Under the pieces are notes generated by a model that saw nothing but the letters and a program-made list of their open reading frames with translations, made no database searches and had not been told where the DNA came from. A stretch of DNA of 63,019 nt, the filler included, from Guillardia theta CCMP2712 (lineage: Eukaryota; Protista; Cryptophyta), in assembly GCF_000315625.1 (NCBI RefSeq). It is 4 parts of 4 records of this genome, joined end to end, with 100 filler letters (N's around TTAATTAATTAA, not from the genome) between each part and the next. Parts side by side here need not be neighbours in the genome. Positions count along the whole stretch, not along the records: positions 1 to 29,542 come from NW_005434412.1; 3 more parts are not named here. One strand, given 5' to 3'. Position numbers and translations under genes: made by a program. Shown piece after piece: positions 1 through 63,019 of the stretch. The first letter of the stretch is position 1. Every line of letters begins with the position of its first letter.

Positions 1-1189
1 TGCTTGACCTCGACTTGATCTGTACTCTGAAGCTGCTGCGCCCCGCATGATCTCTCTCGCGGAGTGCCCTCCTTTGCTTAGCGATCTTTCCCCTAGGAAC
101 GAAGGTGTCGGCTGTGAGCTCGACTGCAAACGTCTCTCTGAGCTTGGCGTCGTCGCTGATGAGAGTGAGATGTACCCCCTCCATCGCCTCGCTCTCTCTG
201 AACGAGGCCAAGGTCTGCTCGCAGCTTGCCGTCGAAGGCGAGCTGAGCACCCACTCCAGCTCTTTTTGCTGGAGAGTGCCAGTACTTGCCCCAACAGCAA
301 CATACGTCTTCGGGCTCGGCCCCTTGCGACCTCTCTGCCCAGGACCCTGCACGAGCATGCCCGCAAGCGGTTGTACCTCTGCGGCTGCAAGAGATTGCGA
401 GAGCAGCTGAAATCGATAGATCTGAGCTATGTCGGCCGTCGACATTCCTCCAAGAGCTAGGAGCTGTGATAGCTCGGCAAGGCTCCCTCCCTTGCCCCAA
501 GGTCCTCGCTTGGCTCGAAGCTTGAACGACCGGTCATGTGCAATGCTCACCTCTGTGGCTCTGAACGATCTGCCGTCTATGCAGTATTCTCTCCTGCCTT
601 CCCATAGCTCCATGGCTGCTTCATTCCGAAGGAAGGAGACGGTGACTGAGATGTCGTCTGCTCGTGCTATCTCAGGTCTGTAAGGTGCTTTCCACATGAT
701 GGCCTTGTCGACTCCATCGACTGAGTCTACCATGAGACCCAGTTCCATAAGCTTCGATTTCAACTTTTCTTCTTGTCGAACATACATCGAGGAGATGCCC
801 AGGAGAGTCATGGAGATGAAGGAGGTCCCCTCGGTGCCTTCTGTGCCGATGTATGTCTCGACATTCTGCTTCTTGGCCTCCTCCATCTGTTGAATAAACC
901 ATGCTCTCGACTCTGAGCTCCATTCCCTCAGAGAGTCTTCAAACAGGTCGCGTCTCGCCTGCCGACATGTCGAGCGGATGGCTTCTGCGATAGCGTCGGG
1001 GGTGCATCCCCCCTCAGCTCTGCAAGCATGAGCTGTCCTACTACCAGGATACCGCTTCGCGAAGTTCTTCACCCTCTCGACGAGGTCGGCGGCCTCTTCG
1101 ACGTGGCCTCCAGAGCGCTCGCCCTGCGTGTATTGGCATGATCTCCGATACAGCAGGTTGCGAACGCTCTCATCATACTGTAGTACCAT
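1..1189 (-). CDS. Intronless ORF (>=396 codons, runs off window start); putative ORF1/RRM-like protein of a telomere-associated non-LTR retroelement
   Basis: Manual minus-strand translation is stop-free from ATG 1189 to base 1 (MVLQYDESVRNLLYRRSCQYTQGERSGGHVEEAADLVERVKNFAKRY...). It is absent from the ORF track because there is no stop. The segment FISMTLLGISS...EEKLKSKLMELGLMVDSV...VTVSFLRNEAAMELWEGRREYCIDGRSFRATEV (~820-545) resembles an RRM fold. It adjoins telomeric repeats. Confidence 0.55.
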   Translation of the reverse strand, partial: MVLQYDESVRNLLYRRSCQYTQGERSGGHVEEAADLVERVKNFAKRYPGSRTAHACRAEGGCTPDAIAEAIRSTCRQARRDLFEDSLREWSSESRAWFIQQMEEAKKQNVETYIGTEGTEGTSFISMTLLGISSMYVRQEEKLKSKLMELGLMVDSVDGVDKAIMWKAPYRPEIARADDISVTVSFLRNEAAMELWEGRREYCIDGRSFRATEVSIAHDRSFKLRAKRGPWGKGGSLAELSQLLALGGMSTADIAQIYRFQLLSQSLAAAEVQPLAGMLVQGPGQRGRKGPSPKTYVAVGASTGTLQQKELEWVLSSPSTASCEQTLASFRESEAMEGVHLTLISDDAKLRETFAVELTADTFVPRGKIAKQRRALRERDHAGRSSFRVQIKSRSS

Positions 1190-1277
1190 GCTTAGAAAGC
1201 TGTTTGAACTATACGAACCTCTTGCTCGCAGCTTCCTCCGGTCCCCTTGCGCTCTCCCTACGCGCCGCAGAGCAGCA

Positions 1278-1346
1278 TGCCTCTGTCAGGGCCCGGTGCC
1301 TCTGTCAGGGGCCCGGTGCCTCTGTCAGGGGCCCGGTGCCTCTGTC
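1278..1346 (+). repeat. 20-bp tandem repeat (TGCCTCTGTCAGGGGCCCGG), >=3.5 copies, runs into a gap
   Basis: Directly visible; lies upstream of the minus-strand ORF. Confidence 0.9.
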
Positions 1347-1453
1347 NNNNNNNNNNNNNNNNNNNNNNNNNNNNNNNNNNNNNNNNNNNNNNNNNNNNNN
1401 NNNNNNNNNNNNNNNNNNNNNNNNNNNNNNNNNNNNNNNNNNNNNNGTGCGGT

Positions 1454-1512
1454 CCTAACCCTAACCCTAAACCCTAAACCCTAAACCCTAAACCCTAAAC
1501 CCTAAACCCTAA
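1454..1512 (+). repeat. Interstitial telomeric repeat (CCCTAAA)n with CCCTAA variants
   Basis: Arabidopsis-type TTTAGGG repeat, C-rich strand on +. Confidence 0.95.
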
Positions 1513-1679
1513 GTCCGCTCTGCGTGTATTGGCATGATCTCCGATACAGCAGGTTGCGAACATTTTCATCATACTGAAGAACCATACTTAGAAAGCTATT
1601 TGAAGTATACAAACCTCTCGCTTGCAGCTTCCTTGGCGCCCTGGCGGCTTCCCCTACACCTGGCAGGGAGCCATGCTGC
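1513..1679 (-). pseudogene. Diverged 5' fragment of the left-end ORF, capped by telomeric repeats on both sides
   Basis: Aligns to ~1120-1281. It translates RKLQARGLYTSNSFLSMVLQYDENVRNLLYRRSCQYTQ versus RKLRARGSYSSNSFLSMVLQYDESVRNLLYRRSCQYTQ, with several synonymous differences. Confidence 0.8.
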
Positions 1680-1804
1680 CCCTAAACCCTAAACCCTAAA
1701 CCCTAAACCCTAAACCCTAAACCCTAAACCCTAAACCCTAAACCCTAACCCTAAACCCTAAACCCTAAACCCTAAACCCTAAACCCTAAACCCTAAACCC
1801 TAAA
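1680..1804 (+). repeat. Interstitial telomeric repeat (CCCTAAA)n, about 18 units
   Basis: Directly visible. Confidence 0.95.
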
Positions 1805-2071
1805 TGATGGTTGATACATTAAACAGAAGTAGAGATGTTGATTGTACAGTAATCGCTTCATTCAGTACAAGTAGAGTGATGCAGTACAGTGATGACGTTT
1901 GGTGCAATGGCCCTGCCATGGAAGTTTGTGGTTTGAAATATTGTGAAACAATAAAATTGACAAAAAACTAAAGGAAAAGTATTGAACCTACTTCGAATCC
2001 TACTTAGATCCCATTCTACTTATATTTTTTCCTCCTTGTTTGCTCCGGTTTGCCTTTCCCTGCGGTGCATC

Positions 2072-4237
2072 ATGCAGCAAGAACACGTTGCGTCGAACAA
2101 GCGCAAGAGACGGCGAGAGACGGGGGAGGAGCGAGCAAAGGTTGAGGTTGAGGAGGAGGCCCCACAAGCAAGTGGTCAACGGGAGGCCCACCAAGACCAT
2201 TTTGTAGAGTTGGATCAGCTACTTTGCGAGAAGCAGAAGCAGCTTCCCAAGAGGAACAAGGATCCGCATCGCAAGGAGGAGGGGGAGGAGGGGGACGAAG
2301 ATCTTCGCAAGGAGAAGGAGAAGCTGCGCAAGAAGGAGGAGGAGCTTCGCAAGAAGGAGGAGCAGCTTCACAAGGAGAAGGAGGAGCAGCTTCGCGAGAA
2401 GGCGGAGGAGCTTCGCAAGAAGGAGGAGCAGCTGCGCAAGAAGGAGGAGGAGCTTCGCAAAGAGGAGGAGCTGCGCAAGGAGAAGGAGGAGCAGCTTCGC
2501 AAAAAGGAGGAGGAGCTTCGCAAGAAGGAGGAGGAGCAGCTTCGCAAAAAGGAGGAGCAGCTTCGCAAGAAGGAGAAGCTTCGCAAGAAGAGGGAGCAGC
2601 TTCGCAAGGAGAAGGAGGAGGAGCTTCGCAAGAAGGAGGAGGCCCAGCTCCGCAAGGAGAACCTGGTTTTGAGGCAGATTCCGTCATCTGTAGAGCGAGG
2701 GATGGCTTGGGAGGAGTCAGAGGCGGGGCTTGATCGCATGGGCTTTTGCGAGCAGAGAAAGTGCTTCCGCCTCGATGGCTCGTACTTATCGATGGATGCA
2801 AGCCATGTCAGCAACCAGGAGCTTTTTCTCTACTGCCGAGAAGCCTTCACGAAGCAGCAGAGCTTCCTGAGAGAGCGAGTGCTGGAGCAAGGCGCTCTGG
2901 GCTGGATCCAAGGGCCGCCAGGAACAGGGAAGACGACTACAACGCTAGCGTTCTGCCTGTCGCTGGACATGAAAGAGTGGATGGTGACTTTTCTCAGGCT
3001 GAAGCCTATACACATCTACTGCATGCAAGTGGTGGACGGGAGGAGAAGATTTTGCAAGATCTTGTATAGCTCTGCAGCAGAGGGGTTAAGGGAGGCTTTT
3101 GCAGGGCGCGAGGGCAAGAAGCATGTGGTAGTGCTAGATGGTTTCCTGAGACAGCAAGAAACTCATCAAGGCGTGTATCGGGAGTGTCTGGTATGGCGTG
3201 ATGCAGACCAGCAACATCGACGGCTGGCTGTGGTAACATCGATGTCATCTCGGGGGAAGGCGTACATAGAGTGGGATCAAGAAATGAAGCTTGAGACGCA
3301 TAAGGTTGTTTCCTGGACGCTCGATGAGTACCTGCAGGCGGTGCAGCACGACGAGCTGTATGAGCAAGTGAAGCCCTTCTTAGAGATGGATGTGGAGGTA
3401 GAATGGATGCTAATCACGACATGGGATGGGCAAGAGACGAGAGAGGAGCGGGTCGTAAGGAAGTACTATCTCGCCGGGGGCTCATGTCGGTTCATGTTCC
3501 AGACAACCGTGGCCAATGTGAAAGAGGCATTGGACGACGCCATTGAGAGTGGTGCGAACCTGGAGACCGTCCTCCAGGGCAACGTAGGAGAGTTTTCGCC
3601 GCAAGCCATCAACCGGTTGATAGCATACGTCGAGTTTGGAAGTAAGAGAAGCTGGTTGCCAGTGAGCAAGTATGTTGCAAGTACGCTTGCGGCGCGTACT
3701 GCAGAATCGACTTTGAGGCAGTTGGCTCTCAGTTATGGCATTGGAAATCCGGGCGTGAAGGGAAGTCTTTTCGAGATGCTTTTCTTCAAGAAGATGGAAC
3801 AAACAGGGTTGAGTGTGACTTACCGTGGCCCGAGGCAGACCGAGAGCTGGGATCGATGTCTTGTGGTGAATTTCTCATCATTGCAAGGCATCAAGACGCT
3901 TCCTGCGCAAAATACGTGCTTGAGGCCCATTAGCGCGTTTCAGGGAGGCTATGACGCAGTGATGGTCGACCAAGAGAAGCGCAAGGTGATGTTTGTACAA
4001 GCAACGATCGCACAGAAACACTCTTTCAAACTCTCGTTCTTCCTGAAGGCTCTGAAAGCGCTTAACATCCCGGAAGGTGGGAGGTGGAAGGTGGAGGTTG
4101 TTTTCCTGATTCCGGTTGAGGAGCTTGCAAGGTTTGAGATCAAACCCATCGAAGACAGCGGGGCGCTAAAGGATTACGGATGGAAGAGAGGAGAGGAGGA
4201 AATGCAAGCAGAAGTAGCAGGGATTTCTATCTTGTAG
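2072..4237 (+). CDS. Crinkler/RHS-type (CR) protein: coiled-coil repeats + P-loop NTPase + C-terminal restriction-endonuclease-fold domain
   Basis: Intronless ORF with first ATG at 2072. It has an NLS-like KRKRRRE, EEELRKK repeats (~2290-2660), Walker A GPPGTGKTT, Walker B VVVLDG and YYLAGGSCRFMF. The C-terminal GSLFEML...QGGYDAVMV...VMFVQATIAQKH matches the E/D/QxT pattern of CR-REase domains. Confidence 0.75.
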   Translation: MQQEHVASNKRKRRRETGEERAKVEVEEEAPQASGQREAHQDHFVELDQLLCEKQKQLPKRNKDPHRKEEGEEGDEDLRKEKEKLRKKEEELRKKEEQLHKEKEEQLREKAEELRKKEEQLRKKEEELRKEEELRKEKEEQLRKKEEELRKKEEEQLRKKEEQLRKKEKLRKKREQLRKEKEEELRKKEEAQLRKENLVLRQIPSSVERGMAWEESEAGLDRMGFCEQRKCFRLDGSYLSMDASHVSNQELFLYCREAFTKQQSFLRERVLEQGALGWIQGPPGTGKTTTTLAFCLSLDMKEWMVTFLRLKPIHIYCMQVVDGRRRFCKILYSSAAEGLREAFAGREGKKHVVVLDGFLRQQETHQGVYRECLVWRDADQQHRRLAVVTSMSSRGKAYIEWDQEMKLETHKVVSWTLDEYLQAVQHDELYEQVKPFLEMDVEVEWMLITTWDGQETREERVVRKYYLAGGSCRFMFQTTVANVKEALDDAIESGANLETVLQGNVGEFSPQAINRLIAYVEFGSKRSWLPVSKYVASTLAARTAESTLRQLALSYGIGNPGVKGSLFEMLFFKKMEQTGLSVTYRGPRQTESWDRCLVVNFSSLQGIKTLPAQNTCLRPISAFQGGYDAVMVDQEKRKVMFVQATIAQKHSFKLSFFLKALKALNIPEGGRWKVEVVFLIPVEELARFEIKPIEDSGALKDYGWKRGEEEMQAEVAGISIL

Positions 4238-5591
4238 TCAGGGAGATCCTTAGAGAGGAGAGGTCACATGCAGAAGAACATCGTTTCTTGAGGCAAGCAT
4301 GGAGGTAGCCAAACCCTTTCACAGTTATGCGGCTGATGTTTGTGAAGAGTAAAGTCTCGGACATGTGAAGAACAGGCTTTCACTGGTCATGTTGTTCCAA
4401 TTGAGACGCAGCAGTTCTTCATCATCCGTCTCCTTCCATGCCGAGGCTGAGAGCCAAGTGCCTACTTGTCATTGAAGCTGGTGCCCAGATGACTTGATTC
4501 GTGCTCGCGCCGGCGCAAGGCACACTCAAACATCTACTCGAGCGTCTGTCCGTTGAGGGTACTCCATGGAAGGCTGCAGCAGGACTCGATGGAAAGGTCG
4601 CCCCTTTCCGCTCTTCTTTCCTTGCATCATCATTGACACGACGGTGAAGGTTGTACACTGCAACTTCAACAAGTTCAAGCAGCTATACTCCTATGTGACC
4701 CCGGGAAAGAATTGACAAAGTCCGAGGGTTGTTGAAATGCTGGATGTAAATATACACCACGGTTCCATTTTCTCATCAGCACAAACGCATGAGATGATCG
4801 TGACCGCTTTTAGAGGTGATGCTTGGAAAAGTCTCACACTTCCTCACACCCAACTCGATGTTTAGACACCTGTCTAAACTGAGAATGCACTGTGTCGCGT
4901 GACCCTTCAAAAACTGATCTCTGATCTGAGTCTCCTCTACCCAGGAGCATCTGTGTCCTTCCTACACAATTGATCATTCTTCCTTCCTCTTTGATCCTTC
5001 ATCATCTACTCCTCAAAAATTTTGTTGTCTTGCTGTCCCTTTCCTCGACTCTTGTCAATACTGATCAATCTGAAAACTGAAATTTTTCTCTTGACCTGTA
5101 AGGATTTTTGCAGTCTTGCATACGAAGGAAATCCATCTTGGAACAATTTAAGCATATTACTCTGTTTTTAGGTTGGGTTGCAAATATTCTGAGAATTGAA
5201 GATGAAGCCTCTTGAGGAAAACAAATTCTGCATCCTGCAACTCTGTTCAAAAGGATGATAGAAAAAACATTAAGTTGAGATGTTACCTGACGGAATAATA
5301 TACACAGAACTTGAAGTTAAACATGTTGCCCCACTGCTTAAAAACTGCTCCAAATTCAGTGAGTAAGGTAACGTAGTTCAGTGAATATTAAGTCCCTACA
5401 GAGGAGTGTTCACAATTCGGGAAGGACCTGAACCTAAGTAACCTTCCCAGCCACCGTCACATCTGGAGGAATGGCTGGTTGCTGAGAAGAGTGTCATGCA
5501 ATATAGCCTAACATAACTTCATGCACATCACCTCAGGTCAAAGAATACCGATATGTCATTTTAATTTCGCTCCTCTTCTGTTTCCGTGCAG

Positions 5592-5630
<39 letters not shown>

Positions 5631-5742
5631 TTCCTTCCACTTGTGTCGCCCTGGCGATGCATGACTTTTTTTGCATTTGCGCTATTTTGAGATCCCGGCC
5701 GGAAAAAAGGGTCTTTCTTGCCTTTCTCCCCTTTTTATGGGA

Positions 5743-5866
5743 TCTCGGCGCTAATAACAAATACCTGTTTAATTATTAGTCAAATGGAAGAGAATTTCAG
5801 ATTTCTTTTTAGAGAGAGAGTACTAAAAAAAGTGTATAGAAAGAATTTGTTTTTTTAGCGCCGAGA
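5743..5866. repeat. Short inverted repeat (TCTCGGCGCTAA...TTAGCGCCGAGA) around an AT-rich spacer; MITE-like or regulatory
   Basis: 12-bp perfect inverted arms (5743-5754, 5855-5866) extendable with ACAAAT/ATTTGT; no TSD seen. Confidence 0.45.
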
Positions 5867-6030
5867 CCTTCGGTTACAAATTTTGTAGGTGCAAAGGCTC
5901 GCAGCCTTGCAGGATATGCATGAAGTAGAGAAGAGAACAAGAGAAGAGAAGAGTAGGTCAGTATATCATTCTAATGGTGAGCTCAGGTGCCTCCTTTTGA
6001 ATAGTGATTCTCCCGATCAGATCCTCAAGA

Positions 6031-8069
6031 ATGTCTGATCAAGGTTCTACCGTCGTTTCTTGATTGAGATATAACAAATCCTTCAGGGACCGTTGGAGTG
6101 TCAAAGAAAGAAAAAGTGAAGCAATATCTGGAAGCATCGATTCTTCCCTTTCTTTCCCAGGCACTCACAAAACTTTGTGCTGAAGTAACTTCAACCATCT
6201 TGTTCCACTTGATGTGATGAGAGACACAGGAGCCGTCCGACCCTTTCGAGTGGCTGGGCCGCTACCTGATCGAAAACAATCCGCGCGCCACTCGAAAGTT
6301 CGATCACAAAGAAGCATTGGTGAAGCTGTGCTTGAAGAATCAACTCTTGACTCTTTCTAGGTCTTGAAATTGGCTCAAGGAGATTTCTTCGGCGAGATAG
6401 CGTTGCTGCATGGAAAACCGAGACAAGCTACTGTGAAGGTCAGACAGTTGCAAACGAACACCCAAGAGTACTTTCATCTCGTCGTTGATACTGCTCATAG
6501 TCTGTTGGATCATCTACTCTTTTGGTTCTTTCTCGCGATGCTTTCAACCGCCTTTGCGGAAGTCTCTTCGACATTCTGCAAAGAAATATTGTGATACTCA
6601 TTCAATAGAGTGGATGCTGTTCTGAATGACGCACAGGGAGAGTACAAGGATGTGGAGTTTATGGAAGAGGAGCCGGAGGAGCATCTGGACGTGAGAGACT
6701 CTTGGCTCCCTGTGGCCTCCAACCTCCCACACAGGACTACGGCGGAGTCTCGGAGGAAGAAGATTATGAGGAGCCCCCGCCGCCTCCCGTCAACATGCGG
6801 AGGTTTCAAGCGAATGCATGGCGATGCCTTGTTGGTTGAAATGCTTTGAAGGGGAAGAAGAGATACCGTCTACTTGGCCGCGACTAAGGCAGGCTTCTTA
6901 CCTTGCTGACCTCATGCCTCACACTCAGCCAGGTTGAGGATGATTGGAGACCTCCGGAATTTCCCAAGACGGACGAGGAACGTGATAGAATACACAAAGT
7001 GAGATCAATTTGCAAGGATGGACAAGGCTCTTCTGTCTCAACTGAGCTGGTTTTTAGTACATTGAAAAAACGGCTTTGCTGTCCTACCTCGATCCATCCT
7101 CCAAAGACTTGGTCAATCTTTCTTTCTCCTCTCACTTGCATGACATCAGTTTGTGCAGGTTGTCACAGCGGTGGAAAAGCTAGAATTCGATGACGGGCAA
7201 GACATCATTAGTCAAGGAGATGAAGGTATGTCAAGGCTCTGCTTTGGCTGCCGGCTGACTCAATCTCTTGCCAGCTGATTATTATTACATCTTGGACTCC
7301 GGCAAGGCAGATGTATGTTCTCTCGCTGACGTTTGCTCCTGCTCGCTCATTCATGTCAAGGTTTTGATCGCAAAGCCGTTGGGCTCCGACCCTGTCAAGG
7401 TCAACGAGTATGGGCCAGGTGCTGCCTTTGTGGTCGCCTGGTGCCATGCTGGTGATGTGCTAGCAGGAGGTTCCTTCGGCGAGCTTGCGCTGCTCCATGG
7501 CGATAAGCGAATCGCCACCATCCGCGCCACTGAGGTCCTTAAAACTGCCCCAGGCTTAGCCTCTGATTGCTCGCGTGATCAGCACTGTGTGACGTGGGCC
7601 TTGCAACGTGACACCTTCAGAAAACTGATGATGCAGAGGTTTGAGGAGCAGCGATTGAGAGCGTTGTTGGTATCTGATTCGGACCTGCAGTGGAAAGCAA
7701 GCCTTGAACGAGAGGGTTCAGTTCCTCTCCAAGGTTTTCTTCTTCACCGCGAGCGAAGCCTGGTGATCTTATTGCAGGTGAACATCTTGAAGGAACTGGA
7801 CCACTATGAGAAGTTCAAGATAGCAGAAGCCATGCAGGTAGACGTCAACAAACACGTTGTACAAAGTGATGTAAACGATGCAGATGAGAAAGGTGGAGGA
7901 TGACGAGGTCATTGTGAAGGTGCTGTGAGTTTAGCTCGTACCTCGTTTGTCTCACGGAGGTTGACATCAGGAGGGAGAACCAGGCAGCGAGTTCTTCATC
8001 ATTCAGAGTGGAGAATGCCACGTTTACAAGCAGGTGCTAGTTGATGTCACTCAATGCTTGCTCAAGTAG
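6031..8069 (+). CDS. cAMP-dependent protein kinase regulatory subunit-like protein with Dpy-30-type docking domain and circularly permuted CNB-B (about 19 exons)
   Basis: In-frame spliced model. Dpy-30 motif VKQYLEASILPFLSQALTKLCAEEPSDPFEWLGRYLIENNP; then FFGEIALLHGKPRQATVK...FNRLCGSLFDILQRNIGEY; inhibitor site RRGRRDTVY; full CNB-A with SFGELALLHGDKRIATIRA. It ends with VNILKELDHYEKFKIAEAM...EGEPGSEFFIIQSGECHVYKQ and a stop at 8067-8069. Confidence 0.85.
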
Positions 8070-8464
8070 ACAATATCTCGAGCTAGAGGCTGATCCAGCA
8101 AAACTTTAAACAAAATATTATGGTATCTCGCGCAAGAGGCTGATCCAGCAAACATGGATGAATTACACACTGATGTGTCAGTGTTGAACCATAAAGCATC
8201 GTTTACAACTCTCGTGTCTCTCCTTTCCTGCGACGTCTTGAGTGCGGCATTGAAAGCGCGGCTGAAAGACCGAGGAAGCGCAAAAATTTTCCCATTCCTT
8301 GAGAGTCTTGATACCCTCGTAGAAGACGACCTCAGTCTCATGCTTTAACGGCGTCCTTGTCTCGTACTTACATGCTTCGTATGATATTCCAACTCCCTTT
8401 GCAATTGGTTGCAGCACAATCTTACATACACGAACTTGCTTGTATTGTTATACGTTCATCTTTG

Positions 8465-8755
8465 TACTATCATACTTGTTCTATCATTCTTGTCGATCGT
8501 ACCTGTACTATCATATTTATACAATCGTGCGATCATACTCATGCGATCATACTCGTGCGATCATACTCGTGCGATCATACCCGTGCGATCATACTCGTGC
8601 GATCATACTCGTGCGATCATACTTGTCGATTGTACTTGTCGATCATACTTGTACTATCATACTTGTCGATCATACTTGTACTATCATACTTGTCGATCAT
8701 ACTCGTGCGATAATACTCGACGATTCGATCATACTCGTGCGATCATACTCGTACG
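8465..8755 (+). repeat. 13-14-bp minisatellite (GATCATACTCGTGC and variants)
   Basis: Directly visible tandem array. Confidence 0.9.
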
Positions 8756-9100
8756 ATCTGTCTGCAATCTCAAGATCGGATTCACGATTTTTTTATTTGG
8801 AACCCTAGCTTCCCTTGATGCAGCCGCAAGGGCAGGAGCGAGGGAAGCAAGGAGCGATGAGACAGAGGAGACAGAGAAGAGAGGAGGGGGGGTCAGAGAA
8901 GTACGAAGAGATGAATGTAGAGGTAAAGACAGAGATGAGAAACTGAGAAAAGTTGAGGACAGGAATATGGATGAAGACAATTGGTGTCGGAGCTATCGAG
9001 AAACGATCTTGCTGTATGTTTGTGATCAATACCTTTGTCTGAATGCTTCACGTTCAGGCAGGTCAGGGCGACATGTCGCAAAAAGAATCTTTCGGCATAC

Positions 9101-11383
9101 ATGACGCTGGTGAGATCAGTCCGTGAGCATGCACGCACAAGTAATGACCTCTCTTTGGCAGCCTATCGCGTCGGGAGGAGCGAGCTGCTGGCATGGCTTA
9201 ACGAGCTCCTTCAGATCAGCTACACAAAGGTCTCCTCCTCTTCCTCCTCCTCTTTCCCCCTCTTCCCCATCTTCTTTCCTCTTTCTTCCACCACCACCAC
9301 CACCTCCTCCTCCTCCTCCTCTCCTCCTCTTCCTCCTCTTCCTCTTCTTCTTCCTCTTCTTCCTTTTCCTCTTGTTTCTCCTGTCCTCCCGTTCGGTGAC
9401 CCAGTCCAGGTGGAGCAATGCGCCAACGGAGCAGCATACTGTCAGATCATGGACGCAATCTACCCTGTTAGCAATGCTGATAATTTGGCGAAGAATTGAC
9501 GGAGCGGGACAGGGGGAGGTTCCGATGAAGCGAGTGATCTTTGATGCAAAGCTCGAACATGATTGTGTCAAGAACTACAAGGCATACAACGAGATGGATG
9601 GTCTGTCCAACTCGCTTAATGGTTGCTGTAGGTTCTGCAAGCCATTTTTGAGAAGCGAAACATCTCGAAACATGTCGAGGTGAGGACGTAAAAGATCAAT
9701 GCTTTCTTGCTGGTGACATCGTCGTTAGGTTGAGAAGTTGATCAAGGCCAAGGTATGGACGTCAAGCTGTTGGTCCGTTTCTGACGCTTTAAAAGCCGTT
9801 GGACAATCTCGAAATGTTGCAATGGTTCTGTCACAAGCTTATCTTGTCATAGTTAGTGACGTTGTACAGGTGCAAGCGATTCTTCGACCTCAACTACGCG
9901 GTATTCATTGCTGTCTCGCTTTCATCCGGTTGTTTGATTCGATGTAGGGCAACGAGTACAACCCGATTGAGCGACGGCAGGGCAAGGCAAGGTGATTGCC
10001 TAAACATTTGAGTCGCTTCGCCTCAATGTCATGATTTCTTTCTCCTGCTGCAGCCCAGCAGGCAAGGTTGCGTCTTCTGCAGCGCCGAAGGTGATGGAGA
10101 AAAAAAGTTCTCCTGTAATGAAGGCAAGCCCGTTGAGGTACACCTCCGCGTCTCATCCTCTCGGCTCAACAGAAACCCCCGCTGACCGTCAACACCAAAG
10201 ATCAGAGCCCCAGCACTGTAAGCAACATCGCCGTCGTGCTGCTTTGACTCCAATGCAGCCCATGAGACAAAAACCGATCAGGCCTGCTAGTGCTGGGCTG
10301 CAAAGAAGTCCAGGCAAGACACTGATAGCATCAACATGAACACCAATACCATCTCCATGATCGTCTCTGTCATCTCATCTCAATCATGATCTGAATCTTC
10401 TGAATCTTCTGAATTATTTACATGATCGTCGTTGTTTCGATGCTGATTCGATTGAAAGTGCCAGATGCAAGCTCGCGAATGGCGAACATGACAGCTGATT
10501 TCTCACACTTGGAGGAGCAACTTCATGCCAGGTAGAAGAGGACGGGAGGATGCCGCTGAAGTGACGAGGAGCGTGAAGTCAGACGACGAACTCCCGACTG
10601 AAGGAAGAGGTTCAGAGGCGATGACTGTGATCCTGCTGACGTGCAAGTCCACTAGCTACAAGAGATGCAATTGAGTGTCGACACACTTGAAAAGGTGAAG
10701 GCGACAACAAGATGAAGAGATTATGTCATCTGATATGCGATGAAGGAAAGGGATTTTTATTTTCACAAGCTGAGAGAGATAGAAGTTCTTTGCCTTCAGG
10801 TCTGTCTCATTTCTTCAAAATATTTTCTGAAGATTGAACCGCAGTGCGAGGAAGGAGCTGAATCTAAAGTATTACATCTCCTCTCTACTCCTTACGTCTG
10901 CAACTTCTACCTCTTTCTTTCTTGACCCCCACCTCTCCTCCCTCTCCTTTCCTTCTTCTCGCTTTATTTATCATACGCGTCCTCTGCAGACCTTCTTCCC
11001 TCCCCGTTTCACGACACCTTATCTTAATAACTCTTTGCTTTTCTCGTTTTATCATCTGTTATGCTCTTCTTTCTCCTTTTCTCTTCTGTAAGTTCCCTCT
11101 CGCTCAAGCAAGGCAGGACACCATTGTATCCAAGACACTCGCCATCCTCTACGCCAAAGAAAACGAGGTCGCTCTGACCTCCTCCGCTCCTCTTACCCCT
11201 TCCTCAGACGCCCCCAACGGATTTCTTGGACGAGCCTGCGGATGTGAACGCAGAGGGATTGAGCGAGGACGCCCGACATGCACAGCAGGACGAGGGAGAC
11301 GAGGGAGCGGGAGAACAGGAGCAGGTAAGGGAGGAGGAGGAGTACCGGCAGGAGGAGGAGCACGAGAAGATGGAGGTAAGTGA
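9101..11383 (+). CDS. EB1: Microtubule plus-end binding protein EB1 (multi-exon, 3' end approximate)
   Basis: CH-domain motifs VGRSELLAWLNELLQISYTKVEQCANGAAYCQIMDAIYPGEVPMKRVIFDAKLEH; EBH motif KERDFYFHKLREIEVLC; ILYAKENE. Confidence 0.92.
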
Positions 11384-11443
11384 GTTAGTTTATGACAAAC
11401 GTTAAGTTATTCACAGTGACGATCATCGTTATTGTCTGCTCCT

Positions 11444-14400
11444 TCACATCACGTTCAAATTCTTTTGATTTTCCTTGTCTCGCGAGCTGCAGATTATTTT
11501 TTCAAAACAAACGCGTCAGAACCTCCTGACTCTCCTCTCCTCCTGCCCACCTTCTCAAGGAGGGGATACGCGATCTCCCCTGCTTCAGCCCCTTCCCTTC
11601 GACACTCTTGCCCGACGACGTCTGGCGCTCAAGGACAGGAGCCTCCTCCTCTACTGCGACTGGGGACTCAACCTGAGGAGCTGGGGGGAGGTCACAAGGC
11701 AGGAGGAGGGGAGGAGAAGGGACAGAGTGACGAGGGAGGAGACTAGAGGGCAGGAGGGAGGAAGGGGGAGGGGGAGGGGGAGACCTTCTGGCAAAGCTTC
11801 ATCTTGCTGAGCTTCTTGTTCGGCCTAGAGAATGTCAAACAGCAGGGGTGATCTGCAAGCTACAGCACCGAAGGGAACTCCTCCTGCTCTTGCGCCTCCT
11901 GCTCCTCCACTTCTGCTGCTCGCTCTCATCAGCAACTAACGCATGTGGAAGAAGAGGAGAGTGGGAGGACAAAAAGAGGAGGGCAGGGGGTGTACCATCA
12001 GCATCCTCCTTCAGTGAGAAGCCCCGGAGTTCCGCGAGAACTTCGTCATCCGAGCGGAAGGCAGGGAGCGAGGAAGGGATGCGGAGCTCCTTCTTCATCG
12101 GAGTTTGCCCGGTAGGCAGGTCCTGCTAGCCGTGAGACGAGCACAGGGCGAGGAGCGTCTGCCATCACCTGCACCAGCTCCAGCTCCTTGCTTCCGATCA
12201 TCTCCAGCCGAGACTTCGCGCTCAGGTAGAAGCGGCTAAGCTCGTCGCCCTGCATGCCTTCAGCTCAAGCCCAACCGCTCCACAGCAGACACTCACCTGC
12301 TGAGCCACGTTGGAGGAAAAGGACTCACCCCAGCTGTTGGACTTCTGGTCGGATGACTGAGGAAGAGGACGTGAGACGAGTCGAGACGAGACGCCGACGG
12401 GAAAGGGCTTTTGGGTTTGAGAGGGAACAAGAGGAAAGGAGGAATTAGTTTCACCGCAAGTTGGGAAATGATTCCATCCACAGACGACTTCACATCCTGC
12501 ATCATCGTCAGCTCGTTGAGGGGAGGAGGAAGAAGCTTCTAAAACGGTCTAGCAGACCTGTACGTCTGTGTTGAGAGCATCCACGACCTGAGCTGCGTGC
12601 GCCTCCTTCTCTTGTACCAACTGCAGGACAACCATGAGAGGAGGCACAAACAAGGAGAGGAAAATGAAAGGATGGTTTGAGACCTCGGTAACTTTGGAGG
12701 ACAACGAGCTTTGATGCGTTTTGCAGATGGACTCGTAGCGCTCCTGCAAGAGACTTGAGCAGCACATGAGGGAGAGGGAGGGCAGGGAGCGGAGATTGGA
12801 GGCGAGGGAGTGAGAGGCGGGAGGAGGGCCGTTCGAACCTCTTGCTCGCGCAAGCTCTGCATGCAGGACGAGAGGTCGTTGCTGTGAGAAACAATCTGCC
12901 AACGGTGCGTTACCCTTGCTTCTCCTCCGCCTTCTCCTCCGCACTTACCTCCTGCTCGGCTTGCTGGCAGCTCCTGGATGTCAAGTCTCTCATCTGCTCA
13001 TCTGTCAGCCTGCCCTGCCGCTGCCGCTGCCGCTGCCCACCTGCTTCTGCATAGTGCTGACGGATCCTCCCATCGCCTGAGTCTGCTGGCCGACAGCATC
13101 GAGCGAAGAGGTCAAGGAAGTCTGAAACTCTCCGATGCTGAGAGGAACATGAGATCAGAGAAAACCTCATGGAGCAGTGGAGGAAGAGAGGGGGAGGGGA
13201 AGAGAAGGCTGCACCTCTTCTCGGACGATTTCAGCCCATCGACAACATTCTGCGAGGCATCAGAACAAGCTGAGAAGAGGAGGGCAAGCAGACACTGACG
13301 TTGACATCCCGTGACATCTGCTGGTGGTACTGCTGGAGAGCCTCCGACACGAGGCGGTTGACTGCGAGGAAGTCAAACGTGAGGAGGGAGAAGGAAGGGG
13401 AAGACCTTGAGAGGTGATGGTGTCGGCCATGGACTTGAACGAACTCTCCTGATGCTGAACGAGGAGTGAGAACGAAGACAAGAAGCGATGATGATGATGA
13501 TGAGGAGGAGGAGGCTGACGGACCTGGACGAGGGCAGAAAGCGCGTCTTGCTCCTTCTTGATGGCCTGACAAGGGACGAGGTGAGAGGAGGAGAGGAGGA
13601 GGCTCGAGGATAGACCTGCATGTGGTGCTGAGAGGAAGAGTTGATCAAGGTCTTGACGTCCGACATCTTCTGATGGTGCGAAGAAACGAAATCGCTGACA
13701 ACCTGAGCGGGTGAAGATGAGAAGACATCAGGAGAAGAGAAGGGGAGGGGAGGCTTACATGCTCCTCGGACTCGATTGCAGTTAAAGTCTGTCAAACCTA
13801 ATAAGGAAGCTTCTCCTTCTCTTCGTTGCGGTCACCTGTTCAGCCCACGCCGAGATCTGAGACTTGGTCTTGCTCAGGTCCTCTCCCTGCTCGCCGTCAA
13901 GGCTGTTCATCGCCTCCTTCACGTCTCACCAGCTTCGCGGTCGCCTCGGAGGCGTCAGAGTTCGCCTGGCGAATCAAGGTGGCTTGCTCCTGAGGAAATG
14001 CGATGAGCCGAGCAGCAGAAAAGCTAGCGAGAACAGGAGAAGAAAGAGGGAGAAGGAGTCGAGGAGCAGGAGGAGAGCGTAAGGAGGGCCGTGTATGCGT
14101 CTCACGTCATTCTGCTCCACAGCAAGCAGGTTGACCGCGTCAACTGAAACCTGAAGAAGCGTCAGGAGAAAAAGGAAGGGAATGGGGTAGTTTTTGGGGG
14201 AGTGAGGGTGGGGGAGGTACCTTGAAGGTCTCTACGGTAGTCTCCGTGGTTCTGATCTGCTCCTCAAGGGAGAGGACAGTCCTGAAAGAGTTGAGGTGAA
14301 TCAAAGGAGGGAGAGAAGGAGCAGGAGGGGAAAGGGAGATGGGGACGGGAGGAAGAGAGATGGGGACGGGAGGGAGATGGGGACGGGAGGAAGGGAGACG

Positions 14401-16937
14401 GGGACGGGAGGAAGGGAGATGGGGAAGGGAGGAGGAGCAGGAGTAAGGAGAAGGGTGGAGGATTCACGTCTGCTGTAGCGATGATACGTCCTTCTTGATC
14501 GCTTCGATCTCCTCGTTCTGTAAGGCGTTAGAGCCTCTTCCCGTCCTCTCTCCTCCTTCACCTTCTCGACCACATACTGCGCGACGATCTTCTGAAGAGC
14601 TTTGAACTTCTTTGCCTGCAAATCCTGGAAACTTTCCAGCTCTTTGAAAGCTGATTGAACCTGGAATTGCACAGTCATCATAGAACTGCACTCCCGTCAT
14701 GATATCCCAGTAATCGATTATCACGACCAACATCTACATCATCGCAGTATAGTATGTAAAGTTTCACTCACATAGTCTCTGATCTCAACGAGATGCGACG
14801 TCGCCAGCTCCTTGTTCTGATGCTCCACCTGCCAAGACCGTCAAGAGGGCTGGGAGGAATGAGGAGTAAGCGAGGTGGACAAGGAAAGGACTTTACGTTT
14901 GACTTGCGCGAGAGTTTAGCAAACAAGCCTCCAAGGTCGCTGTGCATCTCCCAGGAGGTTCGGAGGAGAGAAGTTCCCTGAGGTGATGGCATGAGTTGGA
15001 AGGAAGAGGATTACGAGGAGTGGGAAGAGTCGAGAGGAAGACGTGGAGGAGGAGGCAAAGGGAGGGAAGGTTTGTTGACCTGCTCGTAAAGCTCTTCTCC
15101 TGTCTTCTTGTGCGTCTCCAGCACGAATGTCGTGTCATCCAACTTGCCACGAGTTTCCTGGGCTCCACCATCATCCCCTCCCTCCTTGAGCTCCTCGCGC
15201 TCACCTTGAGATCGTTCTTGGTCTCACTCAGACTTGTCTTGGTCTCACTCAGCTCGTTCTTGGTGACCTTGAGCTCTTGCTCCTTGTGCTCGAGCTTCCC
15301 GCAGGCCTCGTTGAACGACTCCTGCATCTCTTCCAGCTGCTTCGACCTCTCCTCAATCTCCTGCTGCAGCACAAGCTCGTTCTGCGATAGCATGAGCAGG
15401 GGGATGGGGTGTAGGGAGGGGGATATGGAGGGGTCATGCCTGCTTGAGTCGCTCAATCTCCGTGTGCATCTCCTCGTACTTCTGGGAGGAGAGGTAAACT
15501 CCGTTCGCCTCGCGCTGAGCCTTCAGCTGCAGGATTTGTGAGGAGAGGAAACAAGACGATGCAAGGAAGCATTGCACAGAATCAGAGGAAGAAACAGAAA
15601 GGGATGCAGGACAAGGAAAAAAGGAAGGGGGGAAAGAGAGGTAAAGAAGGGCAGGAAACGTCGGAGATGTGGAGGATGGAGGACCTGCTCCTGCAGGTCG
15701 GCGATGTTTCGCGCCATGTCTCGCATCATGGTCTTCTTGGTCTGCACTTGGTTGATCTCTGGTGTGTTCTTGATGTTCTTCGCCCTGCAGGCGTAGTCGA
15801 GCGTGCCTGCACAGATCGGGGGAGGTCAGGCGAGCAGGGGAGAGACAGGCAGAGGGGAAAGTCACCGAGAGCAGGAGAGGAGGGGGCAGAGAGGAGGAGG
15901 AGGAGGAGGAGGAGGAGCGGAGAGTCACCGAGAGTCTCTTCGATGTTGCCAGAGGTCGGGGAGACGGTGGCGATGATGAGGGTCTTGGTCTTCCCTCCGA
16001 GAGAGTCTTGAAGCAGGCGGGTCAGCTTGCTCTCCCTGTACGGTACGTGCGGCTGATGCTCCACCAACGCTGTGATGACTCGCCCGAGCGTGAGGAGGGA
16101 CTGGTTGATCTGCCCGGCCTCCTTCTTCCTGTCTCCCAGTGCTCCGCTCCTTCCGACGCACTCGCTGCCTGCAAGATCGACGAGGTTCAGTTGGCCGGTC
16201 TTGATAACCTCCTCCTCATCGAGGGTCTTTTCCTTCATAAAGATCTTGAGAGTGAAGATCTGGTGAGAGCGGGAGGACTGCTTGTTGCACAGCGTCTCTG
16301 CGGTATGGCGCTGCTTGTTTGTCCCCTCGAGGATTGAGAAGATGTCAGCAGCGGACTTGACGGCTCTCTCCTCCACTCCTTGTAGCACCACTCCCTTCTT
16401 CGGGTCCTCCATCAGCCTCAGCTTGCGCAGTTGGCCCGTGCAGTGATCGTCGGTGGATGCGATCAGGTCGGACAGCTCTTCGTTGTATAGCTCCACCACA
16501 GAGATACGAACTTGATACTCGAAGTCGTTCTCCTCAAGGTACTTGAACACATGCGCTACAGCTCGAGGAACAACGCCTGCTCCTGGAGGCATCACGCTGC
16601 CACAGTTGTTGACCTCGCCCTCCATGGTGTAAGTCTTGCCTGTTCCGGTCTGACCGTATGCGAAGACCGTGCAGTTGTAGCCTTGAAGCACTTCGTCTAC
16701 AACTGGCTTCACCACGTGCTCAAACACATCCTTCTGCGACGATGACTGATCGTACACGCCATCGAACATGAACGCTTTCTTCGACGCCTTTCCAAGGGAC
16801 GCGTAGGAGACTTCTACTGTTTTCTCATTGAGGCATCGCAGAGCCTGCTTCTCCTTTGCCGCCTCCGACGGCGTCATTGGGCGACATCTCAGCACAACTT
16901 TGACGTTCTGACCCTTACCTTCTTCTGTGTTCGACAT
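11444..16937 (-). CDS. Kinesin-5 (BimC/Eg5 family)
   Basis: N-terminal motor (GYNCTVFAYGQTGTGKTYTMEG, NKQSSRSH, LNLVDLAGSE, HVPYRESKLTRLLQDSLGGKTKT), LKAQREANGVYL neck, coiled-coil stalk, BimC box LPTGQTPMKK (~12090-12120). Confidence 0.92.
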
Positions 16938-18406
16938 GTTTGATACCTGAAACAGGGTCACGGGAGGAAAAACAGTCAAGCCTAGTAGATATGATTCTAT
17001 CAAGGTATAATTCTATCAGACTGTGACAAGCTGGTATGGACTTTCATGGGAGCTCTTGATAAAGCAAAAAAATAATGGGATAGCAAGAATGGATGTATGC
17101 AAACTACAAGGAATCACAGTCTGAATTTCCACTCAACATGCAAGATCTAAGGGATGAACGAAAGAGATGTCAAGGTGCGTGTAACGCGATGTGGGGACAA
17201 CATTGACATCAGAAGGAGAAAGAAGAGGAAGTGATGGAGGACGAGGACGAGGACGAGGACGAGGATAAGAAGGTGCTGGAAGCATGATGCCAACGAAGGG
17301 ATTGAGCATCAGCGGGAACGAAGGCGTGTACCGATTTGAAAATTGAAAAATCAACGGAACCACGATTTTCCAAAAACAGTAATAAAAATACGTTACGTTG
17401 TCGTTATAATACCATGATAAACTGAGTGACTCGACTCCCGGCGACTCACACACGGCCCGGTGACATTCCGATCAGTACGGTCATCATCGGCTGATGATCA
17501 CAAGTGCCGCAGTGCCTCGGAGGTCATAGTACCGTACCGTATACTAGTGTGACTATGATCACGCCGGGTGATATCAGTCCGGTGCGCGGCAGCACTGTGC
17601 AGTCACAGAGTGCATTTCAAGAGTCAAATTTCCGAGGCTGACTCGGCGGTCACCGTCGGGCGGCGAGAGCGAGCCCTGGGCCTGACCGGGAGTGCTCCCA
17701 CACGCCTCAGTTCTCAAAGTCAGCCTGGCAGGTTAGGGTACTTCCAGAGACCAGCCGCCGCGCGCCTCAGTTTTAACTTAACTTTGAGTAAAGAAGTTAA
17801 CAGGCCGGGCTTTTTCAAGTTTTTTATATGGCCGGGCCGGGAGATTTTGAACCCGGCCGGCGGGCCGGGAGTTTTTTTTGAGTGAACCCGGGCCCGGGGG
17901 CCGGCGGGGCCGCATAAATGGCCGCGGCCAGGCTGAACGTAAAAGTGATGATACGACTGAGGCGTATCGTGAAATTCATAAGAACAAAAAAAAATATATA
18001 ATCTGTACCTAAACAGTGTCATAAAATAGTTTTAAACTTCCAATATCTATTTTAGTATTCCTAAAACCAATTTATGATATTATATATAAATGAAAAAGAG
18101 TTTTATGAATTGCCCAGTGGTCTGATTTGCTCCGTCCGATCATGGCTTCATTCTTCCTCTAAGTTAAGTTCCTCTCCTCTCCTCCTTCTCGACCGAGCAA
18201 GAAGCTCATTGCTTGAGACCCTCTACACACTCTTCTCCTCTCCTCCTCCTCTCGTCTGCCTAGTGCTTGCTCCCCTCTCAACGGCGAGCCACTCACCTGA
18301 ATCTCTCCTTGCCTATTTGTTCACTGCCTACATAGTCAAACTCACCGAACATCCCTCAAGCGCAGACCAAAGCCTGAACAGTGCAATTCAAGAGTAACTT
18401 ACACCG

Positions 18407-19250
18407 ATGCCCATCTTTCGATTGGTTGTGAGTACAGACGAAATGTCTGCTATGGAGCGAAAGGCTCTAGCGGTCGCCGCCTACGTTCTTTTGAACGCTT
18501 GCTGGATTCTTTACGTATTCAAAGCATACAGATCGACGGAAAAGTTCCACCTGCAATCGGATTTGCTACCTGCTTATGATGAACGAATCAACGATGTCGA
18601 GCAGCAATTTCAACAAGCTCTAAGCACTCTATCGAGGACATGCCAAGGTTCGGAGTGCGCCAGGTCAGAGCTATTGAGGTACAACATCTTTCAGAGGCAA
18701 ACGGTAGCTGTTCATGTTGGAATGGCAATGCGATTCGTCTCGCTGTTGCAAGAATACGAGAAGAAACATTGTGGCAATAACGAGAAGCTCATAAGCTCCG
18801 AGCTCTCCTACTGTAAGTTTGTGATATGGATACAAAGGTGACGGGGTGAACGTCTTTCTCGGAGATGATTTATAGGGACGAAGAGACCCTTGCTGCTTGC
18901 CTCGAAAGTGCCAGAGTCTGCTACTCTTCGTTGTGCACTGACGCGGTTTCTGCGTCTCCTCCTTCCATGCCAGCCGTCGACGGGGGCCCATCGCCAGCTA
19001 GGCGGACAACCATGTCACTAGTAACATCGGATCGTCAGGAAAGATCGTACCTGCGCTCTGAGGATGATTGGAATCGACCGTAGCTTCCTCCAGGCTTCCT
19101 TCCCCCTCATCCTGCCATGAACTTCACTCGGTCGGAGTTCTTCCTCTCTCTCCTACTCACCGCCTGCGAGTCTTGACCCTCGGCGTTCTCAACCGCCTCT
19201 TCCACCTCCACGAGCGAAGGTTCAACGAACTTGCCGTTGACAAACTGACC
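18407..19250 (+). CDS. Hypothetical protein with N-terminal hydrophobic segment (3' end approximate)
   Basis: 144-codon ORF with ALAVAAYVLLNACWILYVF, a GTAAG donor at ~18813 and plausible downstream exons. Confidence 0.35.
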
Positions 19251-19273
19251 AGGCGTTTGTCCTCCCTACATCA

Positions 19274-20308
19274 TCATGAGCAGCCGAACATGCTGATATG
19301 GTCGCGATGGACCGGAATCCGGAGCTTCTCGGGGATGCTCAATCCAGGAGGAAGATACTCTTGGTCGTCGTACACTGACAAGATGCAGCAAGTGAGACGC
19401 GGTCCGAATCATTCAAGTCTCCAGCGTCACCTGCATCCTCTGGAAATTCAAACTTTCCTTCGCCATGGATTCTTCCTGCTCTGAACTGCAAACACTTGTC
19501 ATGCTGTGTAGTTTACTTCCTACCTCACCTGTCCTTCGTAAACAGTCCCGCTGGCGAACCTGTACGTCCCTTCCCCGTGGGGGAGATTGGCTTCGAAGTC
19601 GCCCTCGTATACATCACCTTTCACTCGTCACTTCACGTAGGAGCAGGAGAGTGCACGATTACCGTTGGGAAAGAAGAATTTACCTCTTCCTTTCAAGCTC
19701 GAGTCCTTCACCTCTCCATCATATCGTATCCCTGCTCTCAGCTGCGTCAGGAATGAAGAGAGGCATGCTCAGATCCAGGACCGTTGGCGTACACGACAAC
19801 TCCCTGCCCGTCGCGCTTGCCCTCACGGTAAGTCCCTTCGAACCGATGGCCTCTGCGACTTATCGTGAGTGGCCGGCAAGCTCCTTGTCTCTCGATTACC
19901 CTGTGACTGAGTAGACGCCATGTCCGTGCATCAAGCCGTTCTTGAATTCTCCTTCGTACCTGCAACATCTTTCATTTGGGGTCCAATCAAAAACCAGCCC
20001 CCTGCCTGCTCCCGTCATTGAAGGAGTATACTCCTTTGCCGTTCAGTTCCCCATTCTCAAACTCGCCTGCTCGTTCGCATGAGATCACCAGGTGCTGTCA
20101 AATCAGCACCAGCCTGTGTAGGAGCAATGATCGTCGAAATCGCAGCTGCCTTGCCCCCGACGAACTTGTGCTCGATACCTTGACGGAGAGGCATCAGTCA
20201 TGTAGGTAATGCCACACGTACAGGTATCTGCTCAGTGTCCTACCTGGATAGCTGACGTTCACTGACCTCAACCTCCTTCGGCGCAAGAGGATGTTTCTCC
20301 AGTTGCAT
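19274..20308 (-). CDS. MORN-repeat protein
   Basis: Repeats GEFENGELNGKGVYSFNDG, YEGEFKNGLMHG, GHRFEGTYREGKRDGQGVVVYANG and DVYEGDFEANLPHGEGTYRFASG in successive exons. Confidence 0.85.
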
Positions 20309-20599
20309 TTGATAGTAATTTCTATGAACGTTCATCTTGGATTCCAAGTTTTTGGTTTGAAAGCATCAGTGAGCGACTACAGAATACTTCCGCCTCCTCT
20401 CCCCTCTCCTCAACTGCTAAAATGTTGTTCTTGACAGCGTTCATTCTCCTACTCTCTATCCTGGGTCGGATCCTCCTTCTATTATGCCTTCTTTGTCTCA
20501 TAAATCCTCCTGATCTGTACCATTGCTTAACAACTTGATATGATCTTGCTTGGTTTTCTTTCTTCTTCTCACTTGTTCCTACCACTGCTCCTACTCCTA

Positions 20600-20662
<63 letters not shown>

Positions 20663-21353
20663 AACCCTTGCTTTCTGCTGCTCCTGCTGCTGCTGCAGCT
20701 CTTCCTCCTCCTCTGTACCCCTCCTCCTTCCCCCCTACTCATAATCCTCCTCCTCCCTCCCACTCCTCTTGCTTCTGCTTCCTTTTACCACTGCTCTGCA
20801 TTACTCGTCTCAAGCCGTTGATCACTACCCCCCACCCCCCATTGGCCCTGCATACATCCACCCCCCCCCCGTGCTCGATCCCTTTGAGAGATCCCGAAAA
20901 TGTTGGAAAGAGTAGCAGCAGAGGGGGCAATGAGGGGAAAGGAGATGAAGAGATGTAGAGAAGAAAGAGATGTAGGAGATGAAGAGATGTAGAGATGAAG
21001 AGAGATGAAGAGACAAGCAGAGACAAGCAGAGGCATGAGAGACCAGGAGAGGAAAGATATTTCCAGAAGACATCATGTACAAAGAGGGATTGAGCAATCA
21101 TTGGTAAGCTGAGCATTAGTCTGTATGGTGAGGCAGACAGCTGATGTTGAATTGAGTCGTTCCTTTGATCGCAATGACGTGTATTCACGTCTCCGTCTCA
21201 TGCGCTATGAGATGACAAGTCTCTCAGGTAGCGAGCATTTCATCGCGAACGACTAGCATCCTACGAGTGAGAGCGGGAGGACACCATGACGACGAGGTGA
21301 CGGCAAGAGCGTCCTCTAGCAGCGACAAGGGAGGGATTAGGAGGCGGACAGCG

Positions 21354-23250
21354 ATGGCGGATAGGATACACACTCCTCAGTGGCTGCTTGCTGGAGCAGC
21401 GAGGATGCTGTTGATCGTGTACGGCATGTGGCAGGACGAGAGCATGGCGGTCAAGTATACGGACGCAGACTACCAGGTGTTCTCTGACGCTGCCAGGATG
21501 ATGGCGATGGGAGGTGAGTGGTGGACGGGTGGCGGCTGGCGCGTGATGATGGAAAATGCAAGATTCTCCCTTTGAGCGCGCGACGTACCGCTACTCGCCC
21601 TCCATCGCCATGCTGCTGCTGCCCAACGTGTGGGTGGGGAAGTTGTGGGGGAAGCTGCTGTTTGCGAGCACGGACCTGCTGGTGGGATGTCTTCTTGCCA
21701 GGTGAGCTCTGAGTGAGCGCTGAGACCGGAGCTGAAGGAGCCAACAAGGATCCTGATGGCGCAGAAGACAGACAAGCAGCAGCTCGCATTCCTGGTCAAC
21801 CTCTGGATCCTAAACCCGATCGTCGTCAACGTGTCTACTCGAGGCAACGCTGAAGCTCTCGTGAGCCTCGTCGTCATGGCCACGATCTTAGCGGTGGTTC
21901 AAGACCGACCGGTGAGGAGGAGAAGAGGCAAGCCAAGAGGAAGCAGAAGGAGAGGAGAGGAGCAGCAGAGGAGAGGAGAGGAAGAGTAGAGGAGAGAAGG
22001 ATCGCTGAAGTCTCTCACCTGTTGGATGTCTTGCTCACGTTTCTGACGTCTGATGTTCTCAGGTCCTAGCTGGGCTTTTCCTGGGGCTTGCCGTGCACGT
22101 CAAAGTCTATCCGATCATCTACTCGCTTCCGCTCTACTTGTCATTCTGCCGGGAGATCAGGCGCGTCTCCTTCTTCTCCGACTTCTTCAACAAGCGCAGG
22201 TCCTTTCTGCTCGCCTATTTTCCGTCCTCATCCTCCTGAAGCCTTCAGTTCGCCTTCTCTGCAATCCTCTCCTTCTCGGTCCTCACCGGCGCTTTCTTCG
22301 TCATGTACGGCCATCGCTTCCTCCACGAGGTCTTCTTCGCGCTCTCTTCCTCCTCTCAGCTCTGCTGTCGCAGGCGTACATCTACCATGTCTTCCGCGTC
22401 GACCACAGGCACAACTTCTCCCTCTACTTCTACCAGATGTATGCCACTTCACCCAGCTCCACTCCAGCTGAAGCCTTGTGGCAGGTACTTGTCCATGGAT
22501 ACCTCTGCTCGGCTCGTCGGTCTCGTCGCCTTCGCCCCTCAGGTCCAGCAGACGCTCAGCGCGGCAGCAGCTCATGTGCGGCAGGTTGTCATCCTGATAG
22601 CCATCTCGCTGAGGTACGGAAGGAGGAACAAGATCGGCCTGTAAGTCTCGCCCGTGCGCCTACCCCAGCTCAGCCCCAGCTGTAGTTGCATCTGCTGCCA
22701 AACTATCGCCTTCGTCGCCTTCAACAAGGTCTTCACCGTCCAGTACCTTGTCTGGTGCCCTCGCCCTGTCCAGCTGCTTCCCATGACCGCCTGACACAGG
22801 TATTTCGCGCTGCTGCCCCTCGCGTTTGCCTCGGGCTTCCGGGTTGGCTACAGGTCAGGATAGGGAAAGAGGGAGGAGGAAAGAGGAGATGAGAAGTTTG
22901 CGGGCAGGATGCACCTGGTAACTACTTCTCTGCTGGTGGGTGGGATGGGCATGTGGCTGGGGTTCGCGTACCAGCTGGAGTTTCTTGGGAAGCCGGTGAA
23001 ACTAGCGAGCTTATAACCAGCAATGTTTGACAAACCTGACAGATGTGGTTGACACTCGTAACGGCAAGCGCTCTCATGTTTGCAGGTGAAGAGAAGTGGA
23101 GAGCAGAGCAGAGCAGAGCAGAGCAGAGCAGAGCAGAGCAGAGCAGAGCAGACGGGTACAGCGGAACAAGAAGAGAGGAGGGATTCAGAGGTAGGACGGG
23201 GAGGAGAGCTGGGTATGTGAACCAAGAGTGGCAAAGGGTGGAAAGGATAA
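21354..23250 (+). CDS. PIGM: GPI mannosyltransferase I (3' end approximate)
   Basis: [86 protein letters not shown]. Confidence 0.92.
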
Positions 23251-23522
23251 GAGAAGAGCTCAGACAGGATGGAGTGAGGAGAGGAGTCGAGGAAGATGTG
23301 CAGGAAAGGAACAGAGGGGAGGAGTCGGCGGATGATGCAAGCCTACAGGTCACATGAGCTTGTTTTGCTCTCTCATCTTGAACGATGCGAGAGGAGAGGA
23401 GGAGGAGGAGAGGAGGAGAACCAAGTGAACGTGGGTACAACTCAAGATCAGCAGCACCTCTTCCTTGCGCCTGTCTTTACTCTCACTCGCCTTCCTCCTC
23501 GCCTTGCCGTATGCTACATCCT

Positions 23523-26500
23523 CTAGGGCATCGGAGGGTTGCCAGCGTCTGCCGAGCCCATGAGCCACCTGTTCCCGAGCGTGTCGGGCCCGGAGTACTC
23601 AAGGATTAACGTATCCCCCCCACCGTTGAACCACCACCGGACCTGCAGCTTCTGCTCCCCTGCCGCCAGGTACACCGAGGAGCATTTCTCTCTTGCCGTC
23701 CATCCCCCCGTGCTACTGATCTCTAGCTTGTCGTTGACGTACAAGAAGCCGTTGTAGTCGTTGGTCAGGCACAGGTTGTAGTTACCCGCCTGCTTGATCG
23801 TGTGCTTCCCGTAGAAGCGGAAAACGGCGTTGGTGCTGCTGTAGCTGGAGAAGAAGTGCTTCAGGTCCTCGTCCTTCTTGAAGTCCAGAGCAGGCGCATG
23901 CCCCTCCCCGAGGTAGGTCAGCTTGTCGTTCTTCATGCTGTCTTCGTCGCTGTGGCAATACCAGTCAGCAGCGTCAATTGAAGGGAAGAGAGAAGAATAA
24001 GAGATGGGAGGGCAGGGGAGAAGGACGAGAAGAGGGTTAAGAGAGCGACAAGGAAAGAGCGGGAGGGGGGTCACCTGAGCATCGTGGAGCGGCACTGCCA
24101 CTCCCTGATGAGCCATACAGACTGAGTCGAGTCCTCAGGAGTAACCGGGCTGTCACTGCGAAGCCTCATCTTCAGCATGCCGGTGTCAGGACCGCTGAAG
24201 GTGACGAGGATGGAGACAGTGCTGCTGTCTGTTACCAGCACCACCTTCACGTTGTGAGCTCCCGCCCCAAGCCTGACGATGCCACAGCTCTCTTGCTTGC
24301 CGGCGTGATCACCCAGGGTCACGGCATCTTTGTCGTCGATGTACAGGTAGACGATGTTGTGGGACTCGAGGCAGAAGTTGTAGTCGCCTTCTCTGACAAC
24401 CTGGAGGTTGCCGTAAAAGTAGACAGCCATCTTGTCGGAAGGGATTTTGGTGTTTGAGGGCAGTGCGTTCTTGATCTCGGTCTGAGAGTTGAAATCGATG
24501 GCCTTCACCACGGCGCTGCCGACCATGTTCATCACCTTCTTGCGCGGCTCGCCGTTGATGTCGACGTTCTGCGTGTACACCTGCATCGTCCACTGCGACA
24601 TCGTCGGGGGTGCGGGGGCCGCGGGGTTGGAGGAAGGGATCGCGAGCTTTTCATCCCCAGTGTCCACACCGTAATATTGGGCCTTGAACGTCACCGAATA
24701 ACTGTTGGAGTGGAAGTAGACCACCTTGACCTGATGGCTGCCCTTGGTGAGCTTGACCAGAGAACACTTCTCCTGCTCGTTGTGATCACCGTCGTTGTTG
24801 ACAACCGTCTTGCCATCGATGTAGAGGTACGAGCCCTGAGCTGATGTGGTGCAAAAACCATACTCGCCCTCATTCTCGATGTTCACTTCCCCAAAGCATT
24901 GCAGGAGGAAGTTGTTGTTGGGTAAGCCGGGCATCCTCGATTTCATGGCATCAAAGTTGGCGAAGTTGATGAAGGGGACTACATACTGACCGACGGAAGA
25001 TAGCATGGAAGGAGATTCCAAATGAACCAATTTGCTGTCAGAGGAGTACGCCCGGACAGTCCACTTGGAGGGCGGGACAGTGATGACCTGGACAGAGTCC
25101 ATCTTGTTGGACCAGCTGTACTTGCTGAGCTTTGGGATCTCATTAGGACCGTAGAAGTAGATGGAAGAGCCCTTGTAGTCTTCATTAGAGAACATCTTCA
25201 CGGCCAGTCCTTCGGGGATGCTAAGGGAGTCAACAGTGCCCTTCTTCAGGTTGCATGGCTTAACTTCACACAGGGCCTTGTCGTTGTCGCAAAGGTCTTC
25301 GTTCAACTTGGGGTATTCTCCTGCGATCAGCATTGCCTTGTCTCCAGTGAAGTCATTGCCAGAGTAGAACACCGCCATGTTTCCGACTGACGGGCATGCA
25401 GGAGGGATCTGACCCTCCTCTCTCATATCCTGAACCGTCGAGGGCGGAGGAATCACAACCTTGACAGGCGCGTGGTCGGGCATAAACTTCTTGCAGAGAA
25501 AAGGAAAGTTGTCCGTACACTTTTCGTCTCGAATGTACAAGTTCGAACTGTAATACTTGGTCTGAGCCGCACAGAACTTGTCCGTTGACGCTGAGCTGGA
25601 AGGATGTCCTGGCTTCCATCGTTGCAGAGCATAGTTGGGCTTTTCGCCGTCCAGGAACAACCAGGATCCTCTTACTTTTCTCATATTAATCCAAAATGGT
25701 TCGTCATCGCCCATGATCGTCTACACGCAGCCATCAGCACAAGAGACATCAACATGATCTGTTCAACGGCGCAACAAACTCACCCTGCCAAGGTCGAGCT
25801 CCGACCTGTCCTCATAGCTGAACAACTCTCCTCCCCACAGCTTGCAAGTCTCTTGCGCCTCCTGGAATGACCTCGCCGAGTACTTGTTCGAGTAGCAAGC
25901 TTTGCCGTCGGTGGCAAAGGGGAGATATGAACCCGTAGGACACTGGCGGGTAGCAGCCTGCAAACGAGTCATGGAAGAGGCAAGAAAAGTCTTGACCCAC
26001 CGAGCGAACAGGCTCGCCATCACAACAGACACCCAATTCTCCGCTGTTGCTGCAGGAGTCCTTATTCCACTTGGCATAGCACGTGGTGATCGATTGCTGC
26101 ACAGCTCTCACACAACCATCCCCACCACAGACTCAAGGATTAACCTCGTCACCGTTACAAGCTACGTTAGTCATCCAGATCTTGTCAACGCTGCCACTTC
26201 GACGCTGGTATGACTCCATCTTGTTGAAGCCGAGCTCCTTGCACACCTTTTCTTCGGTTAGTATGGATCGACACAACATGCACACCATACAATGCTCGCA
26301 GTCGTTTGAGACATTCCGTCAGCACAGATGCTGCCCCACTGGTCCATGTGCTTCACTTGCACCAGACATGATCCTCCAGTGCACTGCCGCCAGCCATGAG
26401 CTTGTGACATCCGCAACATGGGCCGTTCACCTCAGTCAGGCGGAGGTAGCTGGTGGGGACGCCGGATGGGCAGCGATTGCGACCGGGGAGTCCACGAGGT

Positions 26501-27524
26501 CCCTCGGGGCCTTCAATCCCGTCGGGCCCTCGCTGTCACTCAGTCAGAACATTCCGAGTGATCGATCGAGATGAGTCTACCGGCCCTTCCGGCCCGGGAA
26601 ATCCCTTGGGCCCCATGCCTCCTTCTGGCCCCACAGGCCCTTCAGGCCCTGCAAGTCTCTCAGTGAGCTCGCCTCGCCCTCGTCCTCCTCAGCTTTCACC
26701 TTGCGGTCCGCGAGGCCCCGGCGCTCCTTTGAGGGAGGCACTCAACCTATCGAGAAGTCAGAAACAAACCCAGAGGCAGGCAAGCAGGTGGAGGAGGCAG
26801 GGAGGGCAGGTAGCGGAGGCCGGCAGGGTCGCAAGCCTACCGTTGCTGGATAGTTACAGTTCGCTTCAAGTTCTGAAGGTGCCTGACCTGCAAGGTTCGT
26901 GTCATTCAAGTCTGTGACCAACAGCGAGAAAAGGCCTCACCGTGCCTTCCAGCCGGGCCACCCGGTTCCGGAGGGCAATCCACTTGGACCAAACCTCCTG
27001 CTCTTCCTTGGTATGGCAGCAGCTGCATACCAGATGAGTAGGAGAGAACTCGAGGCCCAGCTCGTTTACCCGATGGGCTTGTCGTCGAAGTAATCCTCAC
27101 CGTTGAACGCGGGGATCTGGTTGCTCGTCATTCACACACGCGAGCGGATCTCAATGAGGTACCTCTGGGCAATCGCTACCGTCAGAGCCGCAGAGTTTGT
27201 CTTGCGCTGGTTCGTCATCGTCCGAATTCCATCCAGGTCCTGCGATCCAACGGTGAGCCTGGAGTCAAGACGCAAGGCTCCTGCCTGTCGGCCATTCGTT
27301 GGGATCCTCGTAGACATTGTTGGTGTCAGGATTCCATACGCGCTGGAAAGGAGCTACTTCCGAATGCGGAGCAGTGTACAGGACGCTCTTTTCAGCACTC
27401 TAGTTGACCAGAAGATGTCAGGAGGGAGCAACGAGGCGACAGATCAGACCTCGTTGAGGATCAATGCAGCAACCACGATCACAGCGAGCAAAGAACCGAC
27501 CACGGCACTCTTCTTCGCAGTCAT
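23523..27524 (-). CDS. Mosaic surface protein: N-terminal TM/signal anchor, coiled coil, collagen (Gly-X-Y)17, SRCR, C-type lectin, beta/gamma-crystallin, 3x PA14 (start approximate)
   Basis: TM SAVVGSLLAVIVVAALIL; collagen [51 protein letters not shown] (~26727-26477); SRCR VQVKHMDQWGSICADG...VCKELGF...IWMTNVACNGDEQSITTC...GVCC; CTLD CY...SFQEAQETCKLWGGELFS...FWINM...WKPGHP...FLCK; crystallin SLSIPEGLAVKMFSNEDYKG...WSNKMDSVQV; PA14 GEYGFCTTSAQGSYLYIDGKTVVNNDGDH. Confidence 0.82.
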
Positions 27525-28906
27525 GGTTGTTTCTCTGGCTGTCAGCGACCCGCCCATGATCAACCAAGCGCGTGGCGGCTCCTGGGCTTTGCTGGCCTGC
27601 GGAGCCACAACAATCAAACCATGTTCTCTGTGTGCTTGAAGTTGGAGCCATCGAGTGAGAGAAATCGATGGGCACCCTCTTTCGACTGTATCCTTCCATC
27701 CCATCGCATTCAGTCATTCAGATCTACAAATGTCTACTTGCTCTCTCTGTCTTTGTCACGATTCTCAACGCTTTCATTCTATCTGAACCATCAGCTGCAT
27801 AATTTCTTAGTTCATCTCCATAACATCCAAAATCTCCATCGTCTATTTATAACATTCTTAGTGCTCTCCTGACCTTTCTGTAATCTCCTCGCACTCCACT
27901 GTTCCCCTAACAAGGTTCACCTTGTTTCTTCACTTCCTCCTCCTCTCTATTTCTTACAAATTCTCGTCCTCCTCCTCGTCCTCCTCCTCCTCCTCCTCCT
28001 CCTCCTCCTCCTCCTCCTCCTCCTCCTCCTCCTCCTCCTCCTCCTCCTCCTCCTCCTCCTCCTCCTCCTCCTCCTCCTCCTCCTCCTCCTCCTCCCATCC
28101 TCTATCTCTTCATTTTGCGAACGAAGAGCCACCAGTACCCCCACCCCATCGTATCCCCAAGTTTTCCACTACCGGCTTCACCAACACCCTACTTGCTCTT
28201 ACTACCCTATGTATACCCCTCTAGACCCCACTTTATCATAATAAAGTACCCCACGACTCGACCTATGTACCCCACCCCCATAAGAATGAAGGCAGAACCC
28301 CTCCTGTAATATGTAAATTACAGGGTGGGGTACAATGTGATAAAACCGTGAATCGGGTGACATGGCAGCGTTGCAGGAATGAACAGCAGGAGCAGGAGCA
28401 GGAGCAGGAGTAAGAGCAGGGGGGAGAGAGGAAGGAGGAGGAGGAGGAGGAGGAGGATCAGTATGAGTGGTACGAGAAGATGATGCAGAAAGGGAACACA
28501 ACATGAGATGTGTGGAATAAGATGCAACAGAGGTAGTCGCTGGAGCACGGGGATCAAGAGCAGTGAAAGTAGATGAGAAAAGCAGCAACAGGAGCAAACG
28601 ACTTGAGGAAAACCAGTAGCGGAGCGAGGGATTGAGGCAAAGCGATCAACAAGCAGAGTGAGAAGCAGGAGACGAGAAAGAGGATAACAAGGAGGCTTTG
28701 TTGAAGTCTTCAGTCGCAGTGTCAAAAACTTTGCTGATGGATTGTCAATCCTTCAGGCTGGTCGCGTGTACTTATACGGCATCTCACCCCTGTTGCTCGG
28801 CTCATTCCTCTCTCCTCCCGGAACGTCTTGCCGTGTCAGTGAGTGAGGAGATTTGCAAGAGAAGGCAGGCATGACCCCCTAGCGCTCGAGGATTGAGGGC
28901 GACAAG

Positions 28907-29524
28907 ATGGATATGGCGAGCATGCAGGAAAGGATGTGGGCGTGGGCGCAGCAGTCGGGACTGACCTCGTTGGTCCGTATGGGGATGGTGACACGAGCAC
29001 GAGCGGAAGAGGAGAGCAGCAGCGCGTGGCAGAGCGAGGGGTTCTCAGCGCGGATCGACATGGTTCAGAAGCACCTCAACCTTCCCATCCGCCCTGTCCT
29101 CCTCTGCCGCTCGGACCTGATGGAGGGGCCCAAGGCGGTACTGAGAGACGCCTACAGACAAGAGTCGCTCTTCCAGTGGCTCCGCGGGCACGCGAGGAGC
29201 GAGGAGGGAGAGGGAAAGAAGACGCAGGAACTGCTTGAGTGGCTCATAGACTGGAGGGTCAACAACTGCTGGAGGTACAGCCACTGCCTCGCCATTCCCC
29301 ACCGCTCCTCCTCCTCCTCCTCCTCCTCCTCCTCCTCAGACCCAACGGCTCTCTATCGGGGATGCGCCATCGTGACCTACCCTGGGTCGAAGCAGGACAT
29401 CGACAAGCTGATCCTCTTGCTCAACACGGGCTGTTCTCCGCCTCCCTCCCTCGGCAGCCAGTGCAAGAAACGTTTCGCTGCACTAGAGCACATGTGGGCA
29501 GCGAGGGATCGCCTGGCCGGGTGA
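28907..29524 (+). CDS. Hypothetical protein, probably truncated by an assembly gap
   Basis: 205-codon ORF with coding-like composition, ending at a GTGAG donor next to an N-gap. Confidence 0.4.
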   Translation: MDMASMQERMWAWAQQSGLTSLVRMGMVTRARAEEESSSAWQSEGFSARIDMVQKHLNLPIRPVLLCRSDLMEGPKAVLRDAYRQESLFQWLRGHARSEEGEGKKTQELLEWLIDWRVNNCWRYSHCLAIPHRSSSSSSSSSSSDPTALYRGCAIVTYPGSKQDIDKLILLLNTGCSPPPSLGSQCKKRFAALEHMWAARDRLAG

Positions 29525-29883
29525 GACCTCCTCCTCCTCCTCNNNNNNNNNNNNNNNNNNNNNNNNNNNNNNNNNNNNNNNNNNNNTTAATTAATTAANN
29601 NNNNNNNNNNNNNNNNNNNNNNNNNNNNNNNNNNNNNNNNNNGAAAAGGAGGAGGTGATGGAGGAGGAGGAGGAGGAGGAGAAGGAGGAGGAGGGGGAGG
29701 GGAGGGGAGGAGAAGGAGGAGGTGATGGAGGAGGAGGAGGTGATGGAGGTGGAGGGAATTGTTACACAGCCGGATGTGAGAAAACAAGAAAAATAAGGAA
29801 GAGGAGAGGAGAGAGTAGGGGAGGTAACGAGAGCAGTGCAGAGGGCGGCGGAGGGGAAAACAGTGGAGGGGAGCGGAGGGCAT

Positions 29884-31545
29884 TCACCTCAATCTGCTCG
29901 AAGTGAATTAGGTGTTGCTCCTTGAAGGAAGACAATCTCTTCTTCTCCCTGCAGAGGTCCATCACATTCACTTGATACATCCATCTTCCGCCTCTCCCTT
30001 CCCTCCCCTTCCCTCTCCGACCTCGCTCCCTCCCCCCTTCTCGTCTCCTCTCACCTCCTCCTCCATCTTCTCCCCTCCCCCTCCCTCCCCTGCCCTCCCT
30101 CTTCTCACCGGTTCACATATCGGAACTCTGTCAGCACGTTTCTGATCTTGGGGTGAACCTTGACCCTCACGTTGGCTCGTCCGGCTCCCGCCGCCTCCAC
30201 GTTGAGCTTGTACTGACGGTACACCGTCTGCACCACAACCGCCGCTTTGTTCCGCACCTCCCGCCCGTTCTCGTTCATCTCGATGAACTGCATGACTTTT
30301 GCCTCCGGCGCGTTCAGCGCCACCCGCTGTACCACCCCCTGGATAATGAGCGAGATGAACACGACGCCCGCACAGCCGTTGATCACTGCCACTCCCCTCC
30401 CCAGCCTCGTGTGCGGCACCAGGTCCCCGTACCCGACCGTCGTCATGGTGATGATGGTCTGGTAGAGGCAGGGCCCGAACTCCGACAGCTGGTCAGCGTG
30501 CGGGTACGGCCGCTCGCAGAGCAGCATGATGTAGGAGGTAGAGACGGTCATGACGGAGATAAGTACCATGAGCGTTCCGAAGTTGGCGACGAAGAGGGAG
30601 CGGATGACGAACCAGGTGTCGATCTCGACGTTGTTGAGCCTGGCGACGACCACTGCCATCTCCCTCGACATGAGGAAGATCTCGGCTATGAGACGCGGGA
30701 GGAACACGATCCTGATGAACATCAGTGCCATCGAGATGTTGTCCGACGTGTAGACGATCGGGGCCTCGTCCCGAAAGATGTCCTGGATCTCGATGCTGAA
30801 GTGGACGAAGGGGAAGGGCTGGGGCAGGAGGATCAGCGCATCTAGAAGAAACTGCAGCAGGTTCCTCGACTCCCACAGCGACATGATCCCGAAACCGTAG
30901 CTGAGCTCAACACCCTCGCAGCGCTTGATCTGGATCAGAGCATCGTAGTAGAGATACAGGTAGATGTACGCCACCACCGTCGTGGCGAACACCAGCACCT
31001 TGAGTAAGGTAGTGAAGCCGGTCTCCATAGTCTCGAACCCGACGGCAGAATACCACAGCGTCTCGTTCACGATCACAGCGAGCAAGACACCTGTAAAACG
31101 GTCAGGACCAGCCCTCATCCCTCCCACCCTCCCTCCTCATCTACCTCCTCCCTCTTACCGATCAAGGCAGCCGCCGCCAGGATCACAAAGTTCATTGACT
31201 TCTGCTTGCGCCAGTAGTTCACGTTGTTCTTTTGACTCCCGGCGCCGAACCATCCCATCGATGAATCCCACAGGTCGTCTGAACAGCCTCGTCAAACAGA
31301 CCAATTCCACCTCTCCTGTCCTGGCCTGTCCTCCTCTCCTTCTCCTCTCCTCCTCCTCTCCTCTCCTCTCCTCTCCTCTCCTCTCCTCTCCTCTCCTCTC
31401 CTCTCCTCCCTCCTCTCCTCTCCTCTCCTCTCCTCTCCTCTCCTCTCCTCTCCTCTCCTCTCAATTCACTTCTCCTCTCTTTTCTCTCACCTTTGCTGCT
31501 CTTCGTCTTCGACCCCAGCAGCGGAGTCGTCTCCTTCGTAGCCAT
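29884..31545 (-). CDS. Small-conductance Ca2+-activated K+ channel (SK/KCNN)-like, 3' end uncertain
   Basis: Six hydrophobic segments, pore TMTTVGYGDLVPHTRLGRGVAV, post-S6 LNAPEAKVMQFIEMNENGREVRNKAAVVVQTVYR resembling the SK calmodulin-binding helix. Confidence 0.8.
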
Positions 31546-31969
31546 CGGGGCCCTGAAAGCGAGTTCAGACTCCCCTTCCTCCTCCTCTTTTTTGTCCTCG
31601 TCTTCTACTCTCTCCGTTCCACGTCCTCCCTTACGTTCCTCTCCTGCCTCTGAGTCAAATGTTGATTTCCATCAGGTTCTATGATCTCAGTTGCTCTGCA
31701 AGCTCTTCTGCTCTTACTCTTCATCATTCAAATAAGATATGGGCACCATCCCATCCCTCCACTCAGTCTCTATGCGCAAGTCTCAAGCGTGCTCGAAGCC
31801 GCTATCATATGGGTCTCAACGAATCCGCCTCATCTCGAAGACCATGCGCTTCTACAGCCTTGACGGAGAAATTATCTCCTCCTCTGACATCCTCCCGCTC
31901 CCCAATCTTTGGGTCTTCCCGCCCTCCCACTCGCCCTCCTTCCCCTCTATTTTCGCGCTCCCCTTCTTT

Positions 31970-32088
<119 letters not shown>

Positions 32089-32465
32089 CATTCTCCTCAT
32101 TCTCCTCCTGCCTCCCTTCTGCGTTTGCATGAGGCATCTCGATATGACGAAGGGTCAGAAAATGGGCAATGCGGGGATGAGGGTCAAGAGAATGAGGGTG
32201 ATGAATCTGTCGGGGGATGAGGGCTTAGTTTCCTACTCCATGGTGTTCAGGGTGGAGTTGCGCGAAGGCAGCAGTCAGTGAGTGAAGGGGGAGAGGAGAG
32301 CAGAGGAGAGGAGAGAAGAGCAGAGAGACAGGAGGAGAGAGGAGAGGACAGGAGAGGACAGGAGAGGACAGGAGAGGACAGGAGAGGAGAGGACAGGAGT
32401 AGCACATCGACCGCAGTGGCAGAAGCGCTGACGTTCTGGCTCATCTTATTCTCAACGTCAAGACC

Positions 32466-34372
32466 ATGGTGGTGGTACCCGAGGATTGTGTCGGCATGGT
32501 AGCACCGTGGTTGTCCTTGAAGGAAGCCATCCTGGCAGGCAGCACGAGCAAGTCATGGAACCGCGTCCTGCTGAGTGACGAGGCATGGGAGGATAGATAT
32601 GAGCTCTTCTGGGGCGACAAGATAACAGACGTTGGAGAGGGAGGGGGCATCGCTTGGGGGGGACGAGGAGGACAAGGTGGCTGCGATGAAGCTAAGAGCA
32701 AACAAGCGCCCAACTTTCGATCCGCATTCCGGGCGAGGTACGAGATTCTCAGAGGATTGCCTGCACTCCTACACAAATGGAGAGCTTGCGCACAGAAGGT
32801 GAGCCAGGTGAAACTCAAGGGACCGGATGACGAGATGTCGTTCCCCAGGTGGAAGGAACGACCCACCACCAGCGACAGCAGCAGCTCGTTGCTTCACAGG
32901 AGTGCACCCACGAGCTCATTCGCAGGTGCTGGGGGGAGCCCAAGGTCGACCCTGCTGCTGACATGCTTCTCCAGCGCTCGACTGTGCCGTCTTGTGCTCC
33001 GAGTGGTAGCAGGGTATTCGGCCGGCGACAAGGGAGCATGCGGCGTGCTGCAAGAGGAGGCCGTTCAGAGGATGCTCTCCGAGAAGCAGGCGGAGGAGCC
33101 TTCACATGGCAGGACCCTCAAGAAAGTTGTCTTGCTGGAGGGAGATGTCGTTGCTGCGTCCTCAGCCCGTGTGCAGGTGTCGCAACATGCCCTGTGGCTC
33201 TTGCATGATCAGCAGATCAACCAAGAGTGGAAGGACTTGATCGCGCGCGGTGAGCGAGGCATGCGGGTGGGAATCGACAGTCCAGCTGATGCCTGCCCGC
33301 AGGCAACATGGTAGTGACGTCGGGCCCCGAGTACTACGAGTGCATTGAGAGGGGGGCAATGATCATATCGAAGCTGGAGGACCCGGACTTGTCGGAGGCT
33401 GGTGATGAGGGAGGGGGAGGGGGTGGAGCGAGAGGGACTTAAGGAAGGACGCAGAGGTGCGAGAGGCTATCGACAAGATCGCTGAGCAAGTGCGAGCTCG
33501 GATCCCGGAGGGGGAGACGTCGACCGTCAATGTGCTCAAGTGGATGAACCGGGTGCTGTTCGACGAGCTCCTGTTCCGGGGGAACACCGACGACTACTAC
33601 TGCGTGCAGAACAGGTGCGAGCCCGCTCCTCCTACCCGCCTCCATCGTTCCCTGATCGCGTGTCACTGCCAGCCTGCTCTCAGAGGTCCTCCGGAGGAAG
33701 ACGGGCATTCCTATCAGCCTCTCTGTGCTCTACATGTGTGTTGCCTGGCGACTGGGCGTGCGGCTACAGGGTGTGGACATGCCGATGCACTTCGTCCTCA
33801 TGGCCAGGGACAGAGACGGCGCCGAGTGTCGCGACACGTTCATCGACGTCTTCGGAGGAGGCGTGCTGCTCTCCATGCGCGAGCTCGAGGTCGCCCGCAT
33901 CGCTGCTGGGAGGCAGCTGGACTGACGTGGCCGGGCAGATGAAGATGTTGATGATGGGGATAGAGATCCATGTGTCCGACGTCAACCAGGCCCGCCCCTC
34001 CTACTTCTTCGTGAGGATGCTCAGGAACCTGGTAACGGTCCTCAGGCCGCCTGAAGGAAGACTGTCCTCTGTGAGCAGGGTTGCCGTCTGCCGGCATGCC
34101 TGACTGCTGCGCCAGGGCATCGAGGACGAAAACCGAGCCCGCAAGTCCTCCCTCCTCGTCCTTTGCCTCGCTCAGCTCGTGACGATCCTCAAGGACAGTG
34201 CTGAGGGCAGCACTCAGGTAACCTCCAAGTCTCTTCAGCTCCCCCTGATGTTGGAGGCAGTTCTACGAGGAGCAGATCGATCTTTACAGGTGGACAGGGG
34301 CGACGAGGCTGTTGTGCCCGTAGGGCTCGCGCAATAGAGGTCCAGCTGCTGCTTTCCAGCACTGGGCCGCTA
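32466..34372 (+). CDS. F-box protein with SirB1/transglutaminase-like domain (FBXO21-like; 3' end approximate)
   Basis: N-terminal F-box-like VPEDCVGMVAPWLSLKEAILAGSTSKSWNRVLLSDEAW; MNRVLFDELLFRGNTDDYY, EVLRRKTGIPISLSVLY, GVDMPMHFVL, FIDVFGGG, RMLRNL. Confidence 0.8.
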
Positions 34373-34529
34373 ACAAGCAGGAGCGAAGCTCTCGTGTCAT
34401 TTAGAAGCTTTCATTCTCACGCTCACCAAGATCCCATACACCATCATGGAACTTGGACACAGCGGATGCAAATTTACCTACAGAGTAAACACACAAGTCA
34501 GAGATCAACAGCTGGTCGCACTGTGCCTT

Positions 34530-34814
34530 CACCTGTTGCGGGAGTAGAAGTAGTCCCACTGGTCGCGAGCGCGTCTCCAGTCGTCATAGGCAGCCCAGTT
34601 GTTAGCCTGGTAGTAGGTGTCCTCTGCCTTCTTGTAGTAGAACCTTGATCTCACCTCAGCACCCTCTACCCTCTCCTCCACACGTTCAAGGACCTGGCGG
34701 TCTTCTGGTAGTCGCCAGCCTGAGTGTAGAGGGCAGCCGCCTTTTTCTGCAATCCAACATCAGGCGAGGATAATCACAAGGGAGCCAGCCTTACCCCGTA
34801 AAGAGCCTCAAACA
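34530..34814 (-). CDS. Small multi-exon hypothetical protein
   Basis: Coding-like exons MFEALYG / KKAAALYTQAGDYQKTAR / FYYKKAEDTYYQANNWAAYDDWRRARDQWDYFYSRN bounded by GT-AG. Confidence 0.35.
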
Positions 34815-36047
34815 TCGCTGTACAAAACAGAAGAAAGTCAGTTGTTGATGTTGGCAATGAGATGTCCTTTGCGCTTTTCTCAGGTTCACTGTGCCTCTGA
34901 GCTCTCATTGTACACGAAATGAATTTCACGATATGAAACAGTATCATGGACACTTTGCAATCCCAACGCAAGCGCTTCTACACCAATCGCACACATCCCT
35001 CTTTCATTATCGCGCTGATAATTCCATCCCTTCTTTACTTCGTTTCGCCAACTGCAGCACACTAATTTTGCACAATCCCCATCGTTTGCGTCAATGAGGC
35101 TAAAAATTTCATGCCAAAAGAAGATAGCTCGCAAGATCGCTTTCAAGGGCTGCGCGCCATTCAAACTAGTTCAAAGTCACACCAAAGGCTAGTCAACCTT
35201 ACGAACAACCAGTCCTTCCTCGTGCCTACAACTATTCCCTCGCAGCATTCCTCTCCTTCAGCACTGTTGCAGGTATACCATCATACCACCGCCGTCTACT
35301 TCTTCTTCCATCGCCGCCTCTCAGCCTCTCTCGCCTCCCTCCGGCCCCGCCATTTCGCCTCCTGGCAGCGGCTCTTGGCGAAAGGGAAACAAGGGCCACA
35401 TCCCCTCCGTGACCCATATGTGGACCTCATCCCACCCACTGCCCAATGAGACACATAAGGGTTGAGGCAGGTTGGAATCATGGGATCGCGCGAAAATGGG
35501 CGAGGATAGGCGCCGATGGCGAGCAGCAGCGGGCGCGATGGGGGAGGGAGAGGGGATGATATGATTTGATACGTGTCTCTGCTTGCTCCTCGTCCATCCT
35601 TGTCCTCTGCTTCCCGGCTCCATCCGCCCTGATGCGATCCAAGTGCGTGGGAGGAGGGAACAGGATCCTACCCCTGTGCCAAGTCGCATCATCGGGAGAT
35701 CATCTTGACCAGTGCTCTCGTCCCCTCATCGTCTCTTATATCTGCTTGTCTTGCTCTCTGATGCTCTCTCGTCCTCCAGAACGAGTCGTAGGCCTCCGAA
35801 GTCTCCTTTGCGCTTCCCTCCGTGCTCCCCTCCTTCCCTCTCCTGTCCCACCCACCCACCTTTCTCTTTCGCTGGTTACCTCCCCCGTTTCCTTCCCGTG
35901 CTCCCATGTATTGCGTGAAGAGAGCGAAAGTGCTGTGTTGTAGGGTGGTGTGAAAGGAGCGATCAAGGAACAGAGTTCTTACTTGCGCTGACCTCTGGAT
36001 CAACAGGCCTCTCCTGAGCCCTTCGTCCCCGAGCAACGTCTTGCCTC

Positions 36048-40562
<4,515 letters not shown>

Positions 40563-40750
40563 GTATGAAGATGGTGGTGGTGGTGGTGGTGGTGGTGATG
40601 ATGATGATGATGATGATGCTCTCGTTGTTGTTGTTGTTGTTGTTGTTGTTNNNNNNNNNNNNNNNNNNNNNNNNNNNNNNNNNNNNNNNNNNNNTTAATT
40701 AATTAANNNNNNNNNNNNNNNNNNNNNNNNNNNNNNNNNNNNNNNNNNNN

Positions 40751-41148
40751 CTCATACCCCCTGGATTCTTCCCCTGGGAGAAATGTCCTATGGGTTTTGG
40801 ATCTGCGATATAAAAAGTCTTGTCTCGGTCACGTGATGTGTCACGTGACCGGTCAGGTGAGCCTGTCAGCCGGGTCACGGCCCCTGTCAGCCGGCTGACA
40901 TGTCACGGGCCTGCTGACACGGTCCGCTGACCGGTCACGGCCGCCCGGAGAGATCAGGCCCCCGGCCAATCTCCGGACACTTAGCCTCCTGGCGGGCCTC
41001 CAGGGGGTCTGAGGCGGGGCTGAAGGCTGCAGTCGGTCTACTGACGGGCCCGGCCGGCAGGATCCGTCGAGAAACAGGGGGGTCAAGGGAGGTTTTCTTC
41101 CCCCTGGGAGAAATGTCCTATGGGTTTTTGGATCTGCGATATAAAAAA
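40751..41148 (-). repeat. 332-bp satellite, inverted orientation (about 1.2 units)
   Basis: Reverse complement of the unit at 49165-49496. Confidence 0.93.
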
Positions 41149-41784
41149 TGACGCTGCTACTAGTATAGAGCAGGCTAATCGAAGTTTGGGAATTGCGTAT
41201 GTGATCAATTCTCAATCAACAATCAAGACTTACGGTTGTGAACAAATTCACAATGACAGGAGTTAGATTTGATTTACTATAAAGTAGGCACTCCGGGAGT
41301 ATCCACGTGTGTGAGATAACACGACTGAGAGTATTATACGATCACTGTAATTGTCTCTGACTGTTTGTATTGATTGTCACTTTGGATACACACGTAGTGT
41401 TGATCCCCGTGTTGTGCATTATCCACGAAAGTAAGCGTAGAGATTGGATAGGGAAATGGCAGCTCCATTGGTACGGTAACTTGGTTTCTTTTTAGGGACC
41501 AAACTGGTATTGAAGATACGCCCGGTGATTAGATAGTCGATTGACTAAACATGATACCTAGGTGTGTACAGCACCCGGTACATGTAACATATTGAATATC
41601 TCATACTAATTCGATATGCGACATAGTCCACGATACCAAACTTTCAGAGTTCCAATACTAAGACCCATTCCAGTCCTGAGTCACAGTGGTACTGTCAGTG
41701 ATTGCTGATGTACTCGCTGTAGTACTGGATGATGCCATATGGTACGAGCATTAAAACTCCCCATATCGGACTTTTACAGCATCA
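41149..41784 (-). repeat. 3' LTR
   Basis: TGACGCTG...CAGCATCA, near-identical to 48528-49164. Confidence 0.95.
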
Positions 41785-41794
41785 CTCCCCCTTG
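41785..41794 (-). other. Polypurine tract
   Basis: CAAGGGGGAG on the minus strand immediately before the 3' LTR. Confidence 0.85.
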
Positions 41795-42654
41795 CTCGAA
41801 ACATGAGCGCACAGAAGGCATAACGACAACGGTGAAAACTCAACATGAGAGTCAGGTCCGACTGATTCTCAAGAGATTACCTGATGAGAAAATAATTCCC
41901 ACTGGTTTCTCTTTCAATGTCATCATTTGCAAGGTATGGTTGACAATAAGTATTGCCCGCGCATCCAGCAAACTCTGTTGATCTCATCACCTAGCCTTTT
42001 TCAAATCTCATTCTTTTGAGATTTGTGCCGATGATGTGTTGAGTCCCATGCATCTGTTGTCTAACATGTTTCCACTCACATATGATTGCTCAAGATCATG
42101 TGCTGATAAGCCATTGCTTAACTAACACAAAATGTGCCTTTGGGGTAGCAGGAATTCTTACATTTTGTATTGTGCCCACGTACAAGCGTGTAAGACTCGC
42201 CTGGATTGTACTGATTTGTACATCCAACTAACTCCATGGAGGTTTAGAGGCTGATGAGATTCCTCATCAGGCAAAATATCTCAATTTTGCAAGAGTACAC
42301 TTCCTTAGCATCGGTAAATGCCTTGAGAGAAAGTGCGCCATCGCCCAAACTCATTCATAATCCAGAGTACTTACCAAACTCCTTCATACACAGAGTTTGC
42401 CCGCTGCTTAATCAAGCCTTACGCAGGTAAGCTGTGCTATAAAACTCTTACTCCTTTCCCCCGATTTCATTGTAATGCTGTGACAGATTGCTCCATCATG
42501 CATACAATCACATCACCACAACTTATGGTCGTAGTGTACAACATACTATGTCACAGTGGTTGTGCCACATGCGTCTGACATGCAACCAAGTTACAAATTG
42601 CTGTGTCTGACAAGCAACATAGTCATTGTAACATATTAGGTAAACTTTGGTTGT

Positions 42655-42907
42655 AGCATACAAGAACTTAATCTTGCTGTGCCTTCTTTATTATGCATGC
42701 AAGAACTTAATCTTGCTGTGCATTTTCCATCATGCATACAAGAACTTAATCTTGCTGTGCTGATGTAATGAGCATACAAGAACTTAATCTTGCTGTGCTG
42801 TTGTAACATAGCATACAAGAACTTAATCTTGCTGTGCTAATGAGTGAATCTTGTTGTGCTGATCATGTTTCGAGCATGCAAGAGATTTATGATTAAACTT
42901 GCTGTGC
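42655..42907 (+). repeat. ~38-40-bp degenerate tandem repeat (core CATACAAGAACTTAATCTTGCTGTGC) in the retroelement 3' region
   Basis: Five clear cores plus degenerate copies. Confidence 0.85.
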
Positions 42908-43023
42908 TCTGTCGCATGCAAGAGCCTCATTCTGCTGAATCACTTATCATCAAGGTGCAGAATTTATGTTGCTTCTCAATTTTCTTTGATGCCTGATATT
43001 TTTGGCAGATTGAGAAGATGATC

Positions 43024-44389
43024 TCACAAACATAGAAATTGATCTGATCGTAATGGTTTCGTGTATATATCTGCAATCTGTTCAGATGTATTGATTGGCT
43101 CTAGAGTAATTTCCTTTCGGTCAATCACACATTCTCGAATGAAATGCCATCTCCTATGGATATGTTTCGATCGACCTCTGCAGACAGGGTTTTGACTTAA
43201 CTTGATGCACGCACTGTTGTCTTCATAACAAACAGTTGGATTTTGTTTGAAGCCAAGTGACTCTATTGTTTCTCGTAAGTACAAAATCTCAATTGCTGTC
43301 AATGTGCATTGCATGTATTCGCTTTCCATCGTAGAAAGACTAACAATGTGTTGTCTTGCAGATTTCCAGGAAATTGGAGATCCATTCAAGAAAATTACAT
43401 AGCCACCTGTTGATTTACCAGTAAGCTTGCAATCTGCATCTGAACTGTCTGAAAATGCATATAGTTGCATGTAATCATGACTATTCTCATCCTGTTTCGT
43501 GTATCTTATTCCCAATTGTTTGGTGTTTTTTAAGTATGCATACACTTTGTGTACTGCTGTCATGAGCTTTTTCGTTGGGCATGAAAGATAACGAGATAGT
43601 AATGAGACTGCATATGATATTTCAGGTCTGGACCAATTGGCAATGTATATCAGACTCGCCACCATGCTTCGATACAACTTCACGAGATCTTCTGATGCAT
43701 TTTCATCTACATCTTCTGGATTGATGATAAAATTTGCATCCATTGGAATACGTACTTCAATTCCTTCAAGGTGAAATCTTTCCAAGCATTTTGTGATGAT
43801 GAAATAGATCCATCTTCATTTTGTTTGTATGCAACACCAAGATAGAATGAGACATCATTGTCTGTTGTAATTTCATACTTCTTGTGGTGCATGAATTGAT
43901 CGAACGATTCAAAAAAATTGCTAGATCATTGGTAGATTGAAGCAAATCATCAACTACCAGTGCTATGTACATCTCTCCCCTTTTTTCGGATGTATATCTG
44001 AAAAAACAGTTGTCTGTTCATGGAACAAATCCAAATTCTTGTAAATCCTTACATAATTGTATCCAGAAACATCTACCTGCTTGAGGTAATCGATACAATA
44101 AGGAGTCATAAATGTGAAGGAATTGCCATTGCTGAGAAGGAATCAAGGTAATCAATGCCTTGTACAAGTTGGTATCCAACTGCAACAGCAATATTCGACA
44201 GTTGATAGCTTGTCGATTGTGAGGAAGCTCTTCACATTCATCGTATACATTCAATAACTGCCATGATTGATGTTCATCTTTGATGGCTTGGATCCAATGT
44301 TCTCGTTCTGGGTTATTAGCTATTGCTTGCTTTAAAGTAGGTTCATTCTCATTGTTATGAGTTATTGCATTCAATGCCATGTGATACAT
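43024..44389 (-). pseudogene. Copia reverse transcriptase/RNase H, frameshifted and internally deleted
   Basis: EPTLKQAI...WIQAIKDE, YRLPQAGRCF, IALVVDDLL (YVDD variant), YRSMVASLIY...RPEISYAV, AFSDSSDA...KSTGGY, EDNSACI...RSKHI, QIADIYTKPL, spread over several frames. Confidence 0.92.
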
Positions 44390-45425
44390 CTGTTACCTTG
44401 ATATACAAGTATGTTGCACATAGTCATTTTTGCAATTTTTCAGATATGACATGATGCAATCAATTTCATCATTGTATGTTCTTGCACAGAAAATATTCCT
44501 TTGAGGTCCGTAATGCCAATTATGTGACATGTTAGATTGACTGTTTGTGTCATACGGATGATTTACATAGGTGTCAATCATGATTCTAGCAAATAGCTTG
44601 TGTTGCATTTGATTAATTTGAGGAGGAATTCCGTTTCCAATGTTGTCAGGCTAATGAATATTCAGTGATAAGCTCTCTGTAGCGAAAGATTTTTCAGAAG
44701 AACTTTCTTGTTCATCATGTTGTTCAGCACTGGGTGCAAGATTTTCTTGCTGCCAGGGCAGTAAATCTGCTCTTCTTCCTGAACGTAATTGATGTTGATG
44801 TACAAATGTTGGGAGTTTATCCCACTGAAAATCTTTCTTGCCACAATGCTCTGATGATTCCTTCAACATTTCAAGCTCCTTATTGATTTTTGTAGGTTGA
44901 TGTTGTATTGAAATTGAAGATTGACTGATGACAGGATCAGGAGAAATGATAGGCAGAGAGTTATCAAACAATCGAACCACTGGTTGATTTACCATGGTTT
45001 GTCTGTGCTCATTAGAATGAGATTCATTCTGGCCTGTCTGTTCCTCAACTGTCACTTTGTCACTGTCAATGTCATCAATCACTGTGCCTGTTGGTTGAGT
45101 TACTTAATGTTTTTCTGATTGTTTTCGTATGATGTGTTGATTTTGCTTCATCAATGAAGATATCAACTTTGCTAATTCATCTTCGTTATCAGAATCAGAC
45201 ATTTCAGACATTCGCTTTCCTGCATTCTTGAGGGTAATTACCTCTTTAGAACCAAAATCTGGTGCTAATCCAAATGGAATAGACCATTTTCGATCTCCAG
45301 GGTGAGATAGACGAAATGGAAAAACTTCCTCATTGAAGGTTACATTTCCTGCAGGTGTTGCATAAAATTTTGATTATCTAAGCTTGCAAGCAAATATCCC
45401 TTGATTCCAAGGTGAGATGCAAATC

Positions 45426-46260
45426 TTAGAAATACTGAAATACACAACATTTTGCAGTATCGTCAAGTTTTTTATCTCTGCCAAGTTGGAGTCTTTGGCT
45501 TGATGGAATATGTAGGTAAGCTAAACATCCAAATGTTTTGAATAGTGAGCCATCTGGTTTGTTTTCTGTAAACGCTTCATAACAGCTTATGTCAGATCCA
45601 CGATTTGTTGGCAAGAATACATTCTCAATTTCTGTTGAGTAGTACATGGCTAATAGCCAAAAAGATTTGGGTACATTACAATTCACAATGGCCAATCGTG
45701 TTCTTGTATCTAACGAATACATTCCAGATTCAGCTCGTTGATTTTGAAAATGATGGTAAGCGGCTATGCGCTCAATGAAAATGTGTTTTCTTCTGTAGAA
45801 ATCCATAGATTTTCGTGAAACCATTTCTCCAGCATTATCAATCCTTAGTTTCTTAGGATATACTCCATTGTTGTGTCTTTTGACAATTTCTCTAAGAGCT
45901 TGTCTGTAAGCCTTTTGAGTTGATAGACCAATGACTGTCTTGTATGAAGAATAACAATCTTTGGCAACTAACACATATTTTGCTCCTTCAATAGATTGTA
46001 CTTCGTATGTTGATAAGTCAATGTGCAACCTATCGAATTTTTGTTGCCATCTGTTGAACGAAATACAAGGAAGCTTCGTACTTGTAGATTTGCTTCGATT
46101 GCAAGTATGACAAATAGGTAATGGAGTACGAGAATCCAGTCTTGCAACTTCTTCCATTCCTTTGATGTTTTTGCAAATCGTAACAAGTAATATCTGTTGA
46201 TATGTCCACTGATAATGTGCCACTTCAGTAGAATACTAGAAGCACTATTGCCTTGAATAC
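45426..46260 (-). pseudogene. Copia GAG-pre-integrase/integrase, frameshifted
   Basis: WHIISGHIN, CHTC, RLHIDL, LRIDNAGEM, QNQRAES, FWLLAM, FGCLAYLHIP, KKLD. Confidence 0.9.
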
Positions 46261-47597
46261 GTTCACAAGTAGAAGATGACGTATTGTGAGTCAAATTTTC
46301 TTCATACTCGATGTTATCCTGATCGATTTCTTGTTCAAGACTGTTGGTAAAATCACCAATGTCTGTGAAGTTTTCAGGATGTTTCACATATTCGTCATTG
46401 ATCTCTTTGATTTGTTCTGCAGATAATTGTGTCACAAGTTGGAGGTATTTTAGGTTCTAAGTAGATTGAATCACATGCACATTGACTCTTAATTTCATCA
46501 CGATTGTCATCCTGATTTGACCTTGTGATGATTGAGAAGAATCACTGCTCTCCCCGTCTTCAGAATCAGTGCTCAAATCAAATGATTCTTTCCTTGAACA
46601 TTTTGCACATAGTTATGTGGTTCAAGAAGATTTGGAGGGATAAAACATGTTTGAGAAATTGAAAGGTTAGCATTGTCTGTTCTCTTTCTTCATCCTTTGA
46701 AATAGGACTAGTAAGTGCTTCTAACATTATTTGCAATCTGTCATTTGGTGGTGACATTATGCTATCTTGGATTGCAAATTGAGAACTGACATTTCATCTT
46801 AGCTTTCAATTGTCTGATTAGACGTTTCTCAAATTGTTTCTTCTGCTCCAGATTTGCTGTTTCCAGGATTAATGAAACTGACGGAATGCATGTTTGCAAC
46901 CCACAAATATCAGTTTCAGATATTCAGCAAAGAACATCTCCTCAAAATTCAAAATTGTTGTTCAATTTGTCTGAAGGAGAGTCGGATGTTTGTGACATCC
47001 TATTCATTTGCAGATGTGATGAAAACTTTCATCATGAAACTTTCATGTATTCCAGAGATTGTATCTTTTGCCTTTTCTTGAAGTAGCATGTATGCAAAAT
47101 TGCATTTGAATCGGTGTATAGGTTCACATTTTCAAGAAACATTCCTGCAGAAATTGTGTTGACAGTGAATTTTCGTTGAATTAGTGTTGATGCTGCTATA
47201 CATTATGCAGTAATTGTCACAATGTTGCTCTTCTTGAGTCAACAGAATGATACAACTTGATGTCATTTGAGAGTTTCGCTTGCACTTTGCATGTTTAGAA
47301 ATGCTCTCGCTATCAACAATGTGGAATAATTATGAAAATTTTGCCCCAATCTTGAATTTCAGGACAATATTGTGTAAGTAAACACAAGTTAGTTCAATTT
47401 AGATTTGCTTGTTGGAAATCTGTTCACTTCGTGAACTGGACTTCCTGACTAACAAATCGATACATATCATCACTGTTGGAAATCTGTCCACTGTTGGGAC
47501 TGAATTTCTCAACTGGTGAGATAATTTTACTACGAGAGAACTCGTTCACCTTTATTTACATTTCTTCGTCGTTAGCTTTGTCTAACAACGAATACGG

Positions 47598-47738
47598 GTT
47601 TCTCATAGATTGTGATCTTGTGGATCACAATGAGTTTCTCATAGATTGTGATCTTGTGGATCACAATGAGTTTCTCATAGATTGTGATCTTGTGGATCAC
47701 AAATGAGTTTCTCATATATTGTGATCTTGTGGATCACA
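47598..47738 (+). repeat. 36-bp tandem repeat x4, each with an internal hairpin ATTGTGATC-ttgtg-GATCACAAT
   Basis: Directly visible in the 5' internal region of the retroelement. Confidence 0.9.
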
Positions 47739-48510
47739 AACAAAAAATTTCGAACATTAAAAAATATTTGGCTCACTGTCAGTGAGTAGAATAGATTTCT
47801 TCAGTTGTAAAGTAGATTTCTTGCATGACCAAATTTGTTTTGCATCACTTCGAATCTGTTCTTGTAACAATACATCACTTCGAATCTGTTCTTGTAACAA
47901 TACAGTAGGATGTTGAAACATTTAATCATCGAAAGCATGATCATTGCAGCCATGTCGAACTTTGCATGTTGTAGACACATGCTCGATGCTTGCCATGTTG
48001 TGCGAATTTTACACATGTACTGTAATCTCTCGATGCTTGCCATGTTGTGCGAATTTCACACATGTACTGTGATCTCAGTCTTCACAATTTTGCTTTTAGA
48101 CGTGTAACAGGTCGAAACAAACAAAGTAAACTTCATGCATTTGCACTTCATCTAATTTCCAGTAGATAGCAAAAGAATTTGTCAATGTTGTCCAACTTTC
48201 ACGTGTAGATAGCAAAACAACTTGCCATAATTTCCATGTGTAGATAGCAAAACAACTTGTCACATGTTACAACTGATTTCCATGTGTAGATCGGATAGCA
48301 AAACAACTTGTCACATGACATAGATCATTCGCCCCCTTTCAAAATATGTTGGTCACTATTTGCATAGAAATATCCAGGATGTTGTGTCCATTTGCTCAGA
48401 AATATGTTGCTAGATTGATTTCAGGAGCTTTGGTCACAATGTAGCAATATCCTGTCGTTGAAGATGAACACAAGATTTGTAGTTTTCATGCTGATTGACA
48501 ATGAATCACC

Positions 48511-48527
48511 ACGAGGCTATAATAACC
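48511..48527 (-). other. Putative primer-binding site beginning GGTTAT
   Basis: Immediately follows the 5' LTR on the minus strand; GGTTAT is the start typical of copia/Ty5-type priming by a half tRNAiMet. Confidence 0.55.
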
Positions 48528-49164
48528 TGACGCTGCTACTAGTATAGAGCAGGCTAATCGAAGTTTGGGAATTGCGTATGTGATCAATTCTCAATCAACA
48601 ATCAAGACTTACGGTTGTGAACAAATTCACAATGACAGGAGTTAGATTTGATTTACTATAAAGTAGGCACTCCGGGAGTATCCACGTGTGTGAGATAACA
48701 CGACTGAGAGTATTATACGATCACTGTAATTGTCTCTGACTGTTTGTATTGATTGTCACTTTGGATACACACGTAGTGTTGATCCCCGTGTTGTGCATTA
48801 TCCACGAAAGTAAGCGTAGAGATTGGATAGGGAAATGGCAGCTCCATTGGTACGGTAACTTGGTTTCTTTTTAGGGACCAAACTGGTATTGAAGATACGC
48901 CCGGTGATTAGATAGTCGATTGACTAAACATGATACCTAGGTGTGTACAGCACCCGGTACATGTAACATATTGAATATCTCATACTAATTCGATATGCGA
49001 CATAGTATCACGATACCAAACTTTCAGAGTTCCAATACTAAGACCCATTCCAGTCCTGAGTCACAGTGGTACTGTCAGTGATTGCTGATGTACTCGCTGT
49101 AGTACCGGATGATGCCATATGGTACGAGCATTAAAACTCCCCATATCGGACTTTTACAGCATCA
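48528..49164 (-). repeat. 5' LTR
   Basis: Near-identical to 41149-41784. Confidence 0.95.
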
Positions 49165-50634
49165 GACAAGACTTTTTTATATCGCAGATCCAAAAACCCA
49201 TAGGACATTTCTCCCAGGGGGAAGAAAACCTCCCTTGACCCCCCTGTTTCTCGACGGATCCTGCCGGCCGGGCCCGTCAGTAGACCGACTGCAGCCTTCA
49301 GCCCCGCCTCAGACCCCCTGGAGGCCCGCCAGGAGGCTAAGTGTCCGGAGATTGGCCGGGGGCCCGATCTCTCCGGGCGGCCGTGACCGGTCAGCGGACC
49401 GTGTCAGCAGGCCCGTGACATGTCAGCCGGCTGACAGGGGCCGTGACCCGGCTGACAGGCTCACCTGACCGGTCACGTGACACATCACGTGACCGAGACA
49501 AGACTTTTTTATATCGCAGATCCAAAAACCCATAGGACATTTCTCCCAGGGGGAAGAAAACCTCCCTTGACCCCCCTGTTTCTCGACGGATCCTGCCGGC
49601 CGGGCCCGTCAGTAGACCGACTGCAGCCTTCAGCCCCGCCTCAGACCCCCTGGAGGCCCGCCAGGAGGCTAAGTGTCCGGAGATTGGCCGGCCCCCGGGC
49701 CTGATCTCTCCGGGCGGCCGTGACCGGTCAGCGGACCGTGTCAGCAGGCCCGTGACATGTCAGCCGGCTGACAGGGGCCGTGACCCGGCTGACAGGCTCA
49801 CCTGACCGGTCACGTGACACATCACGTGACCGAGACAAGACTTTTTTATATCGCAGATCCAAAAACCCATAGGACATTTCTCCCAGGGGGAAGAAAACCT
49901 CCCTTGACCCCCCTGTTTCTCGACGGATCCTGCCGGCCGGGCCCGTCAGTAGACCGACTGCAGCCTTCAGCCCCGCCTCAGACCCCCTGGAGGCCCGCCA
50001 GGAGGCTAAGTGTCCGGAGATTGGCCGGGGGCCCGATCTCTCCGGGCGGCCGTGACCGGTCAGCGGACCGTGTCAGCAGGCCCGTGACATGTCAGCCGGC
50101 TGACAGGGGCCGTGACCCGGCTGACAGGCTCACCTGACCGGTCACGTGACACATCACGTGACCGAGACAAGACTTTTTTATATCGCAGATCCAAAAACCC
50201 ATAGGACATTTCTCCCAGGGGGAAGAAAACCTCCCTTGACCCCCCTGTTTCTCGACGGATCCTGCCGGCCGGGCCCGTCAGTAGACCGACTGCAGCCTTC
50301 AGCCCCGCCTCAGACCCCCTGGAGGCCCGCCAGGAGGCTAAGTGTCCGGAGATTGGCCGGGGGCCCGATCTCTCCGGGCGGCCGTGACCGGTCAGCGGAC
50401 CGTGTCAGCAGGCCCGTGACATGTCAGCCGGCTGACAGGGGCCGTGACCCGGCTGACAGGCTCACCTGACCGGTCACGTGACACATCACGTGACCGAGAC
50501 AAGACTTTTTTATATCGCAGATCCAAAAACCCATAGGACATTTCTCCCAGGGGGAAGAAAACCTCCCTTGACCCCCCTGTTTCTCGACGGATCCTGCCCG
50601 GCCGGGCCCGTCAGTAGACCGACTGCAGCCTTCA
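49165..50634 (+). repeat. GC-rich 332-bp tandem satellite (>=4.4 units, runs into gap)
   Basis: Units start at 49165, 49497, 49834, 50166 and 50498; one unit is 337 bp. Confidence 0.96.
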
Positions 50635-51465
50635 NNNNNNNNNNNNNNNNNNNNNNNNNNNNNNNNNNNNNNNNNNNNTTAATTAATTAANNNNNNNNNN
50701 NNNNNNNNNNNNNNNNNNNNNNNNNNNNNNNNNNCTCCCTCTCTCTCTCTCTTCCTTCTCTTCTTGACGTCCCTTTGCTTGTCCATCGCTATGCTGGAAC
50801 CATTCCTCAGAGGAGCGAAGCAGTGTGTTGTCGGGGTGGGTGGGTGCGCAAGGGTAGGGTACTGTGAATTCAGAAATGAGATGATAACGGGTGGTAAACA
50901 CTTAATAATATAAAAATTAAGATTTATCTGCAAAGGTGGGGTAAATTCACAGACAAAAGTACGGGTATTGAACCACATGTACATTTTTGAAGGGTACATG
51001 GCTGGAGGGTGGTATCAGACGGGTCCAATGGGATATAGATAAGGTTGGTCAGAGGGGTGGGGGTACCGAAATGTTGGTACTCGAAAGGTAGGTGGGGGTA
51101 GTGAGAGAGAGAAGCACCTGGAGAAGTTATGGATAAAGAGGGGTGGGGTACTTCGAATTTCGTACAGTAGGGGTAAATTTTACTGGAAAATATGTGGTAG
51201 GGGTAGGTTAAATTCAAGGGTGGGTATTGGACGAGGGGTTATGGGTTTGAGGCACTGTAACGATCTGTAACGGATACATAGAATACGCAACGTTCGTGTA
51301 ACGGTTATCCCACACATTGTGCAGGAGCGTAAGAGCAGGAGCAAGCAGGAGCAGGAGCAGGAGCAGGAGCAGCAGGAGCAGCAGGAGCAGCAGGAGCAGC
51401 AGCAGCAGCAGCAGGAGCAGCAGGACGAGGAGGAGGACAAGGGCAAGTCAGAGGAGGAGTGTATC

Positions 51466-53357
51466 ATGAGAATTCCTACCATTTTGATCTTGGTTGTAGC
51501 TTGCTCCCTGATGCTACCAGGGGCAGGAGAGAGGTCAGAGGAGGGATCAGGATCAGGATCAGGATCAGGATCAGGATCAGGATCAGGATCAGGAGCAGGA
51601 GCAGAAGGGAGCTCGGATCTCTGTAGCTGCTCGGAGGGGGCGAGCATTGTACATCCCCAGGACGGACATGTTGTGGTTGTTGATGGAGCGACGAGGAAAG
51701 GACACGTCACGGTTGAGGTGAGGGTGAGCTCGCGCGACTTCGATGCTCCTTCTCCTTCTCCTCCTCTCCCTGCGCCTTCGTCTCCCGTCCTCGGCTCCTT
51801 CCGCCATCGATCGGGGTGTTACGGACATTTGTATGTCTTTGCCGACGAGGCAGAGGTCGGGCAGGTGTGCGTAGGAGGGGAGGAGGGAGGGAGGGAGGAG
51901 CTGGACGCTCTGATGAGAGAGAAGGAGAGAACGCTTGACGCGGGAAGGTGAGCAAGGAGTCGGAGGAGGTACGAGTGAGGGCACGTGCGATGATTGGCGT
52001 CGTTCACATGACAGGAGAGTTCCTTTCGACTCCGAGGAGGGGAAGCGTTTGTTCGAGTCCTGGTGTCCTTTGCCGCACATGCAGGGAAGTTGCTGAGTCA
52101 AGCTCGCAGGACTGGTCTAGCAGACGGCATCTTTGCGATCGAGCATGGCGGCAGGACGGCAGCGGGTGCCGAGGGAGGTGGAGATGGAGAGACGAGGATC
52201 TGTATCCTCGACGTCCGATGGGGCTGCTTGCACGTGGACCCAAAGACTGACGAGCGCTGGTTGCTGCTGCTCCTTCGAACTTGCGCCCTCCTGCTCAACC
52301 TGCTCTCGCAGCTGCAGCGCCTGGTACACCATCATGGTTCGAAATGTCGAGCCAGGGGAGCACAGGATCGGTCGGTGAGGAGGCAGGAGGCGGTAGAGCT
52401 TGACGACGCAGCAGGGGTGCGATGGCAGCGGGCGGGAGCTCTCGGAGAAGGAGAGAGCAGCGGAGAGCAGCACAAGAGCGTCTCCTCTGTCCTGACCTCA
52501 GTTGTGGAAGGCAGCAACCTCTCGCACCTTCCCGTCTCCTCCTGCTCCCTTGTGGCTCTGCGACCTTCGCGCGAGCTCGCTGGCTTACTCAACCCTGTCG
52601 ACCCGGACACGCAAAAGTTCGCGATCAGAGAGGACGGGGCGATAGTGTGGGAAGGGGCGGGAGGGGACAGCAGCGCCCTGTACCCGACCCTGACGGTCGG
52701 AGTCCTAGGAGGGTATCCTAAGGTTCGCCCTCCTGCTATGGCGATGGGACGCGGCGTCTGATCTTGTTTTCCTCGTTGGCTGCTGTAGGATGCAAGGGAG
52801 AGCTTGATGAATAGCCTGCAGACGTGGATAGAAACGAACCTGCTGCAGGTAAAGTGAAACTTTTCTTGTTCTCCCTCCGGGAGACATGAGTCCTGACTTG
52901 TACCACTGGCAGTCTGTGAACGAAACCATCATCTTCTTGCAGGATATACGGGAGACAGGTTGTTGTTTGTTGTTGTTTGTTGTTTGTGGTGGTTGTGGTT
53001 GTGATCGTTGTTGTTATTGTTCTTGTTGTTGTTCTTGTTGTTGTTGTTGCTGCCACAATGGATGTCTGGAGAAGCAGTGAGGAGCTGTTGTATGAAGGGG
53101 AGGATGAGAACGTGGAGAAGGTATGGAGTGCTGGATGATGAGCCGAGAGGAGTATCAGCGAAATGAAAGAAGTTGGTGAAAAGAAGAAGCAAATGAAGAT
53201 AATATGATTATGATCATGATGACTGAAATGCTGCTGCCGCTCATGACGATGATGATAATGACGACGACGACGACAATGTTGATGCTGCTGCTGATGATGT
53301 TGTTGTTCATGGTGGTGGTGGTGGTGGTGGTGGTGGTGGTGGTGGTGGTGGTGGTGG

Positions 53358-53389
<32 letters not shown>

Positions 53390-54910
53390 ATGATGATGGA
53401 GATGATGATGATGCGGTTATTCAGACTTCATTGCTATCCCCCGAGATATCCTCAAGACTGCTCACTCCATGTCCTCTCCTCCCCCCCGTGTGAGACTGGT
53501 GAGGACCTGCTGCGAGGTCCGGCCAGCATGACGGCGCCTGCAGGTAGGGGCTGACTGCAACATCGGCATAGGGAGAGCCTTGTACGAGCTAGTCTCCTCC
53601 TCCCGCACAAAGCACTTCCTCTTCCTTGAAGACGACTGGGTTCTCCCTTTCTCCAGGTCGACTCCTCCTCCTTCTTCTCCTCCTCGGCCTTCTCCTCCTT
53701 CTGCTCTTCCTCCTTCTGCTCCTTCTGCTCTTTCTCCTCCTCCTCTTCCTCCTCCTCCTCCTCCTCCCACGTGCATCGCAAGTTTTTGCCACCTTCTCTC
53801 CCCTCCTACCGCGCTCCTCCTCCTCTGCTTGATCTCAAACTCTTTCTGCAGCGAGATCTGGCGTCCTGTTATGGACGGCGCGATGAAGTTGATTCAGGAG
53901 GTGAGCTCCCTTTACTCTCATATCCAGCACTCCTCCCATTCCATCCCTCTCTCCAATCTCTCCTTTTCTCTCCTTCTCTCTTCCTCCTCTTCCATCTTGT
54001 CTTTCGTCCCTTCCTCCTTCCTCCTCCTTCTCCCCCTTCAGCAACCTACACACTCCTTTCATTCTTCCTCTCCCTCTCAGTTGTTCGCCTGCTACAGGGT
54101 AGAGCAGACGTCGTCCGCCTCAAGTCTGACGAGCTCAGCCCGCAGTCGGAGCATCACGATGGCCTGTAACTCTCCTCCTCCCCTGCTCCTTCCCTGCTCC
54201 CCCCTCCTCTTCTTTGTTCCTCCATCCTCTCACCCTCCGCCGCCTCCTGCAGGGCGTACGTTCTCAACTGCTCTCGCTTCCTCCCTCCTCACCCCCCTCA
54301 CTTCTTCTGCGCGTGCCTGGACCACACCATGCAGCCTGAGGGAGGCTGGGAGGGCAAGAGGCCCCACCTGGTCTTCAACGATGTCGAGCTGTGCTACCAC
54401 CGACAGCTCAACGTCTCCAGCATATCCTTCTACTGCCTGCCCTCCCGCTCCTGCAAGTACACAAACACCCCGACTATCTTCCACCAGTTCCCCTCCTCCT
54501 CCCGCTTCCATCTTCCTGACATGCTCCAGCGCTGGTTCTTGACCTTCCTGGGACCGACGGCTTATGTGGACCCTGGTCTCTCCTGTCTTGTCTCACGCTA
54601 CTTGACCCATGTGCGAGTAGGGATCGCCGTCAGCAAGCACTTCCTCGAAGACTCCGTCAACGACACCTGGCCTGCTCGTCCCTTCGTCGTCGGGGTGCCG
54701 TCGTCAGGTCAGCTCGGCCCATGGCGAGGGAGGCAGGAGACAGACACAGGAGACTGAGAGAGGAGAGGGAGGAAGGAGGCGGAGGCAGGAGAGGAAGGAA
54801 CGAGAGGGAGGAGAGGGAGGGAAGAGCTGATGGAGTGAGCAGGCCTCTTCATGCACATGGAACTTGACGACAAGGCCCCAGGAGCTACATACAACCCTTA
54901 CTTTTACTGA
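51466..54910 (+). CDS. Secreted/membrane hypothetical protein, possibly with a GT-A glycosyltransferase domain
   Basis: Signal peptide MRIPTILILVVACSLMLPGA, GS linker, KHFLFLEDDWVL motif, final exon LFMHMELDDKAPGATYNPYFY-stop. Confidence 0.45.
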
Positions 54911-55814
54911 ACGATGCTGCTTGACAGAACCCCCCTCATCTATTCCCTCAGCTCAAACTCACTAGCATCGAACTCGTCTTGTCCTCCTACTCCATCGCCA
55001 TCCTCTCTCTCCCACTCTCTCTGTCTATCTACTTCTCCTCTCTCTCCTTCCTCCTCCCTGTCTCCGCCCACAGCGAATTTTCGTATTGGCATCGGACTGG
55101 GAGAACAAACGCTCCTACCAGACATATGCTAGGGAGGGGGGTAGGGGTTCCTCTTCAGCCTTAGAGTACCGGGTGTTTTAAATAAATATTCGGTAATTGT
55201 GAGGGTAGGGGTCATAGAGGATATCGAGTCGTAGGAGTCAGGGCGCAACCTGAAACTAGAGGAGAGGGGGAGGAAGGGAGGAGAGGGGAGGGAGGGAGGG
55301 AGGCGGTAAGACATGCACGATGGGGATGTACACAAGAGGAGGGGAGGGAGGTACTGTATGATTGTTCCACAAAGGAGAAGTGCGGTCAAGAGCTGATAAA
55401 AAGGTTGTTCGACAAGGACAAGAAAGTAGTGGGTTGAACAGAAGTGAAAAGAAGGATGAATGGTGCAAGGTAGTAAGAGTGATGAACGCAAAGAGCAGGT
55501 TCGTGTCAAAAAACAGCCTCGTTTTCCTAGCATGCAGCAACCCAGGATAGAGGAAGGGAGATACTAGGTCAAGCGGCGGCAGAAAGTAAATAAGTTTCAA
55601 TGCATGGGAGGACGAATGAAGCAAGGAACGTAGAATGTATCGACGTTGCGTGAGCGGTAGAGCAGGAGGAAGAGCAGGAGGAAGTGCAGGAGGAGAAGGT
55701 CGCTGGGGTTGAGGAGAGTGCATGAACTCGTTCATGTTGACGGGTTGTTCCCAATGACGAGACTGAGGCAAAAACATGTGGAGATGAAGTCTCATCTGTC
55801 ATGAGCAGGCAGGC

Positions 55815-57620
55815 ATGACGTCCACGGTCAACAACGAGCGCGTCTGGGGGTCAGCGGCAGAGAACGGCGTCACTCTCGACGCCATGATCCACATCACGTC
55901 GGGAGTGACGTTTGCTCGGGCGGGAACGTTCATCTTGAGGAGCCTCGGGTACCAAGTGCTGGACAGCGGAGGGACGGGCGCGCTGAAGAAAGCCTGCGAG
56001 GCGAAGCCAGCAGCATCCACCATCTCCGTGGGTAAAGCTGGTGAGATGTATCTGTCCAAAGGGCCGTTTACCGTGCCGGAGAGCAAGGACTCAAAGAGGA
56101 TCGGGTTCACAACCTTCCATTCCTTGACCAGTGACGACAAGACAGCCACGCTCTACATGCCCTTCTTCTCCGGTGCCAGACCGCCCAAGGGGAGCGAGAA
56201 AGTCAGGGGGAGCATACTTGAATCTCCGCTCTACCAGCTCCCGACGAGGCTGGTCATCCAGACGTTTGCTGGACAGGAGAACCAGTATGCGGAGTGCCGC
56301 TGCGAGTGGCAGTCTGAGGTGGAGGTGGCGAAGGAGTACAAGACTGCGACCTGGGTAATGCAGGACAGGTTCTTGACCCAGCGGCTCAACTTCCGGGTCA
56401 ACGGCAAGAACCTCAAGGAGGCGGATGTGGCGGTGGAGGCCATGAAAAACCTGCTCGTCAACAGCCTCCTCTGGCGTCTCAGCGCAGCACAGCTCTCCAG
56501 CGGGTCCCTCTGGTGGAACGGTCACCCGACAACCGTAGTTCCGCACGCCAAGGGGATGCTCTACAACATGACCGTTACCAACTTGCCCGTCTTCTCCAGC
56601 TCCAGCGTCGATTGGAACAAGCTTGCGGCTGACAACCTCTCCCAGTACGCTCCTCCTTCTCCTCCCGAGTCTGCCCGCGTGGACTACTTGTCGATCACTC
56701 CAACCTTCGCCGCCATCCGTCATCATTCGTTCCTCTCCAGCCTCCCCAAGGTCTCTCAGCCTCCTTGCTGCTGTCCTGCTCAGTGTTGACCGGCGTCCAG
56801 GGATTTGACAGCATGGTGGATCGGGGGCTTAACACGTGGCTGGGGCTGCTGTACTGGTGGATGAGAAGGGCTTGAATTGCTTCTCGAGGATGACTTGAGT
56901 TGGATGCAGCATGGCGGTGCCGAAGGATCTCCTGATAGCTCGAACGTATCAGGTGACGAGGTAGCGCAGGAGGAAAGGGATGTGAACGGCACTCAGATCT
57001 CGCCGTCGGTGTGGATGTCCGGGACTGTGAAAGTGAAGTCGCCATCCGTCCTGCCGGTAAAGTCATGATCGCCTTGCTGGCCGCTGGGTTGACGTGCCGT
57101 GGGCAGGGAGAGCGAGGAGAGGAGGAGCTGAGGTGGCACGTAGAGAAGGAGTCCTTCGTCGCTCGGGCGATGGTTGCAAAGAACCTGTGCGCCTCCTGCC
57201 TTGGTCCACTCCTGCGATCTCTGACCGCCTCCTGCAGCCTCGCCAACGGGGACCTCTCCTTCTGTGCTGGCGCCGAGCATCGCGCCAACAGTTTACAGGT
57301 CTTGTCGCTGCTCCCCGGGACCTCTCCTCCTCTCACGTGCGCGGCAGGACCTCAAGGGAGGCGGATCCTCTGAGACGATCCCCTTCTTCGCTCTTGTGCA
57401 CAGATTCTCTCGGGGAACCTTCCAGGTCCCTCCCCCTCCTGTTGCCTGCAGCCAGTGACGCGCCTTGAAGGTTGCGGTCGAGGGGAGCGGGAAGGTGGCG
57501 GCAGAGGTGAGGCGAGGGTTCGGCGACGAGCTGCTGACCCTCCTCTGTGTGCGGTAGGTGGAGATGCGCTTTGAAGGAAAGAGGAACACGACCTCCTCCT
57601 TCACCTTCGGCGGAAAGTGA
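55815..57620 (+). CDS. Hypothetical protein (5' end uncertain)
   Basis: 324-codon ORF plus downstream exons ending VEMRFEGKRNTTSSFTFGGK-stop. Confidence 0.5.
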
Positions 57621-59350
57621 GCGAGGGCAAGCTCGGGCTGCGAGCCAGTCTGACGGAGTCTGGCAGGTGGGAGCAGAGAAGACGTCTGCAGATCGGAGCT
57701 GGGTTCCAGGTGGAGCTCTAAGGAGACGCTCGGAGGTCCCTGGGGATGACCCATCATGCCATGATCGGACTGAGTGACTGCTGCCTCGGAACTTTCACGG
57801 TTCCGGACTCTTGAAGGAACTTCGGAACTTGGAACTTGGCAGTAAACCGTCCGAACCTCGGAACTGTACGAGCGCTCAACGTTTGTCACCGTCCGACGGT
57901 CACATGTCGAGCCTCCCCCGGGCCGCGGCGGGTTCAGCCCGGGCCGGGCCCCGCCGGGCCCCGGAACCGTTCGGAACTTGTGCGAGTCGGAGCCTGAGTC
58001 TGGTACCGTCAGCGCCGCCCGGCTGGCCCGGCGGGCCTTAGGAATAACGTTACGAAACGGTTACGACGAGGACGTTCGATGCTTTCTGCAATTGCAGGGT
58101 GCCAATTGGTGGGGTACTACCCCTGGTACTTCCACCCCCCATTCGACCTGAGATTACCACCGGTGGTTCTCACTACAAAGTACACAGATGGAAGTTCCGA
58201 GGTGGATTGGGGTGGTGGTATGAGGTATGAGGGGTAGGGTAGTAGATGGGGTGTAACCAGATGCTCTCGAGTATGGTGGGTAGTGAAGGTGACAGAGTAT
58301 CATAAGGTGGGGTCATCAGAGAGAAAATTGGGGGTAGCCATTGAAAATAGATCCTCATCTGAGGGTAGGATAGTATAGTGACTGGGGGGTGTTTTTTTGC
58401 TGGGGGGGGGGGTGGGGTGGTCATCCCAATCGAAGGAACATGGAGACCCTGCAATGCTAGGATGAGGAGAGCGAGGGGAGGCGAGAGGGAGGAGGAGGAC
58501 GAGGACGAGGACGAGGAGGACGACGAGGAGGAGGTGGAAGAGGAGGGTGGTGGAGGAGGAGGGTGGTGGAGGAGGAGGACAGCAAGGATAGATGAGATTA
58601 TTGCTAGACAGGATGGGGGAGGAGGACGAAGATGGTGGAGAAGTTTGTGGAAGCGAACGAGGAGATGCGAGGATCCAGGTACTCGATGAACACAATGTGA
58701 GGTATTGTTATTCGGCCAGTCAAAGTTCACGTTTGTTCAGACAAATGATTTCACGGAGGATGTGGTAGACATCAAAGTTGAGTTCCAAAAGACAAGAGTT
58801 ATCTTCTGACGGCCTAGAGATACTTTTGACGAGGATTGACACGTACTTTGATTTCAGCAATTTGCACCTTTTTCAAGGCACGATGACTGATAGCAATGGT
58901 GAGCGAACTTGTGATGATATTGATGGACCCCGTTGTTCACATCGAAGGATATTTGCCCCATGTTTCGTGTGAATGTACGCATGCCATTGATGTTTCTCTC
59001 ACCATAGCTCTCAGTTTCGCCGCCCGATGGCGAACCTCAAGCATCGAATGTACGATGATTGCGACTCTCATGTTTCCATTTTCTCTCCTTCCTGAGAACG
59101 GCTTACAGCCATCTTTCTTGGACTCTTCGCTGCTTCAGAACGTAAAGGTACATCTGATCTATCCATGTCTTGCCGTGTCATGACAATCCCACTATCAGAA
59201 GACCATCCCGGACTCGTTGACAACTGCGCTGTCTGAAGCTCGAGCAGAGACGAGAGTGAGGTGAGAATTCGGGCATCAGGGGGGGAGTTGAAAATCTTGT
59301 TGAGAGCGTATCGTCCAGGTCTGAGGAGATCAAGAGCCATGCGGAGGCCA

Positions 59351-59532
59351 TGAAGAACTATGCCTTCCGGGTGTGGAAGATCGCCAACTGGTCTCTTGAC
59401 ATGCGGCTGACGTAGGCGCTCACGGCCGTTGACTTCCAGGTGGAGAACTCCCCCGACTACCCTGCGATCGCCTGAAGAGGAGGTGAACCGGCCCAAGGTG
59501 CGTTATGCCATCCGGGGTTCTACGATGATTGA

Positions 59533-59568
<36 letters not shown>

Positions 59569-61471
59569 TTCCCGTTCTCCTCCCGTCCTCCTCCTTTCTC
59601 CAGGTCTTGATCGTGTACAGCGACACTGGAGGAGGGCACAAGGCAAGCGCTGCGTCGATCGCAGCAGCCATCGATCAAATTGCCAAGGACAAAGTGAGAG
59701 GAGGCGAGGGTGAGGGCCAAGCATCTGATGTACGATCAGGTGGAAGTGAAGATCGTTGACATCATGGAAGACTACACGTTGTGGGCCTCGAACCGAACAT
59801 ACAATGTGATGCGCTGAGATGCTTGCTGGGCTGTGTTGAGACAGAGAAAGTTAGAGGATGCTTGAAGGCTGGGAGTGGAAAGAGCTCGAGGGATTAGAGG
59901 AGGAGCCAAGAGGAAGGGAGGAAGAGGAGGCAGGGGCAGCAGGAAGTTGACGCTTGTGGGTGACATTGACACTTGCTGGCTCAGTTCTTCAGCTCTCTTC
60001 CTTGGCTATGGGGGGCCATCTACAACTCAACCAAGAGGACACACTCGCTCAGCGGGAACGTCTGGATTTTAGATCCTGCGAGGGTTGGCGAGCCCTCTGT
60101 GCTTGAAGGCTTCATCCGCTGCGTGCAGGAAGAACGACCCGGTGCATCCTCCCCTGACAATCTCTCCCCCTTGAGCGTCTCGTTCCTTCAATCCTGAGCT
60201 CTGACACATGTTGGGTGCAGACATCATCGTCAGTGTTCACCCCATCTTGCAATCAGCACCCAGGTCTGTTGGTAGAAGGGAGAGAGCTATGGGAGGAGGA
60301 TGAGGAAGGAGGAAGAGAAGCAAGGAGGAAGAGGAGGGATCAGGAAGGGATGTGACGGGAGAGGCAGAGCGACGTCTAGCCACATGAAGGACGGCAAGCG
60401 AATCCCCTTCGTGACGGTTGTAACGGACCTCGGGGAGGCGCATCCTTGGTGGTTCAACAAAGGGCTGGACAAGATGTTTGTTCCAATCGAAGAGATGAAG
60501 GCGCAGGTGAGACAGGAGTTGGCAGCTGTAGAGTCAGTGCTGAAGGACTTCAGGCGTTGGAGTTTGGACTGAAGGAAGAGCAAGTCTCGGTCTGTGGGCT
60601 TCCGCTCCGTAAGGTGAGGGGAGACGTGGCGGTAGAGGAAGGAGGAGGAGAGAGGAACTGGGCAGTAGCTGACTGATATGTTGTAAGGGTTTCTGGAACA
60701 TCGACTCTAGCAAGAAGAACAAGGAGCTGATGCGGGACAAGCTTGAGGTCTCTTGTCTTGCTGGTGTGACGGAGGTGCTGATATCGTCTTGTAGCTCAAA
60801 CAGGACTGGCGAGTTGTCATCCTGATCGGAGGAGGAGATGGAATGGGCAAACTCAAGTGAGAACGGGCAGTCTGAGTTGGGGTGGAGGGTCGGGAGGGAG
60901 AGTCGGGCGAGGACGGGGACGGGGAAGAGCTTCTGATGTGCTTGCTGTAGAGAATGTGCCATGTCTTTCTTCGCTCTCAAGTCAAGCGGAAGGATGCAGA
61001 AGCTGCAGGTCGACTACCATGCTCCTCTCTAGCTTCTCTCTTCATGCTCCTCATGTCTCCTCCCCCCTCCCCCTCCTCGTCATCTCGTCCTTGTCTCCCT
61101 GACTCGAGGATATTGAAGATCGTGATCATCTGCGGAAAGAACGAGAAGCTGCAGAAGCAGCTGACGTGGGAGGCAGAGAAAGTAAAGCAGGTGAGACAGT
61201 AGGATGCGTCGACTGAGAGTAGAGGAGGGAGGAGAAAGGTAGAGGGGAGCGGGATGCGGGATGCGGAGACAGGGAAGCGAGCAGGAGGAGGAGGAGGAGA
61301 AGACAGAAGCTGAGCGGAGGGAGGAGGAACGGGAGAGAGAATGACATGATTGGCAGGGGCTTACTGAATGTGACATCCGCATCCTCGGATTCGTGTCGAA
61401 CATGGAGGAGTGGATGATCGCCGCTGATGTCCTCGTGACCAAGGCTGGTCCCGGCACTATCGCAGAGGTTC

Positions 61472-61523
<52 letters not shown>

Positions 61524-62304
61524 TCCTCCTCCTCCTCCTCCTCCTCCTCCTCCTCCTCCTCCTCCGCCTTCTCCTCTTGCCTTCCTCCTGTTCAACCGAT
61601 CTCTTCCTCTCTTTGCTTGTCCCTCTTTGATCGCTGCGACCTCGCTGAGCTGACCGTCAGGCCTGCTGCTGTGGCCTTCCCGTGCTGCTCTTCGACTTCC
61701 TCCCGGGGCAGGTGCGGCATGTCAGGGGTCGGCGCTCGCGCTGACGAGGAAGCAGGAGGAAGGCAACGTGACGTTCGTGGAGAGCAGTGGGATGGGCGAG
61801 TTTGTCAAGGATACGACGAAAGTAGGAGGCAGGTGCCTTGACTGGCTTGAGGACGAGGAGGGGCTGGTCCGCATGCAGCAGGCAAGCTTCAAGCACGCCG
61901 AGAGGAACAGCACAGCAGCAATGAAGATCGCGAAGCAGACGCTAGACGTGATCTTGGATGAGGAGCAGCAGCAGAGCATCGACGAGAGCGTCAGCGAGTG
62001 GGCAGGGAGGAAGAAGGAGACGATCGGGGCCCCCGCTGCCTCCAAGTTTGTCTATAAGTCAAGCTGGTGGTCCTGGTTCAGCCCGGCAAACTTGACCCAG
62101 GTGAAGTTCACTCCTCCTCCTCCTCCTCCTCCTCCTCCTCTCGTCTCCTCCCCTCCTCTGTCCTTTCTCCTCTCCTCTCCTCTCCCCTCCCCTCCCCTCC
62201 CCTCCTCTCCTCTCCTCTCCTCTCCTGTCGCTTCTTTCCGTCGCGTTGACTTTGATGTCCTCTAGGCTCCGAGCTGGTGGAGAGAAACAGAAGTGAAGGA
62301 ATAA
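59351..62304 (+). CDS. MGD: Monogalactosyldiacylglycerol synthase (GT28 family; start approximate)
   Basis: VLIVYSDTGGGHKASA, DIIVSVHP, IPFVTVVTDLGEAHPWWF, GGGDGMGKL, IICGKNEKL, GFVSNMEEWMIAADVLVTKAGPGTIAE, FLPGQ-EEGNVTFV. Confidence 0.93.
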
Positions 62305-62546
62305 CAGGAACAAGTTTCACGTGTCTCCTGTCTCTGGTCTCCTCTCCTCTCTCCTCACCCTTTTTTGTGTTTTCCTTAATCTCACATGAGATTATTTTTC
62401 CCCTGTACAAACATAAAGATGTTTACAGCAACGAGCCGTCTTTAATATCTACAACTTCACCTTGTTATCTTGTCAGACTCTAATCATCAACAACATCAAC
62501 ATCATCTGCCTCCGCCTTGTCCCTCCTGGTCCTTGCATGTCCTCCT

Positions 62547-63019
62547 TCAATCCTTCATGAGCTCTCTGTCCTCCTCTTCGATCGCTTGCTCGAGCTCCTC
62601 TGACGGCATCTGCGAGTCGTCCTCTATCGGCCCCTCCTCCATGCCGTTGAGCTTCGATCGCTCTGAGAAGTTCTCAGTTAGCAGAAGCGAAGCCATGGCG
62701 GGAGGAGGAGCAGAGGAAAGGAAAGGAGAGGGGGAAGAAGGGAGGAGGAGGGAAGAGAAGGAGATGATGAAGAGAAGGAGGTGGGAGGGAGGGAGGAAAG
62801 GGGTAGGGAGGGAGGGAAGGGGAGGGAGGAGGGAAGGGAAGGAGAGGAGGGGAGGGGAGAGGAGAGCAGAAGAGAAGGGAAGGGGAAAAGAAGGAGCTCA
62901 CCATATCGATGTTTAGGAGGGATGCAACGTTGCCCTTGTGGCGATAGCGGAGGGTGAACCTGTCGCTCTCGAGGATGAGGAAGGGGAAGTTGTTGATAGT
63001 GATGGCCAGAGGAAGGTCT
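62547..63019 (-). CDS. 3' end of an unidentified gene entering from the right edge
   Basis: Exons DLPLAITINNFPFLILESDRFTLRYRHKGNVASLLNIDM and ...EEGPIEDDSQMPSEELEQAIEEEDRELMKD-stop. Confidence 0.5.

Follow-up and report, generated by a model that had tools for sequence, protein, structure and literature searches.

The regulatory (R) subunits of PKA are among the best-studied allosteric switches, and all those known to us have a first CNB domain (CNB-A) followed by an intact second one (CNB-B) with a free C-terminal lid. The locus at 6031-8069 (+) of the window (the whole stretch of Guillardia theta CCMP2712 DNA analysed here, 63,019 nucleotides with filler included) raises the question of whether a protein of this family can have its CNB-B divided between the two ends of the chain, as the original prediction proposed. 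The answer that we consider probable is that the locus encodes a real, expressed G. theta cAMP receptor of the PKA R family with a circularly permuted CNB-B, the halves of which are predicted to reassemble; we infer that the receptor binds cAMP and inhibits the kinase.

The locus holds a 19-exon gene for a protein of 390 aa, NCBI GUITHDRAFT_156462, and the translation of the gene model is identical to this database entry (P0003). Specifically, the start codon lies at 6031, the stop TAG at 8067-8069 and the poly(A) addition site at about 8208-8210, where raw reads of run X18 have a loose end in an A-run. RNA from several studies shows the gene to be expressed, which rules out a silent locus; it is covered by RNA contigs of 1356 nt (run X1) and 1352 nt (run X4), and 15 of the 18 model splice junctions are listed in spliced RNA contigs from two studies. 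One intron, 6889-6932, is of the GC-AG type. The features, with the evidence for each, are:

6031..8208, + strand, transcribed gene GUITHDRAFT_156462 (gene model, RNA contigs, identity with P0003)
6031..6043, + strand, exon 1, MSDQ plus one base (gene model; RNA joint 6043/6087)
6087..6184, + strand, exon 2, first helix of Dpy-30 (Pfam Dpy-30 profile 2-23; RNA joint)
6230..6319, + strand, exon 3, end of Dpy-30 and beta5 start of CNB-B (Pfam Dpy-30 profile 26-42; gene model, RNA)
6361..6438, + strand, exon 4, CNB-B beta5-beta6 and phosphate-binding cassette (cNMP_binding profile 45-66; invariant columns)
6501..6590, + strand, exon 5, CNB-B beta7-beta8 and B/C helices, ...DILQRNI (alignment with RI-alpha 313-374)
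6637..6690, + strand, exon 6, end of the C-helix with capping Tyr126 (6643-6645) and start of the acidic linker (gene model; Y126 invariant)
6735..6802, + strand, exon 7, acidic/Pro-rich linker (gene model, RNA; pLDDT <50 over residues 130-171)
6852..6888, + strand, exon 8, inhibitor site RRDTV (6856-6870), followed by the GC-AG intron (gene model, RNA)
6933..6998, + strand, exon 9, start of the CNB-A N-terminal helices (gene model, RNA, RI-alpha alignment)
7058..7111, + strand, exon 10, CNB-A helices (gene model, RNA)
7159..7225, + strand, exon 11, CNB-A beta1-beta2 (gene model, RNA)
7275..7312, + strand, exon 12, CNB-A beta3-beta4 (gene model, RNA)
7361..7418, + strand, exon 13, CNB-A beta4-beta5 (gene model, RNA)
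7467..7534, + strand, exon 14, CNB-A phosphate-binding cassette, 7475-7522 (gene model, Pfam)
7583..7638, + strand, exon 15, CNB-A beta8 and B helix (gene model, RI-alpha alignment)
7691..7733, + strand, exon 16, CNB-A B/C helix running into the CNB-B N-helix (gene model, RNA; AF2 helix 302-324)
7778..7837, + strand, exon 17, CNB-B N-terminal helices (gene model, RNA)
7884..7919, + strand, exon 18, CNB-B beta1-beta2 (gene model, RNA)
7971..8208, + strand, exon 19, CNB-B beta2-beta4 (to 8033), 11-residue tail, TAG 8067-8069 and 3′ UTR (cNMP_binding profile 13-32; RNA)

The RNA contigs confirm the predicted exon order and the stop near 8069, and they are contiguous across 7969-8210, with 7971 to about 8208 forming one unspliced last exon. 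The front half of CNB-B ends at 8033. In a small correction to the original prediction, no splicing takes place from the GT at 8034, so that 11 further residues follow ...HVYKQ before the TAG. No transcripts were seen that extend past 8033 into exons completing CNB-B, the RNA ending in poly(A) at about 8208; no 8033->6361 back-splice is listed in the RNA contigs, and the downstream open frames at 9035-9683 have no Pfam match. Two database proteins, P0059 and P0045, were considered as paralogues and rejected, as they are intron-retention products of the same gene.

All four blocks of the original prediction are found in one frame after splicing, each in its place. From the N-terminus, the chain consists of Dpy-30, the back half of CNB-B (beta5 to C-helix), an acidic linker, RRDTV, a complete CNB-A and the front half of CNB-B (N-helices to beta4). 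More specifically, Dpy-30 (Pfam PF05186, E 3.5e-13, 49.5 bits against a cut-off of 22) occupies residues 16-55, and beta5 follows after about 8 residues; as the end of Dpy-30 and the start of beta5 share exon 3, the fusion point lies inside an exon. The back half, expected at about 6290-6645, was placed at 6293-6645 (residues 59-126), with its cassette FGEIALL...PRQATV at 6388-6435. The acidic linker of about 40 residues is predicted to be disordered (AF2 pLDDT <50 over residues 130-171), and the inhibitor site (residues 166-170) is N-terminal to CNB-A. Pfam finds cNMP_binding in three stretches (E 1.1e-40) and, exon by exon, the anticipated half matches, namely profile 45-66 in exon 6361-6438 and profile 13-32 in the last exon. 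The protein thus has the two CNB domains with cassettes (Gly-Glu ... Arg-x-Ala-Thr) that are expected of a PKA R subunit, and RRDTV is the expected RRxS/T/A site with a hydrophobic residue before CNB-A. It departs from the usual linear order (docking, inhibitor site, CNB-A, CNB-B) in that the CNB-B back half stands between docking domain and linker. GUITHDRAFT_156462 has no Pfam RIIa match, Dpy-30 being found instead; some canonical protist R subunits likewise lack a Pfam RIIa match.

Comparison with human/bovine RI-alpha by phmmer (E 4.7e-53, much stronger than chance would give) yields two segments, each collinear but swapped in order: residues 101-377 align with RI-alpha (6no7_B) 27-302 and residues 67-128 with 313-374, so RI-alpha is covered up to residue 302 and again from residue 313. 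Once the front and back halves are joined, the alignment of 221 canonical CNB-B domains runs through the junction without insertion; the new ends of the permuted proteins carry some 5-8 extra residues. Judged from these alignments, the halves complement each other, no element being missing or present twice, and the break falls in the beta4-beta5 hairpin, as predicted; the swapped segments are homologous to two contiguous halves of one domain, which is the mark of a circular permutation. The interpretation is supported, and none of the findings named beforehand as counting against it, where examined, was made; ‘duplication then trimming’ is a plausible origin.

The order is not peculiar to this locus. 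A search with the 211-aa open frame at 7268-7903 as query returned the full-length P0003 itself; 54 of the 340 proteins retrieved in all carry the permuted order at full length, and those that are named (Guillardia, Hanusia, Rhodomonas, Proteomonas, Hemiselmis, Baffinella, Goniomonas) are all cryptists. The longer CNB arrays that would point to chance truncation were not seen in orthologues, 48 of the 54 ending no more than two residues from the end of the half-domain; the order is kept in Cryptophyceae and Goniomonas, so it is not a one-off truncation. The 27 non-redundant permuted members form one clade (SH-aLRT 97), and a single origin of the order is shown by this sequence tree. Independent genome DNA of Baffinella frigidus also has Dpy-30, then PBC-B, then CNB-A. 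G. theta has two permuted paralogues, the window copy and one on contig C10, where the same Dpy-30/beta5 junction lies inside one uninterrupted tblastn match; the window copy is on a longer branch (0.36, its sister's being 0.13), and the C-terminal ...TLKF that is conserved in the family has been lost from it. Both phosphate-binding cassettes and the capping Tyr are conserved in the family, with F77 G78 E79, R88, Y126, F274 G275 E276 and R285 invariant in 25 members, and the inhibitor motif RRx[N/A/S/T/C/P]V[F/Y] is kept throughout. Another 222 retrieved proteins have CNB-A and then an unbroken CNB-B (‘full, full’). The outer-clade proteins P0010, P0167, P0073, P0077, P0027 and P0074 stem from metatranscriptomes/metagenomes.

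Structure prediction bears on whether the halves can form one domain. In the full-length AF2 model, pLDDT is 84-97 across the CNB-B back half and 86-95 across its front half, and there are strands at 346-350, 355-357 and 365-383. When residues 1-130 are left out, DSSP assigns no strand at residues 345-390, and the front-half pLDDT is still at least 86; confidence alone is therefore no proof of packing, and strand assignment was used as the read-out. With the halves given as separate chains, ipSAE was 0.83 in three runs (best control 0.02), the partner pLDDT was 87 and the runs agreed in 100% of contacts, which are the canonical pairings of beta3 with beta8/beta6 and of beta4 with beta7/beta5. 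In a calibration made without a ligand riding along, 51 of 78 solved complexes attained this score, as did 2 of 108 mismatched pairs. Therefore, the halves are predicted by these models to reassemble into one canonical eight-stranded CNB barrel, although the predictions may lean on memory of the very common CNB fold. R subunits come first in Foldseek as well as in VIA, where single PKG CNB domains score equally, and the best VIA superposition is on holoenzyme-state R chains (2qcs_B, Z 19.1, rmsd 6.0, 216 residues); both methods align sequentially and cover only residues ~162-384, so the permutation is not displayed.

In the mechanism that we propose, the CNB-B halves would interdigitate into one eight-stranded barrel, which would give each chain two cAMP sites. 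The RRxxV site and CNB-A would occupy and inhibit the PKA catalytic subunit, and cAMP at both cassettes would release it. The Dpy-30 domain would dimerise the protein and dock it, perhaps in the flagellar axoneme, on an amphipathic helix that belongs to an anchoring protein. From the permuted topology, the docking domain should sit directly on the CNB-B barrel, and the inhibitor linker should hang from the C-helix that caps cAMP at site B, so that closure of this lid could couple directly to release of the inhibitor site.

The same permutation could be closed differently, with the halves paired in trans, the back half of chain 1 completing the front half of chain 2 to give an obligately intertwined R2 dimer with each B site built from both chains; this deserves some weight but is on balance doubtful. 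Some 190 residues, including the disordered linker, separate the halves, so that closure in cis and in trans are both sterically possible. Dpy-30 serves for dimerisation (PMC3494852), beta5 follows it after no more than about 8 residues, and the fragment test shows predicted complementation between separate chains; against this, the monomer AF2 model closes CNB-B in cis with high confidence, and nothing distinguishes trans from cis pairing. An obligate domain-swapped dimer held by Dpy-30, in which site B takes its back half from one chain and its front half from the partner chain, is thus put forward only tentatively. If it exists, the inhibitor linker of one protomer would be mechanically coupled to the occupancy of site B in its partner, and we know of no PKA holoenzyme with such inter-subunit allosteric wiring.

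It is unlikely that the permuted protein is a cAMP sensor that regulates some partner other than PKA, for instance an axonemal or nucleotide-metabolism module. The relatives P0027 and Goniomonas P0168 have an N-terminal nucleoside diphosphate kinase (NDK) and Dpy-30, the architecture of RSP23 (PMC3494852). G. theta has at least 139 CNB matches, and its contig C165 carries a separate R-like gene in canonical order, so that the main part in PKA regulation need not fall to the permuted proteins. However, RRxxV[F/Y] upstream of CNB-A is kept across the family, the closest relatives by sequence (RI-alpha) and by fold (Foldseek, VIA) are established R subunits, and the best superposition is on R chains in the holoenzyme state. 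A PKA R-type receptor with a reassembled CNB-B is also favoured over decayed, non-assembling remnants of a three-CNB protein in which only CNB-A would function. Such leftovers are conceivable, as multi-CNB arrays and tandem R-R fusions exist (P0023, P0012, P0247, C107), but they are very improbable here: the two halves equal CNB-A in conservation, down to the capping Tyr and all residues of cassette B that contact cAMP, the boundaries are identical in 54 proteins, and the halves complement each other in prediction (0.83 vs 0.02; pLDDT 27-49 for a half with an unrelated protein vs 87 together). An artefactual order, whether from misassembly, from faulty joining of exons or from the reading of two genes as one, is for practical purposes already refuted by transcripts, the paralogue and the Baffinella genome: although the Logan DNA contig collinear with the window over 5964-8420, like the genome DNA runs in general, may derive from the assembly's own reads, RNA contigs of independent studies have the order in one molecule, Dpy-30 and beta5 are fused within a single exon, the order recurs in the transcriptomes of seven other genera as well as in the Baffinella genome, and the second G. 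theta paralogue shares it.

The original prediction knew of no description of this topology, and literature searches on natural permuted CNB domains, on this locus and on PKA in Guillardia/cryptophytes found none. Cryptista have kept a version of the R subunit cut in the beta4-beta5 hairpin, in which the lid is attached to the inhibitor linker and the barrel to the docking domain. It offers a natural experiment on how closure of the site-B lid reaches the inhibitor site, and on the role of a flexible linker between docking domain and inhibitor site. If the halves reassemble as predicted, a CNB domain can fold with its termini moved to the beta4-beta5 hairpin, which would be useful for split or insertion-based cAMP sensors. 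As a rare genomic change that would mark Cryptista, the permutation could help to place orphan lineages near the cryptophytes, and the Dpy-30 and NDK-Dpy-30 front ends hint at axoneme-anchored cAMP signalling in flagella.

Among known systems, tandem R-R fusions and (A-B)n arrays (the four examples above) include the succession ...B, linker bearing an RRxxS site, A, B..., from which the permuted module could be cut by loss of both ends; unlike the split CNB-B, their domains are whole. As an ancestor they were rejected, since in the tree they fall among canonical R subunits and not beside the permuted clade; what they offer is an illustration of one possible route, not evidence of ancestry. Dpy-30 is a docking/dimerisation domain structurally similar to, and grouped with, RIIa, and in Chlamydomonas RSP23 (NDK and Dpy-30) and RSP2 its binding partner is an amphipathic helix in the anchoring protein RSP3 (PMC3494852). 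Goniomonas P0168, with NDK and Dpy-30 before the permuted module, resembles RSP23, whereas RSP23 and RSP2 have neither CNB domains nor an inhibitor site; the cryptist proteins may be located in the flagellum. Canonical R subunits (P0084 of Dimargaris, P0207 of Tetrahymena, G. theta C165) differ from the permuted protein in having an unbroken CNB-B after CNB-A. A canonical fungal R subunit is about 40% identical over linker, CNB-A and CNB-B front half and 44% over the back half, and its alignment gives the same picture of swapped segments as RI-alpha. With mammalian RI-alpha and RII-beta (PDB 6NO7, 2QCS, 1RGS, 3TNP; phmmer E 4.7e-53 for RI-alpha, VIA Z ~19 over 214-217 residues), the permuted protein has in common the inhibitor site, CNB-A, all elements of CNB-B, the cassettes and the capping Tyr (RI-alpha ...RNIQQY). 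At the P-site the window copy has Thr, like substrate-type RII, and most relatives have Asn/Ala, like pseudosubstrate-type RI. The docking domain is Dpy-30 in the permuted protein and RIIa in mammalian R subunits; the CNB-B back half (RI-alpha 313-374) precedes the linker in the former and ends the chain in RI-alpha, and the inhibitor linker accordingly starts from the CNB-B C-helix in the permuted protein and from the docking domain in mammalian R subunits.

GUITHDRAFT_156462 is an expressed, conserved gene with a permuted domain order, encoding a PKA regulatory (R) subunit-like protein whose second cyclic nucleotide-binding domain (CNB-B) is divided, with its back half (beta5 to C-helix) near the N-terminus and its front half (N-helices to beta4) at the C-terminus. 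On a three-frame translation of window 5400-9000 all the blocks listed in the original prediction were present, and joining them at GT-AG boundaries, with one GC-AG exception, gives 19 exons in a single frame. The gene and its surroundings comprise:

5595-5628: 34 consecutive G, about 400 bases 5′ of the start codon.
6031-8069, plus strand: coding sequence of 390 residues, start at 6031, TAG at 8067-8069.
6230-6319, plus strand: exon across the fusion point.
6889-6932, plus strand: GC-AG intron; the 17 remaining introns are GT-AG, of 41-62 bases.
8462-8758: 14-base unit repeated in tandem about 17-19 times (consensus TCGTGCGATCATAC; 79-85% matches), beginning about 250 bases past the poly(A) site.
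9035-9700, plus strand: next gene, exon-like pieces broken by a CTC / 9-base repeat at 9232-9382.

The pieces at 9035-9700 may resemble the calponin-homology domain of EB1; the unspliced frames there have no Pfam match. Because exon 6230-6319 carries both the end of Dpy-30 and the first residues of the back half, the fusion point is independent of exon joining. The open frame 7268-7903, used as query in an exhaustive search, retrieved database protein P0003 (390 residues), which is identical to the spliced model and is annotated as a hypothetical protein (GUITHDRAFT_156462) from Guillardia theta CCMP2712 (assembly of 87.1 Mb in 669 contigs).

Thirteen older sequencing runs, tentatively taken as RNA, contain between roughly a tenth and a third of the sampled words, as expected for spliced RNA. 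Four runs were mapped on window 5850-8420 (5850-5963 skipped as repeated); one 2026 RNA-seq run consists of raw reads. RNA contigs from different studies, X1 (1356 nt) and X4 (1352 nt), have 15 listed joints at model exon boundaries, three further joints standing outside the list. The last exon is unbroken from 7969 to 8210 in RNA contigs, followed by an A-run, and A-runs at 8208 also terminate X18 raw reads. The originally proposed stop near 8069 is confirmed: the exon is continuous in RNA, the GT after 8033 is unused, and 11 codons follow before the TAG. The back-splice from 8033 to 6361, raised as a possibility, is absent among the joints listed for the four runs, as is any other joint leaving 8033. 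A DNA contig, X14 (2719 nt), is collinear with 5964-8420, possibly being built from the assembly's own reads. Partly spliced RNA of the gene is common in the data, and the transcriptome-assembly ‘proteins’ P0045, P0059 and P0001 retain introns (7535-7582, 7639-7690, 7734-7777 and others). Record 2 of X1 covers 6015-6113 with intron 1 retained, followed by about 255 letters unlike the window, and could represent a chimera or a less common alternative form.

Pfam places Dpy-30 at P0003 residues 16-55 (E 3.5e-13) and, as had been anticipated, cNMP_binding in three stretches; at the level of single exons, 6361-6438 aligns with profile positions 45-66 and the final exon with 13-32. More specifically, residues 101-377 correspond to 27-302 of mammalian RI-alpha (6no7_B, 380 aa; linker, inhibitor site, CNB-A, and CNB-B to beta4), and residues 67-128 to 313-374, the remaining CNB-B up to the C-terminal ...RNIQQY. 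BLASTP against P0084, a fungal R subunit of canonical order (CNB-A, then intact CNB-B), likewise pairs 155-379 with 94-322 and 71-133 with 333-395, and the back half scores 64 bits against canonical CNB-B versus 42 against CNB-A. An HMM was made from the permuted family's front and back halves joined in that order, and 221 canonical CNB-B domains cross its junction with no insertion and typically 5-8 deleted positions, bearing out the claim of complementary halves with no obvious overlap or loss. Judged from these alignments, the CNB fold is complete, and the permuted proteins have a few extra residues at their new ends.

The two halves are predicted to reassemble into one CNB-B. With the family alignment (A1), AlphaFold2 gives a mean pLDDT of 81.9, modelling both halves confidently in the monomer (back 84-97, front 86-95), with linker residues 130-171 below 50. 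When residues 56-130 and 316-390 were supplied as two fragments together with cAMP, three runs reached ipSAE 0.83 versus 0.02 for the best control, a mark that 51 of 78 solved complexes attain, as do 2 of 108 mismatched pairs (counts only rough with a ligand), although memory of the known fold could account for such a pass. There were about 240 contacts, with partner pLDDT 87 and 100% contact agreement between runs. The nearest (366-369 with 100-103 and 74-77; 375-377 with 91-92 and 68-69) we take to be beta3 with beta8/beta6 and beta4 with beta7/beta5, as in the canonical jelly roll, where front-half strands bond to back-half strands only. Consistent with this, residues 131-390 modelled alone have no DSSP strand in 345-390, as against 346-350, 355-357 and 365-383 in the full-length model; strands are the sole informative read-out of the shorter model, since confidence stayed high there. 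The halves may pair in cis or in trans. Structure searches return R subunits, and the top two-domain superpositions are on chains in the holoenzyme state (for 2qcs_B, Z 19.1 and rmsd 6.0 across 216 residues).

Searches with P0003, A1 and the distant member P0010 retrieved 340 proteins, 222 in canonical order. The permuted order (back half, full CNB, front half) is shared by 54 full-length proteins, 48 of them ending at most 2 residues from the half-domain. Named members come from the cryptophytes Guillardia, Hanusia phi, Rhodomonas lens, salina and abbreviata, Proteomonas, Hemiselmis tepida and virescens, and Baffinella frigidus, and from the plastid-lacking Goniomonas avonlea; the others are environmental. 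The alignment is collinear end to end, with a C-terminal ...C(Y/F)K(K/R)TLKF in most members, and the independently assembled Baffinella genome has the DNA order Dpy-30, cassette B, CNB-A exons. A tree computed on CNB-A together with re-ordered CNB-B (108 rows) groups the 27 non-redundant permuted proteins in a single clade (SH-aLRT 97), which is compatible with one origin. The permuted module is the conserved core of the family and the front ends vary: Dpy-30 alone, NDK plus Dpy-30 (Goniomonas avonlea P0168, and P0027) or, weakly and under the Pfam cut-off, a PDZ-like region replacing Dpy-30 (Rhodomonas salina P0065); P0074, P0170 and P0064 (also R. salina) are further members with alternative front ends.

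On contig C10 (minus strand, about 5610 to 3652), Guillardia theta has a second permuted paralogue; its individual exons share 81-97% identity with Hanusia phi P0047, and it retains ...CYKRTLKF. GUITHDRAFT_156462 is the faster-evolving copy (branch 0.36 versus 0.13) with an altered tail. Both topologies coexist in this species, because a canonical-order R-like gene with short introns lies on contig C165 (about 4084 to 3125, minus strand). Contig C107 (9753-12287) has an intronless 843-aa open frame with three A-B CNB units in tandem; its identity to the Tetrahymena PKA R subunit is 42-47%. The environmental tandem R-R fusions P0023, P0012 and P0247 (A-B, RRxxS linker, A-B, with no docking domain between) are a possible model of the precursor. 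An out-of-register cut from such a string would yield exactly back half, linker, CNB-A and front half, and the proposed origin by duplication then trimming is therefore plausible; in the tree, however, these arrays cluster with canonical R subunits.

By analogy with the R subunit family, each chain would bind two cAMP, and RRDTV with CNB-A would inhibit the PKA catalytic subunit until cAMP releases it. Most members have an inhibitor site of the form RRx[N/A/S/T/C/P]V[F/Y]; its P-site residue is Thr in GUITHDRAFT_156462, and the majority of the other members have Asn or Ala. Dpy-30, a docking/dimerization domain that binds a helix in RSP3, an anchoring protein (PMC3494852), would dimerize and dock on an amphipathic helix. 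The NDK plus Dpy-30 front end is the architecture of the radial spoke protein RSP23 (PMC3494852), and a flagellar site for the permuted protein is possible.

The topology is new: CNB-B anchors both ends of a loop made up of linker, inhibitor site and CNB-A, which tethers the inhibitor linker to the site B lid and places the docking domain about 8 residues from beta5. In full-text literature searches the only matches were engineered circularly permuted fluorescent sensors; no work on a naturally permuted CNB domain, the locus tag or PKA in cryptophytes came up. Database labels for the protein are hypothetical and ‘cyclic nucleotide-binding domain-containing’. Across 25 family members, cassette B (F77 G78 E79 I80 A81 L82, P87 R88 Q89, V92), Y126, which aligns with the capping Tyr of RI-alpha, and cassette A (F274 to L279, R285, A287) are invariant. 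cGMP-selective PKG domains carry Arg-Thr-Ala-Thr, and both cassettes of the permuted proteins differ from them in lacking it.

What the first reader, a model, noticed from the sequence alone, without database searches (positions are those of the whole stretch)
23523..27524. Class-A scavenger receptor/collectin-like architecture in an apparent unicellular alga
Seen in sequence, mostly hidden in short exons missed by the ORF track: N-terminal TM anchor, heptad-like stretch (WIALRNRVARLEGTVRHLQNLKR), 17 uninterrupted Gly-X-Y triplets across three exons, an SRCR domain, a C-type lectin domain, a beta/gamma-crystallin domain and three PA14 domains. Established knowledge: type-II TM + coiled coil + collagen + SRCR defines vertebrate SR-A1/MARCO/SCARA5, and collagen + CTLD defines collectins/CL-P1. 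SRCR and CTLD domains are known in green algae, but I am not aware of this collagen-trimerised arrangement there. Inference: a convergently assembled trimeric, multivalent glycan/microbe-recognition receptor, possibly for prey capture, pathogen sensing or cell-surface assembly.
Basis: partly seen in the sequence, partly recalled or inferred. Interest (0 to 1): 0.8.

Follow-up and report, generated by a model that had tools for sequence, protein, structure and literature searches.

The report
Collagen-stalked scavenger-receptor-like protein of cryptophytes
One expressed 15-exon gene of the cryptophyte alga Guillardia theta encodes a surface protein built like an animal class A scavenger receptor or collectin (membrane anchor, coiled coil, 17 collagen triplets, SRCR, C-type lectin-like domain) plus a crystallin and three PA14 domains; the family is conserved in cryptophytes and has not been studied.

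Summary
RNA-derived contigs join 15 minus-strand exons (27704/27524 to 23523) across 14 GT-AG/GC-AG introns of 43-125 nt. From Met61 the translation is letter-identical to UniProt A0A7S4P8Y3 (Guillardia theta, 1065 aa). The gene is GUITHDRAFT_121909, annotated only as a hypothetical protein.

Pfam passes its own thresholds for Collagen, SRCR, Lectin_C and three PA14 stretches. The beta/gamma-crystallin domain is supported by Protein S (E 2e-5) and by an orthologue above threshold.

The architecture is a conserved cryptophyte family: Hanusia, Teleaulax, an MMETSP transcript and many metagenome contigs. All copies that cover the collagen stretch have exactly 17 triplets. Gly identity is 100%, against 63% and 46% at X and Y, so a real triple-helical stalk is likely. 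A paralogous type without the lectin domain occurs in Rhodomonas.

The functional reading is only partly supported:
- The lectin domain lacks EPN/WND in every member.
- Guillardia's PA14 domains lack the Asp-Asp motif kept by most orthologues.
- The cytoplasmic tail is about 5 residues.

It is therefore a trimeric, multivalent surface binding protein with an unknown ligand. It resembles class A scavenger receptors but is not shown to be one. No paper was found naming the locus.

The parts
23523..27704 (-). Coding span of the gene GUITHDRAFT_121909: 15 exons, 14 introns. Exons in + coordinates: 23346-23949, 24075-25720, 25784-25956, 26000-26096, 26145-26244, 26289-26383, 26431-26532, 26581-26647, 26699-26744, 26839-26885, 26939-27022, 27070-27116, 27163-27238, 27284-27399, 27450-about 27920.
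   Evidence: Joints in RNA-derived contigs X5 and X6. GT-AG or GC-AG on the minus strand. One ORF of 1125 aa, identical from Met61 to A0A7S4P8Y3.
27522..27524 (-). Probable start codon (Met61 of the longest ORF). In-frame ATGs further upstream at 27704 and 27557.
   Evidence: The UniProt transcript-derived protein starts here. Orthologues P0304, P0057 and P0068 start 3-5 residues before the hydrophobic segment.
27453..27509 (-). N-terminal hydrophobic segment (aa 66-84), preceded by KK. Either a signal anchor (type II) or possibly a signal peptide.
   Evidence: Hydropathy maximum 2.47. Segments of 18-20 residues in orthologues.
27010..27452 (-). Acidic spacer (22 D/E, 6 K/R) with four conserved Cys (C..C and CC) and the conserved motif LYTAPHSEVAPFQRVWNPDTNN. 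Spans 4 exons.
26728..27009 (-). Heptad (coiled-coil) stretch, aa 170-214, about 4 heptads, directly before the collagen stretch.
   Evidence: Heptad register, AF2 helix at 110-138 of P0003 at low confidence, near-invariant in orthologues, weak Surfac_D-trimer hit of 13 bits.
26476..26727 (-). 17 uninterrupted Gly-X-Y triplets (aa 215-265) over three exons.
   Evidence: Pfam Collagen 30.2 bits, above 27.2. 17 triplets in all 8 orthologues that cover it; Gly 100%, X 63%, Y 46% pairwise identity.
26016..26448 (-). SRCR domain (aa about 275-372) over four exons. Six canonical Cys plus an extra Cys pair in the first strand region.
   Evidence: Pfam SRCR E 3.3e-16. PDB SCARA5 9e-15, MSR1 7e-13, MARCO 3e-10.
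25487..25942 (-). C-type lectin-like domain (aa about 383-513), without the EPN/QPD and WND motifs.
   Evidence: Pfam Lectin_C E 1.5e-11. PDB DEC-205 and Endo180 about 1e-10, with an alignment showing HPS and IRD. The same holds in all orthologues.
25046..25438 (-). Beta/gamma-crystallin-type domain (aa about 530-660).
   Evidence: PDB Protein S E 2.2e-5, nitrollin 2e-3. Pfam Crystall 19.9 bits here and 26.2 in orthologue P0187. AF2 pLDDT about 80-90.
23526..25003 (-). Three PA14 domains (aa 675-805, 850-960, 985-1125). The last lies in the final exon after the 125-nt intron.
   Evidence: Pfam PA14 E 2.8e-20, 3 stretches. Internal repeats 24-29% identical. Foldseek hits to the tandem PA14 of RsgI (1.8e-15) and the PA14 of the Marinomonas RTX adhesin (TM 0.62-0.69).

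Best explanation
This is one expressed nuclear gene of Guillardia theta (GUITHDRAFT_121909; UniProt L1I7S4 and A0A7S4P8Y3).

Shown here:
- The 15-exon gene model and the domain order: short N-terminus, one hydrophobic anchor, an acidic Cys-containing spacer, about 4 heptads, 17 Gly-X-Y, SRCR, CTLD, beta/gamma-crystallin, 3 PA14.
- This order is conserved in several cryptophyte genera.

Inferred mechanism:
- The hydrophobic segment acts as a signal anchor, so the rest of the chain is extracellular.
- The coiled coil nucleates three chains, and the 17-triplet stretch zips into a short collagen triple helix. It is rich in Gly-Pro-Arg and charged triplets and has few Y-position prolines, so, as in bacterial collagens, it may not need hydroxyproline.
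- The CC and C..C cysteines just before the coiled coil lock the trimer with disulfides.
- The result is a stalk on the cell surface carrying three copies of a 750-residue head of binding-type domains, that is, a multivalent surface adhesion or recognition protein.

The ligand is unknown and is probably not bound by the classical Ca2+-sugar sites, which are absent from the CTLD and from Guillardia's PA14 domains. With a tail of about 5 residues it is more likely an anchored adhesin or cell-surface (periplast) organiser than a signalling or endocytic receptor.
For: - Single transcript: one X6 contig crosses all 14 introns and X5 contigs agree. Splice sites are canonical. There is a single ORF, and an independent transcript-derived UniProt entry is identical.
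- 3'-tag-like raw RNA reads pile up on the minus-strand 3' end.
- Domains pass Pfam thresholds.
- Full-length orthologues have the same order: P0186, P0187/P0304, P0188/P0307, P0189/P0322 from Teleaulax amphioxeia, and the Hanusia phi C-terminal part.
- The 17 triplets are invariant in number, with Gly 100%, X 63% and Y 46% identity. The heptad stretch and the four Cys are conserved.
- The hydrophobic segment is 18-20 residues long in all copies.
- PA14 and crystallin folds are modelled with pLDDT 70-90 and match carbohydrate-binding PA14 modules.
- The atlas feature search puts the N-terminal half nearest collectins, MARCO, SR-A and collectin-12. Scores are below 0.9, so this is a lead only.
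Against: - No trimer was modelled or measured.
- AF2 confidence for residues 1-466 is below 50.
- No signal-peptide or TM predictor was available, so cleavage and secretion are not excluded.
- The CTLD lacks EPN/WND and Guillardia's PA14 domains lack the Asp-Asp motif, so binding of any ligand is an assumption based on domain types.
- Only one N-glycosylation sequon is present.
- The start codon (Met1, Met50 or Met61) is not settled by the reads.
Confidence: 0.6

Rival explanations
1. Secreted or matrix protein. The N-terminal hydrophobic segment is a cleaved signal peptide, and the trimer is a soluble, collectin-like or structural component of the cryptophyte surface periplast rather than a membrane-anchored receptor.
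For: - The start at Met61 leaves only about 5 residues before the hydrophobic segment. Orthologues begin MARI or MARG followed directly by the hydrophobic stretch, like the n- and h-regions of a signal peptide.
- There is no cytoplasmic motif.
- Cys-rich N-terminal segments ahead of collagen are how soluble collectins oligomerise (established knowledge).
Against: - The hydrophobic stretch is 18-20 residues long in all copies, longer than typical signal-peptide h-regions.
- P0186 and P0307 have longer, Arg-rich N-terminal tails.
- No predictor was run.
Confidence: 0.25
2. The Gly-X-Y stretch is only a flexible, Pro-rich linker. The protein is monomeric, or oligomerised by the coiled coil alone.
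For: 51 residues is short. Only 3 of 17 Y positions are Pro. AF2 gives no structure there, although a monomer model cannot show one.
Against: A linker would tolerate length changes and Gly loss. Here the length is fixed at 17 triplets and every Gly is invariant in 8 sequences, while X and Y vary. The stretch passes the Pfam Collagen threshold. It sits directly after a conserved heptad stretch, as in SR-A and CL-P1.
Confidence: 0.1
3. The architecture is not convergent. A collagen-SRCR (class A scavenger-receptor-like) cassette was acquired from an animal by gene transfer and later extended.
For: The nearest single-domain solved SRCRs are SCARA5, LOXL2 and MSR1. The atlas neighbours are all chordate.
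Against: - Identities are only about 30-35%.
- Cryptophytes have other SRCR proteins (Hanusia P0029).
- In a small SRCR tree the cryptophyte collagen-linked SRCRs (type 1 99/97, type 2 95/90) lie outside the sampled metazoan clade (99/99). That sample had no class A receptor.
- The genes carry cryptophyte-type introns.
Confidence: 0.1
4. Gene-model artefact. Two neighbouring genes (collagen/SRCR and lectin/PA14) are merged by assembly of overlapping transcripts.
For: De Bruijn contigs can merge overlapping transcripts. The same X6 contig does run on into the convergent plus-strand neighbour.
Against: - All 14 introns have the same orientation and keep one frame of 1125 codons.
- An independent transcriptome entry is identical.
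- Orthologues carry the whole architecture in one uninterrupted ORF on genomic and transcript contigs (P0188 on a 16-kb contig, P0186).
Confidence: 0.02

Closest known systems
Vertebrate class A scavenger receptors with SRCR (SR-AI/MSR1, MARCO, SCARA5)
   Same: The same order: N-terminal anchor, spacer, alpha-helical heptads, Gly-X-Y collagenous stretch, then an SRCR with the six group A cysteines directly after the collagen. The SRCR's best single-domain PDB matches are SCARA5 (9e-15), LOXL2 (1.3e-13), MSR1 (7e-13) and MARCO (3e-10). The architecture definition is from PMC3567963.
   Different: - The SRCR is not the C-terminal domain; about 750 more residues follow (CTLD, crystallin, 3 PA14).
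- The cytoplasmic tail is about 5 aa against 30-55.
- The collagen stretch is shorter (17 triplets) and has net charge about -1, so it lacks the Lys cluster that binds polyanions in SR-A.
- There is no RxR motif of the MARCO type.
- There is an extra Cys pair in the first SRCR strand.
- Class A receptors are described only from vertebrates (PMC3567963), and common descent is not shown.
Collectins, especially membrane collectin CL-P1 (COLEC12/SCARA4)
   Same: A collagen stretch combined with a C-type lectin-like domain. In CL-P1 there is also a type II anchor and a coiled coil N-terminal to the collagen. Cysteines lie ahead of the trimerising region, as in soluble collectins. Atlas feature neighbours are collectin-10, -11 and -12 (a lead only).
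   Different: - An SRCR lies between the collagen and the CTLD, and there is no alpha-helical neck directly before the CTLD.
- The CTLD has HPS in place of EPN/QPD and IRD in place of WND, so it is not a classical Ca2+-dependent carbohydrate-recognition domain. Its nearest solved CTLDs are in DEC-205 and Endo180.
PA14-bearing microbial adhesins and glycan sensors (Marinomonas RTX adhesin PA14, clostridial RsgI tandem PA14, yeast Flo/Epa)
   Same: Tandem PA14 folds at the distal end of a long surface protein. Foldseek gives RsgI tandem PA14 at 1.8e-15 and MpPA14 at TM 0.62-0.69.
   Different: The Guillardia and Hanusia copies have AQ, HN/RN and DY/DF where the Asp-Asp (Ca2+/sugar) motif sits. 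Most other cryptophyte orthologues keep SDDGS in PA14a. The equation of this motif with the DcisD motif of Flo5/Epa1 is from memory.
SRCR and CTLD proteins of green algae (Chlamydomonas)
   Same: SRCR and C-type lectin domains in a unicellular alga (my knowledge; mentioned in PMC8226300).
   Different: A collagen/coiled-coil trimerising stalk was not found described there. The present family is from cryptophytes, an unrelated lineage.

Membership tests
Class A scavenger receptor (SR-AI/MARCO/SCARA5) | Type II membrane protein with a cytoplasmic domain of about 30-55 aa and a TM of about 20 aa (PMC3567963) | tested here: inconclusive
   One hydrophobic segment of 18-19 aa preceded by KK. The tail is 5 aa from Met61, the start supported by orthologues and UniProt, or 65 aa from Met1. 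No TM or signal-peptide predictor was available.
Class A scavenger receptor (SR-AI/MARCO/SCARA5) | Alpha-helical coiled-coil region between the TM and the collagenous domain | tested here: met
   About 4 heptads with hydrophobic a/d positions. AF2 helix at 110-138, low pLDDT. Conserved in orthologues.
Class A scavenger receptor (SR-AI/MARCO/SCARA5) | Collagenous Gly-X-Y domain | tested here: met
   17 uninterrupted triplets. Pfam Collagen 30.2 bits, above 27.2. Invariant Gly and invariant length in orthologues.
Class A scavenger receptor (SR-AI/MARCO/SCARA5) | SRCR domain as the C-terminal, last domain | tested here: not met
   The SRCR is present (59.9 bits) and follows the collagen, but it is followed by CTLD, crystallin and three PA14 domains.
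Class A scavenger receptor (SR-AI/MARCO/SCARA5) | Common descent with the vertebrate family | tested here: inconclusive
   In the SRCR tree the cryptophyte domains lie outside the sampled metazoan (DMBT1-like) clade, but no class A receptor sequence was available to include. PDB scores favour SCARA5 only slightly over LOXL2.
Class A scavenger receptor (SR-AI/MARCO/SCARA5) | Binding of polyanionic or modified-lipoprotein ligands | not testable with these tools
   The collagen stretch has 5 K/R and 6 D/E and no Lys cluster. Binding needs an assay.
Collectin / CL-P1 | Collagen-like region plus C-type lectin domain in one chain | tested here: met
   Pfam Collagen and Lectin_C are both above threshold.
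Collectin / CL-P1 | Ca2+-dependent carbohydrate-recognition motifs (EPN or QPD, and WND) | tested here: not met
   Alignment to Endo180 and DEC-205 CTLDs puts HPS at EPN and IRD at WND. All orthologues have G(H/K/S/M)P and NNY(I/V)x(D/N) there, D in all but P0307.
Collectin / CL-P1 | Alpha-helical neck directly joining the collagen to the lectin domain (soluble collectins) | tested here: not met
   The SRCR lies between the collagen and the CTLD, and the heptads are N-terminal to the collagen.
PA14 carbohydrate-binding modules | PA14 fold | tested here: met
   Pfam PA14 E 2.8e-20 in 3 stretches. Foldseek hits to PA14 structures.
PA14 carbohydrate-binding modules | Asp-Asp (DcisD-type) Ca2+/sugar motif | tested here: not met
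   Guillardia has SAQGS, SHNIV and NDYNG. Most orthologues have SDDGS in PA14a and SADGS in PA14b. The placement of the motif is from memory.
Beta/gamma-crystallin superfamily | Match to crystallin profiles or structures | tested here: met
   Protein S E 2.2e-5, nitrollin 2e-3, beta-B1 crystallin 0.1. Pfam Crystall 19.9 bits, below 25, here, but 26.2 in orthologue P0187. Foldseek gamma-B crystallin derivative 3.8e-5.

The most novel reading that the evidence does not exclude
Cryptophytes independently invented a collagen-stalked, trimeric, multivalent surface receptor of the scavenger-receptor/collectin type. It mediates recognition of other cells: bacteria taken up by mixotrophic cryptophytes, pathogens or viruses, mating partners, or the contact through which ciliate predators such as Mesodinium select cryptophyte prey. 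That would be a non-animal origin of 'defence collagen' architecture.
Probability: 0.25. Interest if true: 0.8.

Novelty: new variant of a known kind. Interest (0 to 1): 0.6.

Why it matters
Coiled-coil plus collagen stalks that display SRCR or lectin heads are regarded as an animal, and for class A scavenger receptors a vertebrate, solution for multivalent pattern recognition (PMC3567963).

A conserved, well-expressed family with this layout in cryptophyte algae would show one of two things. Either the design arose more than once, or its parts are far older than animals.

It also gives a concrete candidate for the almost unknown molecular make-up of the cryptophyte cell surface. That surface matters for mixotrophy, for viral attachment, and for prey recognition in the Teleaulax-Mesodinium-Dinophysis food chain.

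The invariant 17-triplet collagen with few Y-position prolines is also a natural test case for hydroxyproline-independent triple helices in a eukaryote.

Tried and rejected
- The first protein search, with the 546-aa exon, could not reach the full-length protein because of the length filter. Searching with the 689-aa Hanusia hit did reach it.
- Paper searches found nothing on this protein or architecture. The terms tried were Guillardia + scavenger receptor; SRCR + C-type lectin + collagen + protist; cryptophyte + collagen-like; the locus and accession ids; and PA14 + cryptophyte terms.
- The one cryptophyte collagen-like paper concerns fibre proteins of polinton-like viruses. It was rejected as irrelevant because this gene has 14 spliceosomal introns and host orthologues.
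- No paralogue lies elsewhere in the window.
- The whole-protein AF2 model was uninformative for residues 1-466 because the alignment is shallow there and the model is a monomer. No trimer prediction is possible with these tools.
- The SRCR tree could not include class A scavenger receptor sequences, since none was available by reference.
- The spliced protein itself was never typed into a tool. All searches used the identical database entry P0003.
- The extra 1245 nt of the X6 contig beyond 23346 was considered as a long 3' UTR and rejected. Its junction is GT-AG on the plus strand, so it belongs to the convergent neighbour.
Full report
**Gene model.** The window's long ORFs in the region lie on the minus strand. 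On their own, exon pieces already gave Pfam hits to PA14, Lectin_C, SRCR and Crystall. Twenty public runs hold the stretch. Several are probably RNA, because they hold about 65-80% of the sampled words.

Laying four runs on 23180-27920 showed 14 joints in the contigs of X5 and X6, and one 4602-nt X6 contig crosses all of them. X2 is DNA-like and colinear with the introns. The raw RNA reads of X24 are 3'-tag-like, with the first mate on the minus strand, and pile up at 23339-23815. After allowing for the ambiguity of the cut, 13 introns are GT-AG and one is GC-AG on the minus strand; lengths are 43-125 nt.

The joined exons give a single ORF of 1125 codons, from ATG 27704 to stop 23525-23523.

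**Identity.**
- The 546-aa exon found a 68%-identical Hanusia phi protein.
- Searching with that protein found UniRef A0A7S4P8Y3_GUITH, 'PA14 domain-containing protein', 1065 aa. It is letter-identical to my model from Met61.
- Its 90% cluster also holds XP_005818890.1 / EKX31910.1 / L1I7S4, 'hypothetical protein GUITHDRAFT_121909 [Guillardia theta CCMP2712]', 1079 aa.
- That genome model differs in the 5' exon and in exons 2-4. The RNA-based version is the one that matches the conserved orthologue motifs.

So the organism is the cryptophyte Guillardia theta. The gene has been in public databases since the genome project, without a function.

**Domains.** On the full protein Pfam gives:
- PA14: 73.1 bits, 3 stretches.
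- SRCR: 59.9 bits (cut-off 26.1).
- Lectin_C: 45.4 bits (cut-off 22.6).
- Collagen: 30.2 bits (cut-off 27.2).
- Crystall: 19.9 bits (below 25).
- Surfac_D-trimer: a weak 13-bit hit on the heptad stretch.

Against solved structures:
- The SRCR's best single-domain matches are SCARA5, LOXL2, MSR1, MARCO and Mac-2BP.
- The CTLD's best matches are DEC-205 and Endo180.
- The crystallin region matches Myxococcus Protein S (2.2e-5) and nitrollin (2e-3).
- The PA14 region matches anthrax protective antigen domain 1 (1.5e-4).

An AF2 model built on a 10-sequence family alignment is confident only from residue about 490 on, that is, for the crystallin and PA14 domains. It predicts a helix over the heptad stretch at low confidence. 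Foldseek matches the confident part to the tandem PA14 of clostridial RsgI, to the sugar-binding PA14 of the Marinomonas RTX adhesin, and to a gamma-crystallin derivative.

**N-terminal region.** Features:
- The only strongly hydrophobic segment is aa 66-84, preceded by KK.
- The spacer is acidic and has four Cys.
- About four heptads directly precede 17 uninterrupted Gly-X-Y triplets.
- 11 of the 17 triplets have Pro at X, only 3 have Pro at Y, and 10 Y positions are charged.

From established knowledge of collagen peptides and bacterial collagens, such a composition can form stable triple helices without hydroxyproline.

**A conserved family.** An exhaustive representative search and a word search found full-architecture relatives that are 40-43% identical over 85-97% of the protein (93-97% for the longest three). 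All carry Collagen, SRCR, Lectin_C and PA14. Named cluster members are Teleaulax amphioxeia (EukProt EP00802), an MMETSP transcript and Hanusia phi. Most others come from metagenome or Logan contigs, one of them as an uninterrupted 1514-codon ORF on a 16-kb contig.

A second type occurs in Rhodomonas abbreviata and in environmental contigs. It has a charged helix, 20-26 triplets, SRCR, crystallin and up to five PA14 domains, but no CTLD.

In the eight type-1 sequences that cover the region:
- The collagen stretch has exactly 17 triplets and no indel.
- Pairwise identity is 100% at Gly, 63% at X and 46% at Y.
- The heptad stretch, the CC and C..C cysteines and a spacer motif are nearly invariant.

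This is the pattern expected of a functional triple helix nucleated by a coiled coil, not of a linker.

**Binding sites.**
- The CTLD aligns HPS to the EPN motif and IRD to WND. Every family member lacks these Ca2+/sugar ligands.
- In PA14a most orthologues have SDDGS. Guillardia and Hanusia have SAQGS. Their PA14b and PA14c likewise lack Asp-Asp.

The classical sugar-binding sites are therefore missing in the Guillardia protein. Its ligand cannot be inferred from domain names.

**Origin.** Cryptophytes have other SRCR proteins, for example Hanusia P0029. In a small SRCR tree, type 1 (99/97) and type 2 (95/90) are each monophyletic and lie outside the sampled metazoan clade (99/99). That sample contains no class A scavenger receptor, so convergence against transfer stays open.

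**Comparison with known families.** The layout parallels class A scavenger receptors as defined by Whelan et al. (PMC3567963) and CL-P1/collectins, but several defining features are not met. The SRCR is not terminal, the tail is very short, the lectin motifs are absent, and there is no neck. I therefore describe it as working like a collagen-stalked surface receptor or adhesin, not as a member of those families.

**Literature.** No paper in the searchable library names the locus or describes this architecture in cryptophytes or other protists.

**Verdict.** The structural interpretation, a trimeric collagen-stalked multidomain surface protein, is well supported by conservation. The functional interpretation (glycan or microbe recognition) is unsupported, and for the classical sites contradicted. 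It is an undescribed, lineage-wide cryptophyte variant of a known architectural kind.

Noticed in passing
window 27163-27720 (exons 1-4); P0185 against P0003: The GenBank/JGI model XP_005818890.1 (1079 aa) uses a different 5' exon and mis-splices exons 2-4. It replaces the conserved VWNPDTNN...CG..G.DCPE segment with unrelated residues. RNA contigs and orthologues support the UniProt A0A7S4P8Y3 version.
   Followed up: partly
window 23053-23348 and 22053-22685 (+): The X6 contig continues past the gene's 3' end through a junction that is GT-AG on the plus strand (intron about 23086-23348). It therefore merges with the transcript of a convergent neighbour, whose ORF has a PIG-M mannosyltransferase hit (E 1.4e-9). 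The two 3' ends overlap.
   Followed up: partly
window 24019 and 26787: In X5 and X6, contigs that cover intron sequence end in 255-nt loose ends whose letters are not found anywhere in the window. They could be intron-retaining forms joined to repeats, or paralogous copies. This is unexplained.
   Followed up: partly
window 27947-28100 and 23080-23170: A long trinucleotide (GGA/TCC-type) repeat lies just upstream of the gene's 5' region. A 15-nt tandem repeat (four or more copies) lies inside the neighbour's intron, downstream of the gene.
   Followed up: no
window 27549: The DNA-like run X2 lacks one G of a GGG run between the upstream in-frame ATGs and Met61. If real, it would break the Met1 and Met50 frames and favour Met61 as the start. 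At depth 3.8 it may be an error.
   Followed up: no
window 15726-17003 (-), 7268-7903 (+), 1982-4237 (+): Other genes in the window: a kinesin motor domain ORF (E 1.8e-105), a weak cyclic-nucleotide-binding hit, and a weak AAA_11 hit.
   Followed up: no
P0191/P0333 (Rhodomonas abbreviata), P0192, P0006, P0153, P0077: A paralogous cryptophyte family: charged helix, 20-26 Gly-X-Y, SRCR, crystallin and up to five PA14 domains, without a CTLD and without a detectable hydrophobic anchor in the available sequences.
   Followed up: partly
runs X16 and X20: Freshwater and lake metagenome runs hold 0.34 and 0.05 of the stretch's sampled words, although Guillardia theta is a marine alga. This could be a close relative, a spike-in or contamination.
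   Followed up: no
L002 2051-6595 (P0188): In an environmental orthologue the genomic ORF reads through an in-frame intron (about 40 codons) exactly before the conserved P(I/L)GCC motif. Intron positions therefore differ between cryptophyte lineages. In most orthologues the heptad, collagen and SRCR parts sit in one exon, against seven exons in Guillardia.
   Followed up: no
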